Part shown: positions 1 to 64,000 of the stretch, piece after piece
How the letters are laid out: each line of letters opens with the position of its first letter
How positions within the stretch are numbered: the stretch's first letter is position 1
Assembly (NCBI GenBank): GCA_045629645.1
Contig: JAZQRR010000027.1
Location: 25,968 to 89,967 of the forward strand
DNA from: Candidatus Enterousia sp.
GTDB taxonomy: Bacteria; Pseudomonadota; Alphaproteobacteria; Rs-D84
Length of the DNA: 64,000 bases
Direction of reading: 5' to 3'
Program-made: the position numbers and the translations under genes
The notes under the pieces: generated by a model
Seen by the model: only the letters and a program-made list of their open reading frames with translations
Told to the model about the DNA's origin: nothing
The model's database searches: none

Positions 1-119
1 TTCACCATCATGAACACGCAGTGTATTATTTGTTGTATCCATTGTAACTTCACCAATTGCACCGATAAAGTTATCATTTGCCGCCACGTCGCCACGGCGG
101 ATTTGTATTTGTCTAGACA
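1..119 (-). CDS. N-terminal fragment (39 codons, continues off the left edge) of a phage tail-fibre-like protein
   Basis: ATG at 119-117 with a GGAG-type RBS upstream. The translation MSRQIQIRRGDVAANDNFIGAIGEVTMDTTNNTLRVHDGE fits the [IL]Q[IL]RRG...GE...D...L[KR][IV]xDG N-terminal module of Mtd/hyaluronidase-type tail fibre proteins. Confidence 0.5.
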
Positions 120-265
120 TAAAAAAACTCCCTTTGGAAAAAATTAAATAAAAAAAAACCGCCCATAACGGTCGGTCTATGTGTTACATATTATACCATA
201 AAAACACATAAAAATCAATTTTTTATTTTATATTATGAATATAATATGATATAAATCACTTTGAT

Positions 266-1276
266 ATGAAACATTATTTTAATATTAATTTTCTTCGATT
301 TGTTTCCGCAATTGGTTTAGTAATATTTCACCTGTTGCATTATAATTTGCCAAACGGTTTCCAAGATTATTATAAAATCTTGGAACAATCAACCAGTTCA
401 ACATATTTGTTAGTTGATTTATTTTTAATAATTTCTGGATTTTTTTTGTTTAAAACATCAACAAAAAATACAAATATTTTCAAATACATTAAAAATCGTT
501 TTATTCGCATATACCCAGTATTTTTATTCTATAACATTATAATGCTGGTAATGAAATGGGAACCTGCTTTTTTTACAAAAACGAACATATTTTTATTAGA
601 ATGTATGCATAATTCTTTTACCTGCGAAGGTATTTTATGGTTTATAACACCATTTATATGGTCTTGCATACTACTGTACATTATATTAAAACTTACAAAA
701 CGATTTTCCAGATATATAATCTGGCCACTGATGATAATATGTTATATCATAATGATTGATGTATCTGGCGGATACTTTAATATGTTTGCATATATCACCC
801 CATTTATAAATTTTGCTACATTGCGTGTAATATCAGGATTATGTATTGGAATATTACTGGGTATTCACCAAGACAAGATTAAAAAATTTGATTTAACCAC
901 AATTCAATCCAGTATAATTGAAACAATTGTTATTTGTTTATTATTTACTAATTTATTTATTACAAAAATATTTATAAACGACTTATACACTATTTGTTTA
1001 TTTACCGTATTAGTTTATACATTTACCACAAAGAAATCATATATCAGCAATTTAATTAACAAGCCCTTTTTTGGTTACTTTGGCAGATATGCGTATTCTA
1101 TATATATCATGCAACAAATATCATTTATCATATTAAACAAAACATCTATTCAGTATCATTTTTTTCCAATACAAACCTTGATATTATACACAATAATATC
1201 TGTATTAATTGGTATTTTAACATATTATATAATTGAATATCCCATACAAAAATTACAACACAGAACTAAGTTATAA
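266..1276 (+). CDS. Acyltransferase family 3 (OafA/YrhL-like) integral membrane protein
   Basis: 336 aa and hydrophobic throughout, with about 10 TM segments. The N-terminal FLRFVSAIGLVIFH motif is typical of acyltransferase_3 proteins. The gene is markedly more AT-rich than its neighbours. Confidence 0.6.
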   Translation: MKHYFNINFLRFVSAIGLVIFHLLHYNLPNGFQDYYKILEQSTSSTYLLVDLFLIISGFFLFKTSTKNTNIFKYIKNRFIRIYPVFLFYNIIMLVMKWEPAFFTKTNIFLLECMHNSFTCEGILWFITPFIWSCILLYIILKLTKRFSRYIIWPLMIICYIIMIDVSGGYFNMFAYITPFINFATLRVISGLCIGILLGIHQDKIKKFDLTTIQSSIIETIVICLLFTNLFITKIFINDLYTICLFTVLVYTFTTKKSYISNLINKPFFGYFGRYAYSIYIMQQISFIILNKTSIQYHFFPIQTLILYTIISVLIGILTYYIIEYPIQKLQHRTKL

Positions 1277-1882
1277 AAAGCACTTTTTTAAATCAGCCCC
1301 ATCATTATTTTGGTCTATTTTTTTATTTCTTATTTCTTCTGCTGCTTTGATTTTCTGTTTTACTAATACAACTTCTGGATGAGCCTGTAATTCACTATTC
1401 ATCATATCTATTGCAGTATCAATATCATCCTTGTTTTTAACAAAAACAGGCATAACAGAATCTGCGGCTGAAAAAACAGATTGTTTTAAATCCCCCATAA
1501 AATCATTAATAACAGATAAATAAGCATTAATATGCATTTCTTCGTGTTTTAACACTGCATTATACGGACAAGAATCCAAAGTATGTCTGATATCAATATT
1601 TACCAAAAAATCTTTATATCCAACCGTTGCATTAACATTTTTCAGAACAATACAATATCCATTATCTACTTTTTTTATATCTGTAACAATATCATAATTA
1701 TCAACAAAAGTCGCAATAACATTACCATGCCATAAATCCATTGGCTGTTCTGGTTGAGTAATATTTTTTATTGCTTTGGGTTGTACTACTGTAATTTTTG
1801 GTTTAAATTTAAATTGCAAACAATCATCAGCCATTACAGGCAACACAATAACAGAAAATAATATTCCCAACAGAACTTTCAA
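1271..1882 (-). CDS. Secreted HExxH protein, possibly a DUF922-like Zn-dependent peptidase
   Basis: 203 aa with an N-terminal signal peptide (MKVLLGILFSVIVLPVMA-DD). It carries a single HEEMH motif in the context AVLKHEEMHINAY. It starts 9 nt after the virB4 stop on the same strand. Confidence 0.4.
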   Translation of the reverse strand: MKVLLGILFSVIVLPVMADDCLQFKFKPKITVVQPKAIKNITQPEQPMDLWHGNVIATFVDNYDIVTDIKKVDNGYCIVLKNVNATVGYKDFLVNIDIRHTLDSCPYNAVLKHEEMHINAYLSVINDFMGDLKQSVFSAADSVMPVFVKNKDDIDTAIDMMNSELQAHPEVVLVKQKIKAAEEIRNKKIDQNNDGADLKKCFL

Positions 1883-1891
1883 GATAAAACC

Positions 1892-4318
1892 TTAATCCAT
1901 TGCGCCTTGTTTTTTCAGGTATTCATTAACAAAATTATTACCATAAATTTTATATAATTCTTCGGCCAACAAAACAGAAGAACGTCCAGATTCAAACAAT
2001 CTTAACATATTCCCCAGTCCGCCCAATTCTGTATTTAAAATAACAGATTCATTATTTACAGGTCTGGACAACAGTAATGCACGTTTTAAATTAGGATACG
2101 CCTTGCCTTGAATAAAGGCCATTTCCAACGGATTTAAATTCCAATGCGCATAATCATTTACCTCGGCTGCTGGATTTCTAAAGAATAATATTGTCTGTGC
2201 CTGACCACGAACAACGTCACCAATCCCCAGTTTATCCAGAATATTTGCGCGCTGAAACGCTGCCATATACGCCTGACGATTTTTTCTACCTTCTTGTAAA
2301 CCAGTAATAAAACTGTCACGGAACATTTTATTTTCCAGCATTGGTGCAGTTTCGTCAATCATAATCAGCGATGGATTTCCACCGGCCACCGTCGTATTGT
2401 TAATTCTGTGTAAGATATAAGAAATAACTGCTGGCGCTAAAACTTCATCTTGTAAAATATCTGTAAAATCAAACGTTGTTAATCTGGATTGTAAATCCAA
2501 AGTATCAGTTATTTCATTAAACATATCACCATACTGTAATGGGTCTATCCACTTTTTTAACGCGGGTCGCATATTTCCTGTGGAAGAAAAACAACTTTCC
2601 CACAAATTTTTCAACAATCTGTCTTTATCGGATAAATAATCAAAATTAACAGATACAGCACGTGCAATTTCATCGGCAGATTCAACATCATTCTGCCCAG
2701 AAATAATTGCGAACCAGCGTCTTAAAAACGCACGATTTGCGGCACTGTCTGGCATTTTTAGTGGATTTAAGTGTGTCAAGAAAGACTGTGCCATTGGGTC
2801 TGTATTTTTTTCTTTCCCCTGCATAGTAATATACTTACCGCCCACCGCCATTGTAAATATTTCCGCGCCTTTGTTTCTATCAAAGAAAAAAGCTTTTAAC
2901 TTAGGATGTCTTAAACTTTGCGCAATCAAGAACGAGAACAAAGTTGTTTTACCACCACCTGTTGGACCGATTGTTAAAGTATGTCCCACCGCGGCCGGCG
3001 CATCAGAAACATGGAATTGGAACATATACGGTGTACCTTGGGCAGTTGGGAAAACAACCAATGGTCCTGGCCCCCAATCTGAATTTTCAACACCACGTGG
3101 CTGTGTTGACATTGGAATACTGACGGCAGCTGTCTTGGATAACAATTTAAAACTGCGTGGAAAAACATCAAACCCTGGAATCTGTGCGAACCAAGACACC
3201 TTGGCTGCGAACGTTTCTACAATAGGAGAAACCCCGAACGAAGCGGAAATTTTCTTAAAATCATCTATTGATTTTTGTAATTCTTTTTCAGAATCACCAT
3301 ACAGAACAAATAAAGGATAATAGTTAACCATACTCTGATTTCCAGAAACATTTTCATCCATAACAGATTCTGCGGCACTAATTTGTTCTTCGGTTGATTT
3401 TTGTTTTTCATCTGCGGTTGAACGTCTTTGTCGCAAAGTTGTTTCAATATCGGCCTGCCCCATGATATGAAAAGCGTTCATTGTAACCATTTCACATTGA
3501 ATTGTTGATATAGTATCAAAAAATTCTTCATCCAAATAATCCGGAGAAGTTTTAAAAGACAACATTGCAGAATATTGTTTTTGTGCGCCACTGATATACT
3601 TCACCCAACCATCTTTCAAAAATTCCACATCATCAACAGTTGTTAAACTTGCGATATCATTATCTGCTGTTTTTGGTTCTGGTTTTGAAACAGGAGATAA
3701 AATTCTGCCGAAAAATTTCGCCATATTATCTGTTGTTTTATTTTTCAACACTTGTGGTTTATAAGCAGCCAACATAGATTCAATATAATTTCCATATTTA
3801 TTTAATTTTGCACGTGCATCAACACCAGAAACGGACATAACAATATAATAACTATTTGTAAAAATTTTTAATCCTTGTCCTTGCCATTTATCATATATTT
3901 TCTGCAATGTTGGCTGATTAAATTCATATTTTGTCTGTTCTGCTATTTCATCGCGCACCATAAAGAATCGCAAAATAACCCCAGTATCACGAATTTGATT
4001 AAATAATTGTGCACGCAAATCCAAGAATTTTTCACGTGTTTGATTATCTTGCATACTGGTTTGAACCCCTGCCACGCGATAAACACGTAACAAAGTACCA
4101 TCTGTCAACGACATAGAATTATCATCAAAAACTGTATCAAAAGGTAAAAAACTTGAATATTTAGCATATCCAAATTTTGGGAAAATTTTCTTGCCCAGCA
4201 CAGGCACATACAGCATCAGCATAATAAAAACAAACAAAACAACCATCACCATGACGGTCAAAGTAATTGGGAATCCACTTCCTGCAAAATAATCAAAAAA
4301 ATCATGTACATTTGTCAT
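1892..4318 (-). CDS. virB4: Type IV secretion ATPase VirB4/TrbE
   Basis: 808 aa with an N-terminal TM segment and the Walker A motif GPTGGGKTT. Length and layout are typical of VirB4. It overlaps virB3 by 4 nt (ATGA). Confidence 0.9.
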   Translation of the reverse strand: MTNVHDFFDYFAGSGFPITLTVMVMVVLFVFIMLMLYVPVLGKKIFPKFGYAKYSSFLPFDTVFDDNSMSLTDGTLLRVYRVAGVQTSMQDNQTREKFLDLRAQLFNQIRDTGVILRFFMVRDEIAEQTKYEFNQPTLQKIYDKWQGQGLKIFTNSYYIVMSVSGVDARAKLNKYGNYIESMLAAYKPQVLKNKTTDNMAKFFGRILSPVSKPEPKTADNDIASLTTVDDVEFLKDGWVKYISGAQKQYSAMLSFKTSPDYLDEEFFDTISTIQCEMVTMNAFHIMGQADIETTLRQRRSTADEKQKSTEEQISAAESVMDENVSGNQSMVNYYPLFVLYGDSEKELQKSIDDFKKISASFGVSPIVETFAAKVSWFAQIPGFDVFPRSFKLLSKTAAVSIPMSTQPRGVENSDWGPGPLVVFPTAQGTPYMFQFHVSDAPAAVGHTLTIGPTGGGKTTLFSFLIAQSLRHPKLKAFFFDRNKGAEIFTMAVGGKYITMQGKEKNTDPMAQSFLTHLNPLKMPDSAANRAFLRRWFAIISGQNDVESADEIARAVSVNFDYLSDKDRLLKNLWESCFSSTGNMRPALKKWIDPLQYGDMFNEITDTLDLQSRLTTFDFTDILQDEVLAPAVISYILHRINNTTVAGGNPSLIMIDETAPMLENKMFRDSFITGLQEGRKNRQAYMAAFQRANILDKLGIGDVVRGQAQTILFFRNPAAEVNDYAHWNLNPLEMAFIQGKAYPNLKRALLLSRPVNNESVILNTELGGLGNMLRLFESGRSSVLLAEELYKIYGNNFVNEYLKKQGAMD

Positions 4319-4605
4319 GCTGCTAGTTTCCTTGGTACTTTATGTTTTAATAAATTTAATTTTGCGGACACTATTTGCCCCAACTGCGGGTCTTTTTTTG
4401 CAAAAGTTGCGATTATCATATGTACAGAAATCACCCCTGCGAAAAAATATAATGGATTTGTATCATCACCGGTAAAAATCAATCTGACAACAAAGATTGT
4501 AACAAAAGCTAGGAATTGTATTACAAAATTCAACACTGCCAACGAATATGGCACATAGAATATTTGTGCTGGATTTGCCAATGCTTTTAATACTTGTTGT
4601 TTCAT
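4315..4605 (-). CDS. virB3: Type IV secretion protein VirB3/TrbD
   Basis: 96 aa with two TM segments. The N-terminal LKALANPAQIFYVPYSLAVLNF resembles the VirB3 signature (L.K.LtRP..i.GVP). A strong RBS, GGAGAGG, lies upstream. Confidence 0.8.
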   Translation of the reverse strand: MKQQVLKALANPAQIFYVPYSLAVLNFVIQFLAFVTIFVVRLIFTGDDTNPLYFFAGVISVHMIIATFAKKDPQLGQIVSAKLNLLKHKVPRKLAA

Positions 4606-4625
4606 AACCCTCTCCGAATATTTGA

Positions 4626-4654
4626 ATTATAACAATTTCAACAATTTTCAACAA
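4626..4654 (-). promoter_or_regulatory. Sigma70-like promoter for virB3-virB4
   Basis: The minus strand reads TTGTTG-17 nt-TATAAT, ending about 20 nt upstream of the virB3 ATG. Confidence 0.4.
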
Positions 4655-4862
4655 GCATAAAAAGCAAATCAAAAAAATTGTTAAAAGTGTTAAAAACTTT
4701 AAATTTATTAACTGTTAATTATTTTCGATAATTTTTAACAATTTTTTAAAAAAGCCCAGAAAACATGAATTTTTTTGTTAAAAAACTGTTTAAAAAAAAC
4801 TAAAAACAGTTTTCAACACTTTAAACAGGCCCTACTAAAACAACTATAAATAATATTATTAT

Positions 4863-4890
4863 TTGATTTTTCAAAAAATATGTTTATAAT
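4863..4890 (+). promoter_or_regulatory. Sigma70-like promoter for rpmJ
   Basis: TTGATT-16 nt-TATAAT, about 24 nt upstream of the rpmJ ATG. Confidence 0.4.
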
Positions 4891-4913
4891 CGCCTTGTAA
4901 AAAGGATAACGAC

Positions 4914-5048
4914 ATGAAATTTTTAAGTTCATTAAAGGCTTGGAAGAAACGCGGTAATGTAAAACAAATCCGTCGTGGTAAACAAGTTATCTTGATTGAT
5001 CCTGCAAATCCAAAGTTCAAAGCGAAACAGGGTTTCAAGAAGAAATAA
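4914..5048 (+). CDS. rpmJ: 50S ribosomal protein L36 (zinc-less alphaproteobacterial type)
   Basis: This 44-aa ORF is too short for the ORF track. MKFLSSLKAWKKRGNVKQIRRGKQVILIDPANPKFKAKQGFKKK fits the MK..SLK..K.R....RR.G...I...NP.FKA.QG pattern. It has no Cys or His ligands, an AAGGA RBS, and a terminator directly downstream. Confidence 0.85.
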   Translation: MKFLSSLKAWKKRGNVKQIRRGKQVILIDPANPKFKAKQGFKKK

Positions 5049-5074
5049 AAAATCCGCCGATTGGCGGTTTTTTT
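5047..5074. terminator. Bidirectional rho-independent terminator
   Basis: A-run, CCGCC-GATT-GGCGG hairpin, then T-run, between the convergent rpmJ and SufD-like genes. Confidence 0.7.
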
Positions 5075-5753
5075 AATATAAATCAAAATCGTTTATAAAA
5101 GCTTCTTTTATAACATCTGTAATTTCAAGTGTTCCCAAGCCACTTTCACGTAAGTATAAAATCTGTGAATTTGTTGGTTTGTATATGGCAGCACTGTGAT
5201 CTGCTGATTTTGGTATTGATGAAATTCGTTGTGTTGGCATAAATTCAATAAAAGCATTATTTTCATTTATTGCGGCAAAACCAATATCAGAAACACAATC
5301 TGGGCAATTTGATTTTATATTTGCATCACCATGCAAAATTGTTTTTGAATTTTTGTATGCAATTAATCTGTTTTTTACAATTATTGTTGTATTTTCTGAT
5401 AAATGTTCACCGACACATTTGTAATTTAATTCAGAAAAATTTTCCAAGATAACGTTTGATTTTACCACAGAATTTTTACCGGTATTTTTAATAAAAATGT
5501 TCAATTTTGCCGGTGTAGTATTTTTTATTTTTACTGTCAAAAAAACATTTTGTTTTTCTGCGATAACTTCGACATCCAGTTTATTTTCGCCACTTATTTC
5601 ACCGACATAGATAATATGTACTGGTAAACAATAATTTTTATCAACAGTTGTACTGTTAATAGTCGATAAATCTGGGCAATATTTACCATCGCGGTAAACA
5701 ATTGTTTCCGCCGGAAAGGTTTTTATGTTGAATTCATTCCACATGTATGACAT
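5073..5753 (-). CDS. SufB/SufD-family (UPF0051) beta-helix protein, short orphan form
   Basis: 226 aa. The C-terminal segment ...AFIEFMPTQRISSIPKSADHSAAIYKPTNSQILYLRESGL....VIKEAF parallels the SufD C-terminus (kPeLeIyaddVkcsHGAt.G.ld...lFYL.sRGi....a..ll..aF). No sufB or sufC lies adjacent. Confidence 0.5.
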   Translation of the reverse strand: MSYMWNEFNIKTFPAETIVYRDGKYCPDLSTINSTTVDKNYCLPVHIIYVGEISGENKLDVEVIAEKQNVFLTVKIKNTTPAKLNIFIKNTGKNSVVKSNVILENFSELNYKCVGEHLSENTTIIVKNRLIAYKNSKTILHGDANIKSNCPDCVSDIGFAAINENNAFIEFMPTQRISSIPKSADHSAAIYKPTNSQILYLRESGLGTLEITDVIKEAFINDFDLY

Positions 5754-5780
5754 ATTATTCGTATTATAAAGGATTTTAAT

Positions 5781-6860
5781 ATGGGATTCAATTGTGGAAT
5801 TGTGGGCTTGCCAAATGTTGGAAAATCCACGTTATTTAATGCTTTGACACAAAGTGCGGCTGCGGACGCGCAAAATTATCCGTTTTGTACAATCGAACCA
5901 AACACAGGTCGTGTTGTTGTACCGGATGCGACATTACATGAATTGGCGCGTGTTGCTGGTTCTCAAAAGTTAATACCGACACAACTGGAAATTGTTGATA
6001 TTGCTGGTCTTGTCAAAGGTGCATCTGCTGGCGAAGGTTTGGGTAATAAATTTTTGGGGAATATTTTATCAACGGACGCAATAATTCATGTTGTCAGATG
6101 TTTTGAAAATGATGATATTGTCCATGTAAACGGGCGAGTTGACCCACTGGGTGATATTGAAACGATTGAAACAGAACTGATGTTGGCAGACCTTGAAAGT
6201 ATCGACAAACAGATAAAAAATCTGGAAAAAAAGGCGCGTGGTCTGGACAAAGAAGCAATTAAATTATTGGCAGATGCAAATGAAATCAAAAAGAATCTGG
6301 AAAATTCTATTCCAGCCAGAAACATAGATATTGATTCCAAGCCATTTAATTTATTAACCAGCAAACCTGTTATATATGTCTGCAATGTTGACGAAGCGTC
6401 TGCTGCAACTGGTAATAAATATTCCGATATGGTTAAACAAAAGTTTGGCGGTGTTGCGGATGTATTGATAATTTCATCAAAAATAGAAATGGAAATATCA
6501 CAGATTGTTGATGTTGATGAACGTAAAATGTTTTTGGATGACCTTGGGTTATCTGAATCTGGTTTGGATCAGGTTATAAAAACAGGTTATAAAACATTGG
6601 GTTTGCAAACATATTATACAATTGGACCAAAAGAAGCACACGCATGGACAATTACAGTTGGTATGACCGCACCTCAGGCTGCTGGAAAAATTCACACAGA
6701 TTTTGAACGTGGTTTTATCCGTGCCGAAGTAATTTCTCCGTCTGATTTTATTTCATTGGGTGGTGAAGTCGCTGTAAAAGAAGCCGGCAAAATGCGTCTT
6801 GTTGGTCGTGATTATATTATGCAAAATGGCGATATATGTCATTTCTTGTTTAATAATTAA
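5781..6860 (+). CDS. ychF: Ribosome-binding ATPase YchF
   Basis: 359 aa. N-terminus GIVGLPNVGKSTLFNALT, with an Obg-like GTPase core and a TGS-like C-terminus. Confidence 0.95.
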   Translation: MGFNCGIVGLPNVGKSTLFNALTQSAAADAQNYPFCTIEPNTGRVVVPDATLHELARVAGSQKLIPTQLEIVDIAGLVKGASAGEGLGNKFLGNILSTDAIIHVVRCFENDDIVHVNGRVDPLGDIETIETELMLADLESIDKQIKNLEKKARGLDKEAIKLLADANEIKKNLENSIPARNIDIDSKPFNLLTSKPVIYVCNVDEASAATGNKYSDMVKQKFGGVADVLIISSKIEMEISQIVDVDERKMFLDDLGLSESGLDQVIKTGYKTLGLQTYYTIGPKEAHAWTITVGMTAPQAAGKIHTDFERGFIRAEVISPSDFISLGGEVAVKEAGKMRLVGRDYIMQNGDICHFLFNN

Positions 6861-6875
6861 ACAAATAAATATGTT

Positions 6876-6909
6876 AAAAAATACCGGCGAATGCCGGTGT
6901 TTTTTTTTT
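6876..6909. terminator. Bidirectional rho-independent terminator
   Basis: A-run, ACCGGC-GAAT-GCCGGT hairpin, then a 9-T run. Confidence 0.75.
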
Positions 6910-7378
6910 ACTTTGATTCTACATAAGTTCCGTTTTTTATTTGTTCATTAAATGCATTACATACAAAATTACAGTACGTATGAAACAGATTTTCATGAAA
7001 TTTACTTTCATTAAAGTTTTTCATTCCAATTAATTCTTTATATTCTATTTGAATATTCATATCAAAATTTTCTGTAAATTGTTTTCCATCAAAAACAACA
7101 TTACAAACGCATGTATTTTCTGCTTTTAATTCCACTTCAAGATAATTTCGTGAATAACATTCAGGAAAATCATCAGACAGACAGCCGTCAGGCATACTTC
7201 TAGTTGATGAGAATACCGAATGAGATTTATAATCTATTTTTACTTCATCTTTATTTTGAATAGATGTACTTTGTTTATTTGTATGAATATTTTGATTATG
7301 TTTATAAACATACACAGCGGCAATAAAACCAAATAACACGACAGATAATATCAAAAAATATATTTTTTTCATAAACAA
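6908..7378 (-). CDS. Hypothetical membrane-anchored Cys-rich protein
   Basis: 156 aa with one N-terminal TM/signal-anchor (IYFLILSVVLFGFIAAVYVY) and 8 Cys in the soluble part. I recognise no family. Confidence 0.45.
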   Translation of the reverse strand: MFMKKIYFLILSVVLFGFIAAVYVYKHNQNIHTNKQSTSIQNKDEVKIDYKSHSVFSSTRSMPDGCLSDDFPECYSRNYLEVELKAENTCVCNVVFDGKQFTENFDMNIQIEYKELIGMKNFNESKFHENLFHTYCNFVCNAFNEQIKNGTYVESK

Positions 7379-7545
7379 CCTTTTTTACAATGAAAACTTT
7401 ATCATAAATATAACAGTAATAATATAAAAAAACGATAAAAATCGGTATTTTTTTACAAAATAACCAAAAACACCGGCAAAGTAAATTTGTTAAAAAATAC
7501 CGGTCTTTTTAATAAAAATGTTAAAAAAAGCCGGTAATTTTTATT

Positions 7546-9156
7546 TTATATACTTATTAATTTTTCTAATTTTTCACTTGCTGATTTTATATTTATATCT
7601 ATTTTATCTATTTCTTCACGAACAGTTTCATCGCCGTCCAATAAACGTGCAGTTAATGCTTTTTTAGTCAAAGTTAATCTGTCCAGATATCGTTGCAATT
7701 TTAATGAAACAATATATTTTTCAGCTGCCAGTTTATCCAGATTTAAATCTGTTGCGACACCATCAAAATCAATTTCTAATGTACCCAAGAAATCTAAATA
7801 TTGTTCGGCCAATTCTGGATATGCATTTACAATATAAATCAAAGTATTTTTTGTAATTGCGTCAATATCAGGCAATTTAATATTTGCAACAGAATCTGTT
7901 TTTTTCCATTTATGCCAAGAATTAAATTTTCTGGCATTATATTCTTTTTCAAATTCAGATTTTAAATCAGTATCTGTAATTTTTTCTAATTCTTTTTTCA
8001 AGAATTTTTCTGCTTGTGCGCGTCCCCCTGGTGTTTTTACCAAAAAATTATTATTTGTAACCTGCCACAAGAAGTCAACCAGTGGTAATGCATCGTCTAT
8101 AATTTTTTTCATGGCGTCTGTGCCACTTGTTTTCAATATTTCATCAGGGTCTTTTCCCCCTGACACAAACGCAAATTTTACATCTGATGTATCGCGTAAA
8201 AAAGGCATAACTATACTGCATGCACGCTGTGCTGCTTTTAATCCTGCGTTATCACCATCAAAACAGAAAATAATATTTCTGTTTGATTTGCATAATAAAC
8301 TGATATGGTCTTCGGTTAATGCGGTACCTAATGGTGCCACTGTTTCTGGGAATCCGTTTATTTGCATTTTAATTGCGTCAATTTGACCTTCGACAATTAT
8401 ACTGCGATTTGCACGATGAATTGCATCACGTGCAAAATTCAAACCAAAAACAGTTTTTCTTTTATGAAAAATATCAGTATCTGTTGTGTTTATATATTTT
8501 GGTTCACTGCCATCCAAAGACCGCCCAGAAAACGCCACAATTTTACCGTTTGCATTAAATATTGGGAACATTAATTTGTCGCGGAAAAAGTCATACATAC
8601 CGTATTCGCCGCGGCGACATAAACCAGACTGTATCAAGTATTTTGATTGTGCAAATTTGTTTGCGATAATGTTGTTTTTTGGTGCATATCCGATACGATA
8701 TTTTTTTATCATATCATCATCAAAACCGCGTTTTCTTATATATTCCAATGCATACGCGCCATCTTCTGAAAATAATTTTTCAGAATATGTTTTAGCCGCT
8801 TGTTCACAAATATCAAATAAAGCTTCTTCGTGTTTTATTGCATCTGGATTCTTGGGTTTATAATCAGGCATTTTTAATCCTGCCTGATTTGCTAATTCTG
8901 TGATTGCTGCGACGAAGTCCATATTATTATGCTTCATTGTAAAAGAAATAATATCACCATGTTCACCACAACCAAAACAATGATAGAATCCTTTTTCTTC
9001 GTTAACAGAAAAACTGGGGGTTTTTTCATTATGAAACGGACAACATCCCCAATAATTTTGACCTTTTTTTACCAACGGCACAACGCGTCCCACCACATCA
9101 ACCACAGATAATCTGGCACGCAGTTCATCGGTAAAATTTCTGTCCAATCCCGCCAT
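7546..9156 (-). CDS. dnaG: DNA primase
   Basis: 536 aa. Zinc ribbon CCPFHNEKTPSFSV....YHCFGCGEHGD and a TOPRIM region (EGQIDA). The ATG overlaps the topA stop (TAATG). Confidence 0.95.
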   Translation of the reverse strand: MAGLDRNFTDELRARLSVVDVVGRVVPLVKKGQNYWGCCPFHNEKTPSFSVNEEKGFYHCFGCGEHGDIISFTMKHNNMDFVAAITELANQAGLKMPDYKPKNPDAIKHEEALFDICEQAAKTYSEKLFSEDGAYALEYIRKRGFDDDMIKKYRIGYAPKNNIIANKFAQSKYLIQSGLCRRGEYGMYDFFRDKLMFPIFNANGKIVAFSGRSLDGSEPKYINTTDTDIFHKRKTVFGLNFARDAIHRANRSIIVEGQIDAIKMQINGFPETVAPLGTALTEDHISLLCKSNRNIIFCFDGDNAGLKAAQRACSIVMPFLRDTSDVKFAFVSGGKDPDEILKTSGTDAMKKIIDDALPLVDFLWQVTNNNFLVKTPGGRAQAEKFLKKELEKITDTDLKSEFEKEYNARKFNSWHKWKKTDSVANIKLPDIDAITKNTLIYIVNAYPELAEQYLDFLGTLEIDFDGVATDLNLDKLAAEKYIVSLKLQRYLDRLTLTKKALTARLLDGDETVREEIDKIDINIKSASEKLEKLISI

Positions 9157-11393
9157 TAATTCTTTTTAGCCTTGTTGTTAATTAATTTAATTGCCGTTTC
9201 TAAATCAGGTTTTTCACGTACTGAAACATTAACACGATTAGAAGATATATATGCGCCATATCTGCCAGTTGGGTAAAAGAAAATCATTTTCTTTGTTTCT
9301 GGATTTTCGCCAATTTTTTCTGGTTCGGTTTTTTTATTTGCATTTGCCAATAATTCACGTGCAATTTCCAGATTTATTGTTTCACTGGTATATTGTTTTG
9401 CGGCCACGTTTTTTGCACCATCTGTTACATAAGGACCAAATTTTCCAATTCTAAATTCAATACCATCACCCAATTCTGTTACATCAGATTTTATCTGTAC
9501 AGCAGAATCCATGTCTTGTACCGGTTTGTCATTTTTATTTAACTGCTTTGTATATTTACAAGTTGGGTATTTTTCGCATCCAATAAATGGTCCGAACTTA
9601 GACAATTTTATTCCCAATTTTGCCCCACAATCCGGACAAATATTATTTCCATCTGGGAATAAATGTTTGTTCATAAAATTATTAATCTCGTCAATAATAT
9701 CAGATGTTTTAATACCACGTGCACCATCAATCATTACATTGGTTGGTTTCCAAAAGTTTTCCAGTGCAGTTAATTTATCTTGTTTGCCATTTGAAACATC
9801 GTCCAAAGTGTCTTCTGTTTTTGCGGTAAAGTTTACATCAACCAAATCTGTAAAATATTTATTTAAATAAGAAGCGATAACCCAACCACCATTTGTTGGA
9901 TGGAATCTGCGTTGTTTGTCTTGTTCAACATAATTTCTATCAACAATAGTGGACATAATAGTTGCATATGTCGAAGGGCGTCCAATTCCCAATTCTTCCA
10001 GTTTTTTTACCAAAGATGCTTCTGTATATCTGGGTGGTGCCTGTGTAAAATGTTGTTCAGGTATCAGTTCAGTTATTTTTATTTTATCACCAATGTTCAT
10101 CTGTGGTAATTTTGCTTCTTTTTTATCGTCTTCGTCGTCTTTATCTTCGGTATATACTTTCATAAATCCGTCAAAAGTTCTGGTTGATCCAACAGCGTGA
10201 AATACGGCGACTTTATTGTCTGTTTCTATATCTGCGGCGACCGAGTCAAATTCTGCGTTACACATTTGACACGCAATTGTTCTTTTCCAAATCAGTTCAT
10301 ACAATTTTGCTTCGTCTCCGGATAAATTTTTAGCGGGTGCATCAAAATGCGTTGGACGAATAGCTTCGTGTGCTTCTTGGGCATTTTTAGATTTTGTTGC
10401 ATAAATATTTGGTGTTTTTGGAACAAAGTTATCACCATATTCGCGTCCAATAAAGCCACGAATTTCATTGACTGCATCTGCATTTAAATTTGTTGCGTCT
10501 GTACGCATATAAGTAATTAAACCTTGTTCGTATAATTTTTGCGCAGCACTCATTGTACGTTTTGATGCGAAATATAATTTACGTGCCGCTTCCTGTTGCA
10601 AAGTAGATGTTGTAAAAGGTGCTGCTGGTTTTCTGGTTGTTTTTTTCTTGTCTAAATTAATGACAGTTGCATCAATTACAGGTGTACCAATTTGTGTCAA
10701 AATATCATCAATCTGATATTTATTTTCAATGGACATTTTTTCTTGTTTTTTTCCATTGAATTTATTCAGCATTGCTTTGAAAGACGCGGATTCTGTCGTA
10801 CACACGGATTCCAAAGACCAATATTCAACAGGCTTAAATCCTTCTATTTCTTTTTCACGGTCAACCACTAATTTTACGGCAACAGATTGTACGCGTCCGG
10901 CAGATTTTCCTAAATTTCTGCGCCACAATAATGGTGATATACCAAATCCAATTAAATAATCTAATGCGCGTCTTACCAAATATGCATCAACTAAATTAGT
11001 GTCAATTTCGCGTGGTTCTTCAATAGCTGTTTGAACTGCTTTTTTAGTAATTTCATGAAATGCGACACGATAAACTTTTTTATCTTTTAATAACTTTTTA
11101 TTTTTCAGAATATCTAATAAATGCCATGCAATGGCTTCACCTTCGCGATCAGGGTCGCTTGCCAGATAAACAGCATCTGCTTTTTTTAATTCTTCTGTAA
11201 TTAATTTTATTTGTTTTTCTTTACCTGGCATAATTTGCCATTTCATTGCGAAATTATTATTTGTATCAACACTGCCATTTTCTGGAACTAAATCGCGTAC
11301 ATGTCCAACAGACGCAATAACACGCCATCCATTACCCAGATATTTTTCAATGGTTTTTGCTTTTGATGGAGATTCAACAATCAACAGATTCAT
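9156..11393 (-). CDS. topA: DNA topoisomerase I
   Basis: The protein starts MNLLIVESPSKAKTIEKYLG. I moved the start to the ATG at 11393, because the track ORF extends 34 codons further and would overlap rodA. C-terminal zinc-ribbon repeats are present. Confidence 0.95.
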   Translation of the reverse strand: MNLLIVESPSKAKTIEKYLGNGWRVIASVGHVRDLVPENGSVDTNNNFAMKWQIMPGKEKQIKLITEELKKADAVYLASDPDREGEAIAWHLLDILKNKKLLKDKKVYRVAFHEITKKAVQTAIEEPREIDTNLVDAYLVRRALDYLIGFGISPLLWRRNLGKSAGRVQSVAVKLVVDREKEIEGFKPVEYWSLESVCTTESASFKAMLNKFNGKKQEKMSIENKYQIDDILTQIGTPVIDATVINLDKKKTTRKPAAPFTTSTLQQEAARKLYFASKRTMSAAQKLYEQGLITYMRTDATNLNADAVNEIRGFIGREYGDNFVPKTPNIYATKSKNAQEAHEAIRPTHFDAPAKNLSGDEAKLYELIWKRTIACQMCNAEFDSVAADIETDNKVAVFHAVGSTRTFDGFMKVYTEDKDDEDDKKEAKLPQMNIGDKIKITELIPEQHFTQAPPRYTEASLVKKLEELGIGRPSTYATIMSTIVDRNYVEQDKQRRFHPTNGGWVIASYLNKYFTDLVDVNFTAKTEDTLDDVSNGKQDKLTALENFWKPTNVMIDGARGIKTSDIIDEINNFMNKHLFPDGNNICPDCGAKLGIKLSKFGPFIGCEKYPTCKYTKQLNKNDKPVQDMDSAVQIKSDVTELGDGIEFRIGKFGPYVTDGAKNVAAKQYTSETINLEIARELLANANKKTEPEKIGENPETKKMIFFYPTGRYGAYISSNRVNVSVREKPDLETAIKLINNKAKKN

Positions 11394-11397
11394 AGTT

Positions 11398-12543
11398 CTA
11401 GCTTCCTTTGGCAGATAATTGTTGGTCTTTGTTAATATACGGGTTTTGACACAATCCGAACGCAAACAACAAAGATAGCAAACTGCTGCCACCAAAAGAC
11501 ATTAATGGTAACGGAACCCCAACGGTTGGTAATAAACCCAAGACCATGGAGATATTTATAAAATAATAAACAAAAAAGTTCAACATAAAACCAAAACAAA
11601 TTAATTGTCCGAATCTGTTTCGGCACTTTTTTGCACACCAAAACAACATAACTACAATCCAAGTATATATTATTAACAAGCAAAATGCCCCAATAAATCC
11701 AAGTTCTTCACCCAACATTGTAAATATAAAATCTGTTTGTTTTTCGGGCAAGAAAGATTGTTGTGATTGTGAACCTTGCATAAAACCTTGTCCTGTCATA
11801 CCGCCACTGCCAAATGCAATTTTTGCCTGATTAATTTGATATCCTGCGCCATGAATATCGCCGTCCGGATTTAAAAAAGTTAAAATACGTCCACGTTGAT
11901 AGTCGTGTAATCCACCGAACCAAACCACAGGCGCAGCCATTAACCCCAGTATCGCAGCGATAATAAACCATTTTTTATTTGCACCAACAATATAAAAAAT
12001 ACCAACTGTAATCATCCCCAGCGACAATGCAGTACCTAAATCAGGTTGTGCAACAATTAAACCAAACGGCACCAATAATAATAATAATGGTGCTAAATAG
12101 TTTCTGAATTGTCCCAATTCAACAGAATTAAACCATGCGAAATATCGTGCTAGCGCCAACACTAATGCGATTTTAATTAATTCTGATGGTTGTATATGAA
12201 TAAAACCCAGATTTAACCATCTTTGTGCACCCATACCGGTATGACCAACAAATGTAACCAATATAATCATAACCAGCGCAATCGCATATATCAGATATGC
12301 GGACTTTATCCATGTTTTTATATTTGTAAACGCCGCGAAAAAGAATACACCAAACCCCAGAATAATTTTACTTAGTTGTGATAAAGCATATGGTTTCCAA
12401 TTACCACCACCAGCAGAATACAGCATTAAAATAGATACAGCCAAAACCATACACATAGGCACAAATAACCCCCACGAAAAACGTCCCAGTTTTTCCGAGA
12501 ACATCATCATATTTGCATTTGAAACACGTGTTTGTTTTGCCAT
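11398..12543 (-). CDS. rodA: SEDS-family peptidoglycan polymerase RodA
   Basis: 381 aa, polytopic, of the FtsW/RodA family. It lies directly downstream of the PBP2 gene. Confidence 0.85.
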   Translation of the reverse strand: MAKQTRVSNANMMMFSEKLGRFSWGLFVPMCMVLAVSILMLYSAGGGNWKPYALSQLSKIILGFGVFFFAAFTNIKTWIKSAYLIYAIALVMIILVTFVGHTGMGAQRWLNLGFIHIQPSELIKIALVLALARYFAWFNSVELGQFRNYLAPLLLLLVPFGLIVAQPDLGTALSLGMITVGIFYIVGANKKWFIIAAILGLMAAPVVWFGGLHDYQRGRILTFLNPDGDIHGAGYQINQAKIAFGSGGMTGQGFMQGSQSQQSFLPEKQTDFIFTMLGEELGFIGAFCLLIIYTWIVVMLFWCAKKCRNRFGQLICFGFMLNFFVYYFINISMVLGLLPTVGVPLPLMSFGGSSLLSLLFAFGLCQNPYINKDQQLSAKGS

Positions 12544-12547
12544 ATTT

Positions 12548-14317
12548 TTATTCTTTTAATAATCCTTGCATTACTTTTGCGGCGGTTTTTGCGGCTGGAC
12601 CACTGGACCCCGAGTGTTCAGTAATAACGCAAATTGCGTATTTTGGGTTATCTGTTGGTGCGTAACCAACAAACAGTCCATGGTTTCGCATACTCCACTT
12701 TAATTGTTCATTTGTCAGAACACCTTTTGCGCGTTCTGCCTTGGAAATACTGCGTACTTGGGATGTTCCTGTTTTTCCGCCCATATATTTTCCATTTACA
12801 TTAATTGCGCTGCCACTGGCGGTACCACCTTTTTTTGTAACCTGTTCCAATCCGCGTAAAACAGCCTTGATATTTTTGGTTTGCAACCCCAGTTTATCAA
12901 AAGTTTGTTTATTTTCATATTTTATTAATTGTGGTATAACTTTTTTATTAGAAGCGGCACGTGCCATCATAACGGCCAACTGTAAACAATTTGTCAGTAT
13001 AAAACCCTGGCCGATTCCAGATATAATTGTGTCACCATGTAACCAGCGTGCACCAACTTTTCTTTCCTTCCAATATCTATCTGGCATAATACCAGCCATT
13101 TCACGTGCTAAAATATCATCCATATATTTATCGGTCAGACCTAATTTTATTGCCATTTCTTTGATTGCATCAATACCAATACGCAGTGCGATTTGATAGA
13201 AATAAATATCGCAAGAATGTTTTAATGCACCGGCCAGATCAACATATCCGTGTCCATGTTCTTCCCAACAGTGATATCTTCTGTCGCCATAATCCCAGTA
13301 TCCTGGGCAATATATTTTTTCTTTTTCTGTAATTGCGCCCGCTTCCAGTGCGGCCAATGCCACAACAATTTTAAATGTAGAACCTGGTGGATATAAACCT
13401 TCGATTGTTTTATTCATAAAAGGTTTTGCAACATCTTGACGCAGACTGTTTATATATTCTTCACCATCATCCTGCGAGAACATATTTGGGTCAAAACTGG
13501 GGGTTGAAACCATTGCTAAAATATCACCAGATTCTATATCCAGCACCACACCACAGCCAGACCTGTGTGCAGTCAGTGCGTCATATAAAGTGCGTTGGGC
13601 AAAATCATTAATAGTTGTTTTTAAATCATTACCAATAACAGACGGTATAAATTGTGATTTATCTTCGCCTGTAACACGTCCCACAGCATTTGTAATCAGC
13701 ACAGTTTGTCCGGCATCACCTTTCATTTGTTTGTTGAATTTTTTTTCCAGTCCTGTGATTCCGGTTGTTAAAAAAGGTGCATTATGTACAGGTTTATCAG
13801 GCGTTCCAACATATCCAAATATTTGCGCCCCAGCAGGTCCCAATTCATAGACACGTGCAAAACCGCTTTCCACATGTAATCCGGCCAGATTTTTTGCCTG
13901 TAATTTTGCCAATGTTTTCCAGTCTGTATTTTCACTGACCAGTACAGGCTGGAATTTCATTTGTTTTTTTATTTTGTCGCGTATTTTTTTTACTTTTTTG
14001 GGTTTCAGTTTTAAATCATTTGTAACGGTTTGAATAAGTTCTTCTATATTTTTTGCTTCTTCTGGGATAATATAAATTCTGTAAATTGGCATATCACGTG
14101 ATATTGGTGTGCCATTACTGGACATTATTTTACCACGTTCAGGTGTATTTATTTGAATACGAAATGAATTTCTTTCACTTTTTTGTTTATATTCTTGATA
14201 GTTAAATAATTGCATTTGTAGCATTCTTATAACTAATACAGAAGTTAAAAAAGCACCAGCCCCCAAAAATAAAGCGCTGCGTCTGTCAAATGTGCGTGCG
14301 ACTTCTGTATCAATCAT
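12548..14317 (-). CDS. mrdA: Penicillin-binding protein 2 (elongasome transpeptidase)
   Basis: 589 aa with an N-terminal TM, the STFK active-site motif (PPGSTFKIV) and the KTGT box (GGKTGTSQV). Confidence 0.9.
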   Translation of the reverse strand: MIDTEVARTFDRRSALFLGAGAFLTSVLVIRMLQMQLFNYQEYKQKSERNSFRIQINTPERGKIMSSNGTPISRDMPIYRIYIIPEEAKNIEELIQTVTNDLKLKPKKVKKIRDKIKKQMKFQPVLVSENTDWKTLAKLQAKNLAGLHVESGFARVYELGPAGAQIFGYVGTPDKPVHNAPFLTTGITGLEKKFNKQMKGDAGQTVLITNAVGRVTGEDKSQFIPSVIGNDLKTTINDFAQRTLYDALTAHRSGCGVVLDIESGDILAMVSTPSFDPNMFSQDDGEEYINSLRQDVAKPFMNKTIEGLYPPGSTFKIVVALAALEAGAITEKEKIYCPGYWDYGDRRYHCWEEHGHGYVDLAGALKHSCDIYFYQIALRIGIDAIKEMAIKLGLTDKYMDDILAREMAGIMPDRYWKERKVGARWLHGDTIISGIGQGFILTNCLQLAVMMARAASNKKVIPQLIKYENKQTFDKLGLQTKNIKAVLRGLEQVTKKGGTASGSAINVNGKYMGGKTGTSQVRSISKAERAKGVLTNEQLKWSMRNHGLFVGYAPTDNPKYAICVITEHSGSSGPAAKTAAKVMQGLLKE

Positions 14318-14766
14318 TTATGAATCCTTTTGATTAATGCAGTTGTCGGCAAATACAGTGCGCATACCCAGATAAACACCCATACCCCACGCAACAAGTT
14401 TAATAATGTAAAATCTGAAAAAACTTGAATTATTATACCTGTTCCAATAAATATACCAAATGCAAAAATACCATCCATATCCATACGTGTAATATCAATA
14501 ATACTTTGGAAACCGTTCAATGCGTAAAACAGGCAGTACATCGCCATCCAAAAACATACAGTTTCAAAATTATAATCTAATACCAGACACATAAAAATAG
14601 AAAAAACAGGGAACCAATTTACAGGCTTTACAAAAGAACAGAAAAACACAGGAATCAGCGCCAATATCCCAGCAGGATTCCAAAAAGGCACAGATAAACG
14701 CCACAACCCAATTGTCAGTAAAAATGGGAAAGAAATTCTTAAAAAATGTACAATTTTATCTTTCAT
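14314..14766 (-). CDS. mreD: Rod shape-determining protein MreD
   Basis: 150 aa, polytopic, positioned between mreC and mrdA with 4-nt overlaps on both sides. Confidence 0.7.
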   Translation of the reverse strand: MKDKIVHFLRISFPFLLTIGLWRLSVPFWNPAGILALIPVFFCSFVKPVNWFPVFSIFMCLVLDYNFETVCFWMAMYCLFYALNGFQSIIDITRMDMDGIFAFGIFIGTGIIIQVFSDFTLLNLLRGVWVFIWVCALYLPTTALIKRIHK

Positions 14767-15587
14767 TTATATTTATTTTGTTGTGCGTCAAATTTTAAAA
14801 CCATCACGCGTGATATTTTTGACACAGGTGTAATTTTAACATCTGTTTCATCAATCATTTCGCCGACAATTAATCCTGCGGGTAATATTCCAGATATATT
14901 ACTGGTAACCAGCTTTATTCCGGCAGACGGTTGAAATTCAGGGTCGCTAAAAAATCCCATAGTTGGTGTTGCAGAACCATTACCTGTCATAAAACCATAA
15001 ACTTCGGAACCGACGACACGAACTGCGATATTTGTATCCGAATCTGTCAGGGCGCGCACGCGTGAAAAATCTGTTGCAACGTCAATCACGATACCGACTA
15101 ATGTCATATCTGTACTGGTAACAACCATACCTTGTTCTATTCCGTTTTTTATTCCGCGATTGATAATAAAAGTCTTGTGCCCCAGTGCGCTGTTATCATG
15201 AATAATATCTGCGATAATTATATCTTGTGGTTTTGATTTTATCAGGTCTAATTCTTGTGCCAGTTTTTGATTTTCTTTGATTGCGACATTGCATTCATAC
15301 TTATTAGCCAATGCTTCATCTAATCTGGCGCGCAGTTCTTCGTTTTCTGTACGCAGGCTGGATATTTCTGCGATATTATCAATTGCGCCACCCACAGCGC
15401 GTATTGGCCATGTAACGATATTACCAACCCACTGTGCAACAGGCACAACAACGTGCCCCATGGCGTTCATTAATCTGTAATCTGGTTTTGCAATCATTAT
15501 ATATATAAACAGAACAGGCAAAACCGCCGCTGCTGCTGCTGCTTTGACCAGTGGATATATTTTGGAAGATTTTTTTGTCTGGCTCAT
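14763..15587 (-). CDS. mreC: Rod shape-determining protein MreC
   Basis: 274 aa with an N-terminal TM, a coiled-coil (LRTENEELRARLDE) and C-terminal beta-rich MreC domains. Confidence 0.85.
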   Translation of the reverse strand: MSQTKKSSKIYPLVKAAAAAAVLPVLFIYIMIAKPDYRLMNAMGHVVVPVAQWVGNIVTWPIRAVGGAIDNIAEISSLRTENEELRARLDEALANKYECNVAIKENQKLAQELDLIKSKPQDIIIADIIHDNSALGHKTFIINRGIKNGIEQGMVVTSTDMTLVGIVIDVATDFSRVRALTDSDTNIAVRVVGSEVYGFMTGNGSATPTMGFFSDPEFQPSAGIKLVTSNISGILPAGLIVGEMIDETDVKITPVSKISRVMVLKFDAQQNKYK

Positions 15588-15631
15588 ATTGTTTAACTTT
15601 AATCTGAAAAAAAACGATATTCAATAAAAAC

Positions 15632-15659
15632 TTGATTTTTCTGTTATTTATGTCAGAAT
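15632..15659 (+). promoter_or_regulatory. Candidate promoter for rpmI-rplT
   Basis: TTGATT-16 nt-CAGAAT, with a TGt extended -10. Confidence 0.3.
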
Positions 15660-15728
15660 AATCATCAGTCAAAGTGGCAAGGCATTGCCATCAGACTGAA
15701 AAAATACCTATAAACAAGAGGATATAAA

Positions 15729-15932
15729 ATGCCAAAATTAAAAACAAAGTCGTACTTAAAAAAACGTGCGTCTATGACTGCAACTGGTAAAATCCGTGTT
15801 GCACGTAACTCTCACAAGAAACTGTTGCGCAAGAAATCTGCTCGTGCAAACAAGGCAGGTGCAAAGCCACAGTATTTGAACGATAACATGGTTGGACAGG
15901 CAAAGATTCTGGCCCCATATGGTTTGAAATAA
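15729..15932 (+). CDS. rpmI: 50S ribosomal protein L35
   Basis: 67 aa, beginning MPKLKTKSYLKKRASMTATGKI. Confidence 0.95.
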   Translation: MPKLKTKSYLKKRASMTATGKIRVARNSHKKLLRKKSARANKAGAKPQYLNDNMVGQAKILAPYGLK

Positions 15933-15950
15933 GCAAGGGGGTAACAGGTC

Positions 15951-16319
15951 ATGGCAAGAGTAAAACGCGGAACAACCGTTAAACAAAAACATAATAAAAT
16001 ATTGGCGCGCGCCAAAGGTTATTTGGGCCGTCATCATTCAACATATCGCGCAGCACGTGAAAAAACAGAAAAAGCAGGACAGTATGCATATCGCGATAGA
16101 CGCGTTAAAAAACGCGAATTTCGTGGTTTGTGGATTGTTCGTATCAATGCTGCTGTACGCGCAAATGGTATGACATACAGCCAATTTATGAATGGTTTAA
16201 AGAAAGCAGGCGTTGCATTGGATCGCAAGGTCTTGGCCGAAATGGCATATGCAGGCGATGCAAACTTCACCAAATTGGTTGATACAGCAAAACGATTTAT
16301 TTCTGCCGAAGCTAAATAA
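15951..16319 (+). CDS. rplT: 50S ribosomal protein L20
   Basis: 122 aa, beginning [18 protein letters not shown]. Confidence 0.95.
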
Positions 16320-16353
16320 TACCTTGTCGGCAGGTATCTGTTTTGTAATAATA

Positions 16354-16386
16354 AAGGCCGTCAAATGACGGCTTTTATATTTTTAT
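16354..16386 (+). terminator. Rho-independent terminator after rplT
   Basis: GCCGTC-AAAT-GACGGC hairpin followed by a T-rich tract. Confidence 0.6.
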
Positions 16387-16401
16387 AATTAATCTGGGGT
16401 A

Positions 16402-17355
16402 ATGATTATGCAAGAACAAATAAAAAATATAAACACACTGGAAGAATTGCAAGTCTTGTACACAGCAACGTTCGGTAAAAATGGTACAATGACTGCGCGT
16501 TTAAAAGAAATGAAAAATCTGGATAATGATGCGCGTGCGGCATTAAATACAGAAAACCAAATGTTACGTGAATTGTTCAAAGTGCGTCAGTCGGAAATTG
16601 AAAATGCGGTATTAATGGCATCTTTGGAAAAGCAAAAATTAGATGTGTCATTAAATCCAATCGCAGAAAACAATGGAACTTTGCATCCTTTGACACAAAG
16701 TTTGTCTGATATTGCAGGAATACTTGAATCATTTGGTTACAAAATGTACACGGGCCCAGAAATAGAAGATGATTGGCATAATTTTACTGCATTAAACACC
16801 CCAATGCATCACCCTGCCCGCGATATGCAAGACAGTTTCTTTTTAACAAATGGTAATGTTTTACGTACACAAACATCTGCAATTCAAATTCGTGCGATGG
16901 AACGTGATGGTGTTCCAATTAAAATGTTTGGTGTTGGTACAACTTATCGCAAGGAAATGGATGCAACACACAGTCCTATGTTCGGTCAAATCGAAGGTTT
17001 ATATGTTGATAAAAATGTTACTATGTCGGATTTATTGGCAGATGTACGTGCATTTTTATCAAAATTCTTTGGGATTGAAAATATTGAATTACGTATTCGT
17101 CCTTCGTACTTTCCATTTACAGACCCAAGTATTGAAATTGATATGAAGTGGAAAAATGAAAAATGGTTGGAATTGATGGGCGCAGGTATGGTTCATCCAA
17201 ATGTATTACGAAATTGCGGTATAAATCCTGATGAATACCAAGGTTTTGCGTTTGGTTTTGGTTGGGACAGATTGGCAATGTTAAAGTATGGTCTGAACGA
17301 TATTCGTCAGTTTTATGACAACGATGTTCGTTGGTTACGCAGCGCAGGATTTTAA
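16402..17355 (+). CDS. pheS: Phenylalanine--tRNA ligase alpha subunit
   Basis: 317 aa with a class II aaRS core (HPARDMQDSFF, FRKE..DATHSPMFGQIEG). The start could instead be the ATG at 16408. Confidence 0.95.
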   Translation: MIMQEQIKNINTLEELQVLYTATFGKNGTMTARLKEMKNLDNDARAALNTENQMLRELFKVRQSEIENAVLMASLEKQKLDVSLNPIAENNGTLHPLTQSLSDIAGILESFGYKMYTGPEIEDDWHNFTALNTPMHHPARDMQDSFFLTNGNVLRTQTSAIQIRAMERDGVPIKMFGVGTTYRKEMDATHSPMFGQIEGLYVDKNVTMSDLLADVRAFLSKFFGIENIELRIRPSYFPFTDPSIEIDMKWKNEKWLELMGAGMVHPNVLRNCGINPDEYQGFAFGFGWDRLAMLKYGLNDIRQFYDNDVRWLRSAGF

Positions 17356-17370
17356 TACGGGGGTACAGTT

Positions 17371-19674
17371 ATGAAATGGACACTTGATTGGTTACAAGAA
17401 TATTTAAAAACAGACGCATCTGCACAAGATATATCTGATACATTGACACGCATTGGTTTGGAAATAGAAGATATGCAATCTCCGATTTCACCTGTTGCCG
17501 CAAAAATTGTTGAATGCAAGGCGCATGAAAACAGCGACCATTTGCATGTATTGATGGTTGACGATGGTTCTGGTAAATTGCGTCAGATTGTATGCGGTGC
17601 ACCAAACGTACGTGTTGGATTGGTTTCTGCATTGGCGGTACCCGGTTGTATTATCCAAGGGCATGAAATAACATCTGGTAAATTACGTGGTGTTTTATCT
17701 GACGGCATGATGTGTTCTGAACGTGAATTGGGTTTGGGTGATGATCACAATGGCATCATTGAATTGTCAGAAGATACAGTAATTGGTTCTCCTGTTCTTG
17801 AATCCAAGACAGTTTTTGATGCGGGTATTACACCGAACAGACCGGATTATTTATCTGTTCGTGGTATTGCGCGTGATTTGTCTGCGGCTGGTTTGGGTGA
17901 ATATGTTGCGTCATCAGACCCAGAATTCAAGACGATATCTGGCGCACGTTCTGTTAACTTGGAAACAGAAAAATGCCGTGCGTATAAGATGTTGGAAATT
18001 CACGGCATAACAGTCGCCCCCAGCAATCAAAAGATTGCATCACGTTTGCGTGCAATTGGCATTAATCCGAAAAATGCACCGGTGGATGCAACAAATTATA
18101 TCTGTTACGATATGGCCCAGCCGATGCATTGTTTTGATGCCGATGAAATAGACGGTGATATAACAGTACGTATGGCAAACAATGGTGAAAAGTTTACAGA
18201 CTTGTTCGGTAATGAACATGAATTACTTGATACAGATATTGTTATTGCAGATAACTGTGGTATTTTAGCATTGGCGGGTGTTATTGGTGGTGCGCGTGGT
18301 TCAACCACAGAAAACACAAAAAATATTATTTTAGAATCTGCAAATTTTGACAGTGTATGTGTTCGTAAAACATCAAAACGTTTGGGGATATCAACGGATG
18401 CATCATACAGATATGAACGTGGTATTGATCCAACAATAAATGGCATAGCAGCAATGTGCGCAGCAGATATAATTATGTCTGCGTGTGGTGGTGAAATTGT
18501 TTGTGGTGTTGCTGCGGGTTCAGATACACCGACAAATATTGCAATAAAATATACACCTGATTATTTTGTAAAGAAAACAGGTGTTGAAATGGCACCAGAC
18601 ACTCAGCGTGATATTTTAAATGCGCTGGGATATACCATTAAAGATTCAAAAGATGTATGGACTGTTACACCACACTCTTCACGCGTGGATGTTTCTATTC
18701 CGGAAACAGTTGTTGCAGATTTATTGCGTATATATGGATACGATAATATCATGGGTGTTGGTTCGCACACGATTGGAGATATGCAAACTCATGATGGTCG
18801 TGAAATGTATATCAAGAATCTGTTGGTATCACGTGGTTTAAATGAATGTCGTTCATTTGGTTTTGGAAACAGTCAAATTGAAAAAATACTGTCTGACAAA
18901 CCAATAATATCAGTTGCAAATCCAATTACTGCTGATTATGACACGATGCGAAATGGACTGTTGTCTTGTTTATTGACGGCGGTATCAAATAATGAAAAAC
19001 GTGGTTTTTCTGATTTAAGTTTGTTTGAATACGGAACAGTATTTGACAGTGATAATGTTGCAGACCAGCATACGCAATTATGTATTGTTCGCAGTGGTAC
19101 AACATCTCCAAAACATTGGACAGGTCGTAATCGCAACATAGATATCTATGATATCAAATCGGATTTGATTGCATTGATGCAAGGACAAAGATTTACTGTT
19201 TCCACAGAAAATGTTCCAATGTGGGCACATCCATACAGATATGGCGCATTGTACCAAGGCAAAAAGAAAATTGCAGAATTTGGTGAATTGCATCCATCTG
19301 TTGCCAAGAAATTGCGTATAAAAACAAATGTTGTGATTGCGATTGTTGATAATGTTGATAATCTGCCGGCAAAACGTGGCAGCAAACAGCCTGTAATATC
19401 AGAATATCAACCAATAACACGTGATTTTGCGTTTATTGTTGATGTTGATACCCATGCTGATAAATTAACATCTGTTGCGCAAAGCACAGACAGGCGTATA
19501 TCAAATGTTGTTGTGTTTGACGCGTTTGATATGAATAACGGCAAAAAGTCAATTGCATTTACAATAACAATTCAACCAACAGAAAATATGTCAGATTCAG
19601 ATTTACAGGACTTACAATCTGCTGTTATTTCTGCGGTTGAAAAGAAATGTAATGCAACGATACGCGACAAATAA
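17371..19674 (+). CDS. pheT: Phenylalanine--tRNA ligase beta subunit
   Basis: 767 aa with an N-terminal tRNA-binding domain (KAHENSDHLHVLMVDDG) and the B3/4 and B5 regions. Confidence 0.95.
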   Translation: MKWTLDWLQEYLKTDASAQDISDTLTRIGLEIEDMQSPISPVAAKIVECKAHENSDHLHVLMVDDGSGKLRQIVCGAPNVRVGLVSALAVPGCIIQGHEITSGKLRGVLSDGMMCSERELGLGDDHNGIIELSEDTVIGSPVLESKTVFDAGITPNRPDYLSVRGIARDLSAAGLGEYVASSDPEFKTISGARSVNLETEKCRAYKMLEIHGITVAPSNQKIASRLRAIGINPKNAPVDATNYICYDMAQPMHCFDADEIDGDITVRMANNGEKFTDLFGNEHELLDTDIVIADNCGILALAGVIGGARGSTTENTKNIILESANFDSVCVRKTSKRLGISTDASYRYERGIDPTINGIAAMCAADIIMSACGGEIVCGVAAGSDTPTNIAIKYTPDYFVKKTGVEMAPDTQRDILNALGYTIKDSKDVWTVTPHSSRVDVSIPETVVADLLRIYGYDNIMGVGSHTIGDMQTHDGREMYIKNLLVSRGLNECRSFGFGNSQIEKILSDKPIISVANPITADYDTMRNGLLSCLLTAVSNNEKRGFSDLSLFEYGTVFDSDNVADQHTQLCIVRSGTTSPKHWTGRNRNIDIYDIKSDLIALMQGQRFTVSTENVPMWAHPYRYGALYQGKKKIAEFGELHPSVAKKLRIKTNVVIAIVDNVDNLPAKRGSKQPVISEYQPITRDFAFIVDVDTHADKLTSVAQSTDRRISNVVVFDAFDMNNGKKSIAFTITIQPTENMSDSDLQDLQSAVISAVEKKCNATIRDK

Positions 19675-19681
19675 AAACATT

Positions 19682-19713
19682 AAAAAAAAGCCGGTAAATG
19701 CCGGCTTTTTTTT
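19682..19713. terminator. Bidirectional rho-independent terminator
   Basis: A-run, GCCGG-TAAATG-CCGGC hairpin, then T-run, between the convergent pheT and nth genes. Confidence 0.75.
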
Positions 19714-20374
19714 ATATCTTTTTATCTGTTGACTTACACCATTTTGCAACGGGACAATTATTGCATTCTGGGCGTAACGCCTTGCAAACATATCGTCCAT
19801 GTAAAACCATGACATGATTTACAATTGGGTGATATTTTTTTGGAATTTTTTTAATCAGTTTTGCTTCTACTTTTTCAGGCGTATTATCAGCTTCATCGAC
19901 CCAACCATATCGATGCGCATTTCTGAAAACATGAGTATCAACACCAATGTTTGGTGCGCCCCATAAAACATTAGAAACAACATTTGCGGTCTTTTGTCCA
20001 ATGCCTGGCAATTTCATCAATTCGTCCCGATTGTGATATTTTTCTGGGAAAATATCGGTCATATTTTCTGTCACCAGCCGTTCGGCCAATGCGATAATAT
20101 TTTTTGCCTTGTTATTAAAGAACGAAATTACTTTGATATGTTCTTTCAGCCCATCGGTTCCCAATTTCAACATTTTTTGTGGTGTTGGGGCCACGCGAAA
20201 TAATTCGGGCGTTACCTCGTTTACTTTTTTATCTGTTGCCTGGGCAGATAAAATGACCGCCACCGCAAAGTTAAATTCGTTTGTGTGATACAGTTCCGAC
20301 CGAATTGACATATCAATTACGGCCGGAACGTTTTCAAAATACCTTTGCGGTGTCAGCGACATTTTATCTAGCAT
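19712..20374 (-). CDS. nth: Endonuclease III
   Basis: 220 aa with a HhH-GPD motif (LPGIGQKTANVV) and a C-terminal 4Fe-4S cluster (C-x6-C-x2-C-x5-C). Confidence 0.9.
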   Translation of the reverse strand: MLDKMSLTPQRYFENVPAVIDMSIRSELYHTNEFNFAVAVILSAQATDKKVNEVTPELFRVAPTPQKMLKLGTDGLKEHIKVISFFNNKAKNIIALAERLVTENMTDIFPEKYHNRDELMKLPGIGQKTANVVSNVLWGAPNIGVDTHVFRNAHRYGWVDEADNTPEKVEAKLIKKIPKKYHPIVNHVMVLHGRYVCKALRPECNNCPVAKWCKSTDKKI

Positions 20375-20576
20375 TGTCCTTTTTAAGCAGTAGTTTATTT
20401 TGCTTGTCTATAACTGCATGCATAAATTTAATCTGTGCTTCTGTCATCGGATCCGAGACAAGAATTTTGTGTTCACATTGTTCGTCTTCTGGGCACATGC
20501 ACATACCGTGTTGTGATTGCTGCGAGCAGCGTTCAGAGAAATTACTGCAATATGTTTTTGTTTTTAAGCAAATCAT
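20364..20576 (-). CDS. Hypothetical small Cys-rich protein
   Basis: 70 aa with 6 Cys in the first 34 residues. It is wedged between the ileS stop (3-nt gap) and the nth start (11-nt overlap) on the same strand. I recognise no family. Confidence 0.35.
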   Translation of the reverse strand: MICLKTKTYCSNFSERCSQQSQHGMCMCPEDEQCEHKILVSDPMTEAQIKFMHAVIDKQNKLLLKKDNAR

Positions 20577-20579
20577 TTT

Positions 20580-23500
20580 TTACACCTTTTTTACAGATAA
20601 TGACAGATTGTATCCATCTATTTCAGTATTGTATTCACCATCACCAGATACGATTTCAACAATCAATGCATCACGCATAATACGATTTTTATGCTGTTCA
20701 ATTGCGCTTGCCAACGCAGGGTCTGCATTGTATGTCAAAACGATTCGGTCTGATACATCCAAGCCTGCTGTTTTACGTGTGTCTTGGATAAAGCGCAACG
20801 CATCATTTGCCAAGCCTTCGGCAATCAGTTCTGCGTTTAATTCTGTATCCAGTACAACAACGGCTGTATTATCTGGCAGTGCGGCCCCGGTAATACCGTC
20901 TTTAACCGTCAGGCGATTTTCAAATTCATCGCTGTTCAGTTCGTATCCGCCCGCCAATAATTTATCGCCTGTGATTTGATATTCATTGCGTTTTACGGCC
21001 GGGATAATATCTTTTAACGCCCCGCCCAAACGTGCACCAATTTTTGGTGTAATCAGGTACACAAAACTGTCTGCAACATTTGAAATATCAGAATCAAATT
21101 TAACAGATTTAACATTTAATTCGTCTTTGATAATTTCTGCGTATTCTGGCATATTTGCGCCCGCCACAGTCAAAGAATTTAATGGCAATCGATTGCGCAG
21201 TTTGTATTGTTCGCGCAATTGTTTTCCGGTTGACACGATTGATTGTACGCGGCGCATATCTTCGACGATTTTCGCATCAAATTCATCAGCAACCGGCCAA
21301 TCTGTTAGATGCACAGATTCATTACCCGTTAAATTGCGATAGATATATTCAGAAATAAATGGTGCGAACGGTGCCAATGCTTTGCACAGCCCTGTCAGTA
21401 CTGTATAAAGCGTATCAAAAGCATCTTGTTCTTCGTCCCAGAAGCGTGCACGACCACGTCTGATATACCAGTTATTCAAGATATCCAAGAAACGAACAAA
21501 TTCTTTGATTGCCACATCTGGTTTATATTCGTCCAACGCAGATTTTACGGTCGCAACCAGAACATTTAATTCTGCCAAGATATATTTATCCAATGGTTTT
21601 TCTGGATTTTTTATATTCTTTGCGACAACGTTTCCTGCGTTTGCATACAGTGTAAAGAAGTGATATGCATTCCACAGTGGTGTTTGAACAGTTTTTGTTG
21701 ATTCAACAAAAACTTTACCTTCTTTATCAACAGGTACAGGTTCTGCTTTCATAAAGTTTGAACCCAATATAAACAGGCGTACAGCATCAGCGCCATATTG
21801 TTCGATTTGTTCTGTTGGGTCAACAAAGTTTCTTAATGATTTAGAAAATTTCTTTTTGTTTTCATCAACAACCATACCGTTTGCAGAAACAGACATAAAT
21901 GCTGGTTTATCAAACAATGCAGTTGCCAGAACCATCAACGCATAGAACCAACCGCGTGTTTGGTCTTGACCTTCGATAATATAATCTGCTGGGAAAGACG
22001 CATTAAATCTATCTACGTTTTCAAAAGGATAGTGCAAAGATGCCCATGGCATAGAACCACTTTCCACCCAACAGTCCAAAACATCAGGGATACGTTTCCA
22101 ACCATCTTTGGTTAACTTGTCCAATGTTGGGCGGTGTAAATCAGAAATGGTTACACCAAAGAATTCTTCCAGTTCTGCGATTGAACCAAATACTTTGAAT
22201 TCACCATCTTTTTCCCAGATTGGCAATGGCATACCCCAGAAACGGTTACGTGAAATTGACCAAGGACGTGCACCTTCTATCCACGAACGGAAACGTTCGC
22301 CGGCACTGGTCCAGTTAACCTTGGCGTTATTTGCCAACAGTTTGTCTTTGATTTTTGGCACATCGATATACCAAGAATCTGTTGCACGATAAATCAGTTT
22401 TTCTTTACTGCGATCACCAAATGGATAACTGTGTTTATATTGTTCTTTTTTGACCAGTTTTCCATTTTGTTTCAGCCAATCCAGAATGCGTGGTGTTGCG
22501 GCAAATATATTTTCGCCAGCAAAATCAACAACAGTATTGTCAAAGTTGCCATAGTCATCAACGTTTAACAAAACAGGGAATTTTGCATCAATATTTTTTG
22601 CTGCCCAAAAGTCGTCTGCCCCATATGCAGGTGCAATGTGAACAATACCTGTACCATCGCCATCTGATACATAATCAGCAGGTATAACTTGGAACAATAA
22701 ATCAGACTGTCCCGCATAGTATGGGAACAATGGTTTATAGTGTAATCCTGCCAATTCAGAACCTTTTACACGACCAATTTCTGTTGCGTTTGCGAATTGT
22801 TTTTCATATGCCTTTAATCGGCTTGCTGCGATTATATATACGGCCCCATCAGTGTCTTGCATACGCAGATATTCCATATTTGGGTTCACAGCCAACGCAC
22901 TGTTTGCAGGTAATGTCCATGGTGTTGTTGTCCATGCGATAACACGGTCGCCATTTTCCAGTTCAAACCAAACTGTTACGGCATCATCAACAATTTCACG
23001 ATAGTCTTGTGATGCTTCGGAATTTGAAACAACCGTACCATTTACCCAGTCGTATGGGTTTACGCTGTAATCTTTGTACAACAAACCTTTTTCATACAAA
23101 GACTTTAATGTCCACAGCATAGATTCCATATAGTTTTTATTCATGGTTTTATAACCATATTCATCACCAATTTTTACCCAACGCCCCATACGTTCAATAA
23201 ATCTATCCCATTCATTTGTGTATGTCATAACATCTGTTCTGCACATATCACAGAATGCATCGATACCATCATCTTCAACGATATTTTTGGCAGATTTACC
23301 CATCTTTTTTTCAACAGAATTTTCCGCAGGCAATCCATGACAATCCCATCCCAGTTCACGATTAACAAATCGTCCGTTCATTGTCTGGAAACGTGAAATC
23401 ATATCTTTTACAACCGTTACACCTAAATGTCCCCAGTGTGGCAAACCGTTTGCAAAAGGAGGACCATCATAGAAATTAAAAGGCTGACCTTGTTTTGTTT

Positions 23501-23603
23501 TTTCCAAGGTTTTTCCAAAAGTATTATTTTCACGCCAATATTCCAACACCTGCTGTTCCAGTGCGGTAAAATCTGCACGTATATCTGTTTTTGGGTATGC
23601 CAT
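20580..23603 (-). CDS. ileS: Isoleucine--tRNA ligase, type 2 (eukaryote-like)
   Basis: 1007 aa. FYDGPPFANGLPHWGH is the type-2 form of the HIGH region, and a KFSKS motif is present. Confidence 0.95.
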   Translation of the reverse strand: MAYPKTDIRADFTALEQQVLEYWRENNTFGKTLEKTKQGQPFNFYDGPPFANGLPHWGHLGVTVVKDMISRFQTMNGRFVNRELGWDCHGLPAENSVEKKMGKSAKNIVEDDGIDAFCDMCRTDVMTYTNEWDRFIERMGRWVKIGDEYGYKTMNKNYMESMLWTLKSLYEKGLLYKDYSVNPYDWVNGTVVSNSEASQDYREIVDDAVTVWFELENGDRVIAWTTTPWTLPANSALAVNPNMEYLRMQDTDGAVYIIAASRLKAYEKQFANATEIGRVKGSELAGLHYKPLFPYYAGQSDLLFQVIPADYVSDGDGTGIVHIAPAYGADDFWAAKNIDAKFPVLLNVDDYGNFDNTVVDFAGENIFAATPRILDWLKQNGKLVKKEQYKHSYPFGDRSKEKLIYRATDSWYIDVPKIKDKLLANNAKVNWTSAGERFRSWIEGARPWSISRNRFWGMPLPIWEKDGEFKVFGSIAELEEFFGVTISDLHRPTLDKLTKDGWKRIPDVLDCWVESGSMPWASLHYPFENVDRFNASFPADYIIEGQDQTRGWFYALMVLATALFDKPAFMSVSANGMVVDENKKKFSKSLRNFVDPTEQIEQYGADAVRLFILGSNFMKAEPVPVDKEGKVFVESTKTVQTPLWNAYHFFTLYANAGNVVAKNIKNPEKPLDKYILAELNVLVATVKSALDEYKPDVAIKEFVRFLDILNNWYIRRGRARFWDEEQDAFDTLYTVLTGLCKALAPFAPFISEYIYRNLTGNESVHLTDWPVADEFDAKIVEDMRRVQSIVSTGKQLREQYKLRNRLPLNSLTVAGANMPEYAEIIKDELNVKSVKFDSDISNVADSFVYLITPKIGARLGGALKDIIPAVKRNEYQITGDKLLAGGYELNSDEFENRLTVKDGITGAALPDNTAVVVLDTELNAELIAEGLANDALRFIQDTRKTAGLDVSDRIVLTYNADPALASAIEQHKNRIMRDALIVEIVSGDGEYNTEIDGYNLSLSVKKV

Positions 23604-23629
23604 AACAAAATGCTCCGTTTTTTTATATT

Positions 23630-23649
23630 AAAAAAAGGCGCCACGCGCC
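23630..23649 (-). terminator. Intrinsic terminator inside the ileS leader (candidate attenuator)
   Basis: The minus strand reads GGCGC-GTG-GCGCC followed by 7 T, ending 26 nt upstream of the ileS ATG. Confidence 0.6.
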
Positions 23650-23677
23650 CCAGCCACCGCAGAAGCGCAGTTGCCGT

Positions 23678-23710
23678 TTATTTAATAATAATTATTGTTT
23701 GTGTTTTCAT
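23678..23710 (-). CDS. Candidate ileS leader peptide MKTQTIIIIK
   Basis: A 10-codon mini-ORF with four consecutive Ile codons (ATA ATT ATT ATT). It lies between a promoter-like element and the leader terminator. Confidence 0.5.
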   Translation of the reverse strand: MKTQTIIIIK

Positions 23711-23718
23711 CACGATAG

Positions 23719-23747
23719 ATTCTACACCGTATTTTTTGAAAATGCAA
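23719..23747 (-). promoter_or_regulatory. Sigma70-like promoter of the ileS leader
   Basis: The minus strand reads TTGCAT-17 nt-TAGAAT. The -10 ends 8 nt before the mini-ORF ATG. Confidence 0.4.
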
Positions 23748-23800
23748 GTATTGTCTTTACAGCTTAATAAAAGATAATGTTGTGAAATCTTGTAAAAGAT

Positions 23801-23829
23801 AAAAAATCCCCGTCTGGGGATTTTTTTTA
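23801..23829 (-). terminator. Rho-independent terminator after tRNA-Thr
   Basis: TCCCC-loop-GGGGA hairpin flanked by A and T runs. Confidence 0.65.
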
Positions 23830-23833
23830 TTTC

Positions 23834-23909
23834 TGGTGCCGGTGACAGGACTTGAACCTGCGACCCCCTCATTACGAATGAGATGCTCTACCAGCTGAGC
23901 TACACCGGC
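23834..23909 (-). tRNA. tRNA-Thr (anticodon CGU)
   Basis: I folded the cloverleaf by hand. Acceptor GCCGGTG/CACCGGC, D arm GCTC-AGCTGGTA-GAGC, anticodon loop TTCGTAA, T arm GCAGG-TTCAAGT-CCTGT, and an encoded CCA. Confidence 0.9.
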
Positions 23910-23956
23910 ATTTGCCACGACTATAAAACATTATACAAACAAATACCAGCAGTTTT

Positions 23957-24526
23957 TTAGCGCAGTTTGTTAACGTTTTCGTACAACTTGCATTTGATAA
24001 AATCACAATATGGTTTATCTGTATTATTTTCTTGTTTTGGCATATAGCACGGTCTTTCCATCAATTTACAGAATGGTTGATTTTTAACAGTTATGCAAAA
24101 ACCTGGGTGTTTTATTGTTGGTTTGTTTGTGTGTTCTTTTGCCTCAGGTTTTAAAACAACAGCTGTACGCTTGTCTTCATGAATATTTAAATTTGATTTT
24201 AAGATCTGTTCAAAAACAGGAACTTCTTGCTTGTTTTTACGAGCTCTTGAATTGGATTTGTTAAAATTAGATTTATTCCCATTGATATTATGAGTTTCTA
24301 TAGCCTTTACCATTTCTGAAAAAGAATAAGATCTATACTCTTCCTCGTCTATGTGGTCGATTCCAAATTCTTTTTCGATATCGAATGACAGTGCAAGTGT
24401 GTCCAGGGAATCCAAATCGATTTCAAAAAGAAAATTTTGTTTGTTTTTATGTTCTTCCAGTGTTTCAATACTTATCTCGTATTTCTCTAATAAAATTGTT
24501 TTTAATTTTGATTCGACGTTACTCAT
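23957..24526 (-). CDS. Acyl carrier protein-like domain fused to a Cys-rich C-terminal extension
   Basis: 189 aa. Residues 1-79 look like an ACP, with EIDLDSLDTLALSFDIEKEFG matching the DSLD phosphopantetheine-attachment motif and helix II. Residues 80-189 are low-complexity followed by 5 Cys (FCITVKNQPFCKLMERPCYMPKQ....YCDFIKC). Confidence 0.6.
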   Translation of the reverse strand: MSNVESKLKTILLEKYEISIETLEEHKNKQNFLFEIDLDSLDTLALSFDIEKEFGIDHIDEEEYRSYSFSEMVKAIETHNINGNKSNFNKSNSRARKNKQEVPVFEQILKSNLNIHEDKRTAVVLKPEAKEHTNKPTIKHPGFCITVKNQPFCKLMERPCYMPKQENNTDKPYCDFIKCKLYENVNKLR

Positions 24527-24534
24527 TTTTTTAC

Positions 24535-24671
24535 CCTTTTATCTTGCGCATTACGACCATAATACCCGCGGGTGTCATACCCGGGATTAAAGCAAATACC
24601 AGTAATTTTTTAGCGTAGTTTGTTAAAGTTTTCATACAACTTGCATTTGATAAAATCACAATATGGTTTAT
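24535..24671. repeat. Composite duplication joint: copy of the mnmG 3' end followed by a copy of the ACP-like gene 3' end
   Basis: 24535-24581 matches 25113-25158, the last codons and stop of mnmG (41-nt core with 1 mismatch plus a 1-nt indel). 24593-24671 matches 23940-24018, the 3' end and downstream of the ACP-like gene (79 nt, 5 mismatches). Confidence 0.85.
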
Positions 24672-24674
24672 TCT

Positions 24675-25049
24675 CTATTTTATGTTTTGTTGTACATAAG
24701 ACAACATAGATGAATTATATTTTGTTCTTTCTTTCATTGCTGTACGTGCAACAGCTTTATTTAATTCTTCTTTTATTATATTAACCATATAATCTTGTTT
24801 TAATACCAAGGGGTTTAAAGTATTTGAGGTTGTTTCTATTATGATTTCATTTTTGTCTGTTAAACGTACAACATAATCGTGTGTTTCAAAAGTACTATCG
24901 TTTATTTTTTTCGCGCCAAACACACGTAATAAAGAACAAAACAAAGATAATATTTCTTTTTGTTTAGATTCTTGTATTAATTTTTTTTGTTTCTTTTTAT
25001 TTTTCTTATATTGATTGTGCATATATTTGTCCTTTTTTTTATATTGCAA
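24675..25049 (-). CDS. Hypothetical protein with a highly basic N-terminus
   Basis: 124 aa with a Lys-rich N-terminus (KKKDKYMHNQYKKNKKKQKK). I recognise no family. It lies between the two copies of the mnmG-end repeat. Confidence 0.4.
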   Translation of the reverse strand: MQYKKKDKYMHNQYKKNKKKQKKLIQESKQKEILSLFCSLLRVFGAKKINDSTFETHDYVVRLTDKNEIIIETTSNTLNPLVLKQDYMVNIIKEELNKAVARTAMKERTKYNSSMLSYVQQNIK

Positions 25050-25107
25050 ATATAATTACACAAAAACAACAAACGTCAAGTTTTTTGTTAGGTTTCTTAT
25101 ACTTTTT

Positions 25108-26751
25108 TTATGCCTTTATCTTGCGCATTACGACCATAATACCTGCGGGTGTCATACCAGATATTCGTGACAGGTCTGCGATATTTTCTGGGCGTGTTGC
25201 AGTCAGTTTTTCAATCAATTCATTTGTTAACCCAGGCAACCCAGTATATTGAAAATCGTGTGGTATTTTTAAATCTGCATCACGTTTGTATGCGGCGATT
25301 TCACGTTCATTTCGTGCAATATATCCAGCATAAAATTTATCGTTTTGTTCGATAATATCTTTTTTGATATTGTATATTTTTTCAAACCATTGTTGTGTGC
25401 ACAGAGCTAAATCAACCCCGATTTTTCCCAGTCGCGCAATCGCATTATCTGCGCGCAGACTTAATCTGTATTCTGCGCGTGATGTAAACATACGATAAGG
25501 TTCATCAACCCCCAATGTTGTGATATCGTCAATCAAGACACCAATCATGGCATTTGTTCGGTCCAGATTCAGTGTTTCTGTTCCCAATGCGTATGCTGCC
25601 GCATTTGCCCCCGCGACCAGACCTTGGGCGGCGGCTTCTTCGTATCCCGAAGTGCCGTTTATTTGTCCTGCAAAGAACATATAAGGTAAATCTTTGCTTT
25701 GCAGTTTATCGTTCAGTGCGCGCGCATCAATTGCGTCGTATTCTATTGCATATCCATATCGAACAATTTCTGCGTTTTCCAGTCCAGGTATTGAACGAAT
25801 CCATTTGTCTTGCACGTCTGCGCCAAAGCTGGTTGATATCCCATTTGGATAAATTAAATCACTGTTCCAACCTTCGGGTTCCAAGAACACATGATGAGAA
25901 GAATGTTCAGGGAAACGCATAACTTTGTCTTCCAGACTTGGGCAATATCGTGGTCCTGTGCCACGAATATCGCCGTTATACATCGGTGCATTTTTTATAT
26001 TTTCACGAATAATATCGTGTGTTTCCTGTGTTGTATGTGTTATATAACAAACGCTGTCATATTTGTTATTTTTATCACCATCTGCGAACCAATCATGTGG
26101 CGTATCACCGGGTTGAATTTCACACACAGAAAAGTCAATAGATTCACGTTTGATACGTGCAGGCGTTCCTGTCTTTAATCGCAGTATTTTAAATCCTGCC
26201 TTTTGCAAAACGCCCGATATATTTTTGTCGTTTTCTTGGTATGTTCCATCGTCTTGCAGGCGTCCGGATGGGATTTTTTCATTACCACGTGTAACAACGC
26301 CTTCCAAAAAGGTTCCTGTTGTCAGAACAATTGCGTCTGCACAATATTTGTCATTGATGATTTTGTTTTCTATATCAAAAGTTTTAACTGCTTCAAACAC
26401 GACATCTAGATTATTGTATTCGCCCAGAATATCAACAACGGCATTATGGTATAAATTTCTGTCTATTTGCGCGCGCAATGCCTGTGTTGCGGCACCGTGT
26501 GTTGCGTTCAGTGTGCGCCAGTGTATCCCAGAACGGTCTGCTGCGCGTCCCATAACCCCACCCAGTGCAGTTATTTCTGCAACCATTTGTGATTTCCCGG
26601 GGCCACCAATACTTGGGTTGCAAGACAATGCGCCCAAATCAGATTCTGCCTGTGTTAACAACAAAGTTGTTGCGCCACGACGTGCCGCTGCTGCTGCCGC
26701 TTCTACACCGGCATGTCCACCACCAATAACAATGACATTATACTTTTGCAT
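25108..26751 (-). CDS. mnmG: tRNA uridine 5-carboxymethylaminomethyl modification enzyme MnmG (short form)
   Basis: 547 aa with the FAD-binding N-terminus VIVIGGGHAGVEAA and a GidA-type core. Confidence 0.9.
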   Translation of the reverse strand: MQKYNVIVIGGGHAGVEAAAAAARRGATTLLLTQAESDLGALSCNPSIGGPGKSQMVAEITALGGVMGRAADRSGIHWRTLNATHGAATQALRAQIDRNLYHNAVVDILGEYNNLDVVFEAVKTFDIENKIINDKYCADAIVLTTGTFLEGVVTRGNEKIPSGRLQDDGTYQENDKNISGVLQKAGFKILRLKTGTPARIKRESIDFSVCEIQPGDTPHDWFADGDKNNKYDSVCYITHTTQETHDIIRENIKNAPMYNGDIRGTGPRYCPSLEDKVMRFPEHSSHHVFLEPEGWNSDLIYPNGISTSFGADVQDKWIRSIPGLENAEIVRYGYAIEYDAIDARALNDKLQSKDLPYMFFAGQINGTSGYEEAAAQGLVAGANAAAYALGTETLNLDRTNAMIGVLIDDITTLGVDEPYRMFTSRAEYRLSLRADNAIARLGKIGVDLALCTQQWFEKIYNIKKDIIEQNDKFYAGYIARNEREIAAYKRDADLKIPHDFQYTGLPGLTNELIEKLTATRPENIADLSRISGMTPAGIMVVMRKIKA

Positions 26752-27479
26752 TAAAATCTTCCCATACCACCATTAACGTGTAAAACTTGACCATTGATAT
26801 AAGATGCTTCGTTTGAAGCCAAGAAAACACATGCGTTTGCAATATCTTCTGGTTCGCCGAAACGTCCGGCTGGTATTTGTGCCAGATAGTTTTTCTTTAA
26901 TTCTTCTGGTAAAACATCTGTCATTGGTGTTTTTATAAATCCTGGTGCGATTGCGTTTGCAGTTATTCCGCGTGATGCAACTTCTGCTGCGATTGACTTT
27001 GTCATTGCAATCATACCGCCTTTACTTGCGGCATAGTTTGCCTGACCTGGGCCACCGATTGCACCAATAATAGATGCCATATTAATAATACGTCCGAAAC
27101 GATTCTTCATCATAGGCATTATAACAGCACGGCACATTTTAAAGCATGAACGCAGATTAGTATTCATAACATCATCAAATTGTTCATCTGTCATGCGCAT
27201 TAATAATGTATCTTTTGTGATACCAGCGTTGTTGATAAGAATATCAATTTTGCCGGCTTTATCAATAGTTTCCATAACCAGTTCAACAGCACCACCTTCG
27301 GCGGATAAATCACAAGGTATTTTAATATATTCATCGCCAAATTCTGCGTCCATTTTTGCAGTATTTCTGCCGGACACAACAACTGTTGCCCCTGCTTCCT
27401 TCATTTTTTTTGCAATTTGAATACCGATACCGCCTGTTGCGCCTGTGATAAGTGCGACTTTACCTGTTAAATCAAACAT
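26751..27479 (-). CDS. fabG: 3-oxoacyl-ACP reductase
   Basis: 242 aa SDR with TGATGGIG and the YAASKGG catalytic motif. Confidence 0.9.
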   Translation of the reverse strand: MFDLTGKVALITGATGGIGIQIAKKMKEAGATVVVSGRNTAKMDAEFGDEYIKIPCDLSAEGGAVELVMETIDKAGKIDILINNAGITKDTLLMRMTDEQFDDVMNTNLRSCFKMCRAVIMPMMKNRFGRIINMASIIGAIGGPGQANYAASKGGMIAMTKSIAAEVASRGITANAIAPGFIKTPMTDVLPEELKKNYLAQIPAGRFGEPEDIANACVFLASNEASYINGQVLHVNGGMGRF

Positions 27480-27480
27480 A

Positions 27481-28356
27481 TTATATCTCCAATTTCTTTG
27501 CTGTTATTTTGTCGGTGATACGTGAACACAGTCCTGTTAAAACAGACCCTGGTCCAACTTCTATCATTTCTGTAATACCCATTTCTGCCATATTTAATAC
27601 ACTTTCGCGCCAGCGTACACCGTGTGTCATTTGATAAACCAGCGCATCTTTGATTTCGTTCACATCACTAAGTGGTGTACATGTTTTATTTGAAATCAAT
27701 GGAACCAAAGGAGTATTAATTTGTACGCTTTCCAGTGCATGTGCCATTGCTTCGGCCGCAGGCTGTTGGATTCTGCAATGTACAGGGACAGATAACGCCA
27801 AAGGCATTGCGCGTTTTGCACCTGCTTCTTTGGCCATTGTCATGGCTGTTTCAACTGCGTTTTTTTCACCAGAAATTACGACCTGACCTGTGCTGTTGTC
27901 ATTTGCGACATCGCAACCGGTTGTGTCGCATATTTTACGAACATCGTCAATATCCATCCCCAGAATAACGGCTGTCAAACCTTGTCCCACCGGTACGGCA
28001 TTTTGCATTGCATTACCGCGTACACGTAATAATTTTGCGGCATCGCCAACCGACAATGCGCCTGCGGCACATAATGCGGTGTATTCACCCAAACTGTGTC
28101 CTGCAACATATTCTGGTATTTTTGCGCCACTGGCGCGCAACATTGCAATAGATGTTGCCATGATTGCCGGCTGAACATTAGCAGTTAATGTTAAATTTTC
28201 CATTGGGCCATTAAAAATAACATCTGATAGTTTTTCACCCAGTGCGGCATCAACTTCGTCAAATACGGCACGTGCAGCCGCATTTGTTTCGTATAATTCT
28301 TTACCCATACCAACGACTTGGGCACCTTGACCAGGGAATACAAATATAGATGACAT
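27481..28356 (-). CDS. fabD: Malonyl CoA-ACP transacylase
   Basis: It starts MSSIFVFPGQGAQ and has the GHSLGEY active site. I trimmed the start to the ATG at 28356. Confidence 0.9.
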   Translation of the reverse strand: MSSIFVFPGQGAQVVGMGKELYETNAAARAVFDEVDAALGEKLSDVIFNGPMENLTLTANVQPAIMATSIAMLRASGAKIPEYVAGHSLGEYTALCAAGALSVGDAAKLLRVRGNAMQNAVPVGQGLTAVILGMDIDDVRKICDTTGCDVANDNSTGQVVISGEKNAVETAMTMAKEAGAKRAMPLALSVPVHCRIQQPAAEAMAHALESVQINTPLVPLISNKTCTPLSDVNEIKDALVYQMTHGVRWRESVLNMAEMGITEMIEVGPGSVLTGLCSRITDKITAKKLEI

Positions 28357-28385
28357 ATCATACCTTTTTATTAAATATATTGTGA

Positions 28386-28925
28386 TTATACTTTGCGTAC
28401 ACTGAATTCGCAACCACAATAATTTTGGCGATAAAAATCAGATTCGCGGTTTATTTGTACACGCAAATTTTCATCCCATTTGATGGGTATGTATTGAATA
28501 TTTTTACACACGTTTTCAGCAGCGGTATCTACCTGAGTTTGATTTTTATGTCGTGAAACCCCCAGAACACTGGCAATTGCGTTATATCCATTTTCGCGGG
28601 CAAATTGTACAGCACGACGAAATCTGTATTCAAAACATAAACTGCATCGTGCGCCACGTTCAGGTTCATTTTCAAATCCGCGGACAGCGTCACGCCATGC
28701 GTCATGGTCATATTCCAGTACTGCATATTTTGCGCCCAAACTTTCACAGTATTTTATCTGTTCATGCATACGTTTGGTGTATTCAGATTCTGGGAAAATA
28801 TTTGGGTTATAAAACAGCACAATAAAGTCATCGATATTATCGATTTGTTTTTCGGCCAATTGCCTGATTGCCCCGGCAGAACACGGCGCACAACAAGATA
28901 ACAAAACAACGCGCAATCCGGACAT
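28386..28925 (-). CDS. queH: Epoxyqueuosine reductase QueH (DUF208)
   Basis: 179 aa with an N-terminal LLSCCAPCS and a C-terminal YRQNYCGCEFS signature. Confidence 0.8.
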   Translation of the reverse strand: MSGLRVVLLSCCAPCSAGAIRQLAEKQIDNIDDFIVLFYNPNIFPESEYTKRMHEQIKYCESLGAKYAVLEYDHDAWRDAVRGFENEPERGARCSLCFEYRFRRAVQFARENGYNAIASVLGVSRHKNQTQVDTAAENVCKNIQYIPIKWDENLRVQINRESDFYRQNYCGCEFSVRKV

Positions 28926-28930
28926 TTTTA

Positions 28931-29218
28931 TTACATTTGATAAGATGCTTCACGTGCTTTTTGTATCAGGCGCAACGCGTCATTTATTTTTTTTGTTGTC
29001 AGTTCAATATTTAATACGGGTTTTTTGCATTTATAATGATATCTTGCATTTGAAAAGATATGCGTGATACCACGAACAACCGTGCATCGTTTTGCATTTC
29101 TGCAATTCTTTTTACAGTTTGCGCATGATATAACAGTACTTAGAACTGTTTCTGGATTTTTTTTGTTTATTTCATACGTTCCAACAACGCGAATTACCCG
29201 TATTGAATTATTTATCAT
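28931..29218 (-). CDS. Hypothetical small Cys-rich protein
   Basis: 95 aa. Its ATG overlaps the metG stop (ATGA). It contains CANCKKNCRNAKRC, and I recognise no family. Confidence 0.4.
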   Translation of the reverse strand: MINNSIRVIRVVGTYEINKKNPETVLSTVISCANCKKNCRNAKRCTVVRGITHIFSNARYHYKCKKPVLNIELTTKKINDALRLIQKAREASYQM

Positions 29219-31203
29219 TTGTATTCATCCCCGATATTATAAGATGCGTCTAATTCAATAATTTGTGTGTCATCGTCATTTACGCCGATTTCTGCGCCAC
29301 TGCACATCATGCCGAACGATTCTATACCTGCAACAGTGCGCTGGGCCAATGGTTTTTTTACACCTGGTAATTTTGCGCCAACCGGTGCCAAAACCCCACG
29401 TAAACCAACACGTACATTTGGTGCGCCACATACGATTTGAATATTTTCGTCGCTGCCCGTGTTCACAGACAGAATATGCAAATTATCGCGTTCTGGGTGA
29501 TTTTTTACATCAACAATTTCTGCAACGGTCAGTTTTGGTGAATTATCGACTTGTTTTGGTGTGTGCTTTTCGGTCAGTTCTGCAATCTTGGCATCATCGA
29601 TACGATTGAACAAGTTTTCCGGCACGATAAATTCATCACCATCGTTAATACGATGTTCGTATGATTTTGGCCAAGACAAATCATGTGCATTTACAAAAAC
29701 ATTTTGCATTTTTTCTGCGGCACTTGGGATTATTGGTGCAGACACGCGTGCAAACAAATCAATCATTTGCATACATTCATTTAATACAGCCCCTGCCCCC
29801 GCTATATCGCCATTTTTAATCATTGCCCATGGTTCCATTTTGGTCATATATTCATTTGCAATTGCGTATAAACCGCGCAGTGCCGCGATTGATTTACGGA
29901 ATTCACATGCTTCCAATGCAGATGTTAATTCAGATATTTTTTCATTGATTTGTGATTCCAGTTCTGGATTTTTTTCACCAGCGTTTGGAACGTTGTTACC
30001 AAAATTTTTCTGGGTTAATTTGCAAACGCGTGATACGAAATTTCCAAGCATTCCGTTCAGGTCTTTATTTACAATATCTGCGAAACGTGCAACTGTAAAA
30101 TCTGTATCATCTGTTTCTGGTGCGCTTGCCATCAGTGCATAACGCCAGCAATCCGCGGGTGCATCATTGATTGCCTCGTTCAAGAATATTCCGTTACCTG
30201 TTGATTTTGAAATCTTGGCACCATTAAAATTCAAGAAATTAAATCCCTTTAATATATCAACTGTTTTCCAGTTGTCGTTCATCGCCAATTCTTGGGCGGG
30301 GAAAAATATAGAATGGAACGATACATTATCTTTGGCCATAAATTGGGCATATTTTACATCGTCACCACCATGCCACCAATCGGCCCAGTTTTCATTTGCC
30401 GCCTGAGATATTGAAACATATCCCCATGGCGCATCGAACCAAACATAGAATACTTTGTTTTCATAACCTGGTTTATTAACAGGAATCCCCCATTTTAAAT
30501 CGCGTGTGATGGGGCTGTCGTGCAAACCTTCTTCCAGCCATTTATTTGCGATTGCCAATGCGGTTTTTGACCATCCGACGCGTGAATCAATCCATGCGCG
30601 TAATTTATCCTGCATGGCGCTGGTTTTGAAATACAAGTGTTTTGTTTCGCGCATTTCAACAGGAGATGTTGGATCGACTGCACTGTGTGGGTTTATTAAT
30701 TGTTCTGGTTCCAGTGTTGCGCCACATTTTCCGCATTCGTTACCATATGCTCCGTCAAAACCGCATTTTGGGCAAGTGCCGATAACATATCGGTCTGCCA
30801 GAAACATATTTTCGTTAATTGAATATGGTTGCATAGATGCTTTTTCAACAATCATATTTTCTTGTTCCAGACGCAAGAATAACGCTTGGATTAAATCCTG
30901 GTGTTTTTGTGTATGTGTACGGCCATATATATCAAATGACAAATTAAAGTCGCGAACAGATTGTTCGTGTGCCTGACGGTATTTATCAACATATTCTTCC
31001 ACGGGCATATTTTCTTTTCTGGCACCGACTTCGCTGGTTGTACCGTGTTCATCAGCCCCGCAAACATATAAAACATCACGCCCCATTGCGCGACAAAAGC
31101 GCGCATAAACATCCGATGGTAACCAGCATCCAACCAAATGTCCAATATGCAAATTGTTGTTAACATACGGTAATGCAGATGTAATTAAATATTTTTTTGC
31201 CAT
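29215..31203 (-). CDS. metG: Methionine--tRNA ligase with a C-terminal tRNA-binding (Trbp111/EMAP-like) domain
   Basis: 662 aa with PYVNNNLHIGHL (HIGH), KISKS, a CPKCG...CGKCG zinc knuckle, and a C-terminus similar to the PheT N-terminal tRNA-binding domain. Confidence 0.95.
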   Translation of the reverse strand: MAKKYLITSALPYVNNNLHIGHLVGCWLPSDVYARFCRAMGRDVLYVCGADEHGTTSEVGARKENMPVEEYVDKYRQAHEQSVRDFNLSFDIYGRTHTQKHQDLIQALFLRLEQENMIVEKASMQPYSINENMFLADRYVIGTCPKCGFDGAYGNECGKCGATLEPEQLINPHSAVDPTSPVEMRETKHLYFKTSAMQDKLRAWIDSRVGWSKTALAIANKWLEEGLHDSPITRDLKWGIPVNKPGYENKVFYVWFDAPWGYVSISQAANENWADWWHGGDDVKYAQFMAKDNVSFHSIFFPAQELAMNDNWKTVDILKGFNFLNFNGAKISKSTGNGIFLNEAINDAPADCWRYALMASAPETDDTDFTVARFADIVNKDLNGMLGNFVSRVCKLTQKNFGNNVPNAGEKNPELESQINEKISELTSALEACEFRKSIAALRGLYAIANEYMTKMEPWAMIKNGDIAGAGAVLNECMQMIDLFARVSAPIIPSAAEKMQNVFVNAHDLSWPKSYEHRINDGDEFIVPENLFNRIDDAKIAELTEKHTPKQVDNSPKLTVAEIVDVKNHPERDNLHILSVNTGSDENIQIVCGAPNVRVGLRGVLAPVGAKLPGVKKPLAQRTVAGIESFGMMCSGAEIGVNDDDTQIIELDASYNIGDEYK

Positions 31204-31228
31204 TTTTACTGTGTCCTTTGCCTGTGTT

Positions 31229-31257
31229 TAAAAAAAATAGACGCCAACGGGGGCGTC
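31229..31257 (-). terminator. Intrinsic terminator inside the metG leader (candidate attenuator)
   Basis: The minus strand reads GACGCC-CCCGTT-GGCGTC followed by TATTTTTTTT, ending about 25 nt upstream of the metG ATG. Confidence 0.6.
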
Positions 31258-31285
31258 CACCGATTCCCGTTGATTATTTCTATGA

Positions 31286-31309
31286 TTAAATTTGCATTCG
31301 TATCATCAT
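31286..31309 (-). CDS. Candidate metG leader peptide MMIRMQI
   Basis: A 7-codon mini-ORF, ATG ATG ATA CGA ATG CAA ATT TAA, with 3 Met in 7 codons. An AGGA lies 11 nt upstream. Confidence 0.45.
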   Translation of the reverse strand: MMIRMQI

Positions 31310-31335
31310 AATTAATTTTATCCTGTAATTAAAAG

Positions 31336-31455
31336 TGGTGGGTGGTATTGGACTGGTCTTGCGACCGCACAGGCGCAAATCGGCGGTGCCGACCGCGATA
31401 CCCCCGTATCGCTTTTGCTGGTTGTCGAACCAACACTGTTGGTTCTTCGTCCAAT
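31336..31455 (-). repeat. Split and inverted partial copies of the tRNA-Val T-arm and 3' end, enclosing a 70-nt GC-rich insert
   Basis: 31336-31354 is identical to 31482-31500 (19 nt: CCA, acceptor 3' strand and T-stem). 31425-31434 is identical to 31500-31509 (T-stem 5' strand plus T-loop). 31438-31455 is an inverted T-arm-like copy. 31355-31424 is conspicuously GC-rich and contains hairpins. Confidence 0.8.
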
Positions 31456-31481
31456 AAAAACGACATCCTGTGTTTTTATTA

Positions 31482-31558
31482 TGGTGGGTGGTATTGGACT
31501 CGAACCAACGACCTTTACGATGTCAACGTAACGCTCTAACCAACTGAGCTAACCACCC
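31482..31558 (-). tRNA. tRNA-Val (anticodon GAC)
   Basis: I folded the cloverleaf by hand. Acceptor GGGTGGT/ACCACCC, anticodon stem TTACG/CGTAA with loop TTGACAT, T arm GTTGG-TTCGAGT-CCAAT, and an encoded CCA. Confidence 0.9.
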
Positions 31559-31647
31559 ATAAAGCCAAGTGATTATAACAAAGAAAAATCTAAATGCAAA
31601 TAATAAATATGTGCGCGCGTTATTTAGATTTTTTTGGCTTATATTTG

Positions 31648-32079
31648 TTATTTTACCTTTATTATTTGTTCATATATGTTTGCATATTTATCAGGAAACA
31701 AAGTTTGCCCAAATGTCTCAGACATAAAACTGTTACAACATTTTCCATTTTGCATATTTCTTAAACACGTTTGAAAGCATTGGGCTGGGGTCATATTTGT
31801 TGTTTGTCTTTTTGTGTTATTACAGTGCATGCACTTTGGTTTATCGATATACACATCCATTATGCTTTGATATGTTTTGTCGTGTTTTGATACTTGATAT
31901 ACGGTATTGATTACAACATCGATTTTATCGCCATAGCATATATTGTTTGTTGGTGTGATTTGTCCGATTTTTTCTAATAATTCATGTGCTGCATCTGTTG
32001 ATATTTCTGGTCCAAACGGTGTTGTATCAGAATTATATTGGTTACGCAAAAAAAATATCTGTGACAGTTTTTCAATCAT
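31648..32079 (-). CDS. Hypothetical Cys-rich protein, tandem paralog A
   Basis: 143 aa. It shares with the adjacent 138-aa ORF the motifs IS..A.EL...G.Q, C(C)Y and QC...C......G.C........LFP..Y. Confidence 0.5.
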   Translation of the reverse strand: MIEKLSQIFFLRNQYNSDTTPFGPEISTDAAHELLEKIGQITPTNNICYGDKIDVVINTVYQVSKHDKTYQSIMDVYIDKPKCMHCNNTKRQTTNMTPAQCFQTCLRNMQNGKCCNSFMSETFGQTLFPDKYANIYEQIIKVK

Positions 32080-32086
32080 ATTATGA

Positions 32087-32503
32087 CTATTTTATTTTTA
32101 TATACATCTCAGGAAATAATTTTATTCCAATTGTATTTATTATTTGTGCATCAGTACATCTGCCGGCAGATATACAGTTACTGCACATTTTTGCGCATTG
32201 GTCTTGTGATATAATATCAATTGGTAAGTCGTTTGATATGCATGGCATTTTGACTGGTTTTTTTGTATCTATTATCAGTTGTTGTTCTGTTGCAGGACCA
32301 TATTCTGTTTCTATTGTATGTGTATCACGATATATATTTATGCCGTTCGTATAACAACAGGTTTTATCAAATTTATATTGTTTTCCTGCATCAATTAATT
32401 CTTGTGCCAGTGTTTCTGATATTCTTTTTTTCAGTTTGGCATGACCCAGAACATCGCCCAGATCAGATTTTATATATACATTAATATCTTTTTTTTCATG
32501 CAT
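32087..32503 (-). CDS. Hypothetical Cys-rich protein, tandem paralog B
   Basis: 138 aa, a paralog of 31648-32079 separated from it by 7 nt. Confidence 0.5.
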   Translation of the reverse strand: MHEKKDINVYIKSDLGDVLGHAKLKKRISETLAQELIDAGKQYKFDKTCCYTNGINIYRDTHTIETEYGPATEQQLIIDTKKPVKMPCISNDLPIDIISQDQCAKMCSNCISAGRCTDAQIINTIGIKLFPEMYIKIK

Positions 32504-32581
32504 TTTTTACGCTCTTATTTTTTATGTGCAAAGCGCATCTTAGCACGATTGTCTGTCTAGTCAAGTGTTGTATAAAAAAAT

Positions 32582-32606
32582 AAAAACCGGTAAATTACCG
32601 GTTTTT
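32582..32606. terminator. Rho-independent terminator after accC
   Basis: AAAAACCGGTA-AAT-TACCGGTTTTT, a perfect palindromic hairpin. Confidence 0.7.
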
Positions 32607-32609
32607 GTA

Positions 32610-33950
32610 TTACTTCAAGAATTTTTCCAACCATTTATTATCAAAGTTTAATTGTTTGACATCTTTGTTTGCCAACAGTTTTCGTTGCAAAGGTATTGTT
32701 GTTTTTACGCCTTCGATAACAAATTCGTCCAATGCGCGTGTTGCACGCATTATACATGCGGGTCTGTTTTGTGCATGTACAATTAATTTTGCAATCATTG
32801 AATCGTATGTTGGTGGGATTGTGTATCCTGTGTACACAGCACTATCAACGCGTACCCCCAGTCCACCCGATGGCGCATACAATGTAATTTTCCCAGGGTT
32901 TGGCATAAATGTTTCTGGGTCTTCTGCATTGATTCTAAATTCGATTGCGTGTCCGTTTGGTATAATATTTGATTGGGTGTATCCCAGTTTTTCACCCGCA
33001 GCAATTCTGATTTGTTCGCGAACCAAGTCGATTCCGTATACCATTTCTGTTACAGGATGTTCAACTTGTAATCTGGTGTTCATTTCCAAGAAATAAAATT
33101 CACCGTCTTCGAACATAAATTCAAATGTTCCTGCATTTGTATATCCCATTTTTTTTGCGGCGTTTTTACAGATTTCAATCATATCGTCGCGTTGTTTTTG
33201 GGATAATATTGCGGCGGGGCATTCTTCCATGACTTTTTGATTACGTCTTTGTAAAGAACAATCACGTTCGCCGAAAATAACAACGTTGCCATGTTTATCG
33301 CCCAGAACTTGGAATTCTATATGTCTGGGGTGTGTCAGCAGTTTTTCCATATACAGTGTTCCATCACCGAATGCAGATTGTGCTTCGTTTTTTGTTAACT
33401 GGAACGCTTCGGCCATATCGTTTTCTGTCATCACAGGACGCATACCACGTCCACCGCCACCGGCGGACGCTTTTAACATAACAGGATATCCGATTTGTTT
33501 TGCTGTTTCTAATGCCGCATCTAACGTTTCAACTGCGCCATCAGAACCAGGTACAACGGGCAAACCACATTCAATAGCAGTTTTTTTTGCATTAACCTTG
33601 TCGCCCATTTTTGTAATCATTTCTGGTGCAGGTCCAATCCATATCATACCGTGTTGTTCTACCTTGCTGGCAAAATCAGCACGTTCTGACAAAAAGCCAT
33701 ATCCTGGATGAATTGCGTCTGAATTTGTCAGTAACGCAGCCGTTAAGATTGCGGATTCGTTCAAATAAGAATCTTTGGCAGGTGCCGGTCCGATACAAAC
33801 AGATTCGTCAGCCAACTGTACATGCATTGCATCTTTGTCAGCGGTTGAATATATTGCAACGGTGCGAATACCCATATCGCGACACGCACGAATTATACGC
33901 AGTGCAATTTCACCACGATTTGCAATTAATACTTTTTTTATTTGTGACAT
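32610..33950 (-). CDS. accC: Acetyl-CoA carboxylase biotin carboxylase subunit
   Basis: 446 aa, beginning KVLIANRGEIALRIIRAC, with an ATP-grasp core. Confidence 0.95.
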   Translation of the reverse strand: MSQIKKVLIANRGEIALRIIRACRDMGIRTVAIYSTADKDAMHVQLADESVCIGPAPAKDSYLNESAILTAALLTNSDAIHPGYGFLSERADFASKVEQHGMIWIGPAPEMITKMGDKVNAKKTAIECGLPVVPGSDGAVETLDAALETAKQIGYPVMLKASAGGGGRGMRPVMTENDMAEAFQLTKNEAQSAFGDGTLYMEKLLTHPRHIEFQVLGDKHGNVVIFGERDCSLQRRNQKVMEECPAAILSQKQRDDMIEICKNAAKKMGYTNAGTFEFMFEDGEFYFLEMNTRLQVEHPVTEMVYGIDLVREQIRIAAGEKLGYTQSNIIPNGHAIEFRINAEDPETFMPNPGKITLYAPSGGLGVRVDSAVYTGYTIPPTYDSMIAKLIVHAQNRPACIMRATRALDEFVIEGVKTTIPLQRKLLANKDVKQLNFDNKWLEKFLK

Positions 33951-33955
33951 TTTAA

Positions 33956-34405
33956 TTATTCGATAATAACAAGAGGTTGATCAAACTCAACAGCGGCACC
34001 GTCAGACACCAATATTTCTTTGACGACACCATCTTTATCAGATTTGATAGGGTTGAATGTTTTCATTGCTTCGACCAACGCGACGGTATCTCCGGTCTTG
34101 ACAGATGAACCGACTGTAACAAATGAATTTGCACCTGGTTCTGGTGCCAAATAAACAACACCAACCATTGGTGATTTTAACAAGTGTCCACACAGTGGTT
34201 TTTCTGTGCTGGTTACGCATTCAATTTTTGATTCTGTATTACTTGCTGGTGTTGTGGCAGCGGTTGCTGCGACGACCTGTTGTTTTGATAAATGAATATG
34301 TTTACGATATACGCCGAACAAGAACTGACGTTCTAATTCCAACTCTGTAATACCCATATCATCCATGATTTTTGACATAGACTCAACGGTTGCACGAAAA
34401 GACAT
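33956..34405 (-). CDS. accB: Biotin carboxyl carrier protein
   Basis: 149 aa with the biotinylation motif VEAMKTFNPI. Confidence 0.9.
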   Translation of the reverse strand: MSFRATVESMSKIMDDMGITELELERQFLFGVYRKHIHLSKQQVVAATAATTPASNTESKIECVTSTEKPLCGHLLKSPMVGVVYLAPEPGANSFVTVGSSVKTGDTVALVEAMKTFNPIKSDKDGVVKEILVSDGAAVEFDQPLVIIE

Positions 34406-34472
34406 TTTTTATCCTTATTTTAATATTTTCATTTCGCATATAACACAAATTGTATCATATTCATGTGCTTTG

Positions 34473-34709
34473 TCAAGGCACAGGGTCATAACCGAAACCG
34501 CCGGCAGGTCTGCAACGGCATATTCTTTTTATTCCCAACCAAGTGCCACAGAACACACCATATTTCATAATTGCTTGTTTGGTATATTCGCTGCAAGTTG
34601 GTGTAAAACGGCATGCTGCCCTGCCCCCAATGACGGGTGATATTGCGCATTGGTAACAGTTCACCAACAACACTGCTATTTTTCTAAACAATGATTTTTT
34701 CTCAGGCAT
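34473..34709 (-). CDS. yidD: Membrane protein insertion efficiency factor YidD
   Basis: 78 aa with YQ.AISP......CRF.PTCSEY and GGFGYDPVP. Confidence 0.9.
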   Translation of the reverse strand: MPEKKSLFRKIAVLLVNCYQCAISPVIGGRAACRFTPTCSEYTKQAIMKYGVFCGTWLGIKRICRCRPAGGFGYDPVP

Positions 34710-35052
34710 TTATTTCCTGTTTACGTATGAATCCCAGTGCTTTTTTCATTGCGACGCGTCCGGATGTTCTGTCTGCGTCCAGTATTGTTCTGCGTGCGAT
34801 AAATATATAATCCCAATCAGGTCTCAGGAACTTGTCATTAAAAGCAATCCAATCGCGTAACAGTCTTTTTGCACGATTTCTGTCAACGGCGTGTTTAAAA
34901 GTCTTTTTTGTTACGACCAACCCATAACGTGGTTTTTCAATATCTTTTACCGGTTTTACGCGTATCAAGAAATAAGCGCATCTTGCGCTGGGGTCTGAAT
35001 CTTTTGTTTTAAAATCTAAATGTTTTTTTATTGTGTCTCGCATAATGGGCAT
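34702..35052 (-). CDS. rnpA: RNase P protein component
   Basis: It contains RYGLVVTKKTFKHAVDRNRAKRLLR (the RNR motif). The start is uncertain: I chose the first ATG, at 35052, while the track ORF starts at a TTG at 35079. No rpmH lies upstream. Confidence 0.8.
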   Translation of the reverse strand: MPIMRDTIKKHLDFKTKDSDPSARCAYFLIRVKPVKDIEKPRYGLVVTKKTFKHAVDRNRAKRLLRDWIAFNDKFLRPDWDYIFIARRTILDADRTSGRVAMKKALGFIRKQEINA

Positions 35053-35156
35053 ATAATACCATAATATCTGATAAATCAAATAAATTTGTTGGGTTTTCTT
35101 GATTTTTTAAATATCGTGATTTATAGTGCAAAAAAATGAAATTTTTATGGGGTTAA

Positions 35157-36209
<1,053 letters not shown>

Positions 36210-36211
36210 AC

Positions 36212-36241
36212 AAAATCCGCCAAAATGGCGGATTTTTTTTA
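36212..36241. terminator. Bidirectional rho-independent terminator
   Basis: ATCCGCC-AAAAT-GGCGGAT hairpin flanked by A and T runs, between the convergent mreB and infC genes. Confidence 0.75.
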
Positions 36242-36254
36242 TTAAAGTATTTTT

Positions 36255-36803
36255 TTATTTTGCTGGTGCAACGATAATAGATTTTGTTCTTTCGTCTGGT
36301 TTAGACTTAGATTCCATTGTTCCTTTATCACCAACTAATTCCATAACGCGTGCGAACAATTCTGGGATTGCATCTTTTCCGCGTGCTAATACTTTTTTGG
36401 AACCCCTGGTCATAACAGAAATTTTAACTTTATTTCCGTCATTCAAGAATTCAAAAACCTTTTTCATTTTAATATTCAAATCATTTTCTTCGATAAAAGG
36501 TTTTACCCAAACTTCTTTTAATTCGATTGTTTTTTGGTTTTTGCGTGCTTCGGATGCGCGTTTTTTCTGTTCGTATTTGAATTTACCATAATCCATAATT
36601 TTGGTAATGGGCACTGGTCCGTTTGCGTTCATTTCCACCAAGTCCAACCCGTCATCCATTGCCATTTGCAATGCTTGTGATGTTGGCATTACGCCCAGAT
36701 TTTGGCCATCGGCACTAATAACTTGAACTGATTTTGCAAAAATCCGGTTGTTTATACGCGGACCTGCGTCGCGACGATTATCACGATTAAATGTTGGTTT
36801 AAT
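36255..36803 (-). CDS. infC: Translation initiation factor IF-3, AUU start
   Basis: The reading frame is open upstream of the track ORF. An ATT at 36803-36801 lies 6 nt downstream of AAGGAG. The extended N-terminus PRINNRIFAKSVQVISADGQNLGV matches the IF3 N-domain. Total length is 182 aa. Confidence 0.9.
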   Translation of the reverse strand: MKPTFNRDNRRDAGPRINNRIFAKSVQVISADGQNLGVMPTSQALQMAMDDGLDLVEMNANGPVPITKIMDYGKFKYEQKKRASEARKNQKTIELKEVWVKPFIEENDLNIKMKKVFEFLNDGNKVKISVMTRGSKKVLARGKDAIPELFARVMELVGDKGTMESKSKPDERTKSIIVAPAK

Positions 36804-36840
36804 TGTAGGCTCCTTTTTTACAATACTCAGAAATTATTAA

Positions 36841-37611
36841 CTATAATTCGCCAGTTTTCAAGATATTTTGAACATTTTGTAATGCGTTCCATACGTCTCG
36901 CTTTGCGGTTGGTTTTAAAATCAGATAATTCGGATGGAATATTGGCACGAAAATGGCGCCGTTTTCCATTGTCTTGGGAATACCGTGTGACTTTGCCAGA
37001 TTGATATTCAGCATTTCTGTTGCAGGTAACGTTCCAAGAGATAATATAACTGTCGGTTTTATCAGTTTTATTGCTTGTTCTATAAAAGGTCTTGTCATAT
37101 CTAATTCTTCGCGCGATGGTGTTCTGCCACCTGGGGTGCGCCAGAAAATCATAGGAATAATTGATACATTATCACGGTTTAAACCGATTGCGTTCAGCAT
37201 TTTGTCCATTAAATCTCCTGCGTTGCCGGACAAAATGTTTCCAGATGCGTCATCATCACTGCTGGGGATATCGGTCAGAATCATCAGTTTTCCGTTTCCG
37301 ATATGCGGCAAAACAGTATTTGTGGCATTGGAACGCAATGGGTGATTGAATTCTGTTATCATACGTAATAAAGCGTTTGTATCTGTTGGTCTGCTGGCCA
37401 TTGCGCGAACTGTTTCAATGGAAATGGTTTGTACAGGTGCGATTGGAGGCACTAAACTTGCCTGTGTTTTTAGTATTTCATTTAATCCGTTGTTTGTTTT
37501 TTGTTCAGGAACAGATTTATTTTGTTGTGGTGTTTTTGTTGTTAATGGTATTTCTGCCAATTCCCATTTTACACCAGCCAGTTCTAAATCCTTTAATTCT
37601 TGATAAGGCAT
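36841..37611 (-). CDS. Uracil-DNA glycosylase family 4 protein with an N-terminal extension
   Basis: 256 aa. The C-terminal half has LMILTDIPSSDDDASGNILSGNAGDLMDKMLNAIGL and a HPNYLI motif. Confidence 0.7.
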   Translation of the reverse strand: MPYQELKDLELAGVKWELAEIPLTTKTPQQNKSVPEQKTNNGLNEILKTQASLVPPIAPVQTISIETVRAMASRPTDTNALLRMITEFNHPLRSNATNTVLPHIGNGKLMILTDIPSSDDDASGNILSGNAGDLMDKMLNAIGLNRDNVSIIPMIFWRTPGGRTPSREELDMTRPFIEQAIKLIKPTVILSLGTLPATEMLNINLAKSHGIPKTMENGAIFVPIFHPNYLILKPTAKRDVWNALQNVQNILKTGEL

Positions 37612-37689
37612 AATTTTTGTTTCCTTGATTTTTCAACTATTTTATTGTACAATACAGCACGAGTAACAGAAACTCAAGGGAGTATTTTC

Positions 37690-38103
37690 ATGAAAATAAA
37701 AAACTTTGCTTTGTTGGCAGGTGTTGCAGGCCTGTTGGCAGCTTGCGGTGGTTCTATTGTTGAACCTGCTGATTTGAACGACCAACGTGTATTCTTTGGT
37801 TTTAATTCTGCTGAAATCTCAGAAGATGCAGAAAATAACCTGTTGGGTCAGTCTTTGTATATGAAAAATCACGAAGATGTAAAGATCCAAATTGCTGGTA
37901 ACTGCGACGAACGTGGTTCAACAGAATACAACTTGGCATTGGGTGCACGTCGTGCAAACGCTGCGAAACAGGTTTTGGTAAAAGATGGTATTGATGCAAA
38001 ACGTATCTCTACAATCTCTTATGGCAAAGAACGTCCATTGGTTCAGGGTTCTGGCGAAGAAGTCTGGAAATGGAATCGTAACGCCACAACAACAGTTAAA
38101 TAA
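37690..38103 (+). CDS. pal: Peptidoglycan-associated lipoprotein (OmpA family)
   Basis: 137 aa from the internal ATG, with the lipobox LLAAC-GG and OmpA-like motifs (NCDERGSTEYNLALGARRA). Confidence 0.85.
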   Translation: MKIKNFALLAGVAGLLAACGGSIVEPADLNDQRVFFGFNSAEISEDAENNLLGQSLYMKNHEDVKIQIAGNCDERGSTEYNLALGARRANAAKQVLVKDGIDAKRISTISYGKERPLVQGSGEEVWKWNRNATTTVK

Positions 38104-38122
38104 TAATTGTTGAAAAATATAT

Positions 38123-38153
38123 AAAAACACCGGTAAATACCGGTGTTTTTTTT
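38123..38153 (+). terminator. Rho-independent terminator after pal
   Basis: CACCGG-TAAATA-CCGGTG hairpin followed by 8 T. Confidence 0.75.
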
Positions 38154-38181
38154 ATTTAAATTAAATTGTTGATAAAAACAT

Positions 38182-38210
38182 AAAAATTGCCGGCATTTAC
38201 CGGCTTTTTT
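38182..38210. terminator. Rho-independent terminator (parB side)
   Basis: GCCGG-CATTTA-CCGGC hairpin flanked by A and T runs. Confidence 0.65.
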
Positions 38211-38218
38211 GATATTTT

Positions 38219-39097
38219 TTATTTTGTTAATTTTTCAACCAGTTCAAATAATTGTGTGCGTGTCGCAAAAGACAATGTAATTTGCCCTGCTCCACCGCGT
38301 CGTTCGGATAATTTTGCTTTTACGCCCAACGATTGCGAAATCTTCTTTTCTATGTCATGAACGGCGGCGCTGTCGATAGTTTTTTGTATGTGTTTTCTGG
38401 TGTTTTGTGCACGTGGTGCGGACTTTACCATTTTGTCAGTATCGGCCACGCTTAAATTATTTGCTATGATTTTATGTGCCAATTCTTCTGGATTTTCTGC
38501 AACTGCGATTGTGCGTGCGTGTGATGCGGATATACGCCCTTCGTTAACCAGATTTTGTACGGATTCTGGCAATGTGGTCAGGCGCAGCATATTTCGAATA
38601 TAACTTTCCGATTTACCAATCAGTCTGGCAACGTCTGGCAATTCATAATCACAACATTCCATCAGGTTTTTATACGCGTCAGCCTCTTCTATTGGTGTCA
38701 GATTTTCGCGCTGTACGTTTTCAATCAATGCAATTTCCATTGCGTTATTGTTATCTATGTTTTTTACCAGCGCAGGTATTTCTGTTAAACCGGCAATCTT
38801 AGACGCGCGAAAGCGTCGTTCGCCAGCAACAATTTCGTATATGTATGGCTTGTTTTGCGCCGTACGCAGCAGAATCGGTTGTAAAACCCCTTTTTCTTTT
38901 ATAGAAGTTGCCAGTTCGTTTAATTCGTCAGCAGTAAAATTTTTGCGAGGCTGGTCTGGATTTGTTCCGATTTGTGCCAGTGGTATTTGTTTTACAACGA
39001 TGCGTTCGTTTGGGGTTAATAATGAAATATCTGGAATTGATCCGCGTGCGGCCTGCAAATCTGCCAGCCCCCGTCCTAAACCAAATTTACTTGCCAT
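38219..39097 (-). CDS. parB: Chromosome partitioning protein ParB
   Basis: 292 aa with the ParB box QPRK.F and GERRFRA. Confidence 0.95.
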   Translation of the reverse strand: MASKFGLGRGLADLQAARGSIPDISLLTPNERIVVKQIPLAQIGTNPDQPRKNFTADELNELATSIKEKGVLQPILLRTAQNKPYIYEIVAGERRFRASKIAGLTEIPALVKNIDNNNAMEIALIENVQRENLTPIEEADAYKNLMECCDYELPDVARLIGKSESYIRNMLRLTTLPESVQNLVNEGRISASHARTIAVAENPEELAHKIIANNLSVADTDKMVKSAPRAQNTRKHIQKTIDSAAVHDIEKKISQSLGVKAKLSERRGGAGQITLSFATRTQLFELVEKLTK

Positions 39098-39869
39098 TTA
39101 TGCCACCTTCGGTTCTGTTTATTACTTCTGTTGCAACGCGCAGATAAGCCTGGGCGCCAGACGAGTTAAAGTCATAGAAAAGTGCCGGTTTTCCGTGGCT
39201 GGGAGCTTCGGAAACACGGACGTTTCTGGGGACAACAGTTGTAAATACTTTGTTGCCAAACACGTTGCGAACATCGTCATCAACGGCGCGCGTAACGTTG
39301 TATCTGCGTTCGTACATTGTCAGCAGTACGCCCAAAATGTCCAACTGGGGGTTCCATTTTTCCTTTACTATTGCAATAGTGTCGGTTAATTGTTGTACCC
39401 CTTCCAGCGCAAAGAATTCGCATTGTAATGGTATTATGACACTGTCTGCGGCAGTCAGTGCGTTTATTGTAAGATATCCCAACGCCGGCGGACAATCCAG
39501 CAGTATATAATCATAATGTTCAGAAATTTGTTTTAATGCGTCACGTAAACGGTATTCGCGATTTTCCATGTCCAGTAAATCAATATCAGCGCCGGCCAAT
39601 GCCTGAGATGATGGAAGTATATGCATATTTGGTACAGCGGTCGTTAGTATGTTGTCTGCGATATTAGCGGTTCCCATAATTACGCCATAAATGCTTTGTT
39701 TGTGCGATGCGCGGACAAAGCCCAGACCGGTGCCTGCATTGCCTTGTGGATCCAGATCAATCAACAGAACGCGTTTTTTTATTGCTGCCAAAGAAGCGCC
39801 GATGTTAATTGCGGTGGTTGTTTTGCCAACACCGCCTTTTTGATTTGCAAATGCGATAATTTTTACCAT
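39087..39869 (-). CDS. parA: Chromosome partitioning ATPase ParA/Soj
   Basis: 260 aa with the deviant Walker A motif ANQKGGVGKTT. Confidence 0.95.
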   Translation of the reverse strand: MVKIIAFANQKGGVGKTTTAINIGASLAAIKKRVLLIDLDPQGNAGTGLGFVRASHKQSIYGVIMGTANIADNILTTAVPNMHILPSSQALAGADIDLLDMENREYRLRDALKQISEHYDYILLDCPPALGYLTINALTAADSVIIPLQCEFFALEGVQQLTDTIAIVKEKWNPQLDILGVLLTMYERRYNVTRAVDDDVRNVFGNKVFTTVVPRNVRVSEAPSHGKPALFYDFNSSGAQAYLRVATEVINRTEGGINGK

Positions 39870-39982
39870 TTCCTACCTTCACGTCTTTTGGTTCGTTTCT
39901 CAGAATATAAAAACGTTCCGATTCAGTCAAGATTTTAATTTTTTTGTTAATAAAATGCAGTATTAACAAATGTTTGTTGGTT

Positions 39983-39998
39983 TATTTCATGTGAAATT
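39983..39998. promoter_or_regulatory. parS-like palindrome
   Basis: TATTTCATGTGAAATT matches 12 of 16 positions of the parS consensus TGTTTCACGTGAAACA. It lies about 115 nt upstream of parA. Confidence 0.35.
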
Positions 39999-40030
39999 AA
40001 ACAAAACTGATAATGTGTGTGATTTTCTGT

Positions 40031-40059
40031 AAAAAATACCGGTATTTACCGGTGTTTTT
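40031..40059. terminator. Rho-independent terminator after rsmG
   Basis: ACCGG-TATTTA-CCGGT hairpin flanked by A and T runs. Confidence 0.7.
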
Positions 40060-40615
40060 ATATGTTTTTTACGATTATTATAAAACCATCACCGGTTTTA
40101 GACGGAATTAATTCATAATCAAATTTGTATTTGTGTTTTGCTTCGGTGATTTCGGTTTCTATTTCCCGGCCTTTTAATAGAAAAAGCCGGCATTTTGTTT
40201 TTGCAACATAATCCATTATTTTTGTCAGAGATGCAAATGCGCGCGCAGTGAATACTGTTTTTGTTTTATCAAGTTTGTTTTCTTTGACAAAGTTTTCAAC
40301 ACGGCCGTGATAAATGTTTAAATTGTTTAATCCCAGTTGTTCTTTTACGGCGGTCAGAAAAGCAACTTTTTTTCCAATGGATTCGATACAGGTTACGTTC
40401 CATCCTAATATTGCCAAGACAACCCCAGGAAATCCAGCGCCACTGCCCAGATCGATTATATTTACGTTTGTCGGCAAAATATCCGCCAGTTGTGCCGAAT
40501 CGGCAAAGTGGCGATTTTTTATATCGTTTAACGTGCTGGGGGCGACTAAATTCATCCTTTCGGACCAGTCGCGCAACAGTTTTTCATATTGTTCAAATTT
40601 GACATTATTGCTCAT
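40058..40615 (-). CDS. rsmG: 16S rRNA m7G527 methyltransferase
   Basis: 185 aa with the SAM motif IIDLGSGAGFPG. It lies upstream of parAB. Confidence 0.85.
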   Translation of the reverse strand: MSNNVKFEQYEKLLRDWSERMNLVAPSTLNDIKNRHFADSAQLADILPTNVNIIDLGSGAGFPGVVLAILGWNVTCIESIGKKVAFLTAVKEQLGLNNLNIYHGRVENFVKENKLDKTKTVFTARAFASLTKIMDYVAKTKCRLFLLKGREIETEITEAKHKYKFDYELIPSKTGDGFIIIVKNI

Positions 40616-40636
40616 AAGCGTTATTCTAACATAATC

Positions 40637-42256
40637 ATGAAGAAAATAGAAAGTTTATTTATTGGCATCAGTTTGTTTTCTGTTTTGGCGATTGCTGGTG
40701 TGTTTTTATATAATTCTGTGTCGGTTACGGGGCAGGGTGGTATATCTTATAAGGTCCCAGAAACAAAGTATGGTTCTTTTTTGGCGGCACAGCATGCGAT
40801 TTATTCAAATGACTTTGATAACGCAGTTCGTTTTACGGCGTCTTTGTCAGATGTTGAATATCCAGTTGTTTACAATGCGCGTATTTTGGCAGATTTTTTA
40901 TCTGGTAAAATGCCATCGGATGTTTCTGTCTTGAAAGAAGACAAGGGGATATCTGCGCGTTTTATTTATGATGCGCATTTGGTTCAAAATAAACAGTGGT
41001 CAGAATTTCATGCGCGTCACAAAAAAGATATGTCTGTATTAACTGCGCCTTTGCGAATTTGGTCTGCGATTGCAAATGATTGGCGTACGAATACATTTAA
41101 GTATATTGATGGGTTGTCAACCAACGAATCATGGAAGTCTTTTGTGCGTGGTCAAATTTATGCCCAGTTGGGTAATGCGGACGAAGCGGCAAAGCATTTT
41201 GCGATGGTTACGTCGGATTTTATGAATATAAATGATTATTTATACATAATGTCTTTTTATCGTCATCACGGCAAGACGGAACTGGCAGAATTATTATACA
41301 ATAATTTTACATCACGTCCTGCGGGTATGTTTTTATCTGATTATGAAAATATTCCTGATTGGTCATTGTTCAGCGGGTATGAGAATTCTTTGGCGTTCAG
41401 TTTGATTCAAACTGTATCTCATACACAGGTATTAATGTATTCTGATATGGCGGTTTTAATGTTGCGTTTTGCACAGATAATTGCGCCAGAACTTGCCCAG
41501 ACAAATAATGTTGTTGATTATTATTTGGGGCAATATTTCTTTAATAAATCTGGTGATGGAATGCGTTTTTTTGAACGCATTGAACAAACCAGTCCTTTTT
41601 ATTTGTTTGCATCACTGCGTACGTTTGAAAAGACAGGTGATATTACACTGTTAAAGCGTGCATTATCCCAGCGTCCATTGTTTGTACCTGCAATAAACAA
41701 GTTGGTTGGGCATTATATACGTATTGGTGATCGTTCTGCGGCATTGGCGGTTATACATCGTGCGTTATCTTCTGATGTTTTGGACGAAGCGGGCAGGGCG
41801 TTTTTTATCAAAAGCAGGGCGCAAATTCATTATGCTTTTGGTGATTTTGATGCGGCGCAATCTGATATCCGTACGGCATCGGATATATTGTTGCCAGATG
41901 CCGAGATTGTGTCATTACAGGCAAAAATTTGGGCGGCACAAAACCGCGAGATTGAAAATGCCTATAAATATGCAATGACATTGGTTACGCAAAATCCTGC
42001 GGATATTTTGGCGTGGGACACATTGGGGGTTGTTGTTGCTGTCCGTGAAGGTGTAGATGCGGCATTGGATTTATTATCTCGTGTTGGCGAGGTTTCGGTT
42101 ACTCATTCTGAACTGTTTATGCACATTGGGGATATGTACGCAGTCAAAGGCGATGTTGACAAGGCTAGGGCGGCATACATACGTGCAATTGATTTATCTG
42201 ATGATGGATTAATAGTTGTCCCTGAAATTGAAAAAAAACTAAGGAAGCTAAAATGA
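40637..42256 (+). CDS. TPR-like repeat protein with an N-terminal membrane anchor
   Basis: It starts at an internal ATG (MKKIESLFIGISLFSVLAIAGVFLY). The C-terminal half carries TPR-like repeats. Confidence 0.5.
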   Translation: MKKIESLFIGISLFSVLAIAGVFLYNSVSVTGQGGISYKVPETKYGSFLAAQHAIYSNDFDNAVRFTASLSDVEYPVVYNARILADFLSGKMPSDVSVLKEDKGISARFIYDAHLVQNKQWSEFHARHKKDMSVLTAPLRIWSAIANDWRTNTFKYIDGLSTNESWKSFVRGQIYAQLGNADEAAKHFAMVTSDFMNINDYLYIMSFYRHHGKTELAELLYNNFTSRPAGMFLSDYENIPDWSLFSGYENSLAFSLIQTVSHTQVLMYSDMAVLMLRFAQIIAPELAQTNNVVDYYLGQYFFNKSGDGMRFFERIEQTSPFYLFASLRTFEKTGDITLLKRALSQRPLFVPAINKLVGHYIRIGDRSAALAVIHRALSSDVLDEAGRAFFIKSRAQIHYAFGDFDAAQSDIRTASDILLPDAEIVSLQAKIWAAQNREIENAYKYAMTLVTQNPADILAWDTLGVVVAVREGVDAALDLLSRVGEVSVTHSELFMHIGDMYAVKGDVDKARAAYIRAIDLSDDGLIVVPEIEKKLRKLK

Positions 42257-43116
42257 AAGTAGGAGTTATTGGCGCAGGTGCGTGGGGAACGGCGCTGTCG
42301 ATTGTTTCTGCAAACAGTGGAAATGAAGTTACATTATGGTCTTATGATGGTGAATATAAACAATTTGAAGATATAGAATTTCCAGAATCTATTAATATAT
42401 CACAAGAAATGTCTGTTTTGGCTGATATGGATACATGGTTGGTTGTGACACCTGCTGCTTATTTTCGTTCAACGTTAACCAACGCAGCAAAATTTTACAA
42501 AGATCAGCCGATAATCATTTGTACCAAGGGCGCAGAATGTTCAAGTGGTAAGTTTATGTCAGAAGTTTTGCGTGAAACATTACCACAATGTAAAAATTGT
42601 GGTGTGTTATCGGGTCCTCAATTCGCGGCCGAGGTTGCACGTGGTTGTCCAACAGGTTCTACGTTGGCGGGGTCTTTTGTTGCGATTTCTGCGGGGCAGA
42701 TTGCGTTAAGCAAGTTATATTTGGTTCCCAGCAATGACGTCATAGGTACAGAGATTTGTGGTATTGGTAAAAATGCAGCGTCTTTGATATCTGGTTATAA
42801 CACGATTGCGGCCAGTGGTGAAAATGAACGTGCGTTGATTTTTACGCGCGCATGGAATGAAATTGTTGATTTGGGGTTGGCATCTGGTGCGGATGTCAGA
42901 ACGTTCTTGGGATTATGTGGTGTTGGTGATTTGTTTTTATCGGCCACCAGTCCAACCAGTCGTAATTTCTCGGGCGGGGTATCGATTGCCCGCGGCGAAA
43001 CACCATCTGGTACCGTCGAAGGTATATTTGCATTGTGTGGTTTGATAGAACGTGCCAAGACATTGGGGGTATCGACACCAGTACTGTGTGAAATGAGGGA
43101 AAAATTAAATATATAA
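42253..43116 (+). CDS. gpsA: Glycerol-3-phosphate dehydrogenase [NAD(P)+], short form
   Basis: 287 aa, beginning KVGVIGAGAWGTALS. It has a 4-nt overlap with the upstream gene. Confidence 0.8.
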   Translation: MKVGVIGAGAWGTALSIVSANSGNEVTLWSYDGEYKQFEDIEFPESINISQEMSVLADMDTWLVVTPAAYFRSTLTNAAKFYKDQPIIICTKGAECSSGKFMSEVLRETLPQCKNCGVLSGPQFAAEVARGCPTGSTLAGSFVAISAGQIALSKLYLVPSNDVIGTEICGIGKNAASLISGYNTIAASGENERALIFTRAWNEIVDLGLASGADVRTFLGLCGVGDLFLSATSPTSRNFSGGVSIARGETPSGTVEGIFALCGLIERAKTLGVSTPVLCEMREKLNI

Positions 43117-43118
43117 AA

Positions 43119-43153
43119 TAAAAAAAACACCGGCAAATGCCGGTATTTTTTTT
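43119..43153. terminator. Bidirectional rho-independent terminator
   Basis: ACCGGC-AAAT-GCCGGT hairpin flanked by long A and T runs. Confidence 0.75.
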
Positions 43154-43748
43154 AAACCAAACATGCCAGTGTTGCACCGGTGTTTTTCAACATAAACCAT
43201 CCTATTCTGTAATCTGTTGCATATACTGTTGCAATAAATAACGCCAATATTGCAATTACCATAATTACCGCAGACCGTTTGCCGCGCATACAATACAAAG
43301 ATATATTATAAAACAAGAATAATACATACGCATCAACCAGCAAACTGATTGTCCACATAGATGTGCAATTAAACGCCAGTGCATTTAAAACCAATATCAC
43401 AGGATATATAAAGAATATAGATGCCAATCCTTTAATGGCGATTTCCCAGTCGCGTTCCCCGCCTGTTATTTCAGATACCAGCATCATCAGACCGCCCATA
43501 ACAAACAACAATGTTACCGCCAATACCGGAACAATAATAATTGCTGTGAAAATAGAACCAAATGTAATTGTTGCGCCACCAATCAAGCGGATAATTAGTA
43601 CCAAAATTCCGCCCAGTAAACCGTATAGAAATGCCCGTAACATAGATTCTTCCAGATTGCCATCTGCGACAATTTTTGTAAAATAGCGTCTGGGGTTAAT
43701 GATAATATTGCGAATACGTGTAAATGCATTTTTAATTTTTTTCTTCAT
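43152..43748 (-). CDS. Yip1-domain-like polytopic membrane protein
   Basis: 198 aa with a cytosolic N-terminus followed by 5 TM segments. The family assignment is by architecture only. Confidence 0.4.
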   Translation of the reverse strand: MKKKIKNAFTRIRNIIINPRRYFTKIVADGNLEESMLRAFLYGLLGGILVLIIRLIGGATITFGSIFTAIIIVPVLAVTLLFVMGGLMMLVSEITGGERDWEIAIKGLASIFFIYPVILVLNALAFNCTSMWTISLLVDAYVLFLFYNISLYCMRGKRSAVIMVIAILALFIATVYATDYRIGWFMLKNTGATLACLV

Positions 43749-43814
43749 AGTTTCGCCCTTTATTTGATTATTTATATTTTTGCTTTATAATTAGAAAAAA
43801 TCAACGGAAAAAAA

Positions 43815-45158
43815 ATGATAAAGATAACTATTGCCGGACGCCCTAATACGGGAAAGTCCACATTATTTAACGCTTTGACAGGTACGCGTGATGCGTTGGT
43901 GCATGACCGACCTGGGGTTACGCGCGACACAATCAGTGGTGTTTTTCGCAATCGTCCGTACACCTTGTATGATACGGCTGGTCTGGAAAATGCACGTTCT
44001 GGGATTGCGCTGGATTCTACAAATATGGCGATTGACGCCATTTCATCCAGTGATGCTGTTTTATTTGTGGTTGATGGTCGTGTTGGGCTGACCAATGAAG
44101 ACCTGGATTGGGCGCGTTTGGTACGTCGCAAAACACGTGCGCCAGTATTGTTGTTGGTTAACAAAAGCGAATCGGAAAAACGTTTGTCAAATTGTCATGA
44201 CTTTTACAAGTTGGGGTTTGGAGAACCTGTTTTAATATCCGCAGAACACAAGCGTGGATTTGATTCAATTTATGAATTTTTGGACCGTGTATCTGGTATT
44301 GATATGTCTGGTGATGCGCCAACGCAAACAGAAACGCAATCTGATGGTCGTATTAAAATTGCGATATTAGGTCAACCAAATGTTGGAAAATCAACGTTTG
44401 TGAATCGTGTTTTGGGTGAAAAGCGTCAAATTGTTATGGATGCTCCTGGGATTACGCGTGATACGGTAAAGATACCAACGCACTTTTATGGTCGTGATAT
44501 TGTGTTAATGGATACAGCGGGCTTGCGTCGCAAGGCGGGTGTTACAGACGATGTTGAAACATTATCTGCATTAAAATCATTGGATGCCATTGACAAAGCT
44601 GATGTTGTTATACTGATGGTGGATGCCACCAGAAACATTGAAAATCAGGCACTGGGTATTGCTGCGCGTGTATATAATGCAGGCAAGATATTATGTGTTG
44701 CATTGAACAAATGGGATTTAGTTGAACCAGAATTGCGCGAAGAAAAGCTGTTGAAATTAAAACATCAATTTTCTAATTCTTTTCATCAGATTATAAAGCC
44801 AATGATTTTGGCCGTTTCGGCCGAGACAGGAACCGGCGTTCAAAATATGTTCCGCAGAATTTATGAACAGTGGGATATATCAATGGCACAGGCACCAACC
44901 AGTCTGATAAATAGAATTGTTGAAAAATTGGTTACAGATCGTCAACCGCCATTGTCGCGTTTAAAGCGTCCGATGAAGATAAAGTTTGCACGTCAAACAG
45001 GACGTCATCCAATGCGTATTACAATAAATGTTGGTGGTGCGTCAGATATTCCTGAATCTTATACGCGCTATTTGCGTCGTGGATTGGCCACAGCGTTAAA
45101 GTGGGAACACTTGCCAATTATTGTTGATTATGAAAAATCGGACAATCCATATGATTAA
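43815..45158 (+). CDS. der: Ribosome biogenesis GTPase Der (EngA)
   Basis: 447 aa with two tandem G domains (GRPNTGKST and GQPNVGKST) and a KH-like C-terminus. Confidence 0.95.
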   Translation: MIKITIAGRPNTGKSTLFNALTGTRDALVHDRPGVTRDTISGVFRNRPYTLYDTAGLENARSGIALDSTNMAIDAISSSDAVLFVVDGRVGLTNEDLDWARLVRRKTRAPVLLLVNKSESEKRLSNCHDFYKLGFGEPVLISAEHKRGFDSIYEFLDRVSGIDMSGDAPTQTETQSDGRIKIAILGQPNVGKSTFVNRVLGEKRQIVMDAPGITRDTVKIPTHFYGRDIVLMDTAGLRRKAGVTDDVETLSALKSLDAIDKADVVILMVDATRNIENQALGIAARVYNAGKILCVALNKWDLVEPELREEKLLKLKHQFSNSFHQIIKPMILAVSAETGTGVQNMFRRIYEQWDISMAQAPTSLINRIVEKLVTDRQPPLSRLKRPMKIKFARQTGRHPMRITINVGGASDIPESYTRYLRRGLATALKWEHLPIIVDYEKSDNPYD

Positions 45159-45184
45159 AACACCGGCAAACGCCGGTGTTTTTT
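45157..45184 (+). terminator. Rho-independent terminator after der
   Basis: CACCGGC-AAAC-GCCGGTG hairpin followed by a T-run. Confidence 0.75.
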
Positions 45185-45245
45185 ATCGTATTGCGCATCT
45201 GTTTTTATCGTGTTATAATTCACCACGATACAAGAGAATGTAACA

Positions 45246-45968
45246 ATGAAAAATAAATCAGAAACAATTATATCCCTGCAAGATATAAATAAAAGCTTTC
45301 CATTGGAATTGGGGGGCGCACAGCAAGTTTTGTTTGATATAAATTTTGATATAAAATCTGGCGAATTTGTCGCGATTATGGGGCCGTCTGGTTCTGGAAA
45401 ATCAACATGTATGAATATAATTGGCGCATTGGATACACCGACATCTGGTGTGTATCAGTTGTATGGTCGTGACGTTACAGGATTGACAGCGGATGAATTA
45501 GCGATTGTCAGAAATGAATATATTGGCTTTGTTTTTCAGCAGTTTAACTTGTTGCCAAAACGCAGTGTTCTGGACAATGTTATGTTACCTTTAATGTACC
45601 GCGGCATGCCGATGGAAGAACGTGTCTGTCGTGCACGCGATATGTTGCGTCGTGTTGGTTTGGAAAAGTTTGAATCGTATTTGCCAACGCAGTTGTCTGG
45701 TGGTATGAAACAGCGTGTTGCAATCGCGCGTGCATTGGCGGGCGATCCAAAGTTAATTTTAGCAGACGAACCAACAGGTGCGCTGGACAGTAAAATGGGC
45801 AATGAAATTCTGCAATTTTTTAAACAATTAAATAAAGATTTGGGTATAACGATTGTGATGATTACTCATGAATTTGATATTGCGAAATATGCAAATCGTT
45901 TAATACATATTCGTGATGGTCGTATCAATTATGATGGTCGTATTCCACGTGATGACCATAATTTATAA
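45246..45968 (+). CDS. ABC transporter ATP-binding protein (MacB/LolD type)
   Basis: 240 aa with Walker A GPSGSGKST, the signature LSGGMKQR and Walker B ILADEPTGALD. Confidence 0.9.
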   Translation: MKNKSETIISLQDINKSFPLELGGAQQVLFDINFDIKSGEFVAIMGPSGSGKSTCMNIIGALDTPTSGVYQLYGRDVTGLTADELAIVRNEYIGFVFQQFNLLPKRSVLDNVMLPLMYRGMPMEERVCRARDMLRRVGLEKFESYLPTQLSGGMKQRVAIARALAGDPKLILADEPTGALDSKMGNEILQFFKQLNKDLGITIVMITHEFDIAKYANRLIHIRDGRINYDGRIPRDDHNL

Positions 45969-45988
45969 TCGTGGCGGGGGAATTTTTT

Positions 45989-47206
45989 ATGACATTTAAT
46001 GATATTTTCAAAGAATCTTGGTTATCAATCAGTGGGAATAAAATACGTTCTTTTTTGACTGTATTGGGTATTATTATTGGTGTTATGGCTGTCGTGATAA
46101 TGGTTGCGGTTGGTGAAACTGTGCAAAAGCAAATCACAGACCAGTTTTCATCTTTGGGGACTAATACCATAATGATACGTGCAGGCGCTGCGCAAAGCGC
46201 GGGTGTACGCACGGGAAATCGTCACACATTAACAATCCAAGACGCAGAATTTATTGGTAAATTGCCAGATGTTATGGCTGTAACTCCTGTTCAAAATGGG
46301 GCGGCACAGGTAATTTATGGTAATAAAAACTGGGCGACATCGATGGTTGGTGTATATCCAGACTATACAACGGTTCAGAATGTTGAAATTGAATACGGGA
46401 CATTTTTTGATAATTCTGCGGTTCGTAATGCGTCAACCTATGCGGTTATTGGGCCAGAAACAGCCCAGGAATTAGGTTTGCCAACCAACCCCGTGGGCGA
46501 GGTTATTCGTATTCAAAATACGCCATTTGTAATTATCGGTGTAACCAAGGCCAAGGGCGATTCTGCCATGGGCAGTCAGGATGATATGGTAATTATTCCA
46601 ATAACAACATTGAAAAAGCGTTTGCAAGGGTCACGTTTTCCAAATTCTGTAAATATGGTTGCATTAAAGTTGTTTGCAGATTCTGATAACACCATGGCTA
46701 TCGAGCAAATGACAGCATTATTGCGTCAGCGTCATCGTCTGAAAGATGATATTGCGGACGATTTCCAGATTATGGATATGAAGCAAATTATGGAAACAAT
46801 GAATACTGTAACGGGATATTTAAAATTGTTATTAATTGCGATTGCGGCGGTGTCGCTTTTGGTTGGTGCGATTGGCATTATGAATATGATGTTAGTATCT
46901 GTGGCCGAACGCACGCGTGAAATCGGTATTCGCAAGGCGATTGGTGCGCGTGAACGTATGATAATAATTCAGTTCTTATCAGAATCTGTATTGATATCTT
47001 TCATCGGTTCGATGATTGGTTTGGTAATTGGTGTTGGTTTATCCCAGGGCGTTGGCAGATTTATATTGGGTTATAATGTTCCGTTCAGCATATGGCCGGT
47101 TGTGTTATCTGTATCTGTTGCTGTAATTGTTGGATTGTCTTCTGGTGTTATGCCTGCAATGAAGGCGGCAAAATTAAATCCGATTGACAGTTTGCGTCAT
47201 GAATAA
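45989..47206 (+). CDS. ABC transporter permease (MacB/FtsX family)
   Basis: 405 aa from the ATG at 45989, which lies 8 nt after GGGGA. The layout is an N-terminal TM, a periplasmic core domain, and a C-terminal FtsX 3-TM bundle. Confidence 0.85.
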   Translation: MTFNDIFKESWLSISGNKIRSFLTVLGIIIGVMAVVIMVAVGETVQKQITDQFSSLGTNTIMIRAGAAQSAGVRTGNRHTLTIQDAEFIGKLPDVMAVTPVQNGAAQVIYGNKNWATSMVGVYPDYTTVQNVEIEYGTFFDNSAVRNASTYAVIGPETAQELGLPTNPVGEVIRIQNTPFVIIGVTKAKGDSAMGSQDDMVIIPITTLKKRLQGSRFPNSVNMVALKLFADSDNTMAIEQMTALLRQRHRLKDDIADDFQIMDMKQIMETMNTVTGYLKLLLIAIAAVSLLVGAIGIMNMMLVSVAERTREIGIRKAIGARERMIIIQFLSESVLISFIGSMIGLVIGVGLSQGVGRFILGYNVPFSIWPVVLSVSVAVIVGLSSGVMPAMKAAKLNPIDSLRHE

Positions 47207-47236
47207 AATAACCGCCGTTTGGCGGTTGTTTTTTTA
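47205..47236. terminator. Bidirectional rho-independent terminator
   Basis: ACCGCC-GTTT-GGCGGT hairpin followed by a T-run. Confidence 0.7.
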
Positions 47237-48553
47237 TTTTTTCTTGGTTGCTTCTTTGATTGCCTTGTACCATTTTGATACTGTATCTTTGGAACTGGAA
47301 TACATTTGATGTACATCTTTTTGCAGGTTACTGCCCAGTTCGTGGGAAATTCTTCCACCCCAATCCTGTGCGCGTTCATTTGCTGTTTTTGCAATCCACC
47401 ATGTCAGCGCCGCAATCAGTGATGTTATCCAGAAACTGTTGTTGTTCAAACTGGGGGTATTAGTTACAGTATCAAATGTGATAATGGTGGATAATAATCC
47501 TGTGCATACAGCGATAATTATAGCCATTGAAATAAAGTATAATGCGGCATTAATAAAACGTTCTACTTGCGATTTTAATGATTCTGCGCTGAACAAACCT
47601 ATAAATCCATTAAATATGTTTCCTGCGATACCTGTGTACGTTGTTTTGCCAATAGTTTCTGCAATTGCAGTAAAAGGCAACATTATAATCCCCAAGAATA
47701 AGTCTGCGATAACACCAAACGCAATAAATGCAAATTTCCATGCCAAGTATATAAATCCTGCAACAAAAGCACCCCCAGATAAAAAAGTAAAAGCGCTGTT
47801 GCCGATACCGTGTGTTATCCAACCCCACCCAACAGCAATCGCAGTATAACAAAATCCGGACAGTCTGGTTGGTACGCACATAATATTTGCTGCGCTGATG
47901 GGGTCTATTAAATTGTCTTTTGATATATTCGCAACAGCATAATCTTGTATTGCTTTGCATGTGTCTGGCAGACTGACGCCAGTTGTTGCGCTGATTGCGT
48001 CCATAATAATATCTGCCAGATATGTTCCAACAAACATAATTGGTGATATTATTGTCATAAACAATTTGGCGGGACCGATTGTCAGTACGCTAATCCATAC
48101 AGATACGATTAAGGCTTTTTTTCCTATTTCTATTAATTTTTCTTTGGCCTTACTTTCGCCTTTGATGATTGTGTATGCTTCAAAAGCAATCCAAAAACCA
48201 AACGCTGCGATAATAAACATTATTACAAATCGCACTAACGAATTATCCAAAACGTCTGCAACAAATGAAAAAGCGTTCATAAATGCCAAGCCGACCTTGG
48301 CTTCGATTGGGACATAGTTTTCAACCAGCTGATTTTTCGAGTGTTCATACATCTGATCGAAATCGTATTTTAAGCTGGACAAGAAACGTAGTCTGTTATT
48401 TTCTGTTGTCCAAGAACCAAAATCCCCAATGTTTGGCATACCCACATCGGCATTTCCTTGCAGATTAGAAGTTGCTGCGAACGCGCCAGATGCCATTGTT
48501 ACAGCAAAAACAGCGATAATAATTTTTGATAAAATAGTTTTCAAGATTCTCAT
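47234..48553 (-). CDS. VirB6/TrbL-like polytopic membrane protein, paralog 1
   Basis: 439 aa with a signal peptide (..ASGAFA-AT) and multiple TM segments. It shares the IISPIMFVG and MLPFTAIA segments with the four neighbouring paralogs. Its ATG overlaps the stop of paralog 2. Confidence 0.55.
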   Translation of the reverse strand: MRILKTILSKIIIAVFAVTMASGAFAATSNLQGNADVGMPNIGDFGSWTTENNRLRFLSSLKYDFDQMYEHSKNQLVENYVPIEAKVGLAFMNAFSFVADVLDNSLVRFVIMFIIAAFGFWIAFEAYTIIKGESKAKEKLIEIGKKALIVSVWISVLTIGPAKLFMTIISPIMFVGTYLADIIMDAISATTGVSLPDTCKAIQDYAVANISKDNLIDPISAANIMCVPTRLSGFCYTAIAVGWGWITHGIGNSAFTFLSGGAFVAGFIYLAWKFAFIAFGVIADLFLGIIMLPFTAIAETIGKTTYTGIAGNIFNGFIGLFSAESLKSQVERFINAALYFISMAIIIAVCTGLLSTIITFDTVTNTPSLNNNSFWITSLIAALTWWIAKTANERAQDWGGRISHELGSNLQKDVHQMYSSSKDTVSKWYKAIKEATKKK

Positions 48554-50007
48554 TATTTTTTACCGATTTTATCAACCACTTTTTTTGTCAGTTCTATTGG
48601 TGCCTTAAAGGCCTGTTTGCCTAAATCGTGCAACCAATCGCCGTATTCAAAGAATTTATCATCTTTGTTTGGTTTTAATCCTGCCAGTAATTTATCGACC
48701 TTGGGGCTAAGCGCATAGAAGTACAACAAGAACAGACATGTCATCATTAATATAAAATCCCATCCATTGTCCAAGAAATCAAAAGCATTTGGATATTTTC
48801 TTTCCACTTCGGCCTTGCGTGCGGTGAAACAATTTTTAAATTTTTCTGCGTCCATTTCCCCATCAACCAGCGCCACAGATTCACAAGTTGAAAATACGTT
48901 CATCACAGACAGTGTTTGTGCATCTGGGTTTTCTGGGACCTGTCCCAGCATTGGTGGTAATATGGCGCTGTATCCATCTTTTGGTCCAGGGAAAAATGTG
49001 TCTGCCGTATATGAAACAGTCGCGTAAATTATTATTACTTTCAGTGTTATTGCAATTATTTGTACTGCAGCACGGACCAGCATATCTATTGCGCGTTTAA
49101 ACAATTCTTTGGCGACTTTCCATGCTTCTTCAAATGCTGCTGCGCCCAGTAACAAAGGTAAGAATATTATCACAAATATTAATTTGAATATGACTGTCAG
49201 AATTTGAAACACTAAATCGAAACCGATTAATAAAAACATCAACACCAGACACAGACCTGCAATCCATGTTAGTGCGCCTGCGCCCATCCCCAGCCATGCA
49301 TAATTCATCAATGCAAAACCACCGGCCGCCCCCGCCAGCATAACGCTGTTTATATTTCCCATAACACACATAAAAGGTTGTAATATCGGGTTTAAAATAT
49401 CTTTTGATTTGTCTGATGTTTTTTCCGGCGCATAACACTTCGCAGCAGTATTTACCCCTGTTGCAGCCATTGATAGTTCTGCGCCGACATACATCACGGG
49501 TGTAATGGTTATTTGTGTAACCGTCTTTAATGCACCTGTTCCCCCCATACCAATTGCGCCAATCAATGTGCCAACAATCATCAGGCGTAATGCCAGTTTC
49601 CATACCTTGTCGAACCAACCTTTGAACGCCAGATTTTTTTCTTTGCCATCCAGTTTTGTTGTATTTTTTGCAGCGTCAAACAAATATTGTGCTGTATGTA
49701 TAAATAAAAATATTCCAAAGCCAACAACCATCAGTATCCACAGGTTGTCCAACATCGCTGTCCAGAATTTTTGTGTTGCATCACCCAGTACATAAAACAG
49801 TTCTGCAATATATTTACATAAAAAACATCCGTTTGCAGACGCAATATCGCCATTTTGTACACCAATAGCAACCATAAAGTTGTCCATGCTGGTATATGTT
49901 AATGCCGCGTCATTCAATGCAGAAGATAAATACCAAACACCCAACCCCAAGGCAATGCACCACATCAACACTTTTATGCCCAACAAGATAAGGTTTTTTT
50001 TCAACAT
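48553..50007 (-). CDS. VirB6/TrbL-like polytopic membrane protein, paralog 2
   Basis: 484 aa with an N-proximal CFLC motif, the ITPVMYVG segment, and LPLLLGAAAFEEAWK (a P-x7-F-x3-W segment). Confidence 0.6.
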   Translation of the reverse strand: MLKKNLILLGIKVLMWCIALGLGVWYLSSALNDAALTYTSMDNFMVAIGVQNGDIASANGCFLCKYIAELFYVLGDATQKFWTAMLDNLWILMVVGFGIFLFIHTAQYLFDAAKNTTKLDGKEKNLAFKGWFDKVWKLALRLMIVGTLIGAIGMGGTGALKTVTQITITPVMYVGAELSMAATGVNTAAKCYAPEKTSDKSKDILNPILQPFMCVMGNINSVMLAGAAGGFALMNYAWLGMGAGALTWIAGLCLVLMFLLIGFDLVFQILTVIFKLIFVIIFLPLLLGAAAFEEAWKVAKELFKRAIDMLVRAAVQIIAITLKVIIIYATVSYTADTFFPGPKDGYSAILPPMLGQVPENPDAQTLSVMNVFSTCESVALVDGEMDAEKFKNCFTARKAEVERKYPNAFDFLDNGWDFILMMTCLFLLYFYALSPKVDKLLAGLKPNKDDKFFEYGDWLHDLGKQAFKAPIELTKKVVDKIGKK

Positions 50008-51212
50008 TATTTATCTTTCTTTTCTGTTTTATCTTTGGTTTCGCCACCGTTAATAATTGTCTTGCCAACGGTTACAGCATTATCGAACGCTTTCTTGGTC
50101 AACGTCATCATATCGTTTGCGAATTGTTCGCCATATTTGTTGTTTTCTTCGACATTAAATGCGCCCAAGACCATTTTTGTAACTTGTGGTATCTGATTGA
50201 ATATATAATTTAGTACATATACCAAGGCAACACAACCAATCAATGACATTGTATATAAATTATCAGTGTTTAAATCATCGGCGAAAATTTGTCCACTGGT
50301 AATTGAATCCATCAAATTTGTAACATTTGCATCGGGTGCAGAAAAGAACTTTGCAATAATTACCATAATGACAGTATAGGTCAGTACGACGGACCCCAGT
50401 GTAACGATTGCGTTTATCAGATTTTTTATTTGATTAACACCGACAGTTTTCCCCATTCCACTAATCCATTTTGGAACATGTTCTGCGCCCGAGAAAGGTA
50501 TGCTGACCAATGATATTGGGAAAAAGAACGCAAAGAAAGCCATCGCGACAATCGCGTCTGCAAAATAACAACAGTATTTAAAGAATATTTTTAAAAATCC
50601 CCATGCGATATACAAACCAATCAAGAATAATAAAAGGTGTTTTATAAAACTGCCAACGCTCAACAATGCTTTCCATGAAAAAGCATTGTCCATTACCGCA
50701 ACCCCCAGTTTCATATAAGATTGGAATTGTGTAATTGTTGTTTTCATTATCATTATGATTGTATCGCGTAGTTTTGGTCGGAAAAATCCGTTTTCTTCTA
50801 TTTTTAACGGTTCATAATCTACTTTTTCATTAACGATATCATTGTTTGATTTTATCATTGCCTGTGAATATTGCAGGGTAATTTCTGCCACAGGTTCAAA
50901 CGTAACTGTTGTTATAAATCTGGGTACGCTTAACCCCGCCCCCAGCAGAGTCAACGCAATAAAAGATGTAATGATTACACGAACAACAGATTTTTGTAAA
51001 AAAGGATCAGGTACACCTTTTTTGAAGTTTTGATAAACGGCATTAAATACGAACGCGGTGAATATAAATGCGAACAATATGACGCAAACTTCACCAAACT
51101 TTTCATATACTGCGGCCGCTGTGTTTGATATTATTTCAAACAGTTTATCAAACACCGCGCATCCCCAGCACTGAACGTTTTCTTCTATCAAAGAGTTTAT
51201 CCATGCGTTCAT
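50007..51212 (-). CDS. VirB6/TrbL-like polytopic membrane protein, paralog 3
   Basis: 401 aa with CWGC near the N-terminus, the FEPVAEIT segment, and FPISLVSIPFSGAEHVPKWI (a P-x7-F-x7-KW segment). Confidence 0.6.
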   Translation of the reverse strand: MNAWINSLIEENVQCWGCAVFDKLFEIISNTAAAVYEKFGEVCVILFAFIFTAFVFNAVYQNFKKGVPDPFLQKSVVRVIITSFIALTLLGAGLSVPRFITTVTFEPVAEITLQYSQAMIKSNNDIVNEKVDYEPLKIEENGFFRPKLRDTIIMIMKTTITQFQSYMKLGVAVMDNAFSWKALLSVGSFIKHLLLFLIGLYIAWGFLKIFFKYCCYFADAIVAMAFFAFFFPISLVSIPFSGAEHVPKWISGMGKTVGVNQIKNLINAIVTLGSVVLTYTVIMVIIAKFFSAPDANVTNLMDSITSGQIFADDLNTDNLYTMSLIGCVALVYVLNYIFNQIPQVTKMVLGAFNVEENNKYGEQFANDMMTLTKKAFDNAVTVGKTIINGGETKDKTEKKDK

Positions 51213-52465
51213 TTTGATTTAAACCATCCTGATACGTTTTTTAATTGTTTTCCCAAATTGTGTGCGCCACCCCACAGTGTCTTGGAATCGGTTATGACAC
51301 TGTCATACAATGTTGTCATACCGGAACCAACATACATATTCAGTTGTTTCTTGGTCAGGTCAAATATTTTGAACATCAGATAAAATGTTAATATCGCAGA
51401 CAACCATAAAATAGAATGTTGTCCAAATCCCATTGCGTTTTGTGCGACCTGTGGCACATTAGAATTTGCAAATCCGCCTGCGCTGACCACAAATACCGAA
51501 GAATTCCATTGAAACAGCGCCCTGATTATTGCGACGTTTATAGACAATATAAATGCGCAAGCAATCATTGTTACAATAAGTTGCTGTAATGCCTTGGTTA
51601 TACCGCTGAATGCGGGCCATATGTCAAACCATTTGTCGCTGTGTTTGAATACATATGTCAGAACATAGAACGGATACAGTATTATTTGCATACCGAAATT
51701 AAATATTCCTTGGATAATTAGTAATGCCATAAATATATTGCAAGAAACAAACGTAAATATCAAAATGATTCCAGTTATAATATTCATTAAATCTTCGCCA
51801 CCATGTAGTATCGGTGTCATTAATCCGCGCAATCCATTTGTAACAAATCTAAATCCACGTTTTATAACTTGGTTATTTGCGTGTGATAAATCGGCAACTG
51901 GTTGTGTCAGGAATTTACAAGAATCTTCTGAAATCCACGCCTTTTGTACAACGTCTTCGGGGCATTCGACCGGTGTGGTATGTACGTTAATGCCACTTAT
52001 ATTTTCAACAATATGATTGGTATAAATTGCGCCAAATTCTAAAAACGGATTTATCAGCCATTGCGTTAAATATACGGGTTTCAGTTGTAATAAAGCCAAC
52101 GCAGCAATAACTGCACGCAGTCCAGGTTTTAAAACATTTTCAAAAATTTTCGTGCCAGAAAAATTATTATCAACCCCAGACATACCAAAAATAGATGCCC
52201 ATGATTTTGGAATGTACAGTTTTAATAAATACAGTGCAATACTGATGCCCAGAAAAGACCAAACAAAAATATAAATGATTCCATTGCCATTTCCAACAAA
52301 GTATTCATACATACCTGTTGCGACCATCATCAACGCATCCAGTACCAACGGCACAAACGGCGACAGGTCCAGTGCGTCAATAATATCTGCTGCGGACGCA
52401 ACAGATGGTGCAATAAACATTGCACTGATAATCAGGCTGTGAAACAGTTTTTTTAATAAATTCAT
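51209..52465 (-). CDS. VirB6/TrbL-like polytopic membrane protein, paralog 4
   Basis: 418 aa from the ATG at 52465 (MNLLKKLFHSLIISAMFIAPSVASA signal peptide). The track ORF starts at an upstream TTG. It has the INPFLEFG segment and YPFYVLTYVFKHSDKWF. Confidence 0.6.
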   Translation of the reverse strand: MNLLKKLFHSLIISAMFIAPSVASAADIIDALDLSPFVPLVLDALMMVATGMYEYFVGNGNGIIYIFVWSFLGISIALYLLKLYIPKSWASIFGMSGVDNNFSGTKIFENVLKPGLRAVIAALALLQLKPVYLTQWLINPFLEFGAIYTNHIVENISGINVHTTPVECPEDVVQKAWISEDSCKFLTQPVADLSHANNQVIKRGFRFVTNGLRGLMTPILHGGEDLMNIITGIILIFTFVSCNIFMALLIIQGIFNFGMQIILYPFYVLTYVFKHSDKWFDIWPAFSGITKALQQLIVTMIACAFILSINVAIIRALFQWNSSVFVVSAGGFANSNVPQVAQNAMGFGQHSILWLSAILTFYLMFKIFDLTKKQLNMYVGSGMTTLYDSVITDSKTLWGGAHNLGKQLKNVSGWFKSK

Positions 52466-52533
52466 TCTCTCGTAAATATTTATTTTTATCAATTATATCA
52501 CATTTGTTTCAAAATGTGGTATAGTTAAAAACA

Positions 52534-53832
52534 ATGAATCGGTTAAAAAAATTTTGGACGGCGTTTTTAGCATTTTTACCCTGTGCATCTGGTGCGGCGG
52601 TTCCTTTTTTATTGGCTGGTGCTGCTGGGGTTGGGGTAATTGCCGGTTTTTCTATATATCGTTCGTCTGTTCCGGTTAATATGGCGGACGCGTTAAAGTT
52701 TTTTTCCAGTTGTTGGTCTTGTCAGATGTTTTCTGACATTATGTCAACAATGTCGGGGTTGTTGCCCAGAATATACAGTGCGCTGGGACATACCATTGTA
52801 CCATTTGCGATAATTTTAACAGCGGTGTGGTTTGCGTGGACGTTGTTAAGCAGTTTTATGAATTCTTCGGTTGAAAAACCGTGGAGTATATCGGAAAAAT
52901 TCGGCATCCATGTTTTAAAGTTGGGTTTTGTGTCTGCTTTGTTGGTGGCGCCATTACCCCGTATGATTACAAATATTGCCATAGAGCCGATATTTAACAT
53001 TGGTCTGTCTTTGAATCGTATGGCGGTTCATGATGACAGTTTTGATTCTTGTGTTGTTGCGACTGCGTTGGCAGATCCTGTGTCTGTTGATTCGCGTGCG
53101 GCAGAATCTGGTGCGTTTTCACCAAAACTACGTCATAATTTGACATGTGAATTGGCGGGTGTGCATCAGTTGACTGGTCTGGGGATGACGGTTGGTTGGA
53201 CGATGTTAAATATGGCATTTGACCATGATTATATGCATAAAATTATGTGGGGTACGCCGATTTTTCCAAATGTACCAATGTTTTTTATTGGTGCGATGAT
53301 AATGTTGTTATTTGCTGCGGCGTTACTGCCAGTTCCATTGTATTTTTTAGAAGTCTTTATAAAATTGTCCATGGATTTGGTTATGTTGCCGTTGATGTTA
53401 TTGGCGTGGTTGTTTTCTGGTTGGAAAATATCATTAGCGGGTGCGGGCACAACGATTCGCAAAATGATAGACAATGTAATATCTGCAATACTTGGCATTG
53501 CGATGGTTGGGGTTTTTGTATCTTTTGCGATAATGTTTTTAAATGCTGTGTTTGGCGACTGGGGCGGGGCCAGTAATTTGATTACGGCATTAAATTCCAG
53601 CGAATCGCAAGGCAGTAAATATTTGATGGATGCCTTGATGTTGCGTAACGACAGTGTGATTACGATTATAATGATGGGTATCTTTATTGCGATGTTTATG
53701 ATATCTATACCTGCGCTGGTAAAATCATTGTTCAGTGTCCAGATTTCAACAGAATACTATGATAAATGGAAGAAAAACTTGGAAATATTGGGTGCCAATG
53801 CCAAAAAATGGTACGAATCGTTAAAAAAATAA
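52534..53832 (+). CDS. VirB6/TrbL-like polytopic membrane protein, paralog 5 (divergently transcribed)
   Basis: 432 aa with a CWSC motif, the IEPIFNIG segment and LPLMLLAWLFSGWK. Confidence 0.6.
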   Translation: MNRLKKFWTAFLAFLPCASGAAVPFLLAGAAGVGVIAGFSIYRSSVPVNMADALKFFSSCWSCQMFSDIMSTMSGLLPRIYSALGHTIVPFAIILTAVWFAWTLLSSFMNSSVEKPWSISEKFGIHVLKLGFVSALLVAPLPRMITNIAIEPIFNIGLSLNRMAVHDDSFDSCVVATALADPVSVDSRAAESGAFSPKLRHNLTCELAGVHQLTGLGMTVGWTMLNMAFDHDYMHKIMWGTPIFPNVPMFFIGAMIMLLFAAALLPVPLYFLEVFIKLSMDLVMLPLMLLAWLFSGWKISLAGAGTTIRKMIDNVISAILGIAMVGVFVSFAIMFLNAVFGDWGGASNLITALNSSESQGSKYLMDALMLRNDSVITIIMMGIFIAMFMISIPALVKSLFSVQISTEYYDKWKKNLEILGANAKKWYESLKK

Positions 53833-53900
53833 AAAATCAAGCAGTTTATTTAACCAAGTGCTCTTTTTTATATGTTCCGAATCTGATATAATTCATAGCG

Positions 53901-54410
53901 ATGAAAAAGTTTCCGATTCTTTACTGGCCACGTACAACCAAGGGGGATGAGTGTTATCAGCTCTCGCGCAAGGTTATAAATAACACAGTTGGTGTTATGC
54001 CTGATGTTTGTACAGATGATTTGGATATTTCTGATTATCTGGCGTCCAACCCAGATGCTGTAATATATTATCCTGTATTTTGTGGTTCTACTGGCTGGTG
54101 GGGCGAATTGTTGGGTGGTAACGCAGTTGTCTGTGACAAGTTGATAATATCTCCGGAATGTCAATTAATGGTGATAAAATCAAAGCAAAATGCCAAATCA
54201 GAAGGAAAAAATCAACTGCTGGCGGCTGAAATTTGTCCGACCAGTGGTTTTTTCAAGAAAATGAATTCTTCGATTGCAACTGTTGCGGATATGTTGGCGA
54301 CTGATACAGGTACGATATTGGCGCTGTTTTCGGGGCACAGCACATCTCAGTTTATAAATGTGTTGGAATCGACAGGAAATTCTTATCTTGGGTGCATTGG
54401 CAGATATTAA
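53901..54410 (+). CDS. Hypothetical Cys-containing protein downstream of VirB6-like paralog 5
   Basis: 169 aa with 7 Cys and no obvious signal peptide or TM segment. I recognise no family. Confidence 0.4.
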   Translation: MKKFPILYWPRTTKGDECYQLSRKVINNTVGVMPDVCTDDLDISDYLASNPDAVIYYPVFCGSTGWWGELLGGNAVVCDKLIISPECQLMVIKSKQNAKSEGKNQLLAAEICPTSGFFKKMNSSIATVADMLATDTGTILALFSGHSTSQFINVLESTGNSYLGCIGRY

Positions 54411-54424
54411 AATATTATTATTGC

Positions 54425-54452
54425 TTGATTTCTGTAAAAATATTTGTATAAT
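54425..54452 (+). promoter_or_regulatory. Sigma70-like promoter for rpmE
   Basis: TTGATT-16 nt-TATAAT, about 32 nt upstream of the rpmE ATG. Confidence 0.45.
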
Positions 54453-54483
54453 TCGCGAGCTAAAATAAAAAAAGGTAAGTATT

Positions 54484-54696
54484 ATGAAACAAGGAATTCA
54501 TCCAGAATACCACGCGAACAACGTTACACGTACAGATGGTTCGACAATCGTAATCTATTCTTCTGTTAAGAAAGATATGATTTTATCTACTGATAATTTG
54601 AATCATTCTGCATGGACTGGTCAGCGCTCTAACGTCAGCGAAAAAGGTCAACGTGCGTCTAAATTTAACAACAAGTTCGCTGGGTTCAAATTTTAA
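54484..54696 (+). CDS. rpmE: 50S ribosomal protein L31
   Basis: 70 aa, beginning MKQGIHPEY. Confidence 0.9.
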   Translation: MKQGIHPEYHANNVTRTDGSTIVIYSSVKKDMILSTDNLNHSAWTGQRSNVSEKGQRASKFNNKFAGFKF

Positions 54697-54726
54697 GATT
54701 AACCTGAATTTTATGGGGGTTGCGAC

Positions 54727-55431
54727 ATGGAACTGTTGATAAAAGGTTCAACTGAACTGAACAAGATGTTTATGGCGTTACAACGTACGGCATCTGGTTT
54801 GCGTCGCGATTTTGGAGAGGTGGAAAATCTGCAACAATCGTTGCGGGGTGCACGTGATTTTGTGCAAAAGGCTGCAAACAGAATCGAAGAAAGCATATTA
54901 TCTGACTTGTTGTTGGTTCGTCCATCGGCTGGTTTGTTAACGCCGAACGTATCGCGTACGGGCGATGGTCGTGACGAATTTGTTTTGGCATTGTCTGGTG
55001 CATCTAATTTTGTTCGTGGAAATCCTCATTTTGCGATATCGTTGGCGTTACGCTCTAATGACGAGACGAAAATTGCATTGGTTTATTCTCCGATTGATGA
55101 ACGTTTGTATTATGCAGAATCAGGACGTGGCGCATATGTGTTTTCAGCGTTCCATTCTGCCAAGATAAAAGTTTCTAATTTATCTGATGCGTCAGAATTG
55201 ACGGTTGCATATAACACTTCTGATGCGCGTCCATTGGTTGGCAGTGTTCGTCGTACGGGTTGTCCTGCGCTGGATTTGGCGTGGGTTGCTGCGGGTAAGT
55301 TTGATGCGTTTGTTTCAGACCCATTGGATTTTGCAGAAATTGCCGCGGGCGATTTAATTGTACGCGAAGCGGGTGGCACAATTGAAATGATGGCGGACTT
55401 GGTTGCGTCAAACGGTAAAATAGAATTCTAA
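54727..55431 (+). CDS. Inositol monophosphatase/SuhB-family protein with degenerate metal-binding motifs
   Basis: 234 aa with an IMPase-like fold signature (NF.RG.PHFAISLAL, VREAGG). The DPIDGT motif is replaced by LALSGAS and WD.AAG by LDFAEIAAG. Confidence 0.65.
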   Translation: MELLIKGSTELNKMFMALQRTASGLRRDFGEVENLQQSLRGARDFVQKAANRIEESILSDLLLVRPSAGLLTPNVSRTGDGRDEFVLALSGASNFVRGNPHFAISLALRSNDETKIALVYSPIDERLYYAESGRGAYVFSAFHSAKIKVSNLSDASELTVAYNTSDARPLVGSVRRTGCPALDLAWVAAGKFDAFVSDPLDFAEIAAGDLIVREAGGTIEMMADLVASNGKIEF

Positions 55432-55458
55432 AAAAATCCGGCATTTGCCGGATTTTTA
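55430..55458 (+). terminator. Rho-independent terminator
   Basis: ATCCGGC-ATTT-GCCGGAT hairpin followed by a T-run. Confidence 0.7.
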
Positions 55459-55517
55459 ATTGAAAACACATTTTTTATTTTGTATCTTATCAAGACTGAT
55501 ATTCATAGGGGAAAATA

Positions 55518-55712
55518 ATGGATGAAACAAAGTTGTCTTTTGAAGAAGCGTACAAGCAATTAACCGATTTGGTCAAAAAAATGGAATCTGGCGAATTGCC
55601 GTTGGCGGATTCTGTCGCGGCGTATGAACAGGGTATTAAGTTAAAGGCTTATTGCGAACAGTTGTTAAAAGAAGCAGAATTGAAAATTGAAACATTAAAA
55701 GTAAATGCTTAA
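55518..55712 (+). CDS. xseB: Exodeoxyribonuclease VII small subunit
   Basis: 64 aa with LSFEEAYKQLTDLVKKMESGELPLADSV..YEQG. Confidence 0.85.
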   Translation: MDETKLSFEEAYKQLTDLVKKMESGELPLADSVAAYEQGIKLKAYCEQLLKEAELKIETLKVNA

Positions 55713-55731
55713 TTTTTTATACTAAACGGAT

Positions 55732-58260
55732 TTGGTTGTGGCAGAAAAAAGTAAATTAACCCCTGTTATGCAACAATATGTGGATATGAAGTCTGAAAAT
55801 CCAGACGCATTGTTGATGTTTCGTTTGGGGGATTTTTATGAATCTTTCTTTGAAGATGCAAAAATAATAAGTTCTGTTCTGGGGTTGGTTTTAACCGCGC
55901 GTGGAACAGATGCGGACGGTGTCAGCATACCAATGTGTGGTATTCCTTGGCATGCGGCAGATAATTATTTTGGGCGTTTGGTTCGTGCAGGGCACAAGGT
56001 TGCGTTGGTTGAACAGATGGAGACCCCTGCCCAGGCCAAGGCGCGCGGACATAAATTCATTGACCGTCAGGTTGTGCGTGTTTTGACATCAGGGACCCTA
56101 ACGGACGAGAATTTATTAACCCCAAAAAATTCAAATTTTTTGATTGCTGTATCTCCGATATCTGGTGGTAAGTATGATATTGCGGGTTGTGATATTTCAA
56201 CGGGTGAATTTTTTGTTGGTCAAACACGTGATTTGGTTGATGATTTGGTTCGCATCTCTCCGGCCGAGGTTATATTTCCGTTCTCGGCGGCCGAAGAAAA
56301 AAATATTATGTCTGTGCGTTCTATGTTTAAGTCATCGCCTGTTTACGAAAAATTGTATCATCGCAGTGATATTGGTACGGTTGTTGCGCGTGTTTTTGGT
56401 GGCGCAATTGATGCAGAATCTATAACCACGGATGTTGACGGTGCAATATGTTTGTTGGCGGGATATTTATTTAATACCCAGCGTGATGCCACAATAACGT
56501 TTCGCACGCCTTATACATTTAAGTCTGGACGCCAGTTGTTGATTGATTCTGCAACATGGAAAAGTTTGGAGATAGACGCGCCAATCAATGATGGTGGTGC
56601 TTGTTTAATTGATGTTTTGGATGAAACTAATACGGCCGCAGGTGCGCGTAAATTGCGTTCTTATTTGCGTAATTTATCGGGGGATGTATCAGAAATAATA
56701 TCGCGTCAGATGCATATTTCACACTTTGTGTCGAATCCAGATGTTATGTCTTCTGTGTCTAATATGTTATCGACGGTTCCTGATGTTGGGCGTTCTTTGT
56801 CCAGATTGTTATCTGGACGTGGTACGCCACGTGATATGCGTTATGTTTATGATTTTCTGATGGTTTTACCACGCGCCCAGATTTTGTCTGCCCGTTTTGA
56901 TGCTGGTTTTTCAGCACGTTTTGCGTCTATTCGTACACACAGTGATTTGGCAGATAAGTTGGCGCGTGCCTTGGCGGATGAATTGCCAACATTTTTCCGT
57001 GATGGTAATGTGATTCGCGATGGTTTTGATGTGTCATTGGATAATATGCGTGGTCTGTCGCGTGGTGCGCGTGAAACAATCGCGGCATTACAGGCGGAAT
57101 ATATATCAAAAACATCTGTTAACACATTAAAGATAAAATATAACAATATTTTGGGATATTTTATAGAGGTTCCATCTGCGCGTGCAGAATCTTTGATGGC
57201 ACCAGAATCAGGTTTTATTCATCGTCAAACCATGGCTGGTAATATGCGCTTTACGACCGCGCGCCTGATTGATTTAGATAATGATGTGCGCAGTGCTGCT
57301 GAAAAAGCCGCCGCCATCGAATCCGAAATCATAAATTCTTTTATATCAGAAATTCGTGATATTGCAGACGATTTGTTATCGACTGCAGATTTATTGGCAG
57401 ATGCGGACGTTTGGTTGTCTTTGTCGCAGGTTGCGTCCAGATATAACTGGGTGTGTCCAACGATAACTAACGATTGTGCGTATGATGTTGTTGGTGGTCG
57501 TCATCCTGTTATCGAATCGGTATTACGTTCGCGTGGTGATAATTTTGTAAAAAACGATTGTAATTTAAATGCGCATTCGATTGCATTGTTAACAGGTCCA
57601 AATATGGCGGGTAAATCAACATATTTACGCCAGAATGCAATAATTGTTGTTTTGGCTCATTTGGGGTCTTTTGTTCCTGCTGCGCGTGCAACGATTGGTA
57701 TTTGTGATCAGTTATTCAGTCGTGTTGGTGCATCTGATAATCTGGCGGCGGGCCAATCAACATTTATGGTAGAGATGAGCGAGACTGCAAATATCTTAAA
57801 TCGTGCAACCAAACAGTCTTTTATAATATTTGACGAGATTGGACGTGGTACAGCGACATATGATGGTATGGCGATTGCACAGGCAGTACTAGAATTTTTA
57901 AATGAAATGTGTCCACGTACATTGTTTGCAACACACTATCATGAATTAACGTCATTGGCGACCAGTGATTGTTTACAACACGTGTCTTGTTTGACAATAG
58001 ATGTTCGTGAACATAATAATGAAATAATTTTTATGCATAAAATTATTGCAGGTGTTGCGAATCGGTCTTATGGTATTCAGGTTGCAAAAATGGCAGGTAT
58101 GCCCGAATCGGTTGTTTCGCGTGCAGAATGTGTTTTAAATTCGTTGGAATCAAATTCGATAACAAAATCATCTGTGATTCAATCAGAAAATAAAAAACCA
58201 ACACGTCAGAAATCTTGCGTGTCCGATTCTTTACCGCCACAGTTAAGTTTATTCGGATAA
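55732..58260 (+). CDS. mutS: DNA mismatch repair protein MutS
   Basis: 842 aa with a TTG start. It has TPVMQQY, GDFYE and the Walker A motif GPNMAGKST. Confidence 0.95.
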   Translation: MVVAEKSKLTPVMQQYVDMKSENPDALLMFRLGDFYESFFEDAKIISSVLGLVLTARGTDADGVSIPMCGIPWHAADNYFGRLVRAGHKVALVEQMETPAQAKARGHKFIDRQVVRVLTSGTLTDENLLTPKNSNFLIAVSPISGGKYDIAGCDISTGEFFVGQTRDLVDDLVRISPAEVIFPFSAAEEKNIMSVRSMFKSSPVYEKLYHRSDIGTVVARVFGGAIDAESITTDVDGAICLLAGYLFNTQRDATITFRTPYTFKSGRQLLIDSATWKSLEIDAPINDGGACLIDVLDETNTAAGARKLRSYLRNLSGDVSEIISRQMHISHFVSNPDVMSSVSNMLSTVPDVGRSLSRLLSGRGTPRDMRYVYDFLMVLPRAQILSARFDAGFSARFASIRTHSDLADKLARALADELPTFFRDGNVIRDGFDVSLDNMRGLSRGARETIAALQAEYISKTSVNTLKIKYNNILGYFIEVPSARAESLMAPESGFIHRQTMAGNMRFTTARLIDLDNDVRSAAEKAAAIESEIINSFISEIRDIADDLLSTADLLADADVWLSLSQVASRYNWVCPTITNDCAYDVVGGRHPVIESVLRSRGDNFVKNDCNLNAHSIALLTGPNMAGKSTYLRQNAIIVVLAHLGSFVPAARATIGICDQLFSRVGASDNLAAGQSTFMVEMSETANILNRATKQSFIIFDEIGRGTATYDGMAIAQAVLEFLNEMCPRTLFATHYHELTSLATSDCLQHVSCLTIDVREHNNEIIFMHKIIAGVANRSYGIQVAKMAGMPESVVSRAECVLNSLESNSITKSSVIQSENKKPTRQKSCVSDSLPPQLSLFG

Positions 58261-58275
58261 AATGGAATAAGAAAA

Positions 58276-58683
58276 ATGATTGATAAAAACAGTATTTTAA
58301 TACAGTCTTATATGAACAAAGATCGTTGTGGCAATAATATGACGGTTGTCTATGACAGAAAATCATATGATAAATATATATCACAATATTTTAATAACCA
58401 GACGCTGGCAGATTGTTTATTTCCGGTTTTTGTCTTGCACAGTTATGCGGGCGGAACGGCGTCTGTTACATCAGAAGTGCTAAGGCTTATTGTTGCAAAC
58501 AGTTACGATATTGATAAAGAAAACGGCAAGGTTTATGCCGTTAATACATACGAAGGCGCGCGTATTCAAATACCGTCTGATTACAAGATTATAAATCCTG
58601 CGGGCTGGCAGATATATCCACAAAAACGCACAATGGTTCTGGAAGACGTATACAGATTTGTGTGCAGAAATTTACACAGATAA
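58276..58683 (+). CDS. Hypothetical protein
   Basis: 135 aa, located between mutS and truB. I recognise no family. Confidence 0.4.
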   Translation: MIDKNSILIQSYMNKDRCGNNMTVVYDRKSYDKYISQYFNNQTLADCLFPVFVLHSYAGGTASVTSEVLRLIVANSYDIDKENGKVYAVNTYEGARIQIPSDYKIINPAGWQIYPQKRTMVLEDVYRFVCRNLHR

Positions 58684-58687
58684 TACC

Positions 58688-59566
58688 ATGCAAACACCGT
58701 CGGGCTGGATCATCTTAGACAAAGATAGTGGGCTGTTTTCCAGAACGGCTGGTGGTCGCATTGCACGTATGTTGGGAACAAAAAAATATGGGCATATCGG
58801 TACGTTGGATCCGATGGCGACGGGTGTGTTGCCAATTGCGATTGGTGATGCAACCAAGATGATTCCGTTTATTGAAGAAAATGCACCGTCTGAAAAAGAA
58901 TATTTATTTTCTTTTCAGTTTGGTTATCAAACAGACACATTGGATATCACAGGTCGTGAAATTCAGCGTGATAACTTTATTCCAGATGAAAATACTGTAA
59001 AATCTGTTTTGTCTGAATTTATTGGTCGTATAATGCAGGTACCACCACAGTATTCAGCGGTTCATGTATCTGGTCGTCGTGCGTATGATGTTGCGCGTCA
59101 GGGCAGGGTGCTGGATATTCCGCCACGTCCGGTGGAAATATACAGTCTGGAATATTTGGGACAAAGTGGTCAATCGTGGAATTTTCGTGTTTGTTGCAGT
59201 CGTGGCACATATGTTCGCTCATTGGCGCGTGATATTGCAAAATCGTGTGGTGCGTACGCAACGGTTGATATGATACGTCGTGTTCGAACAAACGGTTTTG
59301 ATATAAAAGATTCGGTAAAACTTGATTTTTTAGAAAAAGTATTTAATAATAGTGGAAATTTCGGGGATAACCTGAAATCGACAGATTTTGGACTGGGGGA
59401 CATTCCGGTTTTGAATCTGGCGGATAAGGACGCTGTTTTTTATAAAAATGGTGGCTTTATCAGAACGGATGTGTGCGTTGGCAGATATCGTGTTTATTCC
59501 GGTAAGGTGTTTATTGGTATTGGCATGGTTTCTGATGGTTTGCTGCGTCCACAAAGAACAATATAA
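58688..59566 (+). CDS. truB: tRNA pseudouridine55 synthase
   Basis: The internal ATG gives [15 protein letters not shown]. The catalytic motif is [16 protein letters not shown]. Confidence 0.9.
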
Positions 59567-59582
59567 AACAAAGGAAAAAACA

Positions 59583-59855
59583 ATGTCCATTACAAAGACA
59601 AAAAAATCTGAATTGATTCAGGCTTATAAAATATCTGATAAAGACAATGGTGGTTCCGTTGAATCTCAGGTTGCTGTTTTAACAGAACGTATCCGTAATT
59701 TGACAGAACATATGAAGGCTAATCACAAAGACAATCATTCTAAACGTGGTTTGTTGTTGATGGTTAACCGTCGTAAAAAATTGTTGGCTTATATCAAAAA
59801 GCGCAACGTAGAAGATTACGAAGCCTTGATTAAAAAGCTGGGTCTGCGTAAATAA
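59583..59855 (+). CDS. rpsO: 30S ribosomal protein S15
   Basis: 90 aa from the internal ATG at 59583, with [22 protein letters not shown]. Confidence 0.95.
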
Positions 59856-59883
59856 AAAAATCCCGCGTTTTGCGGGTTTTTTT
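59854..59883. terminator. Bidirectional rho-independent terminator
   Basis: CCCGC-GTTTT-GCGGG hairpin flanked by A and T runs, between the convergent rpsO and virD4 genes. Confidence 0.75.
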
Positions 59884-62125
59884 ATATTTTTAGTTCACGT
59901 ATTTGTTTGGTTTTTGCATCATATACTTTTGGTGTACCTTCGTATCCCAGTGCATTATGATGCTTTGGTATCATGTATTCTGGAATTGGTGATGCACGTT
60001 CCATTTTTACTTTATCGTTAATCGCAATTTGTATTTTATTCTTGCGCAAGAAGTGCCATTCGCCATCCGCTTCGATTGGTCTGTTGTAATGTCCTTGGTA
60101 CAGAACGATTTGTCGTGCGTCTGGCAATGTCATCAAATCCATAGGCGAGAACAAGTCTTCTTCTTTATCTACTTCGATATCTTTTCCGTCTGGTCCTTTT
60201 TCCTTTTTCTTGGTTTTTTTCTTGCCAATCATACGTGTGAACTTTTCTGCGGTTGCATAATCGTTAACGCGCAATATGATTTTTGCAGCAGTATTTGCGA
60301 TGATTGTTTCAGCAGCTTTATCGCCATACTTGTCTTGAATCTGACTGATATCCTGACCCACAATCAGATAAGAAACCTTTTGTCCACGACCAACGGCAGG
60401 ACCTTGGATTATTGCTTCCAGTTTATTCATTGTTGGCATTTCGTCCAATACAAACAGCGCAGGATAAGGTCCCAATTTTTGACCGTGATTTATCTTTTCT
60501 GGTGGGTTTGCAATCAAGAACTTTGACAACAGTTCAATAAACATACTGGTAATTGGCTTAAACGCAGGCGCATCAGCAACGTTCATTGACAGATATATTG
60601 TAATAGGTTTAATTTTTCCGTCTGTTGGATCCACCATACCGCGCATATCGCTGAAATGTATATCTGAATGTCTGGTGTGTTTGTTCACCGCAGGATGTCT
60701 GAAAATGTTCAATCCTGCGTTCATTGTTGACATAATAGAACCACGTTCCTTGTCAGGTGTGTTTGCCAAGTTAATCAGCGCGGAAATTGCATCACTGTCG
60801 TACGAATACAGGCGCGCTTCATTTATAGCTCCGTTCAAAAAGTCTTTCATTGGGTCAGCCATCATAACCATCTGGTCGCCTTGACGTTTTCTTTCTTCGA
60901 TATCATTTGCGACTTTGATTTGACCTTCGACGTACCACGCCAAGAACATTGGAATTGATGCTTCTGCGCCATGCCATTCTGTTGGCAGACCGCCCCATGT
61001 ACCAACGTGTACATAATTATCAATATTCAATTCGCCACGTTGCAGCGCAGACATTGCAGCGTATGCGTTCGGATCTGATGACATTGTCATATAATAATCC
61101 ATCAGTACGACTGCGTCTTGTTCGTCAAAAGTGCTGTTTTTTAATCTGTTATAGAAATAATCGTTTGCCTTGGCGCGTTCCACCTTGGATACAATAAAGT
61201 TAACAAAGCCTGTTAATGCCGCACGTGCAGTATTTGACCAGTGTGGATCTTTGGCGTTTTCTTCAATGATAGTATTAACGATAACTTGGATGTAAGTACT
61301 GCGTTCTTCAAGTGTTTCTGGCAAGTTTTCAGGAGATAATGGATTCCATGCTGGATAATATATTCCGTTTTCTGGTTCGTCAGGTGCGGCCCAGTTTAAT
61401 ATAAACACTGGTCCAACTGTTGCGCGATATCCAGAAGTGTCCCTGTCCAATTCTGGTTTTGGGTCATTTATAATCATTGAAACGTTGTCGCAACCTAAGA
61501 TAGTAGGAATAACGACGCCCTGTGTTTTACCAGTACCAGCAGGCGCCAACAACAATGCGGACAAGCAAGAATCCATTTTCAAAGGTTTGTCTTTGAAATA
61601 TCCCAAAACCATCATAAAACCACCGAATAAACCTTCGTTGTTTTTGTGGTCTGCCTTCATTTTTTTGATGTCACCAACAGTTGCCTTGCGCGAAGATTTT
61701 TCATCAAATTTATCTTTGGAATGTGGGTTAAATTCGTCAGTCATTGTTGCGTCTGACAGCAGATAGTATGCAATAACTGGTAATAATGGCGTGATGCATG
61801 CAATATCAGGACGTAAAATACAGCGCACCAACCAGTCCGGAATCTGGGCCAAAACAGATACACCAAATGTGTTAAGCGCTTGTTGCAGGTAAATCCATAT
61901 CCACTGTTTCGTTGCAGGGGACCAGCCGTATCGCCATATTTGTTCAACAGGAAATGCGCATGCGACCAAAAAAGCCGCGATTAACCATACTATAATAGTC
62001 CATCTGATTGACCAGAATTCGCGCGCCAAAGGTGTTTTTTCGTGTTCTTTATACGCATCAGATTTGAATATGCCGATGCCTTTGCCCTTGCCGGACATAG
62101 ATAAAAAGTTGAATTTAACTGCCAT
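59882..62125 (-). CDS. virD4: Type IV secretion coupling protein VirD4/TraG
   Basis: 747 aa with N-terminal TM segments, the Walker A motif LAPAGTGKTQGVVIPT and Walker B-like LFVLDEMP. Confidence 0.9.
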   Translation of the reverse strand: MAVKFNFLSMSGKGKGIGIFKSDAYKEHEKTPLAREFWSIRWTIIVWLIAAFLVACAFPVEQIWRYGWSPATKQWIWIYLQQALNTFGVSVLAQIPDWLVRCILRPDIACITPLLPVIAYYLLSDATMTDEFNPHSKDKFDEKSSRKATVGDIKKMKADHKNNEGLFGGFMMVLGYFKDKPLKMDSCLSALLLAPAGTGKTQGVVIPTILGCDNVSMIINDPKPELDRDTSGYRATVGPVFILNWAAPDEPENGIYYPAWNPLSPENLPETLEERSTYIQVIVNTIIEENAKDPHWSNTARAALTGFVNFIVSKVERAKANDYFYNRLKNSTFDEQDAVVLMDYYMTMSSDPNAYAAMSALQRGELNIDNYVHVGTWGGLPTEWHGAEASIPMFLAWYVEGQIKVANDIEERKRQGDQMVMMADPMKDFLNGAINEARLYSYDSDAISALINLANTPDKERGSIMSTMNAGLNIFRHPAVNKHTRHSDIHFSDMRGMVDPTDGKIKPITIYLSMNVADAPAFKPITSMFIELLSKFLIANPPEKINHGQKLGPYPALFVLDEMPTMNKLEAIIQGPAVGRGQKVSYLIVGQDISQIQDKYGDKAAETIIANTAAKIILRVNDYATAEKFTRMIGKKKTKKKEKGPDGKDIEVDKEEDLFSPMDLMTLPDARQIVLYQGHYNRPIEADGEWHFLRKNKIQIAINDKVKMERASPIPEYMIPKHHNALGYEGTPKVYDAKTKQIRELKI

Positions 62126-62180
62126 AATGATATTATTATATCATAAAAAAGATATTTTATAAATCAGGAAATAATAAAAA

Positions 62181-62837
62181 ATGAAAAATATTCCACGAAT
62201 TTTTGTTGCAGATAATGTGGCGGCTAATACGGTTTTGCCCGCCCCGCGAGAGGTTGTACACTATCTGTCACGTGTAATGCGAACAGACACTTGTTTGGTT
62301 TTTGGTGGTGGGCGCGAATTTACTGCGGTTTTGTCCCCAGATTTGTCCTCGTTGATTATTGGACAGCAAACAGAACACACAGATCCTTCTAATGATATAA
62401 CCTTGATGTTTGCGTCAATAAAAAGGACGGACGACTTGTTGAATATGGCGACTCAGATGGGGGTTGCATGTTTTCAGCCTGTTATAACACAGCGAACAAA
62501 TGCAAATCATATAAATTGGACGCGTATGAATAAAATTGTTATTGAAAGTGCGGAACAATCTAATCGTAACAGTGTTCCAAAAATTTTGCCGCCGATAAAG
62601 TTTTCGGATGTTGATTTATCGACGGTTGTGTTTGCTGATGAACGTGCCGCATATGGTGGTACTGTTTCGGAAAATGTGGATAATGTAAAATATCTTATGA
62701 TTGGGCCCGAAGGTGGTTTTTCAGAATCCGAATTCAGCGCGCTTGATTCTGCGGGTGCGCGTGGTATATCTTTGGGACGTACGATTTTACGTGCGGAATT
62801 AGCGGCTTCGATTGCGATTGCGCGGGTGGTGAAATAA
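62181..62837 (+). CDS. rsmE: 16S rRNA m3U1498 methyltransferase
   Basis: 218 aa, beginning RIFV and containing the IGPEGGFSESE motif. Confidence 0.8.
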   Translation: MKNIPRIFVADNVAANTVLPAPREVVHYLSRVMRTDTCLVFGGGREFTAVLSPDLSSLIIGQQTEHTDPSNDITLMFASIKRTDDLLNMATQMGVACFQPVITQRTNANHINWTRMNKIVIESAEQSNRNSVPKILPPIKFSDVDLSTVVFADERAAYGGTVSENVDNVKYLMIGPEGGFSESEFSALDSAGARGISLGRTILRAELAASIAIARVVK

Positions 62838-63535
62838 TGGGTATCAGACTGGCAAAATATTTATCGGATTCTTCTGTTGCGTCACGCAGATATGCCGAAG
62901 ATTTAATTCGTGCAGGACGTATCTGTGTAAACGGTGTTGTTGTTGATACGCCTGTTTATTTTGTGGAAGAAGGTGATGTTGTTACATTGGACGGTAATGA
63001 AATTGCGCCACGTAACACAACGGATGTATATATGTTTCATAAGCCGATAAATACAATGACAACATTACGCGACCCAGATGGTCGTAAAACAATATATGAT
63101 TGTTTGCCGGACAGTTTCAGAAATTTAAAATATGTCGGTCGTTTAGATTTTAAAACAACAGGACTGTTATTATTAACAAATGATGGTGATTTGGCGCGTC
63201 GTCTGACATTACCGTCGTCGCATATACCACGCACATATATTGCGACGGTTGATAGTATTGATTCTGTGGGAATTGCGCGTGCGCGTCGTGGCGTAACGGT
63301 TGATGGTATTCGTTATGCGCCAATGGATATTACGGTTTTAGATTCTTCAAATTTGCGTGTTACGATTTGCGAAGGAAAAAAGAACGAAGTTAGAATTGTT
63401 TTGCGTTCTTGTGGTTGTCCGGTTCGTAAATTGCACAGGGTTTCGTTTGGGGATATTTTACTGGGGGATTTGCCAGTTGGTAAAATTTGTAAGTTATCAC
63501 AGAAAACAATTGACGCAATGTTAAAAAACTTCTAA
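62837..63535 (+). CDS. Pseudouridine synthase of the RsuA/RluB family
   Basis: 232 aa with an S4 domain (RLAKYLSDSSVASRRYAEDLIRAGRICVNG) and the catalytic motif GRLDFKTTGLLLLTNDG. Confidence 0.85.
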   Translation: MGIRLAKYLSDSSVASRRYAEDLIRAGRICVNGVVVDTPVYFVEEGDVVTLDGNEIAPRNTTDVYMFHKPINTMTTLRDPDGRKTIYDCLPDSFRNLKYVGRLDFKTTGLLLLTNDGDLARRLTLPSSHIPRTYIATVDSIDSVGIARARRGVTVDGIRYAPMDITVLDSSNLRVTICEGKKNEVRIVLRSCGCPVRKLHRVSFGDILLGDLPVGKICKLSQKTIDAMLKNF

Positions 63536-63565
63536 TATTCTATTATCAAGGAAGGGAGTTTTGTA

Positions 63566-64000
63566 ATGAAAAAAACATCTGCTAAGAAGAATTCATCTGT
63601 AAAAAAAGGCGCAACTTTGCGTCCTGTGGCATCCAAACCAACAATTACACAACCTGCTAAAAAGGCGTGTTCTGGTGCATGGTCGGTGTCAATTTATATC
63701 TATTGGTTTATTATTTTGTTCTTTATTGCGGCGACGTTTTATATCTTGGGACGCAGTCACAATATGCAGTCAAACGTATCTGCGACACCAATCACAGAAG
63801 AGGTTTTATTACAAGCCGCAGATTATTATGAAACAGGCAAACAAAAATTGACGGTTGGTCAAGTTGACGAAGCAATCGCAGATTTGACTGCGGCGATTGA
63901 TGGTGGTGCTGCGTCTGTTGATACATATATTTTGCGTGGCGAAGCGTATATGCAGTCGGGTAATTATCGTGAAGCGATGACAGATTTTAATGCCGCGTTG
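63566..64000 (+). CDS. Membrane-anchored TPR-like protein (5' part, continues off the right edge)
   Basis: It starts with a basic N-terminus, then one TM segment (WSVSIYIYWFIILFFIAATFYIL), then a TPR-like sequence (AIADLTAAI....YILRGEAYMQSGNYREAMTDFNAAL). Confidence 0.55.
   Translation, partial: MKKTSAKKNSSVKKGATLRPVASKPTITQPAKKACSGAWSVSIYIYWFIILFFIAATFYILGRSHNMQSNVSATPITEEVLLQAADYYETGKQKLTVGQVDEAIADLTAAIDGGAASVDTYILRGEAYMQSGNYREAMTDFNAAL

Follow-up and report, generated by a model that had tools for sequence, protein, structure and literature searches.

A conserved Ile-codon leader upstream of ileS in Candidatus Enterousia as a candidate leader-peptide attenuator

Transcription attenuation by a translated leader peptide is textbook knowledge for biosynthetic operons and, among the aminoacyl-tRNA synthetases, is to our knowledge established only for pheST. 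A survey of attenuation in the operons of these enzymes, reportedly given by Lopatovskaya, Seliverstov and Lyubetsky in 2010 (Mol Biol 44:128), may already include ileS. The pheST attenuator has been cited as the gamma-proteobacterial example, further attenuators have been predicted at trpS and leuS, and ileS itself is controlled by a T-box in Firmicutes and by a translational variant of it in Actinobacteria (PMC1262725). In Caulobacter crescentus, which has many leaderless mRNAs, a small translated CDS upstream of ileS was detected by ribosome profiling and named 'ileS leader CDS' (CCNA_03934; Schrader et al. 2014, PMC4117421). The kind of control considered here is known, and ileS is a gene for which it has hardly been described; a preliminary description of the present locus, which knew of no such attenuation at ileS, has to be moderated in that respect, as the translated Caulobacter leader CDS had already been named.

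In this study, we describe the leader of ileS in a stretch of 64,000 nucleotides, designated the window, from Candidatus Enterousia, an alphaproteobacterium of the gut whose genome is smaller than 1 Mb. Amino-acid biosynthesis is absent from the order Rs-D84, Enterousia included (PMC12306168). The leader is very probably a leader-peptide, i.e. ribosome-mediated, transcription attenuator that senses Ile codons, and we consider it moderately probable that it is an Ile-codon attenuator with a homeostatic direction.

The leader ORF and its surroundings

All features described below are located on the minus strand of the window. The ileS gene (20580-23603), the regulated gene in our proposal, encodes an isoleucine-tRNA ligase (IleRS) of 1007 amino acids (TIGR00392 match, E 7e-233) and carries a Shine-Dalgarno sequence GGAG (23613-23616) 9 nt 5' of its ATG, which is also present in most relatives. 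Its upstream neighbour is tRNA-Thr(CGU) (23834-23909), identified with ARAGORN and Rfam. A terminator-like hairpin found in a terminator scan (23801-23826) closes the tRNA-Thr unit, so that the ileS leader should form a transcription unit of its own in the window genome. This leader contains a mini-ORF of 10 sense codons, MKTQTIIIIK-stop (23678-23710, with the ATG at 23710 and TAA at 23680-23678), which ends 74 nt before the ileS start and was placed correctly in the preliminary description. Its four Ile codons ATA ATT ATT ATT (23684-23695) are the regulatory codons of the proposal. A 64-aa ORF (23872-23678) that includes the mini-ORF in frame was rejected as the gene because it overlaps tRNA-Thr and its upstream part is not conserved. 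Gene callers overlook the 10-codon ORF and the terminator, and some lengthen ileS instead (1013-1031 aa).

For comparison, 79 usable ileS loci, each from a different species-level genome and with an IleRS 75-93% identical, were read with 3-kb flanks; the IleRS homologues among the matches listed all showed at least 83% identity, and the comparison stays within Enterousia. Alignment of the upstream regions finds both the Ile-run ORF and the terminator conserved: the whole arrangement of mini-ORF, hairpin and U-run precedes ileS in 78 of the 79 loci, and the remaining one (L073) has a plain terminator at the leader position, without the ORF. In the 790 kb searched with a covariance model, each ileS locus gave a single leader copy, and no copy was detected outside these loci. 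Judged by these alignments, the leader is conserved throughout the genus-level clade.

Among the 43 distinct ORFs, the consensus is M-x4-I-I-I-I-K/R-stop, with conserved start and stop codons and a length of 10 codons in 40 cases and rarely 9; indels comprise whole codons only. Codons -2 to -4 encode Ile in all 43 ORFs and are spelled ATT, ATA or ATC, all changes being synonymous, codon -5, the first of the Ile run, encodes Ile in 41, and the last residue is basic (K or R) in 41, with G and Q also seen. Codons 2-5 are free, with 6-9 different amino acids per position. The Ile run is located one codon from the stop, and this distance is fixed in all 78 species. A GTG start, poor for leaderless initiation, is present in three loci. 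Strings of four Ile codons occur nine times in the window when any frame of both strands is considered, two of them being the mini-ORF site and its reverse complement, and no I-I-I-I run was found among the 13,844 codons of real genes in the window. Together with the recurrence in 78 loci, these counts show the arrangement to be no coincidence. Two hallmarks of leader-peptide attenuators, a short ORF in the 5' leader and an enrichment of cognate codons, are represented here by the 10-codon ORF 23710-23678 and by four consecutive, codon-conserved Ile codons upstream of ileS.

A promoter-like element (23719-23747), composed of TTGCAT (23747-23742), a 17-nt spacer and TAGAAT (23724-23719), lies upstream of the mini-ORF. 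Only 8 nt separate its -10 element from the ATG, so the mini-ORF is expected to be leaderless or almost so. A TTGnnn-17-TAnnnT element ends 7-10 nt 5' of the mini-ORF start in 52 loci, and the spacer is always 17 nt. This conservation supports the promoter-like element seen in the preliminary description; a consensus promoter scan of the window does not call it, because the -35 hexamer matches at 3 of 6 positions only. In 20 relatives the mini-ORF follows the 3' end of tRNA-Thr at a distance of 10-20 nt, and this interval contains no promoter. The ileS leader is thus kept under two upstream contexts, behind its own promoter (52 loci) and right behind tRNA-Thr (20 loci).

Three helices downstream of the mini-ORF

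As in leader-peptide attenuators, a predicted intrinsic terminator is located between the ORF and the structural gene. This terminator (T, the '3:4' helix; 23630-23650), found by the terminator scan and in a pairing survey, reads GGGCGC-GUG-GCGCCU followed by U7; its core GGCGC-GUG-GCGCC occupies 23649-23637, the seven U 23636-23630, and 26 nt separate the U-run from the ileS ATG at 23603, exactly as the preliminary description had it. In the relatives, nearly all loci have a GC stem of 5-7 bp and a U-run of 5-8, located 17-37 nt 5' of ileS, and the distance from the mini-ORF end to the U-run is 42-47 nt. T is 96.8% and 99.3% paired, and both of its sides show C-G to U-A changes.

The 5' arm of T is also part of an antiterminator (AT, the '2:3' helix; 23644-23670), in which CUGCGCUUCUGC (23670-23659) and GCUGGGGCGCG (23654-23644) pair to enclose a GGUG loop, with an energy of -14.8 kcal/mol in the window. 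Its inner arms, UGCGCUUC (23669-23662) and GGGGCGCG (23651-23644), are those already proposed to hide the 5' arm of T, and in the pairing survey of the relatives' alignment their eight pairs form in 95.4% of cells. AT ties up the 5' arm of T, and both the pairings and the folds give the exclusive choice between antiterminator and terminator that is typical of leader-peptide attenuators. In minimum free energy (MFE) folds of the nascent RNA, the 5' arm of T is sequestered in 90% of 61 leaders.

The exclusion of T by AT formed the core of the two-fold switch in the preliminary description and is retained here; a third helix, 0-4 nt past the stop codon, had been overlooked. This predicted protector hairpin (H_A, the '1:2' helix; 23652-23675) is composed of GGCAACUGC (23675-23667), the loop GCUUCU (23666-23661) and GCGGUGGCU (23660-23652), has an energy of -9.8 kcal/mol in the window and is mutually exclusive with AT. 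Its 5' end lies 3 nt past the stop codon in the window and 0-4 nt past it across the relatives. H_A is contained in the MFE fold of most relatives (median -11.2 kcal/mol, 60 leaders) and is kept by the variants GGUAAC/GUUGCU and GGCAGC/GUUGCC. Its column-wise pairing is just 75-77% because the register varies, and it is still 77% after realignment with the covariance model, which improved the whole-structure measures. Owing to the shifting register of the 5' arm, the covariation of H_A in a column-wise analysis of the MAFFT alignment did not exceed that of shuffles. For AT, a triple compensatory change occurs in three sequences (L024, L033 and L046), in which GCGC is replaced by GCAC in segment 2, by GUGC in segment 3 and by GCAC in segment 4; it may represent one single event. 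Segment 2 of this change lies in the H_A loop, and the pair change is from G-C to A-U in these 3 sequences.

In 61 leaders, which stem from close relatives so that their conserved energies are not independent observations, the stability of AT exceeds that of H_A by 2 kcal/mol or more in 95% and that of T alone in 98%, and H_A plus T beats AT in 98%. Refolding barriers were estimated at about 14 kcal/mol from H_A to AT and about 10.6 kcal/mol from AT to H_A plus T, and since these are high, the first helix to form should persist. Because H_A competes with AT, termination is the likely default.

Ribosome position and the direction of control

In the reading that we prefer, transcription would start at, or a few bases from, the AUG of the mini-ORF, and in some relatives the ORF would ride on the tRNA-Thr transcript. 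A ribosome would translate M-x4-I-I-I-I-K-stop, and its pace over the four Ile codons would serve as a readout of charged tRNA-Ile. Downstream, three exclusive helices would be available, H_A right after the stop codon, AT, and finally T 26 nt before ileS. As long as no ribosome is close to the ORF end, H_A would form first and T next, and the transcript would end after about 80 nt. The leading edge of a ribosome invading H_A would free the 5' arm of AT, which would then capture the 5' arm of T and allow the polymerase to enter ileS. Through slow decoding of the last Ile codons, the ribosome would still be at the ORF's 3' end while the decision is taken, and low Ile-tRNA would thereby raise ileS transcription. 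This homeostatic direction fits an organism that is unable to make amino acids.

A ribosome shields about 7-10 nt, as judged from toeprints and frameshift spacers, and the last Ile codon ends 6-10 nt before H_A. If 7-10 nt downstream of the A-site codon are shielded, a ribosome stalled on any of Ile1-Ile4 leaves H_A nearly intact (-11 to -9 kcal/mol) and opens at most 1-3 nt of it. In all leaders, the critical GCGC of AT has its first base 9-11 nt past the stop codon, just outside the standard footprint, and AT is fully stable until 8 nt past the stop are held open and weaker than T only at 11 nt or more (60 distinct leaders). With 7-9 nt open past the stop, the energy of H_A is -4.4 to -3.5 and that of AT -15.8 to -14.6 kcal/mol. 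At a shielding of 7-10 nt, a ribosome at the stop codon thus melts H_A while AT stays fully stable, which predicts control in the direction opposite to the homeostatic one. The equilibrium occlusion model changes its answer with the shielding assumed: at 9 nt P(T) reaches its minimum of 0.49 with the ribosome at the stop codon, and at 11-13 nt it is about 0.4 with the A site on Ile4 or Lys and 0.9-0.96 at the stop. The earlier idea that a ribosome at the stop codon occludes the 5' arm of AT and one stalled on the Ile run does not is therefore marginal, as it needs at least 11 nt of shielding (60 leaders). Correspondingly, the scheme in which the stalled ribosome opens the 1:2 helix and the stop-codon ribosome blocks the 2:3 helix holds only when 11-13 nt downstream of the A-site codon are kept open. 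In terms of these models, the homeostatic reading needs a shielding of at least 11 nt, or a polymerase pause that would let fast ribosomes leave before the decision.

The opposite direction corresponds to arrival-dependent antitermination, which we regard as possible, if doubtful. Here, H_A plus T would be the default, and H_A would be melted in favour of AT only by a ribosome that has moved past the Ile run and stands on the Lys or stop codon at the time when the polymerase passes the terminator, so that plentiful Ile-tRNA would switch ileS on in a feed-forward manner and slow decoding would switch it off. The geometry just described is consistent with this, since 7-9 nt held open past the stop weaken H_A and not AT, the GCGC of AT lies outside the standard footprint, an Ile stall opens hardly any of H_A, and the equilibrium P(T) at 9 nt has its minimum at the stop codon. 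The barrier from H_A to AT would make H_A a kinetic trap, although the estimate leaves out loop-mediated (pseudoknotted) strand invasion. With kinetic figures of 50 nt/s, 15 codons/s and one release per second (PMC1183508), arithmetic places the ribosome and the polymerase level over the 81-nt leader, with a ribosome dwell of about 1 s at the stop codon. Arrival-dependent control would, however, amount to positive feedback on an essential enzyme, with less charged tRNA-Ile leading to less IleRS, and it leaves the fixed one-codon distance between Ile run and stop unexplained. Its direction is contrary to every characterised control of an aminoacyl-tRNA synthetase that we know of (T-box, pheST attenuator, thrS operator); if true, this reversal of all known synthetase control would be found in a host-dependent bacterium with a genome below 1 Mb.

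Equally tentative is the wider notion that IleRS synthesis is gated in a feed-forward manner by the supply of Ile-tRNA and that, if the mini-ORF leader at metG is counted too, the lineage may sense amino acids chiefly through leaderless or tRNA-linked mini-ORF attenuators. The metG leader had been adduced as a Met-rich parallel. A mini-ORF leader does exist at metG and has one covarying pair set; it is not Met-rich in the relatives, its conserved core being M-R-M-Q-I with a single conserved internal Met codon, and about half of the relatives lack it. The antiterminator arm of the metG leader is located 14-18 nt past the stop codon, without a protector hairpin, which makes this leader uninformative as a geometric calibrator.

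Arrest by the nascent peptide is very unlikely. The C-terminal I-I-I-I-K/R would slow release at the stop codon as in TnaC or SpeFL, perhaps prompted by a small molecule such as free isoleucine, and the arrested ribosome would open H_A in favour of AT. The conserved residues are indeed the last five, with a basic end in 41 of the 43 distinct ORFs, yet G and Q are tolerated at this last position and 10 residues barely reach the exit tunnel; we know of no arrest motif like IIIIK. Purely synonymous change suits conservation of residues as well as of codons, but a row of four identical cognate codons classically points to codon sensing, and while a ribosome held at the stop is in the position most favourable to AT, there is little sense in high Ile inducing ileS.

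We assign a similarly small probability to an RNA-only element with an incidental mini-ORF, which might be a riboswitch, a T-box-like tRNA sensor, a protein or sRNA site, or a second tRNA-Thr terminator beside an AT-rich spacer. Such an element would be in line with the near invariance of GGUGGCUGGGGCGC at the nucleotide level and with the plain terminator without an ORF at L073. A UGG in the loop recalls T-box antiterminators; UGGC would pair with a G discriminator, and tRNA-Ile is expected to have A. Rfam at gathering score returned two tRNAs only for the whole window and no leader family, and in E-value mode the minus strand of 23590-23840 gave, as its only leader-family matches, a Phe_leader fragment of 15.8 bits (E 3.2) over the tRNA terminator and rimP at E 0.5 and E 9.1, none of them significant. 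A Phe_leader match of 30.4 bits on the opposite strand is below the threshold of 55. These searches exclude a known riboswitch or a known leader family; the T-box in particular gave no match on the minus strand up to E 10, and the leader of about 80 nt, without an equivalent of Stem I, is too short for one. An RNA-only element does not account for the codon-position pattern, for the preservation of start and stop codons or for indels of whole codons, and the terminator stands downstream of a conserved promoter in 52 loci.

Comparison with known systems

A deeply conserved Ile-codon leader would extend attenuation to ileS, a gene that is T-box-controlled in other phyla. The lineage, an uncultured one from the gut, has a reduced genome from which amino-acid biosynthesis and most regulators have been lost, and the leader suggests how amino-acid supply may still be sensed in such organisms. 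The occurrence of the same leader under two 5' ends, one from a leaderless-type promoter and one from tRNA-transcript processing, offers a natural comparison of initiation timing in attenuation.

The T-box of ileS and the present leader share the gene, the expected signal (tRNA-Ile charging) and the choice between terminator and antiterminator. The T-box relies on direct pairing of the RNA with uncharged tRNA and has no ORF, whereas the Enterousia leader has a coding signature and no T-box match. Caulobacter CCNA_03934, a small translated CDS named as a leader and located before ileS in another alphaproteobacterium, may be a counterpart of the Enterousia leader. In the pyrBI and pyrE attenuators of E. 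coli, a ribosome that keeps up with the polymerase prevents the terminator, which is the logic of arrival-dependent antitermination; those systems use nucleotide-dependent pausing and an ORF that runs into the terminator, whereas the ileS mini-ORF contains cognate codons and stops 42-47 nt short of the U-run.

The attenuators of the trp, his, leu, thr and ilv operons resemble the ileS leader in their run of cognate codons, in a terminator right before the first gene and in their set of 1:2, 2:3 and 3:4 helices, in which 2:3 beats each neighbour alone and loses to both together. They differ in that the target here is a synthetase in an organism without amino-acid biosynthesis, that the ORF has only 10 codons, and that the Ile codons stop 6-10 nt short of helix 1. 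The regulatory codons of the ileS leader lie upstream of the first helix, whereas those of the trp, his and phe leaders overlap the protector helix. In trpL, the critical bases of the antiterminator begin about 3 nt after the stop codon, compared with 9-11 nt in the ileS leader. The E. coli pheST attenuator (pheM) serves another amino acid and gene, has no sequence similarity to the ileS leader, and its ORF follows a normal 5' UTR, whereas the ileS mini-ORF is leaderless-like or located behind a tRNA. What the two have in common is a short ORF rich in cognate codons, alternative hairpins and an intrinsic terminator in front of a synthetase gene or operon, whose expression is set by the position of the ribosome in pheST and, as we propose, in the ileS leader.

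Organization and conservation of the ileS leader

The ileS leader is encoded on the minus strand downstream of tRNA-Thr(CGU) (23909-23834), whose unit is closed by a terminator-like hairpin (23826-23801) detected in a terminator scan. It comprises a TTGCAT-17-TAGAAT element (23747-23719) located 8 nt before a mini-ORF (ATG AAA ACA CAA ACA ATA ATT ATT ATT AAA TAA, 23710-23678), a GC-rich stretch, the hairpin GGCGC-GUG-GCGCC (23649-23637) and, directly after it, seven U (23636-23630). The U-run is separated by 26 nt, which include a GGAG Shine-Dalgarno sequence, from the ATG of ileS at 23603. When the minus strand was re-read, all leader coordinates of the preliminary description proved correct. 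Strings of four Ile codons occur nine times in the 64-kb window in any frame, two of these being the mini-ORF site and its own reverse complement, and none is present in 13,844 codons of real genes. The ileS gene (20580-23603) encodes a protein of 1007 aa (TIGR00392, E 7e-233), which scores about 600 bits against the models of the mupirocin-resistant enzymes MupA and MupB, far under their cut-offs, and, as it carries PF19302, probably belongs to the eukaryote-like IleRS2 enzymes. Some database entries list IleRS with 1013-1031 aa, which suggests that gene callers extend the gene 5' into the leader.

With the IleRS protein, 80 ileS loci were retrieved from species-representative genomes, 79 of them usable for the leader; all belong to Candidatus Enterousia or to alphaproteobacterial MAGs from animal guts (IleRS identity 75-93%). 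Enterousia is placed in the order Rs-D84, a group without amino-acid biosynthesis whose genomes are smaller than about 1 Mb (PMC12306168). An ORF of the form M-x-x-x-x-I-I-I-I-(K/R)-stop is found about 100-120 nt 5' of ileS in 78 of the 79 usable loci, so that the Ile run noted in the single sequence is indeed kept among relatives. Two loci deviate in their layout: L073 (about 2940-3000) has lost the leader and shows tRNA-Thr, a plain terminator and, after about 20 nt, ileS, with no mini-ORF, and L017 (about 2890-3000) has kept it, with about 90 extra nt containing AAGTTCA-type repeats between terminator and ileS.

The mini-ORF occurs in 43 distinct nucleotide versions. The three codons preceding the last sense codon specify Ile in all 43 (ATT, ATA or ATC) and the first Ile position does so in 41, the exceptions being one Val and a three-Ile version; K or R is encoded by the last sense codon of 41. 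Translation would end at TAA in 42 versions and at TGA in one, and start at ATG except for GTG in 2 of the 43 (three loci). There are 10 sense codons in 40 versions and 9 in three, i.e. indels comprise whole codons, and codons 2-5 accommodate 6-9 different amino acids per position. Conservation of the cognate codons alone, with changes confined to the third position, marks the mini-ORF as a putative regulatory leader peptide; neither a protein with a function of its own nor an RNA acting by structure alone would bear this signature. The first Ile codon (23695-23693) is ATA in 41 of the 43 versions and the later ones are mostly ATT, so the leader would sample the major tRNA-Ile as well as the lysidine-type tRNA-Ile that reads AUA; ATA is no rare codon here, at 32% of the Ile codons in the genome.

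Two kinds of 5' end were observed. A TTGnnn-17-TAnnnT element, whose spacer is invariably 17 nt, is present in 52 loci and stops 7-10 nt short of the mini-ORF start; a promoter-like element so near the start implies that transcription should start on the AUG or only a few bases from it, and these predicted leaders should have no room for a Shine-Dalgarno sequence before the mini-ORF. In 20 loci lacking the element, tRNA-Thr ends 10-20 nt before the mini-ORF start. The leader thus stays with ileS irrespective of the upstream context. A covariance model of the leader found exactly one copy per ileS locus in the window and 790 kb of fetched DNA; the only further match listed, on the metG leader of locus L090, lacks significance (25 bits, E 0.73).

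Alternative helices and their energies

Three alternative helices can be drawn: a putative protector (H_A, "1:2"), an antiterminator (AT, "2:3") and the intrinsic terminator (T, "3:4"). T is paired to 96.8% in a MAFFT alignment and to 99.3% in a model-based one, shows C-G to U-A changes on both sides and is followed by a U-run of 5-8. The alternative helix of the preliminary description corresponds to AT, and its arms UGCGCUUC/GGGGCGCG are 95.4% paired among relatives; RNAfold adds two inner G-C pairs enclosing a GGUG loop (-14.8 kcal/mol). In loci L024, L033 and L046, the upstream segment has GCAC in place of GCGC, and the other two segments match it, the shared one with GUGC and the terminator 3' arm with GCAC, each in place of GCGC. 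Only AT explains the upstream exchange, because in the other fold this base is part of a loop; the triple compensatory change may represent one evolutionary event. H_A (GGCAACUGC/GCGGUGGCU, 23675-23652, minus strand, -9.8 kcal/mol), which had gone unnoted, begins 0-4 nt 3' of the stop codon and has bases in common with AT. Its pairing is kept in variants such as GGUAAC/GUUGCU (L041) and GGCAGC/GUUGCC (L055); alignment columns give it weak support (75-77% paired), owing to a shifting register.

The minimum-energy fold from stop codon to terminator is H_A plus T in most relatives. Over 61 distinct leaders, the RNA preceding emergence of the T 3' arm folds so as to sequester the T 5' arm in 90%, and AT exceeds H_A in stability by at least 2 kcal/mol in 95%. 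The comparison of alternative folds suggested earlier thus gave a consistent ladder, AT being more stable than T alone, and H_A plus T more stable than AT, in 98% each. Direct-path barriers, estimated for nested structures only, are about 14 kcal/mol from H_A to AT and about 10.6 from AT to H_A plus T; with barriers this high, the helix formed first should outlast the fraction of a second in which polymerase crosses the terminator. Taken together, we consider it very likely that this conserved leader genuinely attenuates ileS through its Ile codons.

Direction of control

Possible directions of control were modeled by keeping open p nt after the mini-ORF stop codon in 60 leaders. H_A has an energy of -11.2 kcal/mol at p=0, -7.5 at p=4 and -4.4 at p=7. 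AT remains at -15.8 kcal/mol until p=8 and still has -11.5 at p=10; T surpasses it in stability only from p=11 on. If a ribosome shields R bases beyond its A-site codon, A-site occupancy of Ile4, Lys or stop opens R-6, R-3 or R nt, respectively. With R of 11-13, the model yields the classical homeostatic logic: a ribosome stalled at Ile4 weakens H_A and spares AT, and a terminating one blocks AT, with an equilibrium P(T) of about 0.4 at Ile4 or Lys and 0.9-0.96 at stop. With R of 7-10, a predicted stall in the Ile run leaves H_A intact and a stop-codon ribosome melts H_A and leaves AT free, so that readthrough would follow from fast translation and termination from slow translation. An R of 7-10 is the range to be expected from toeprints, footprints and frameshift-site spacers. 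Occlusion by a stop-codon ribosome of a helix starting 9 nt later, as initially proposed, is therefore marginal, since it holds only for R of at least 11.

We regard homeostatic control as the moderately probable reading: low Ile-tRNA would slow decoding of the Ile codons, the stalled ribosome would open H_A, AT would form and ileS would be read. It is ranked first because every characterized synthetase control known to us is homeostatic, because positive feedback on an essential enzyme should be hard to maintain, and because the gap between Ile run and stop is fixed at one codon in all species, which suggests that it matters where the ribosome stalls with respect to H_A. The main rival is the opposite direction, in which plentiful Ile-tRNA favors readthrough; it draws on the behavior at R 7-10 and is unlikely in view of the same feedback and homeostasis arguments. 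Homeostasis with a normal footprint would also be reached if a sufficiently long polymerase pause let unhindered ribosomes finish and leave. Calculated from published rates (50 nt/s, 15 codons/s, about one release per second; PMC1183508), ribosome and polymerase would be close together over the 81-nt leader. Nascent-peptide arrest at the stop codon by IIIIK would profit from conserved residues in a fitting position, yet the short peptide, the G and Q exceptions and the absence of a sensible signal make it very improbable. Just as implausible is an RNA-only sensor, which is contradicted by the codon pattern of the mini-ORF and by the lack of a T-box or riboswitch match.

Other candidate leaders in the window and comparison with known systems

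The metG gene (ATG 31203, minus strand) is preceded by a mini-ORF MMIRMQI-stop (31309-31286), a possible alternative helix CAACGGG/CCCGUUG (31272-31266/31251-31245) and a terminator GGACGCC...GGCGUCU plus U8 (31258-31230). Six metagenomic relatives share the core ATG CGA ATG CAA, which continues with ATY TAA in five, and in locus L081 the helix covaries (AACGGG/CCCGTT to AACAGG/CCTGTT). The Met-rich parallel to ileS drawn earlier is thus real but weaker than supposed: a single internal Met codon is conserved, and the leader is absent from six other relatives. Its alternative helix begins 14-18 nt 3' of the mini-ORF stop. The metG leader supports the idea of mini-ORF leaders at synthetase genes as a habit of the lineage. 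Just before it, about 125 nt downstream of the tRNA-Val gene, the last ~19 nt of that tRNA (AGTCCAATACCACCCACCA) are repeated (31336-31354 versus 31482-31500, minus strand), resembling a partial duplication of the tRNA or a scar left by integration; ARAGORN called no second tRNA. The rplT-pheS gap (16321-16401, plus strand), the position of the E. coli pheM attenuator, contains two terminator-like hairpins, around 16321-16337 and at 16357-16372, the latter followed by a T-rich run; the 3' arm of this second hairpin overlaps a 7-codon ORF, MTAFIFL-stop (16365-16388), which contains two Phe codons.

Overall, the original observation was confirmed and an ileS attenuator is supported, its stop-codon logic and the metG parallel being the less secure parts. 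T-boxes at ileS are known in Firmicutes and Actinobacteria, and attenuators have been predicted for trpS and leuS of Streptomyces (PMC1262725). No description of leader-peptide attenuation of ileS was found in the literature searched, to which a 2010 survey of attenuation in synthetase operons did not belong; the view that it is undescribed stands to this extent, although ribosome profiling in Caulobacter had already named a translated "ileS leader CDS (CCNA_03934)" beside a trpS leader CDS, the mechanism being outside that study (PMC4117421). The type of mechanism is already known, and the ileS case in Enterousia is new and well supported. In mechanism, the E. coli pheST attenuator comes closest to it, and it shares the 1:2/2:3/3:4 energy ladder of classical attenuators, among which it is unusual in its leaderless or tRNA-linked ORF, in regulatory codons located 5' of helix 1 and in a host without amino-acid biosynthesis.

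Follow-up and report, generated by a model that had tools for sequence, protein, structure and literature searches.

A conserved mini-ORF and conditional terminator upstream of metG in Candidatus Enterousia: a candidate minimal leader-peptide attenuator

The gene encoding methionyl-tRNA synthetase (metG) of Candidatus Enterousia, a member of the alphaproteobacterial order Rs-D84, is preceded by an element of ~75 nt that comprises a Met-containing mini-ORF, an intrinsic terminator and an antiterminator that excludes the terminator. This pattern exceeds chance. On balance, sequence comparison favors the view that the element is a ribosome-mediated (leader-peptide) transcription attenuator responding to Met-tRNA supply, and it probably represents a previously undescribed feedback control of methionyl-tRNA synthetase. 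The leader has the structural parts of an attenuator (ORF, terminator and exclusive antiterminator) but not its classical geometry; the combination of a 1:2 hairpin with masking of segment 2 is absent. The order Rs-D84 consists of uncultured gut bacteria with genomes of <1 Mb that are without amino-acid biosynthesis (PMC12306168).

Layout and conservation of the metG leader

The window, by which we mean the whole 64,000-nt stretch of DNA analyzed here, contains the following features in and around the leader, listed in the direction of transcription.

31572-31600, minus strand: sigma-70-like promoter of the tRNA-Val gene (TTTGCA-17-TATAAT with TG)
31482-31558, minus strand: tRNA-Val(GAC) gene, oriented like the leader and metG
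31336-31481, minus strand: species-specific 146-bp piece between tRNA-Val and the leader, absent from most relatives
31321-31324, minus strand: SD-like AGGA, 11 nt 5′ of the first mini-ORF ATG
31286-31309, minus strand: mini-ORF ATG ATG ATA CGA ATG CAA ATT TAA (MMIRMQI*), with the conserved core CGA-ATG-CAA-ATT-TAA after an ATG
31282-31288, minus strand: UAAUCAU, the window form of the conserved UAAUCUU, overlapping the mini-ORF stop codon
31262-31273, minus strand: U-CAACGGG-AAUC, made up of the antiterminator 5′ arm (31273-31266) and the conserved AAUC
31236-31261, minus strand: intrinsic terminator hairpin with the core GACGCC-CCCGUU-GGCGUC at 31257-31240, extendable to 10 pairs (terminator scan)
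31245-31251, minus strand: CCCGUUG, the antiterminator 3′ arm, formed by the terminator loop and the first base of the terminator 3′ arm
31230-31237, minus strand: U8 tract of the terminator
31214-31218, minus strand: AAGGA, the metG ribosome-binding site, between the terminator and the metG ATG
29215-31203, minus strand: metG, methionyl-tRNA synthetase, 662 aa, with its ATG at 31203; the regulated gene in the proposed model

A preliminary description of positions 31229-31309 had listed the AGGA, mini-ORF, CAACGGG, hairpin, U-tract and AAGGA, and all of these sequences and coordinates were exact. In the window, a 13-nt spacer separates the mini-ORF stop from CAACGGG (31272-31266). The metG ATG lies 26 nt past the U-run, in agreement with the distance of ~25 nt between terminator and ATG given in that description.

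The tRNA-Val(GAC) gene that lies upstream on the same strand, with a promoter of its own, was absent from the preliminary description. Its promoter is the sole promoter-like site upstream of the metG leader in the window. The same motif is also found 5′ of tRNA-Val in relatives (L021, L053), and in most relatives tRNA-Val stands directly 5′ of the metG leader. The tRNA-Val(GAC) gene, the leader and metG are probably carried on one transcript. The 146-bp piece, whose last 19 bp duplicate the tRNA-Val 3′ terminus exactly (31336-31354 = 31482-31500), looks like an integration scar or a pseudo-tRNA remnant; it lies outside the conserved metG-leader element.

The preliminary description had proposed a comparison of relatives as a check on the element. 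Both the mini-ORF and the complementary segments were present 5′ of metG in 42 of 58 loci of the Enterousia clade, whose MetG proteins are 63-85% identical. Together with seven metagenome contigs, these loci gave 46 distinct leader versions. Their consensus runs ATG-CGA-ATG-YAN-NNN-stop, (A)AUCUU, a 13-17 nt spacer, CAACGGGAAUC, a hairpin with an invariant loop and a U-run, and its parts are as follows.

ORF start: ATG-CGA-ATG, invariant among the 46 versions
Codon 4: YAN (CAA 27, TAC 12, CAC 5, CAG 1, TAT 1)
Codon 5: variable, A-rich
Stop: TAA 45, TGA 1
Motif at the stop: (A)AUCUU
Spacer from stop to CAACGGG: 13-17 nt, variable, A-rich
Antiterminator 5′ arm: CAACGGG 39, UAACGGG 4, UGACGGG 2, CAGCGGG 1, with AAUC next in 40/46
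Gap between antiterminator 5′ arm and terminator: 8-13 variable nt
Terminator: stem, loop CCCCGUU, U7-9
Terminator to metG: 20-35 nt, including the metG ribosome-binding site

These motifs are kept across the whole Enterousia clade while the spacers vary freely. A metagenome scan for the core, in which the ORF was not required, returned eight matches. In seven of them the whole element stood before metG, and the eighth was an unrelated palindromic terminator; the scan found no copy without the ORF and none before another gene. We also built a covariance model from 38 leaders and searched it against 40 sources (333 kb) that comprised loci without the leader, distant relatives, ileS loci, the whole window and four leader-bearing positive controls. 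Only five sources gave a match, the window plus the four positive-control loci, in each case before metG, and the search revealed no cryptic copies in leader-less loci, distant relatives or ileS loci.

On the MetG tree, the leader is ancestral, spans the clade and was lost at least eight times. Wherever it was lost, with the exception of L053, the conserved promoter TATAAATATTGATTTATnCAAAATATGnTTTATAAT abuts metG instead; in other lineages this same promoter stands 5′ of the leader. The deep-branching L053 carries tRNA-Val, a plain terminator and metG, with neither mini-ORF nor antiterminator.

The terminator-antiterminator switch and the mini-ORF

Covariation shows that the terminator reported in the preliminary description is real. 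Across the G+C-rich stem, 97% of cells are paired and 20 are double-change cells, a value that 0 of 500 shuffles reached. Compensatory changes include CG to UA (seven times), AU to GC (three times) and GC to AU (twice). Despite the varying stem, the terminator loop is invariant and is the exact complement of CAACGGG, which is able to pair with the loop in every leader sequence. CAACGGG departs from its consensus only by C to U, A to G and CA to UG, all of which retain wobble pairing with the loop; two-sided covariation is not displayed by the antiterminator because its 3′ partner is invariant. Since the antiterminator occupies the terminator loop and the first base of the 3′ arm, the two helices are mutually exclusive, as had been claimed.

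Folding energetics, which the preliminary description had also called for, place the two structures near one another. Once CCCGUUG had emerged, CAACGGG:CCCGUUG was the minimum-energy fold in 31 of 31 folded leaders. The antiterminator amounts to ~-10.3 kcal/mol versus -10 to -14 kcal/mol for the terminator in most leaders, and the antiterminator and terminator folds differ in energy by a median of ~0 at the decision point. A promoter scan of the window found no promoter-like site between the terminator and metG, which makes metG dependent on read-through. We regard a conditional terminator before metG as well supported.

Several other structures were considered. Whole-leader folding gave an unremarkable z-score of -1.17. 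Pairing of the invariant AUGCGAAUG with CGUUGGCGU, which spans the terminator loop and 3′ arm, was rejected: 94% of cells are pairable, but the helix contains a G-G mismatch and no covariation, and by our estimate the match is no better than chance over all registers. A local hairpin around CAACGGG (AUUC-AACGG-GAAU) occurs in about half of the leaders and so is not conserved. Established pseudoknot geometry rules out a full pseudoknot, as no linker is left between the second strands of the helices. At the DNA level, the inverted repeat CAACGGG...CCCGTTG could be read as an operator, but a rigid dimer site is disfavored because its two halves lie a variable 12-17 nt apart. A second ORF, beginning at NUG after the SD-like GGGAA, was also discarded; the NUG derives largely from terminator-stem extension, and frames differ among leaders.

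Features both upstream of and within the mini-ORF bear on its translation. Among the 37 leaders without a promoter abutting the ATG, 30 have an SD-like motif 5-18 nt upstream of the ORF (background 7.6%). Eight leaders have a conserved promoter whose TATAAT lies only 6-7 nt 5′ of the ATG, so that the ORF is leaderless. The stop is found at codon 6 in all 46 leaders, and it stays there where AAUCUU has slid by 1-2 nt (UGA-AUCUU in L057, UAA-AAUCUU in L020). When codon 4 begins with T, A or G is never its third base (0/13) versus 28/33 when it begins with C (Fisher p = 8e-8, uncorrected for phylogeny). Lineages with CAC at this codon adjoin TAC clades, which fits a stop-avoiding path from CAA to CAC to TAC. 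Furthermore, every 5′ extension of the ORF (ATG, ATG-ATA and ATG-AAT) preserves the frame, and at least five separate lineages have acquired additional in-frame ATGs. The mini-ORF looks translated, and these patterns indicate that its frame and length are selected.

The preliminary description had called the leader Met-rich, which overstates the case: the window ORF has three Met codons, but its MMI prefix, which adds one ATG and an ATA, is species-specific and leaves M-R-M-Q-I as the core. Clade-wide, the conserved ORF has five codons, M-R-M-[Q/Y/H]-x, with one internal Met beside a rare CGA. Codon 2 is CGA in 46 of 46 leaders, and only 32 of the 573 Arg codons in the window are CGA.

Proposed mechanism, ribosome coupling and alternative readings

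In the model that we propose, transcription would start at the tRNA-Val promoter or, in some relatives, at a dedicated promoter that yields a leaderless mini-ORF, and polymerase would then reach the intrinsic terminator 26 nt before metG. CAACGGG, made ~15 nt earlier, would pair with the loop sequence CCCGUUG and allow polymerase to read into metG; this segment can pre-empt the terminator because it emerges first. The 5-codon ORF (fMet-Arg-Met-x-x-stop, seven codons in the window), situated 13-17 nt 5′ of CAACGGG, would be translated, and the position of the ribosome on it would decide which helix forms. When Met-tRNA(Met) is ample, the ribosome would arrive at the stop codon and termination would prevail. 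When charged tRNA(Met) is scarce, the ribosome would stall at the internal AUG or initiation would fail, the antiterminator would form, and more MetRS would be produced. The ribosome as effector, the direction of the response and the physical coupling are parts of the model that we infer. Met-tRNA sensing is the simplest reading because the element occurs only before metG, its AUGs are invariant, and the same clade possesses an ileS leader.

The physical coupling departs from the classical scheme. A terminating ribosome covers ~10 nt past the stop codon, according to footprint and toeprint values. The antiterminator 5′ arm starts 12-17 nt past the stop, or 3-7 nt beyond the terminating ribosome. 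In constrained folds, masking the bases under a ribosome at Met3 or at the stop left the balance between antiterminator and terminator unchanged. Simple masking of CAACGGG is therefore not the coupling, and the earlier suggestion that a ribosome at the stop masks this segment does not hold as stated, given a spacer of 13-17 nt. No stable anti-antiterminator (1:2 hairpin) was found in the leader. AAUCUU:GGGAAU, the best candidate for a 1:2 helix, was tried and rejected: its energy is weak, it shows one compensatory case (AAAUUU:GGGUUU in L005), and 85 of 500 shuffles match its covariation. The match is perfect, at 6-7 bp, only in the basal clade (L041, L043, L072); there and in L005 the pairing is suggestive.

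Two further points weigh on the attenuator model. It does not explain CGA, AAUCUU, AAUC or why codon 4 avoids U as its third base, and a lone internal regulatory (Met) codon in a conserved ORF counts against it. The narrow spacer range, together with selection on ORF length, suggests that it matters where the terminating ribosome sits, and coupling may be achieved by steric crowding of the terminating ribosome, the nascent helix and polymerase. A more specific form of the model, which we put forward tentatively and consider possible but doubtful, is a minimal Met-tRNA sensor of new mechanism. Here the start codon and internal AUG would report both initiator and elongator Met-tRNA supply, and steric crowding or a partner of AAUCUU/GGGAAUC would operate instead of covering or a 1:2 hairpin, making the leader one of a set of aaRS attenuators retained in a genome of <1 Mb from which amino-acid biosynthesis has been lost.

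A translated mini-ORF might also control the switch while reporting a signal other than Met-tRNA, such as the overall capacity of ribosomes or of initiation (metG being tied to growth rate through the tRNA-Val promoter) or decoding of the rare CGA, or it might act with reversed polarity, with a ribosome on the stop melting the weak AAUCUU:GGGAAU hairpin and promoting antitermination. These possibilities, which we judge jointly to be unlikely, would accommodate the invariance and rarity of CGA, the single internal AUG, the partial complementarity of the stop-overlapping AAUCUU to GGGAAU, and a CAACGGG that is uncovered in both ribosome positions. They sit poorly with an element seen only before metG, with the invariance of both AUGs and the repeated origin of extra in-frame AUGs, and with the cognate codons of the sister ileS leader. 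Moreover, reversed polarity would call upon a 1:2 helix that is too weak against an antiterminator of -10 kcal/mol and is without statistical support, and it implies positive feedback on an essential enzyme.

Similarly improbable is a trans-acting protein (e.g. MetRS), tRNA or small ligand that binds the invariant single-stranded motifs AUGCGAAUG, AAUCUU and CAACGGGAAUC, with the reading frame being incidental or secondary. Synonymous positions (CGA and the third base of codon 4) and non-coding motifs are indeed conserved beyond the needs of a ribosome model, AAUC adjoins the pairing segment but falls outside the helix, and the geometry is unfit for ribosome masking. However, the frame and length of the ORF appear to be selected and the ORF has either an SD motif or a leaderless start, and ~30 conserved, mostly unpaired nt would not suffice to build a ligand pocket. 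The leader matched no Rfam family, whether SAM, T-box or another, even at E <= 10. At gathering thresholds, the whole window gave only tRNAs; at E <= 10, positions 31150-31650 gave only noise hits; and SAM and Met riboswitches (SAM-II, SAM-V, SAM-SAH and others) were without a hit among the 4227 Rfam families searched. By eye, the leader contains no T-box sequence or discriminator-matched UGGN bulge, and inspection of the leader alignment showed no conserved CAU loop of the kind that a thrS-type tRNA-mimic operator would present as an anticodon-loop mimic. A Met/SAM regulon that could share the element is not expected since the organism is without amino-acid biosynthesis (PMC12306168), and none was seen in the covariance-model search.

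A plain tRNA-Val terminator with constitutive leaky read-through into metG, whose conserved upstream motifs would aid maturation of the tRNA 3′ end, stabilize the RNA or belong to a small RNA, is very improbable. In its favor, tRNA-Val is directly 5′ in most loci, L053 has precisely this tRNA-Val, plain terminator and metG arrangement, and the terminated RNA (A/U-rich stretch, hairpin and U-tail) resembles a typical small RNA. Against it, lineages in which a dedicated promoter stands in place of the tRNA gene, with the ATG at the transcription start, still carry every part of the element; an invariant loop perfectly complementary to an invariant upstream heptamer would be pointless in a plain terminator; and the ORF frame appears selected. 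All three of these alternatives are weakened by the selection on the frame, by an occurrence limited to metG, by the failure to match any riboswitch or T-box, and by the survival of the element in lineages with a dedicated promoter.

Several amino acids are known to be sensed by leader-peptide attenuation, and an attenuator of metG that responds to Met-tRNA would be the first case for methionine. Our literature search found no description of a metG leader or of Met-codon attenuators, and we know of no report of methionine as the amino acid sensed by a leader-peptide attenuator. Methionine is special in that the codon to be sensed doubles as the start codon. The metG element would show the lower size limit of attenuators, at five codons and ~75 nt, and whether attenuation can dispense with the classical 1:2 hairpin. 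With a genome of <1 Mb (PMC12306168), this uncultured gut symbiont would keep RNA-level feedback on at least two aaRS genes, each wired to a tRNA-gene promoter, and such retention informs which regulation outlasts genome reduction. The eight or more losses of the leader provide natural comparisons.

Comparison with the ileS leader and known systems

The ileS leader in the window is an unambiguous leader-peptide attenuator. Its ORF (23711-23679, MKTQTIIIIK) follows an M-K-x-x-T-I-I-I-I-K pattern kept in five relatives, and precedes a classical antiterminator and terminator. Like the metG leader, it lies behind a tRNA gene or is leaderless behind a promoter, and both leaders consist of a mini-ORF with cognate codons, an antiterminator and a terminator before an aaRS gene. 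The preliminary description had the two designs matching, which is accurate in outline but not in detail. The ileS ORF has 10 codons, of which four are consecutive, invariant Ile codons; its long antiterminator starts 8-9 nt past the stop, within reach of a terminating ribosome; and it has a plausible 1:2 hairpin. The two leaders share no sequence similarity. It had also been stated correctly that pheST in the window is without a convincing equivalent.

Among aaRS genes generally, pheST has a known leader-peptide attenuator, and others have been predicted for trpS and leuS in Streptomyces (PMC1262725). In E. coli pheST (pheM) and Streptomyces trpS/leuS, the aaRS gene likewise comes after an ORF with cognate codons, a terminator and a competing antiterminator. 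The metG leader differs from these in having five codons rather than ~14 or more, and one internal regulatory codon in an ORF whose start codon is itself Met. It also differs in having no stable 1:2 hairpin and an antiterminator arm located 13-17 nt beyond the stop, and in often being co-transcribed with a tRNA gene or leaderless.

In mycobacteria, leaderless polycysteine short ORFs are Cys-responsive attenuators (bioRxiv 10.1101/834739). Like the metG mini-ORF, they are very short, are found at the transcript 5′ end and report the supply of one amino acid. They differ in phylum and amino acid, and reportedly act on downstream expression without a terminator/antiterminator pair. The T-box of Firmicutes metS/metG is analogous in that a terminator/antiterminator decision before the MetRS gene depends on tRNA(Met) charging. 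T-boxes bind tRNA directly via a structured leader of ~200 nt; the metG leader is ~75 nt long, gave no T-box hit in Rfam at the gathering threshold or at E <= 10, and has as its sole UGG the UGGC in the terminator 3′ arm.

The enterobacterial trpL leader resembles the proposed metG switch in setting a terminator against an earlier-transcribed antiterminator, with the leader ribosome determining the outcome. trpL has four segments, a 1:2 pause hairpin, and termination as the default without translation. In the metG leader, three segments are evident and, because a stable 1:2 hairpin is missing, naked RNA should default to the antiterminator and to read-through, the opposite of trp-type attenuators.

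Exchange of the metG leader for a promoter

Among the comparison loci (L-numbered, largely of Enterousia-clade relatives), the region upstream of metG, the methionyl-tRNA synthetase gene, carries a strongly conserved promoter, TATAAATATTGATTTATnCAAAATATGnTTTATAAT, with an imperfect inverted repeat in its spacer. The promoter occupies two positions.

About 40-75 nt upstream of metG: L001, L002, L013, L014, L016, L017, L021, L024, L031, L036, L040, L048, L055
Upstream of the leader: L003, L023, L026, L027, L030, L037, L038

In at least eight independent lineages the leader, with its Met-codon mini-ORF and antiterminator/terminator, has been swapped for this promoter; elsewhere the promoter drives a leaderless mini-ORF. 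The promoter may include the operator of a putative regulator, or may have been exchanged by recombination. In the deep-branching relative L053 (approximately 2930-3000), tRNA-Val is followed by a plain terminator, GACGCCCCAGAUUCGGGCGU plus U7, and then metG, with neither mini-ORF nor antiterminator in this interval, an arrangement that may be ancestral or a deletion derivative. The core search pattern, which did not require an ORF, also matched L080 (1894-1930), where a tRNA gene precedes a terminator that is a perfect palindrome, CCAACGGGAAUC-ucgc-GAUUCCCGUUGG; on this unrelated, G+C-rich metagenome contig the match is a chance one.

Insert between tRNA-Val and the leader

31336-31481: 146-bp insert between tRNA-Val and the leader
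31336-31354 and 31482-31500: tRNA-Val 3'-end sequence, two identical 19-bp copies in direct orientation

The insert also repeats the T-arm 10-mer (31425-31434) and bears a terminator-like hairpin on the plus strand (31395-31412). It has the look of a scar left by integration (att) or of a pseudo-tRNA remnant. In L039 the 3'-end fragment occurs with no tRNA.

Secretion genes and other synthetase loci

1892-4318 and 59882-62125: genes for type IV secretion (VirB4/TrbE-like; coupling protein, VirD4/TraG-like)
16402-19674, plus strand: pheST, downstream of rpmI-rplT and then a hairpin with a T-run
23632-23711, minus strand: ileS leader, ORF MKTQTIIIIK, upstream of ileS (23603-20580)

The secretion genes fit the symbiotic or parasitic lifestyle proposed for Enterousia. 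The preliminary description saw no convincing leader at pheST and was borne out, with no Phe-rich leader ORF found at 15730-16320 or 16340-16400. The ileS leader peptide is kept in five relatives (L087-L091, around 1380-1500) with invariant codons ATA ATT ATT ATT. Its stop lies 8-9 nt before a long antiterminator, followed by a terminator, and the ORF is either leaderless after its own promoter or directly 3' of tRNA-Thr(CGT). The ileS leader is an Ile attenuator of classical appearance on an aminoacyl-tRNA synthetase gene.

Follow-up and report, generated by a model that had tools for sequence, protein, structure and literature searches.

The stalk of a type IV secretion system (T4SS) stands on an inner-membrane base, a pentamer of the polytopic protein VirB6. 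Members of the TrbL/VirB6 family (PF04610), such as the conjugative P-type TrbL and Agrobacterium VirB6, share a polytopic core and a T4SS context and are encoded by a single gene inside a contiguous vir/trb operon. The VirB6 of plasmid R388 (TrwI; PDB 7O3V, 8RT9 and 8RTD), also the product of one gene, is a homopentamer at the stalk base, with a pentamer of VirB5 as its cap (Mace et al. 2022, PMC9259494). Among the rvh T4SSs, VirB6 is present as tandem paralogs, RvhB6a-e in Rickettsia and VirB6-1 to -4 in Anaplasma and Ehrlichia (Gillespie et al. 2009, PMC2653234; PMC11077975; PMC7648143). These divergent, co-transcribed proteins comprise 674–1154 aa and their VirB6/TrbL domain averages 413 aa; the rvh vir genes are scattered as islets amid housekeeping genes of reduced genomes that lack VirB5.

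The window analyzed here, a 64-kb stretch of the 906-kb genome of Candidatus Enterousia sp. (order Rs-D84, not Rickettsiales), contains five neighbouring, unannotated ORFs for VirB6-like paralogs of 401–484 aa, each with six to seven strongly hydrophobic 19-residue segments. In the order of the ancestral array, the first is P5 (52534..53832, plus strand, 432 aa), followed on the minus strand by P4 (51209..52465, 418 aa from the ATG at 52465, or 427 aa from the TTG at 52492), P3 (50007..51212, 401 aa), P2 (48553..50007, 484 aa) and P1 (47234..48553, 439 aa). The four minus-strand genes are translationally coupled, their stop and start codons overlapping as ATGA (P4/P3), TAATG (P3/P2) and TAATG (P2/P1), and a bidirectional intrinsic terminator hairpin (47205..47232) closes both this unit and a convergent ABC-permease gene. 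As read from the sequence, P4 and P5 are separated by a divergent spacer of 68 nt (52466..52533) if P4 starts at the ATG; it carries weak promoter-like hexamers on both strands and is presumably a bidirectional promoter region. The membrane ORFs, overlapping junctions and spacer are thus as the earlier note described them. In L041, L042 and the other families all five genes point the same way, so the spacer arose by inversion of P5, the only local rearrangement seen.

The five proteins share only 16–21% pairwise identity, and blastp connects P3 with P5 (1e-15) and P1 with P2 (1e-7), the remaining pairs scoring 1e-3 or worse. Profile-profile comparison of their ortholog groups by HHalign, in contrast, gave probabilities of 94.7–99.6% for all ten pairs versus at most 10.2% for reversed-alignment controls, and P1–P5 therefore score as mutual paralogs far beyond chance. 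Both blocks that the earlier note had aligned by eye survive in a 43-sequence alignment, where at least 90% of the sequences keep the proline of IEPIFNIG (P152 of P5) and that of LPLMLL (P286 of P5) is invariant, but the tryptophan that trails the second block is not in register among the paralogs.

Unlike rvh VirB6, the Enterousia proteins are missed by PF04610: no window protein matches this model or any NCBIfam model with E-values up to 10 allowed, and PF04610 has zero matches in the whole genome. The TrbL/VirB6 assignment proposed from the sequence nevertheless holds, through intermediate profiles and predicted fold, even though the direct search that the note had called for gave no match. 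Syntenic orthologs in family f3 narrowly pass the PF04610 cut-off of 25.9 bits (27.1 and 26.0 bits); the value for the P2 ortholog L034:8166-9737 (phmmer 3.5e-25) is 27.1 bits. In other lineages, tandem proteins positive for PF04610 are matched by the group HMMs of P5 (up to 5.6e-32), P2 (3.3e-23) and P3 (7.9e-18); a profile search run exhaustively over 1.84e9 representatives yielded 181 hits, and 24 of the 66 distant representatives reached by the P5 profile are PF04610-positive.

P1–P5 belong to a distinct VirB6 clade, here named CWxC-type, which several small-genome Alphaproteobacteria carry as tandem multigene arrays. It is marked by an N-terminal C-[WF]-x-C where the first long helix begins and by an invariant proline in the LPL helix; a cysteine pair in the large loop is usual. 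All five groups match this clade by HHalign at 98.3–99.9% (P1 99.4%, E 3e-21; P2 99.8%; P3 99.7%; P4 98.3%), with reversed controls at or below 9.9%. Compared in turn with a clean alignment of canonical TrbL, the clade scores 95.4% (E 2e-8, 254 columns; reversed 0.5%), and the 21 sequences of that comparison plus two more match 7o3v_F ('TrwI protein') at 1.2e-25. Because each Enterousia group alone gives no significant match to canonical TrbL (at most 9.9%), membership runs via the intermediate clade, and it is this transitive profile-profile evidence that assigns the array and TrbL/VirB6 to the same superfamily.

Searches of the PDB with sequence profiles of the Enterousia proteins do not find TrwI. 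AlphaFold models of P5 (pLDDT 78.5) and P4 (pLDDT 75.7) are, like TrwI, all-alpha with long hydrophobic helices, at 10–14% identity. By Foldseek, TrwI/VirB6 was the only meaningful PDB match of the P5 model (TM 0.49–0.56) and supplied the top five matches of the P4 model (probability 0.99–1.00). For both models, only TrwI/VirB6 chains reach a probability of at least 0.99 (TM 0.43–0.56 by target, about 345 aligned columns), with moderate TM-scores and weak E-values of 0.007–0.06. Helical membrane proteins commonly produce spurious profile and fold matches. Together with the lack of any direct Pfam, NCBIfam or PDB sequence match, this could speak for a lineage-specific family of transporters or similar polytopic proteins whose VirB6 signals would be artefacts, produced by hydrophobic composition. 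We consider that reading largely refuted and extremely improbable, since reversed controls of the same composition stay within 10% against 95–99.9% forward, the alignments are collinear over 250–435 columns, the clade has specific motifs in common (CWxC and the invariant proline), and TM-scores exceed 0.4 for TrwI only, other membrane proteins including transporters remaining at or below 0.2. By contrast, it is well supported, by the intermediates and the modelled fold, that P1–P5 represent ancient, highly diverged VirB6 paralogs.

The cysteine motifs of the array agree with the earlier description and are conserved in orthologs. CxxC is found in P2 (CFLC, residues 61–64; 26/29 orthologs), P3 (CWGC, 15–18, at the extreme N-terminus; 24/24) and P5 (CWSC, 60–63; 26/26), whereas P1 and P4 have none. 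A loop cysteine pair is present in P1 (C199/C226, 24/24), P2 (C191/C214, 29/29, with a second pair C375/C393), P4 (C177/C192, 23/24) and P5 (C173/C205, 26/26) but not in P3; to our knowledge, TrwI has neither the CWxC motif nor the loop pair. The suggestion that CxxC marks a redox-active or metal-binding variant is not borne out. C[WF]xC is nearly invariant across the whole VirB6 clade, PF04610-positive members included, and is ancestral to it: P2, P3 and P5 have kept the motif, and P1 and P4 have lost it. The presence of a DsbA homolog in the genome suggests a periplasmic location and disulfide bonding for the conserved cysteines.

Besides the array, the window holds virB3 (4315-4605, minus strand; PF05101 E 1e-4, its 23.1 bits falling slightly short of the cut-off of 23.9 bits), virB4 (1892-4318, minus strand; PF03135 E 5e-14, single copy in the genome) and, 6 kb beyond the array, a virD4 coupling-protein gene (59882..62125, minus strand; PF02534 113.8 and 56.1 bits). 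The genome encodes VirB3, VirB4, two VirB8, VirB9, VirB10, a VirB11-size, VirB11-like ATPase and VirD4; its VirB6 candidates are exactly the five array members. VirB5 was not found in the genome. Pfam detected no VirB2, so the machine may be incomplete. The array lies 42.6 kb from virB3-virB4, close to the 43 kb first estimated, and in this it differs from rvh. It was not relocated, however, as the note had assumed: virB3/virB4 flank none of the arrays examined in Rs-D84, and just one of the loci examined outside the lineage, so the separation is the ancestral state here. The label 'rvh-like' applies in part. Multicopy VirB6, the absence of VirB5, the scattering of vir genes as islets amid housekeeping genes and the reduced genome are common to both systems, and VirB8 duplication is a borderline likeness. 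On the other hand, a single VirB4 and a single VirB9 were found, the host is not a member of the Rickettsiales, the Enterousia proteins are domain-only, about as long as the VirB6/TrbL domain is in RvhB6, and the duplications have no orthologous counterparts in the other sampled lineages.

That the array never adjoins other vir genes in Rs-D84, and that its proteins are too diverged for PF04610, would fit a VirB6-derived envelope device no longer linked to a T4SS, such as a stand-alone channel or platform with a type IVb pilus or another system. We regard this as improbable: the reduced genome retains VirB3, B4, B8, B9, B10, the B11-like ATPase and D4 with no other VirB6, and virB3-virB4 and virD4 share the 64-kb window with the array. 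We know of no VirB-type machine that works without VirB6. P1–P5 thus probably act in a T4SS, and quite likely as the VirB6 platform of a VirB/VirD4 machine whose genes are dispersed over the chromosome, possibly as a heteropentamer; their partners would be VirB3-B4, VirB8-B9-B10, the VirB11-like ATPase and VirD4, without VirB5.

The gene count equals the subunit number of the TrwI pentamer, and the five proteins may co-assemble, most plausibly one each in the five-fold VirB6 position, an arrangement to which we give somewhat less than an even chance. This inference is weakened by arrays of three to four genes in L099, L100 and L102. Such numbers, together with the four genes of Anaplasmataceae (PMC2653234), show that five is not obligatory and point to T4SS VirB6 homologs that would not build one mixed ring; they might instead be alternative homo-oligomers or specialised or regulatory subunits for different substrates, gating or assembly states. 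Duplicated rvh components have been proposed to autoregulate secretion (PMC11077975), and in the array the cysteine motifs differ among paralogs and P5 is transcribed apart from the other four. Against this possible but rather doubtful alternative, and in favour of a mixed ring, the five genes are co-retained 1:1:1:1:1 in fixed order in 77/77 untruncated Enterousia loci, the translational coupling of four of them favours equimolar synthesis, their orthologous positions are ancient across Rs-D84, and exactly five copies were reached separately in no fewer than three lineages (Rs-D84, L094/L103 and L101).

All five genes occur in identical order and orientation in 77 of 80 named Enterousia loci. 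Five-gene arrays are found across Rs-D84, where 114 of 121 genomes carry the P5 family and positional ortholog clades span the order (support of 99% for the position-4 clade, P2), whereas the duplications are lineage-specific relative to other sampled lineages. A VirB6 array layout considered typical of Rickettsia-like parasites therefore also exists in a gut lineage. The closest relatives outside the order are arrays of uncultured gut and rumen Alphaproteobacteria (L094, L098, L100-L105, L186-L189; HHalign 98–99.9%), for which we found no published description. They share CWxC, the invariant proline and the tandem layout with Enterousia, and most are likewise unlinked from virB3-virB4. In contrast to Enterousia, their paralogs stem from separate duplications, all retain CWxC, and are larger (about 400–1330 aa) and weakly PF04610-positive, some being fused to an M23 peptidase (peptidoglycan-hydrolase) domain. 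Finally, a cysteine-rich ORF of 169 aa (53901..54410, plus strand), co-oriented with P5 and without a Pfam match, is conserved directly 3' of P5: tblastn places it there in about 75 of 80 Enterousia loci (68–89% identity) and also finds it in L043 (52%). It is possibly an accessory gene.

The window carries five neighbouring genes for VirB6-like paralogs, P1–P5, of which P5 is the first gene of the ancestral array and P1 the fifth. P1 (47234–48553, 439 aa), P2 (48553–50007, 484 aa), P3 (50007–51212, 401 aa) and P4 (51209–52492) lie on the minus strand and are joined by overlapping stop and start codons (TAATG, TAATG and ATGA), and P5 (52534–53832, 432 aa) is encoded on the plus strand. The P4 ORF has 427 aa when read from TTG; a start at the ATG at 52465 gives 418 aa with a signal-peptide-like N-terminus, matching its orthologs, and leaves a spacer of 68 nt before P5. 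The five ORFs, their overlapping junctions and the divergent spacer were thus confirmed as the earlier note had described them. Consensus matches in a promoter scan of the spacer were weak and not above the shuffled expectation, and a bidirectional terminator hairpin is located after P1 (47205–47232). With six or seven strongly hydrophobic 19-mers each (Kyte-Doolittle mean at least 1.5) and all-helical AlphaFold models for P5 and P4, P1–P5 are predicted to be polytopic inner-membrane proteins. Directly downstream of P5 there is a 169-aa ORF (53901–54410, plus strand) with seven cysteines, no transmembrane segment and no Pfam match, which is kept after P5 in about 75 of the 80 Enterousia loci (68–89% identity) and in one further locus, L043 (52%). 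It is missing from L041 and L042, where P5 is not inverted, and from the other families, and could be co-transcribed with P5 as an accessory gene.

A search of P1–P5 against Pfam with hmmscan at E up to 10 returned no PF04610 (TrbL/VirB6) for any of the five proteins, so the direct match proposed by the earlier note is absent; NCBIfam models gave no match at E up to 10 either, and PF04610 also had 0 matches in all six frames of the entire genome (906 kb, 95% complete). Despite this, the assignment to VirB6/TrbL was borne out through intermediate profiles and the predicted fold, and four independent lines of sequence-based and modelled evidence place the family in the VirB6 superfamily: syntenic orthologs, outside lineages, an exhaustive search and the predicted fold. 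Within the order Rs-D84, the array genes of a distant family (f3, locus L034) encode proteins of 523–842 aa, two of which score over the PF04610 gathering threshold (27.1 and 26.0 bits vs 25.9), one of them being a clear P2 ortholog (phmmer 3.5e-25). Across the class, a PF04610 search detected tandem, weakly scoring VirB6 genes in many small alphaproteobacterial genomes, and HMMs of the P5, P2 and P3 ortholog groups match tandem VirB6 proteins from outside lineages with E-values, obtained in small local databases, of up to 5.6e-32, 3.3e-23 and 7.9e-18. We refer to the VirB6 clade with an N-terminal C-[WF]-x-C motif, including its PF04610-positive members, as CWxC-type. In HHalign comparisons all five ortholog groups match this clade at 98.3–99.9% over 367–435 columns (reversed controls at most 9.9%), and between this clade and 21 canonical TrbL sequences, aligned after cleaning, the probability is 95.4% with a pairwise or small-database E-value of 2e-8 (reversed 0.5%); the Enterousia groups alone reach at most 9.9% against canonical TrbL. 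The canonical set was gathered by jackhmmer from genuine TrbL, with CWxC-type members removed, and is considered genuine because a profile of the same 21 sequences and two more finds the 'TrwI protein' (7o3v_F), the VirB6 of plasmid R388, at 1.2e-25. In a HMMER search against 1.84 billion representatives, the P5 profile delineates a small family of 181 matches at E up to 1e-3, and 24 of 66 distant representatives matched by it are PF04610-positive. Sequence-profile searches of the PDB with the five paralogs, the P2 group and a broad CWxC-type set retrieved no VirB6, and the reach of a single-protein search for related loci was limited to the genus. In high-GC TrbL loci, e.g., L064, the longest ORF across the match was often a wrong-frame, Arg-rich artefact equal in length to the true frame.

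Structure prediction, suggested in the earlier note, agrees with the profile-based assignment. AlphaFold models were computed, without templates and from alignments that contained PF04610-positive relatives, for P5 (pLDDT 78.5, pTM 0.73) and for P4 (pLDDT 75.7, pTM 0.71), which is the weakest of the paralogs at the sequence level. A Foldseek search of the PDB with both models gave high probability (0.99–1.00) only for R388 TrwI/VirB6 chains, with modest E-values (0.007–0.06) and a moderate rather than high TM by target of 0.43–0.56 over 338–353 aligned columns; other folds had TM no higher than 0.2–0.3, with transporters and other helical proteins at 0.2 or less. We regard the predicted match to TrwI as supporting evidence that is not decisive by itself. 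VirB6/TrbL proteins assemble as pentamers at the stalk base, in contact with VirB5, VirB2 and VirB8, and have a conserved essential Trp in a TM-cytoplasmic region. Both P5 and the CWxC-type consensus (LLPxxIxxWVF) have a Trp six residues past the invariant Pro; P1–P4 lack this Trp, which is at most a possible counterpart of the canonical one.

The five proteins share only 16–21% identity in a MAFFT alignment, and pairwise blastp was significant only for P3–P5 (1e-15) and P1–P2 (1e-7), other pairs being weaker. Because of this weak pairwise similarity, we compared profiles of ortholog groups built from relatives, with 23–28 sequences each. All ten pairs were collinear across most of their length with HHalign probabilities of 94.7–99.6%, as against 10.2% or less for reversed alignments of the same composition, which upholds the view of the five ORFs as paralogs: their paralogy is real and ancient.

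Relatives carrying these genes are named Candidatus Enterousia and originate from guts of ruminants, birds, horses and humans; a few NCBI records bear the loose label 'uncultured Rickettsiales bacterium'. Enterousia has been placed in the order Rs-D84 by a study that describes uniformly reduced genomes and leaves a secretion system unmentioned (PMC12306168). Of 121 genomes sampled from the order, 114 contain the P5 family. Among the 80 named Enterousia loci, 77 have all five genes with the same order and orientation, and the other three show a partial array. The five genes are co-directional (P5-P4-P3-P2-P1) in L041 and L042, loci of two deeper genera within the family, as well as in four further families of the order, so the divergent P5 is a local inversion. 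The 42.6-kb gap between the array and virB3-virB4 in the window confirms the separation reported earlier, but the proposed relocation away from virB3-virB4 is unsupported: neither gene flanks any array of the order examined, so that the unlinkage is ancestral in Rs-D84, and most outside-lineage arrays are also unlinked. A maximum-likelihood tree of 57 sequences, a paralog phylogeny of the kind suggested beforehand, was built in quick search mode and has long branches and uncertain deep nodes. It groups the genes of the order by array position (e.g., position 4, corresponding to P2, with seven rows and 99% SH-aLRT), suggesting that the five-fold duplication predates the radiation of the order. 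The outside-lineage arrays fall into a single clade, within which paralogs cluster by lineage; this points to separate expansions, to five genes in L094/L103 and L101 and to four in L100.

The C-[WF]-x-C motif is followed by Phi-[FY]-[DE]-x-Phi-[FY], and in the CWxC-type clade both reach a conservation of 90% or more. The CxxC pointed out in the earlier note is real and conserved in P2, P3 and P5, and a loop Cys pair is conserved in P1, P2, P4 and P5. All members of the outside arrays that were examined have C-[WF]-x-C, as do the five genes of family f3; the motif is missing at positions 2 and 5 (P4 and P1) in Enterousia and some sister families. It is thus an ancestral hallmark lost by two paralogs, which leaves the suggestion of a special redox-active or metal-binding variant unsupported. 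A redox or metal role of the conserved cysteines is conceivable; the simplest reading is that they form structural disulfides, given that the genome encodes a DsbA-family protein (53.7 bits). A single four-Cys metal site made of CxxC and the loop pair was rejected as a general rule: P3 has the CxxC without the loop pair, P1 and P4 the loop pair without the CxxC. In the P5 model CWxC caps the N-terminus of the first long helix (H61–109). In P3 it lies in an acidic N-terminal tail ahead of the first hydrophobic helix, with Lys/Arg past that helix, a charge layout that fits the N-out topology of Agrobacterium VirB6.

Pfam matches locate virB3-virB4 (1892–4605) and virD4 (59882–62125) in the window, and the virB8-virB9-virB10 cluster is on another contig than the array. 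PF04335 (VirB8), whose cut-off is 23.2 bits, has one match above it on contig C20 (30.5 bits) and one below it on contig C13 (22.1 bits), and the single PF03524 (VirB9) match of the genome is on C20, where the count is subject to the possibility that a truncated second copy escapes detection. VirB4 is single-copy, as tblastn with the VirB4 of the window finds only itself in this 95%-complete genome, and an ATPase of VirB11 size (333 aa) is present. Genes for VirB3, B4, B8, B9, B10, the VirB11-size ATPase and D4 are thus dispersed rather than collected in one operon. VirB2 was not detectable by Pfam in the genome, and PF07996 (VirB5) had 0 Pfam matches at E up to 1. VirB6 is normally an essential T4SS component, and the genome holds exactly five members of the P1–P5 family; with the rest of the inventory present and no other VirB6, they are the sole candidates for this otherwise missing component. 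Two T2SSE-family ATPases were found at C27:11976–13184, upstream of the window, and C26:61214–61552, namely a 546-aa ORF whose match is full-length (212 bits) and which is probably a pilus or secretion ATPase of another system, and the 333-aa ORF of VirB11 size (81.7 bits). In Rickettsiales, the first virB6 occupies the position directly after virB4. Here a 203-aa ORF (1271–1882, minus strand) with a signal-peptide-like start begins 9 nt past virB4; a Pfam search of it at E up to 0.01 was empty.

Among described systems, the Rickettsiales vir homolog (rvh) T4SS comes closest. The earlier note's term rvh-like holds for the multicopy tandem VirB6, with exactly five paralogs in Enterousia, for the lack of a VirB5 analog, meaning in Enterousia no Pfam match, and for vir genes in scattered islets. 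It does not hold for other features: rvh has duplicated VirB4 (RvhB4-I and RvhB4-II) and VirB9, whereas Enterousia has a single VirB4 and a single VirB9 match; for VirB8, duplicated in rvh, there is one PF04335 match over the cut-off and one below. The contiguous virB3-virB4-virB6 array of rvh (islet A) contrasts with the 42.6-kb gap, the rvh VirB6 proteins of 674–1154 aa (PMC2653234) with domain-only proteins of 401–484 aa, and the order Rickettsiales with Rs-D84 (PMC12306168).

The VirB6 of R388 is a pentamer inserted in the inner membrane, forming the stalk base with a VirB5 pentamer on top (PMC9259494). The most attractive model, in view of five paralogs fixed long ago, the translational coupling of four of them, the lack of VirB5 and recurrent expansion to five in separate lineages, is a heteropentamer. 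We tentatively propose, as a possibility short of a firm expectation, that P1–P5 are obligate partners, one per seat of the normally homopentameric ring (1:1:1:1:1); no such proposal was found in the literature searched. A mixed ring would provide an intrinsically asymmetric stalk base in a T4SS without VirB5, with a periplasmic CWxC on three subunits and lost from two, and the five seats would account for independent expansion to five in several alphaproteobacterial lineages. The main rival, which we consider somewhat less likely, is that the paralogs are specialised or regulatory subunits or build alternative homo-oligomers; such roles have been hypothesised for the rvh duplications (PMC11077975). 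If the heteropentamer is true, the multicopy-VirB6 'rvh design' would not be a Rickettsiales signature but an ancient or repeatedly evolved solution among Alphaproteobacteria. Five fixed paralogs, four of them translationally coupled, and a five-fold ring make the reason for rvh-type VirB6 multiplication directly testable.

The rvh layout has been called a bona fide Rickettsiales signature (PMC11077975). Rs-D84 and other gut Alphaproteobacteria combine multicopy VirB6 with scattered vir genes and no VirB5, which questions that claim, and they offer non-pathogenic comparators for the evolution of rvh-type machines. In every database record examined, these proteins are 'hypothetical' and without a Pfam domain, and for this reason the T4SS of a widespread animal and human gut lineage is overlooked or seems incomplete. 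The unannotated, highly diverged VirB6 clade and its five-gene array in this lineage are apparently undescribed in the literature searched, and the clade-wide CWxC is a simple, previously unremarked handle for mutagenesis and a dedicated HMM. A working T4SS, if present, would bear on whether these bacteria, with their tiny genomes and metabolic dependence, attach to other cells or attack them.

Among the 66 distant CWxC-type representatives, 13 are fused to a Peptidase_M23 domain (best E 2.5e-20) and two to a VgrG3-like C-terminal peptidoglycan-hydrolase domain. Such fusions include P0189, P0193/P0284, L188:8782–12777 and L189:8463–12458; one example is a 1331-aa TrbL+M23 protein from human-gut metagenome contigs. 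The fusions may replace a VirB1-type wall-cutting function. In family f3, a conserved divergent cluster of four genes (421, 354, 188 and 147 aa; L034:15820–19178) adjoins the VirB6 array. The 147-aa protein is of the SUKH-1/SMI1-KNR4 immunity type (PF09346, 29.9 bits) and the 188-aa protein has a homolog in the genome of the window at C34:83657–84118 (tblastn 9e-15); the cluster is a hint that the T4SS may act in an interbacterial setting of toxins and immunity proteins. After the VirB6 array, outside lineages encode a ~330-aa protein with a pair of HTH_3 domains (L186:11784–12776 and L188:12913–13884), a candidate for a dedicated regulator of the VirB6-array system, and its Enterousia homolog is encoded elsewhere in the genome (C28:5540–6532, 35% identity, tblastn 1.5e-54).
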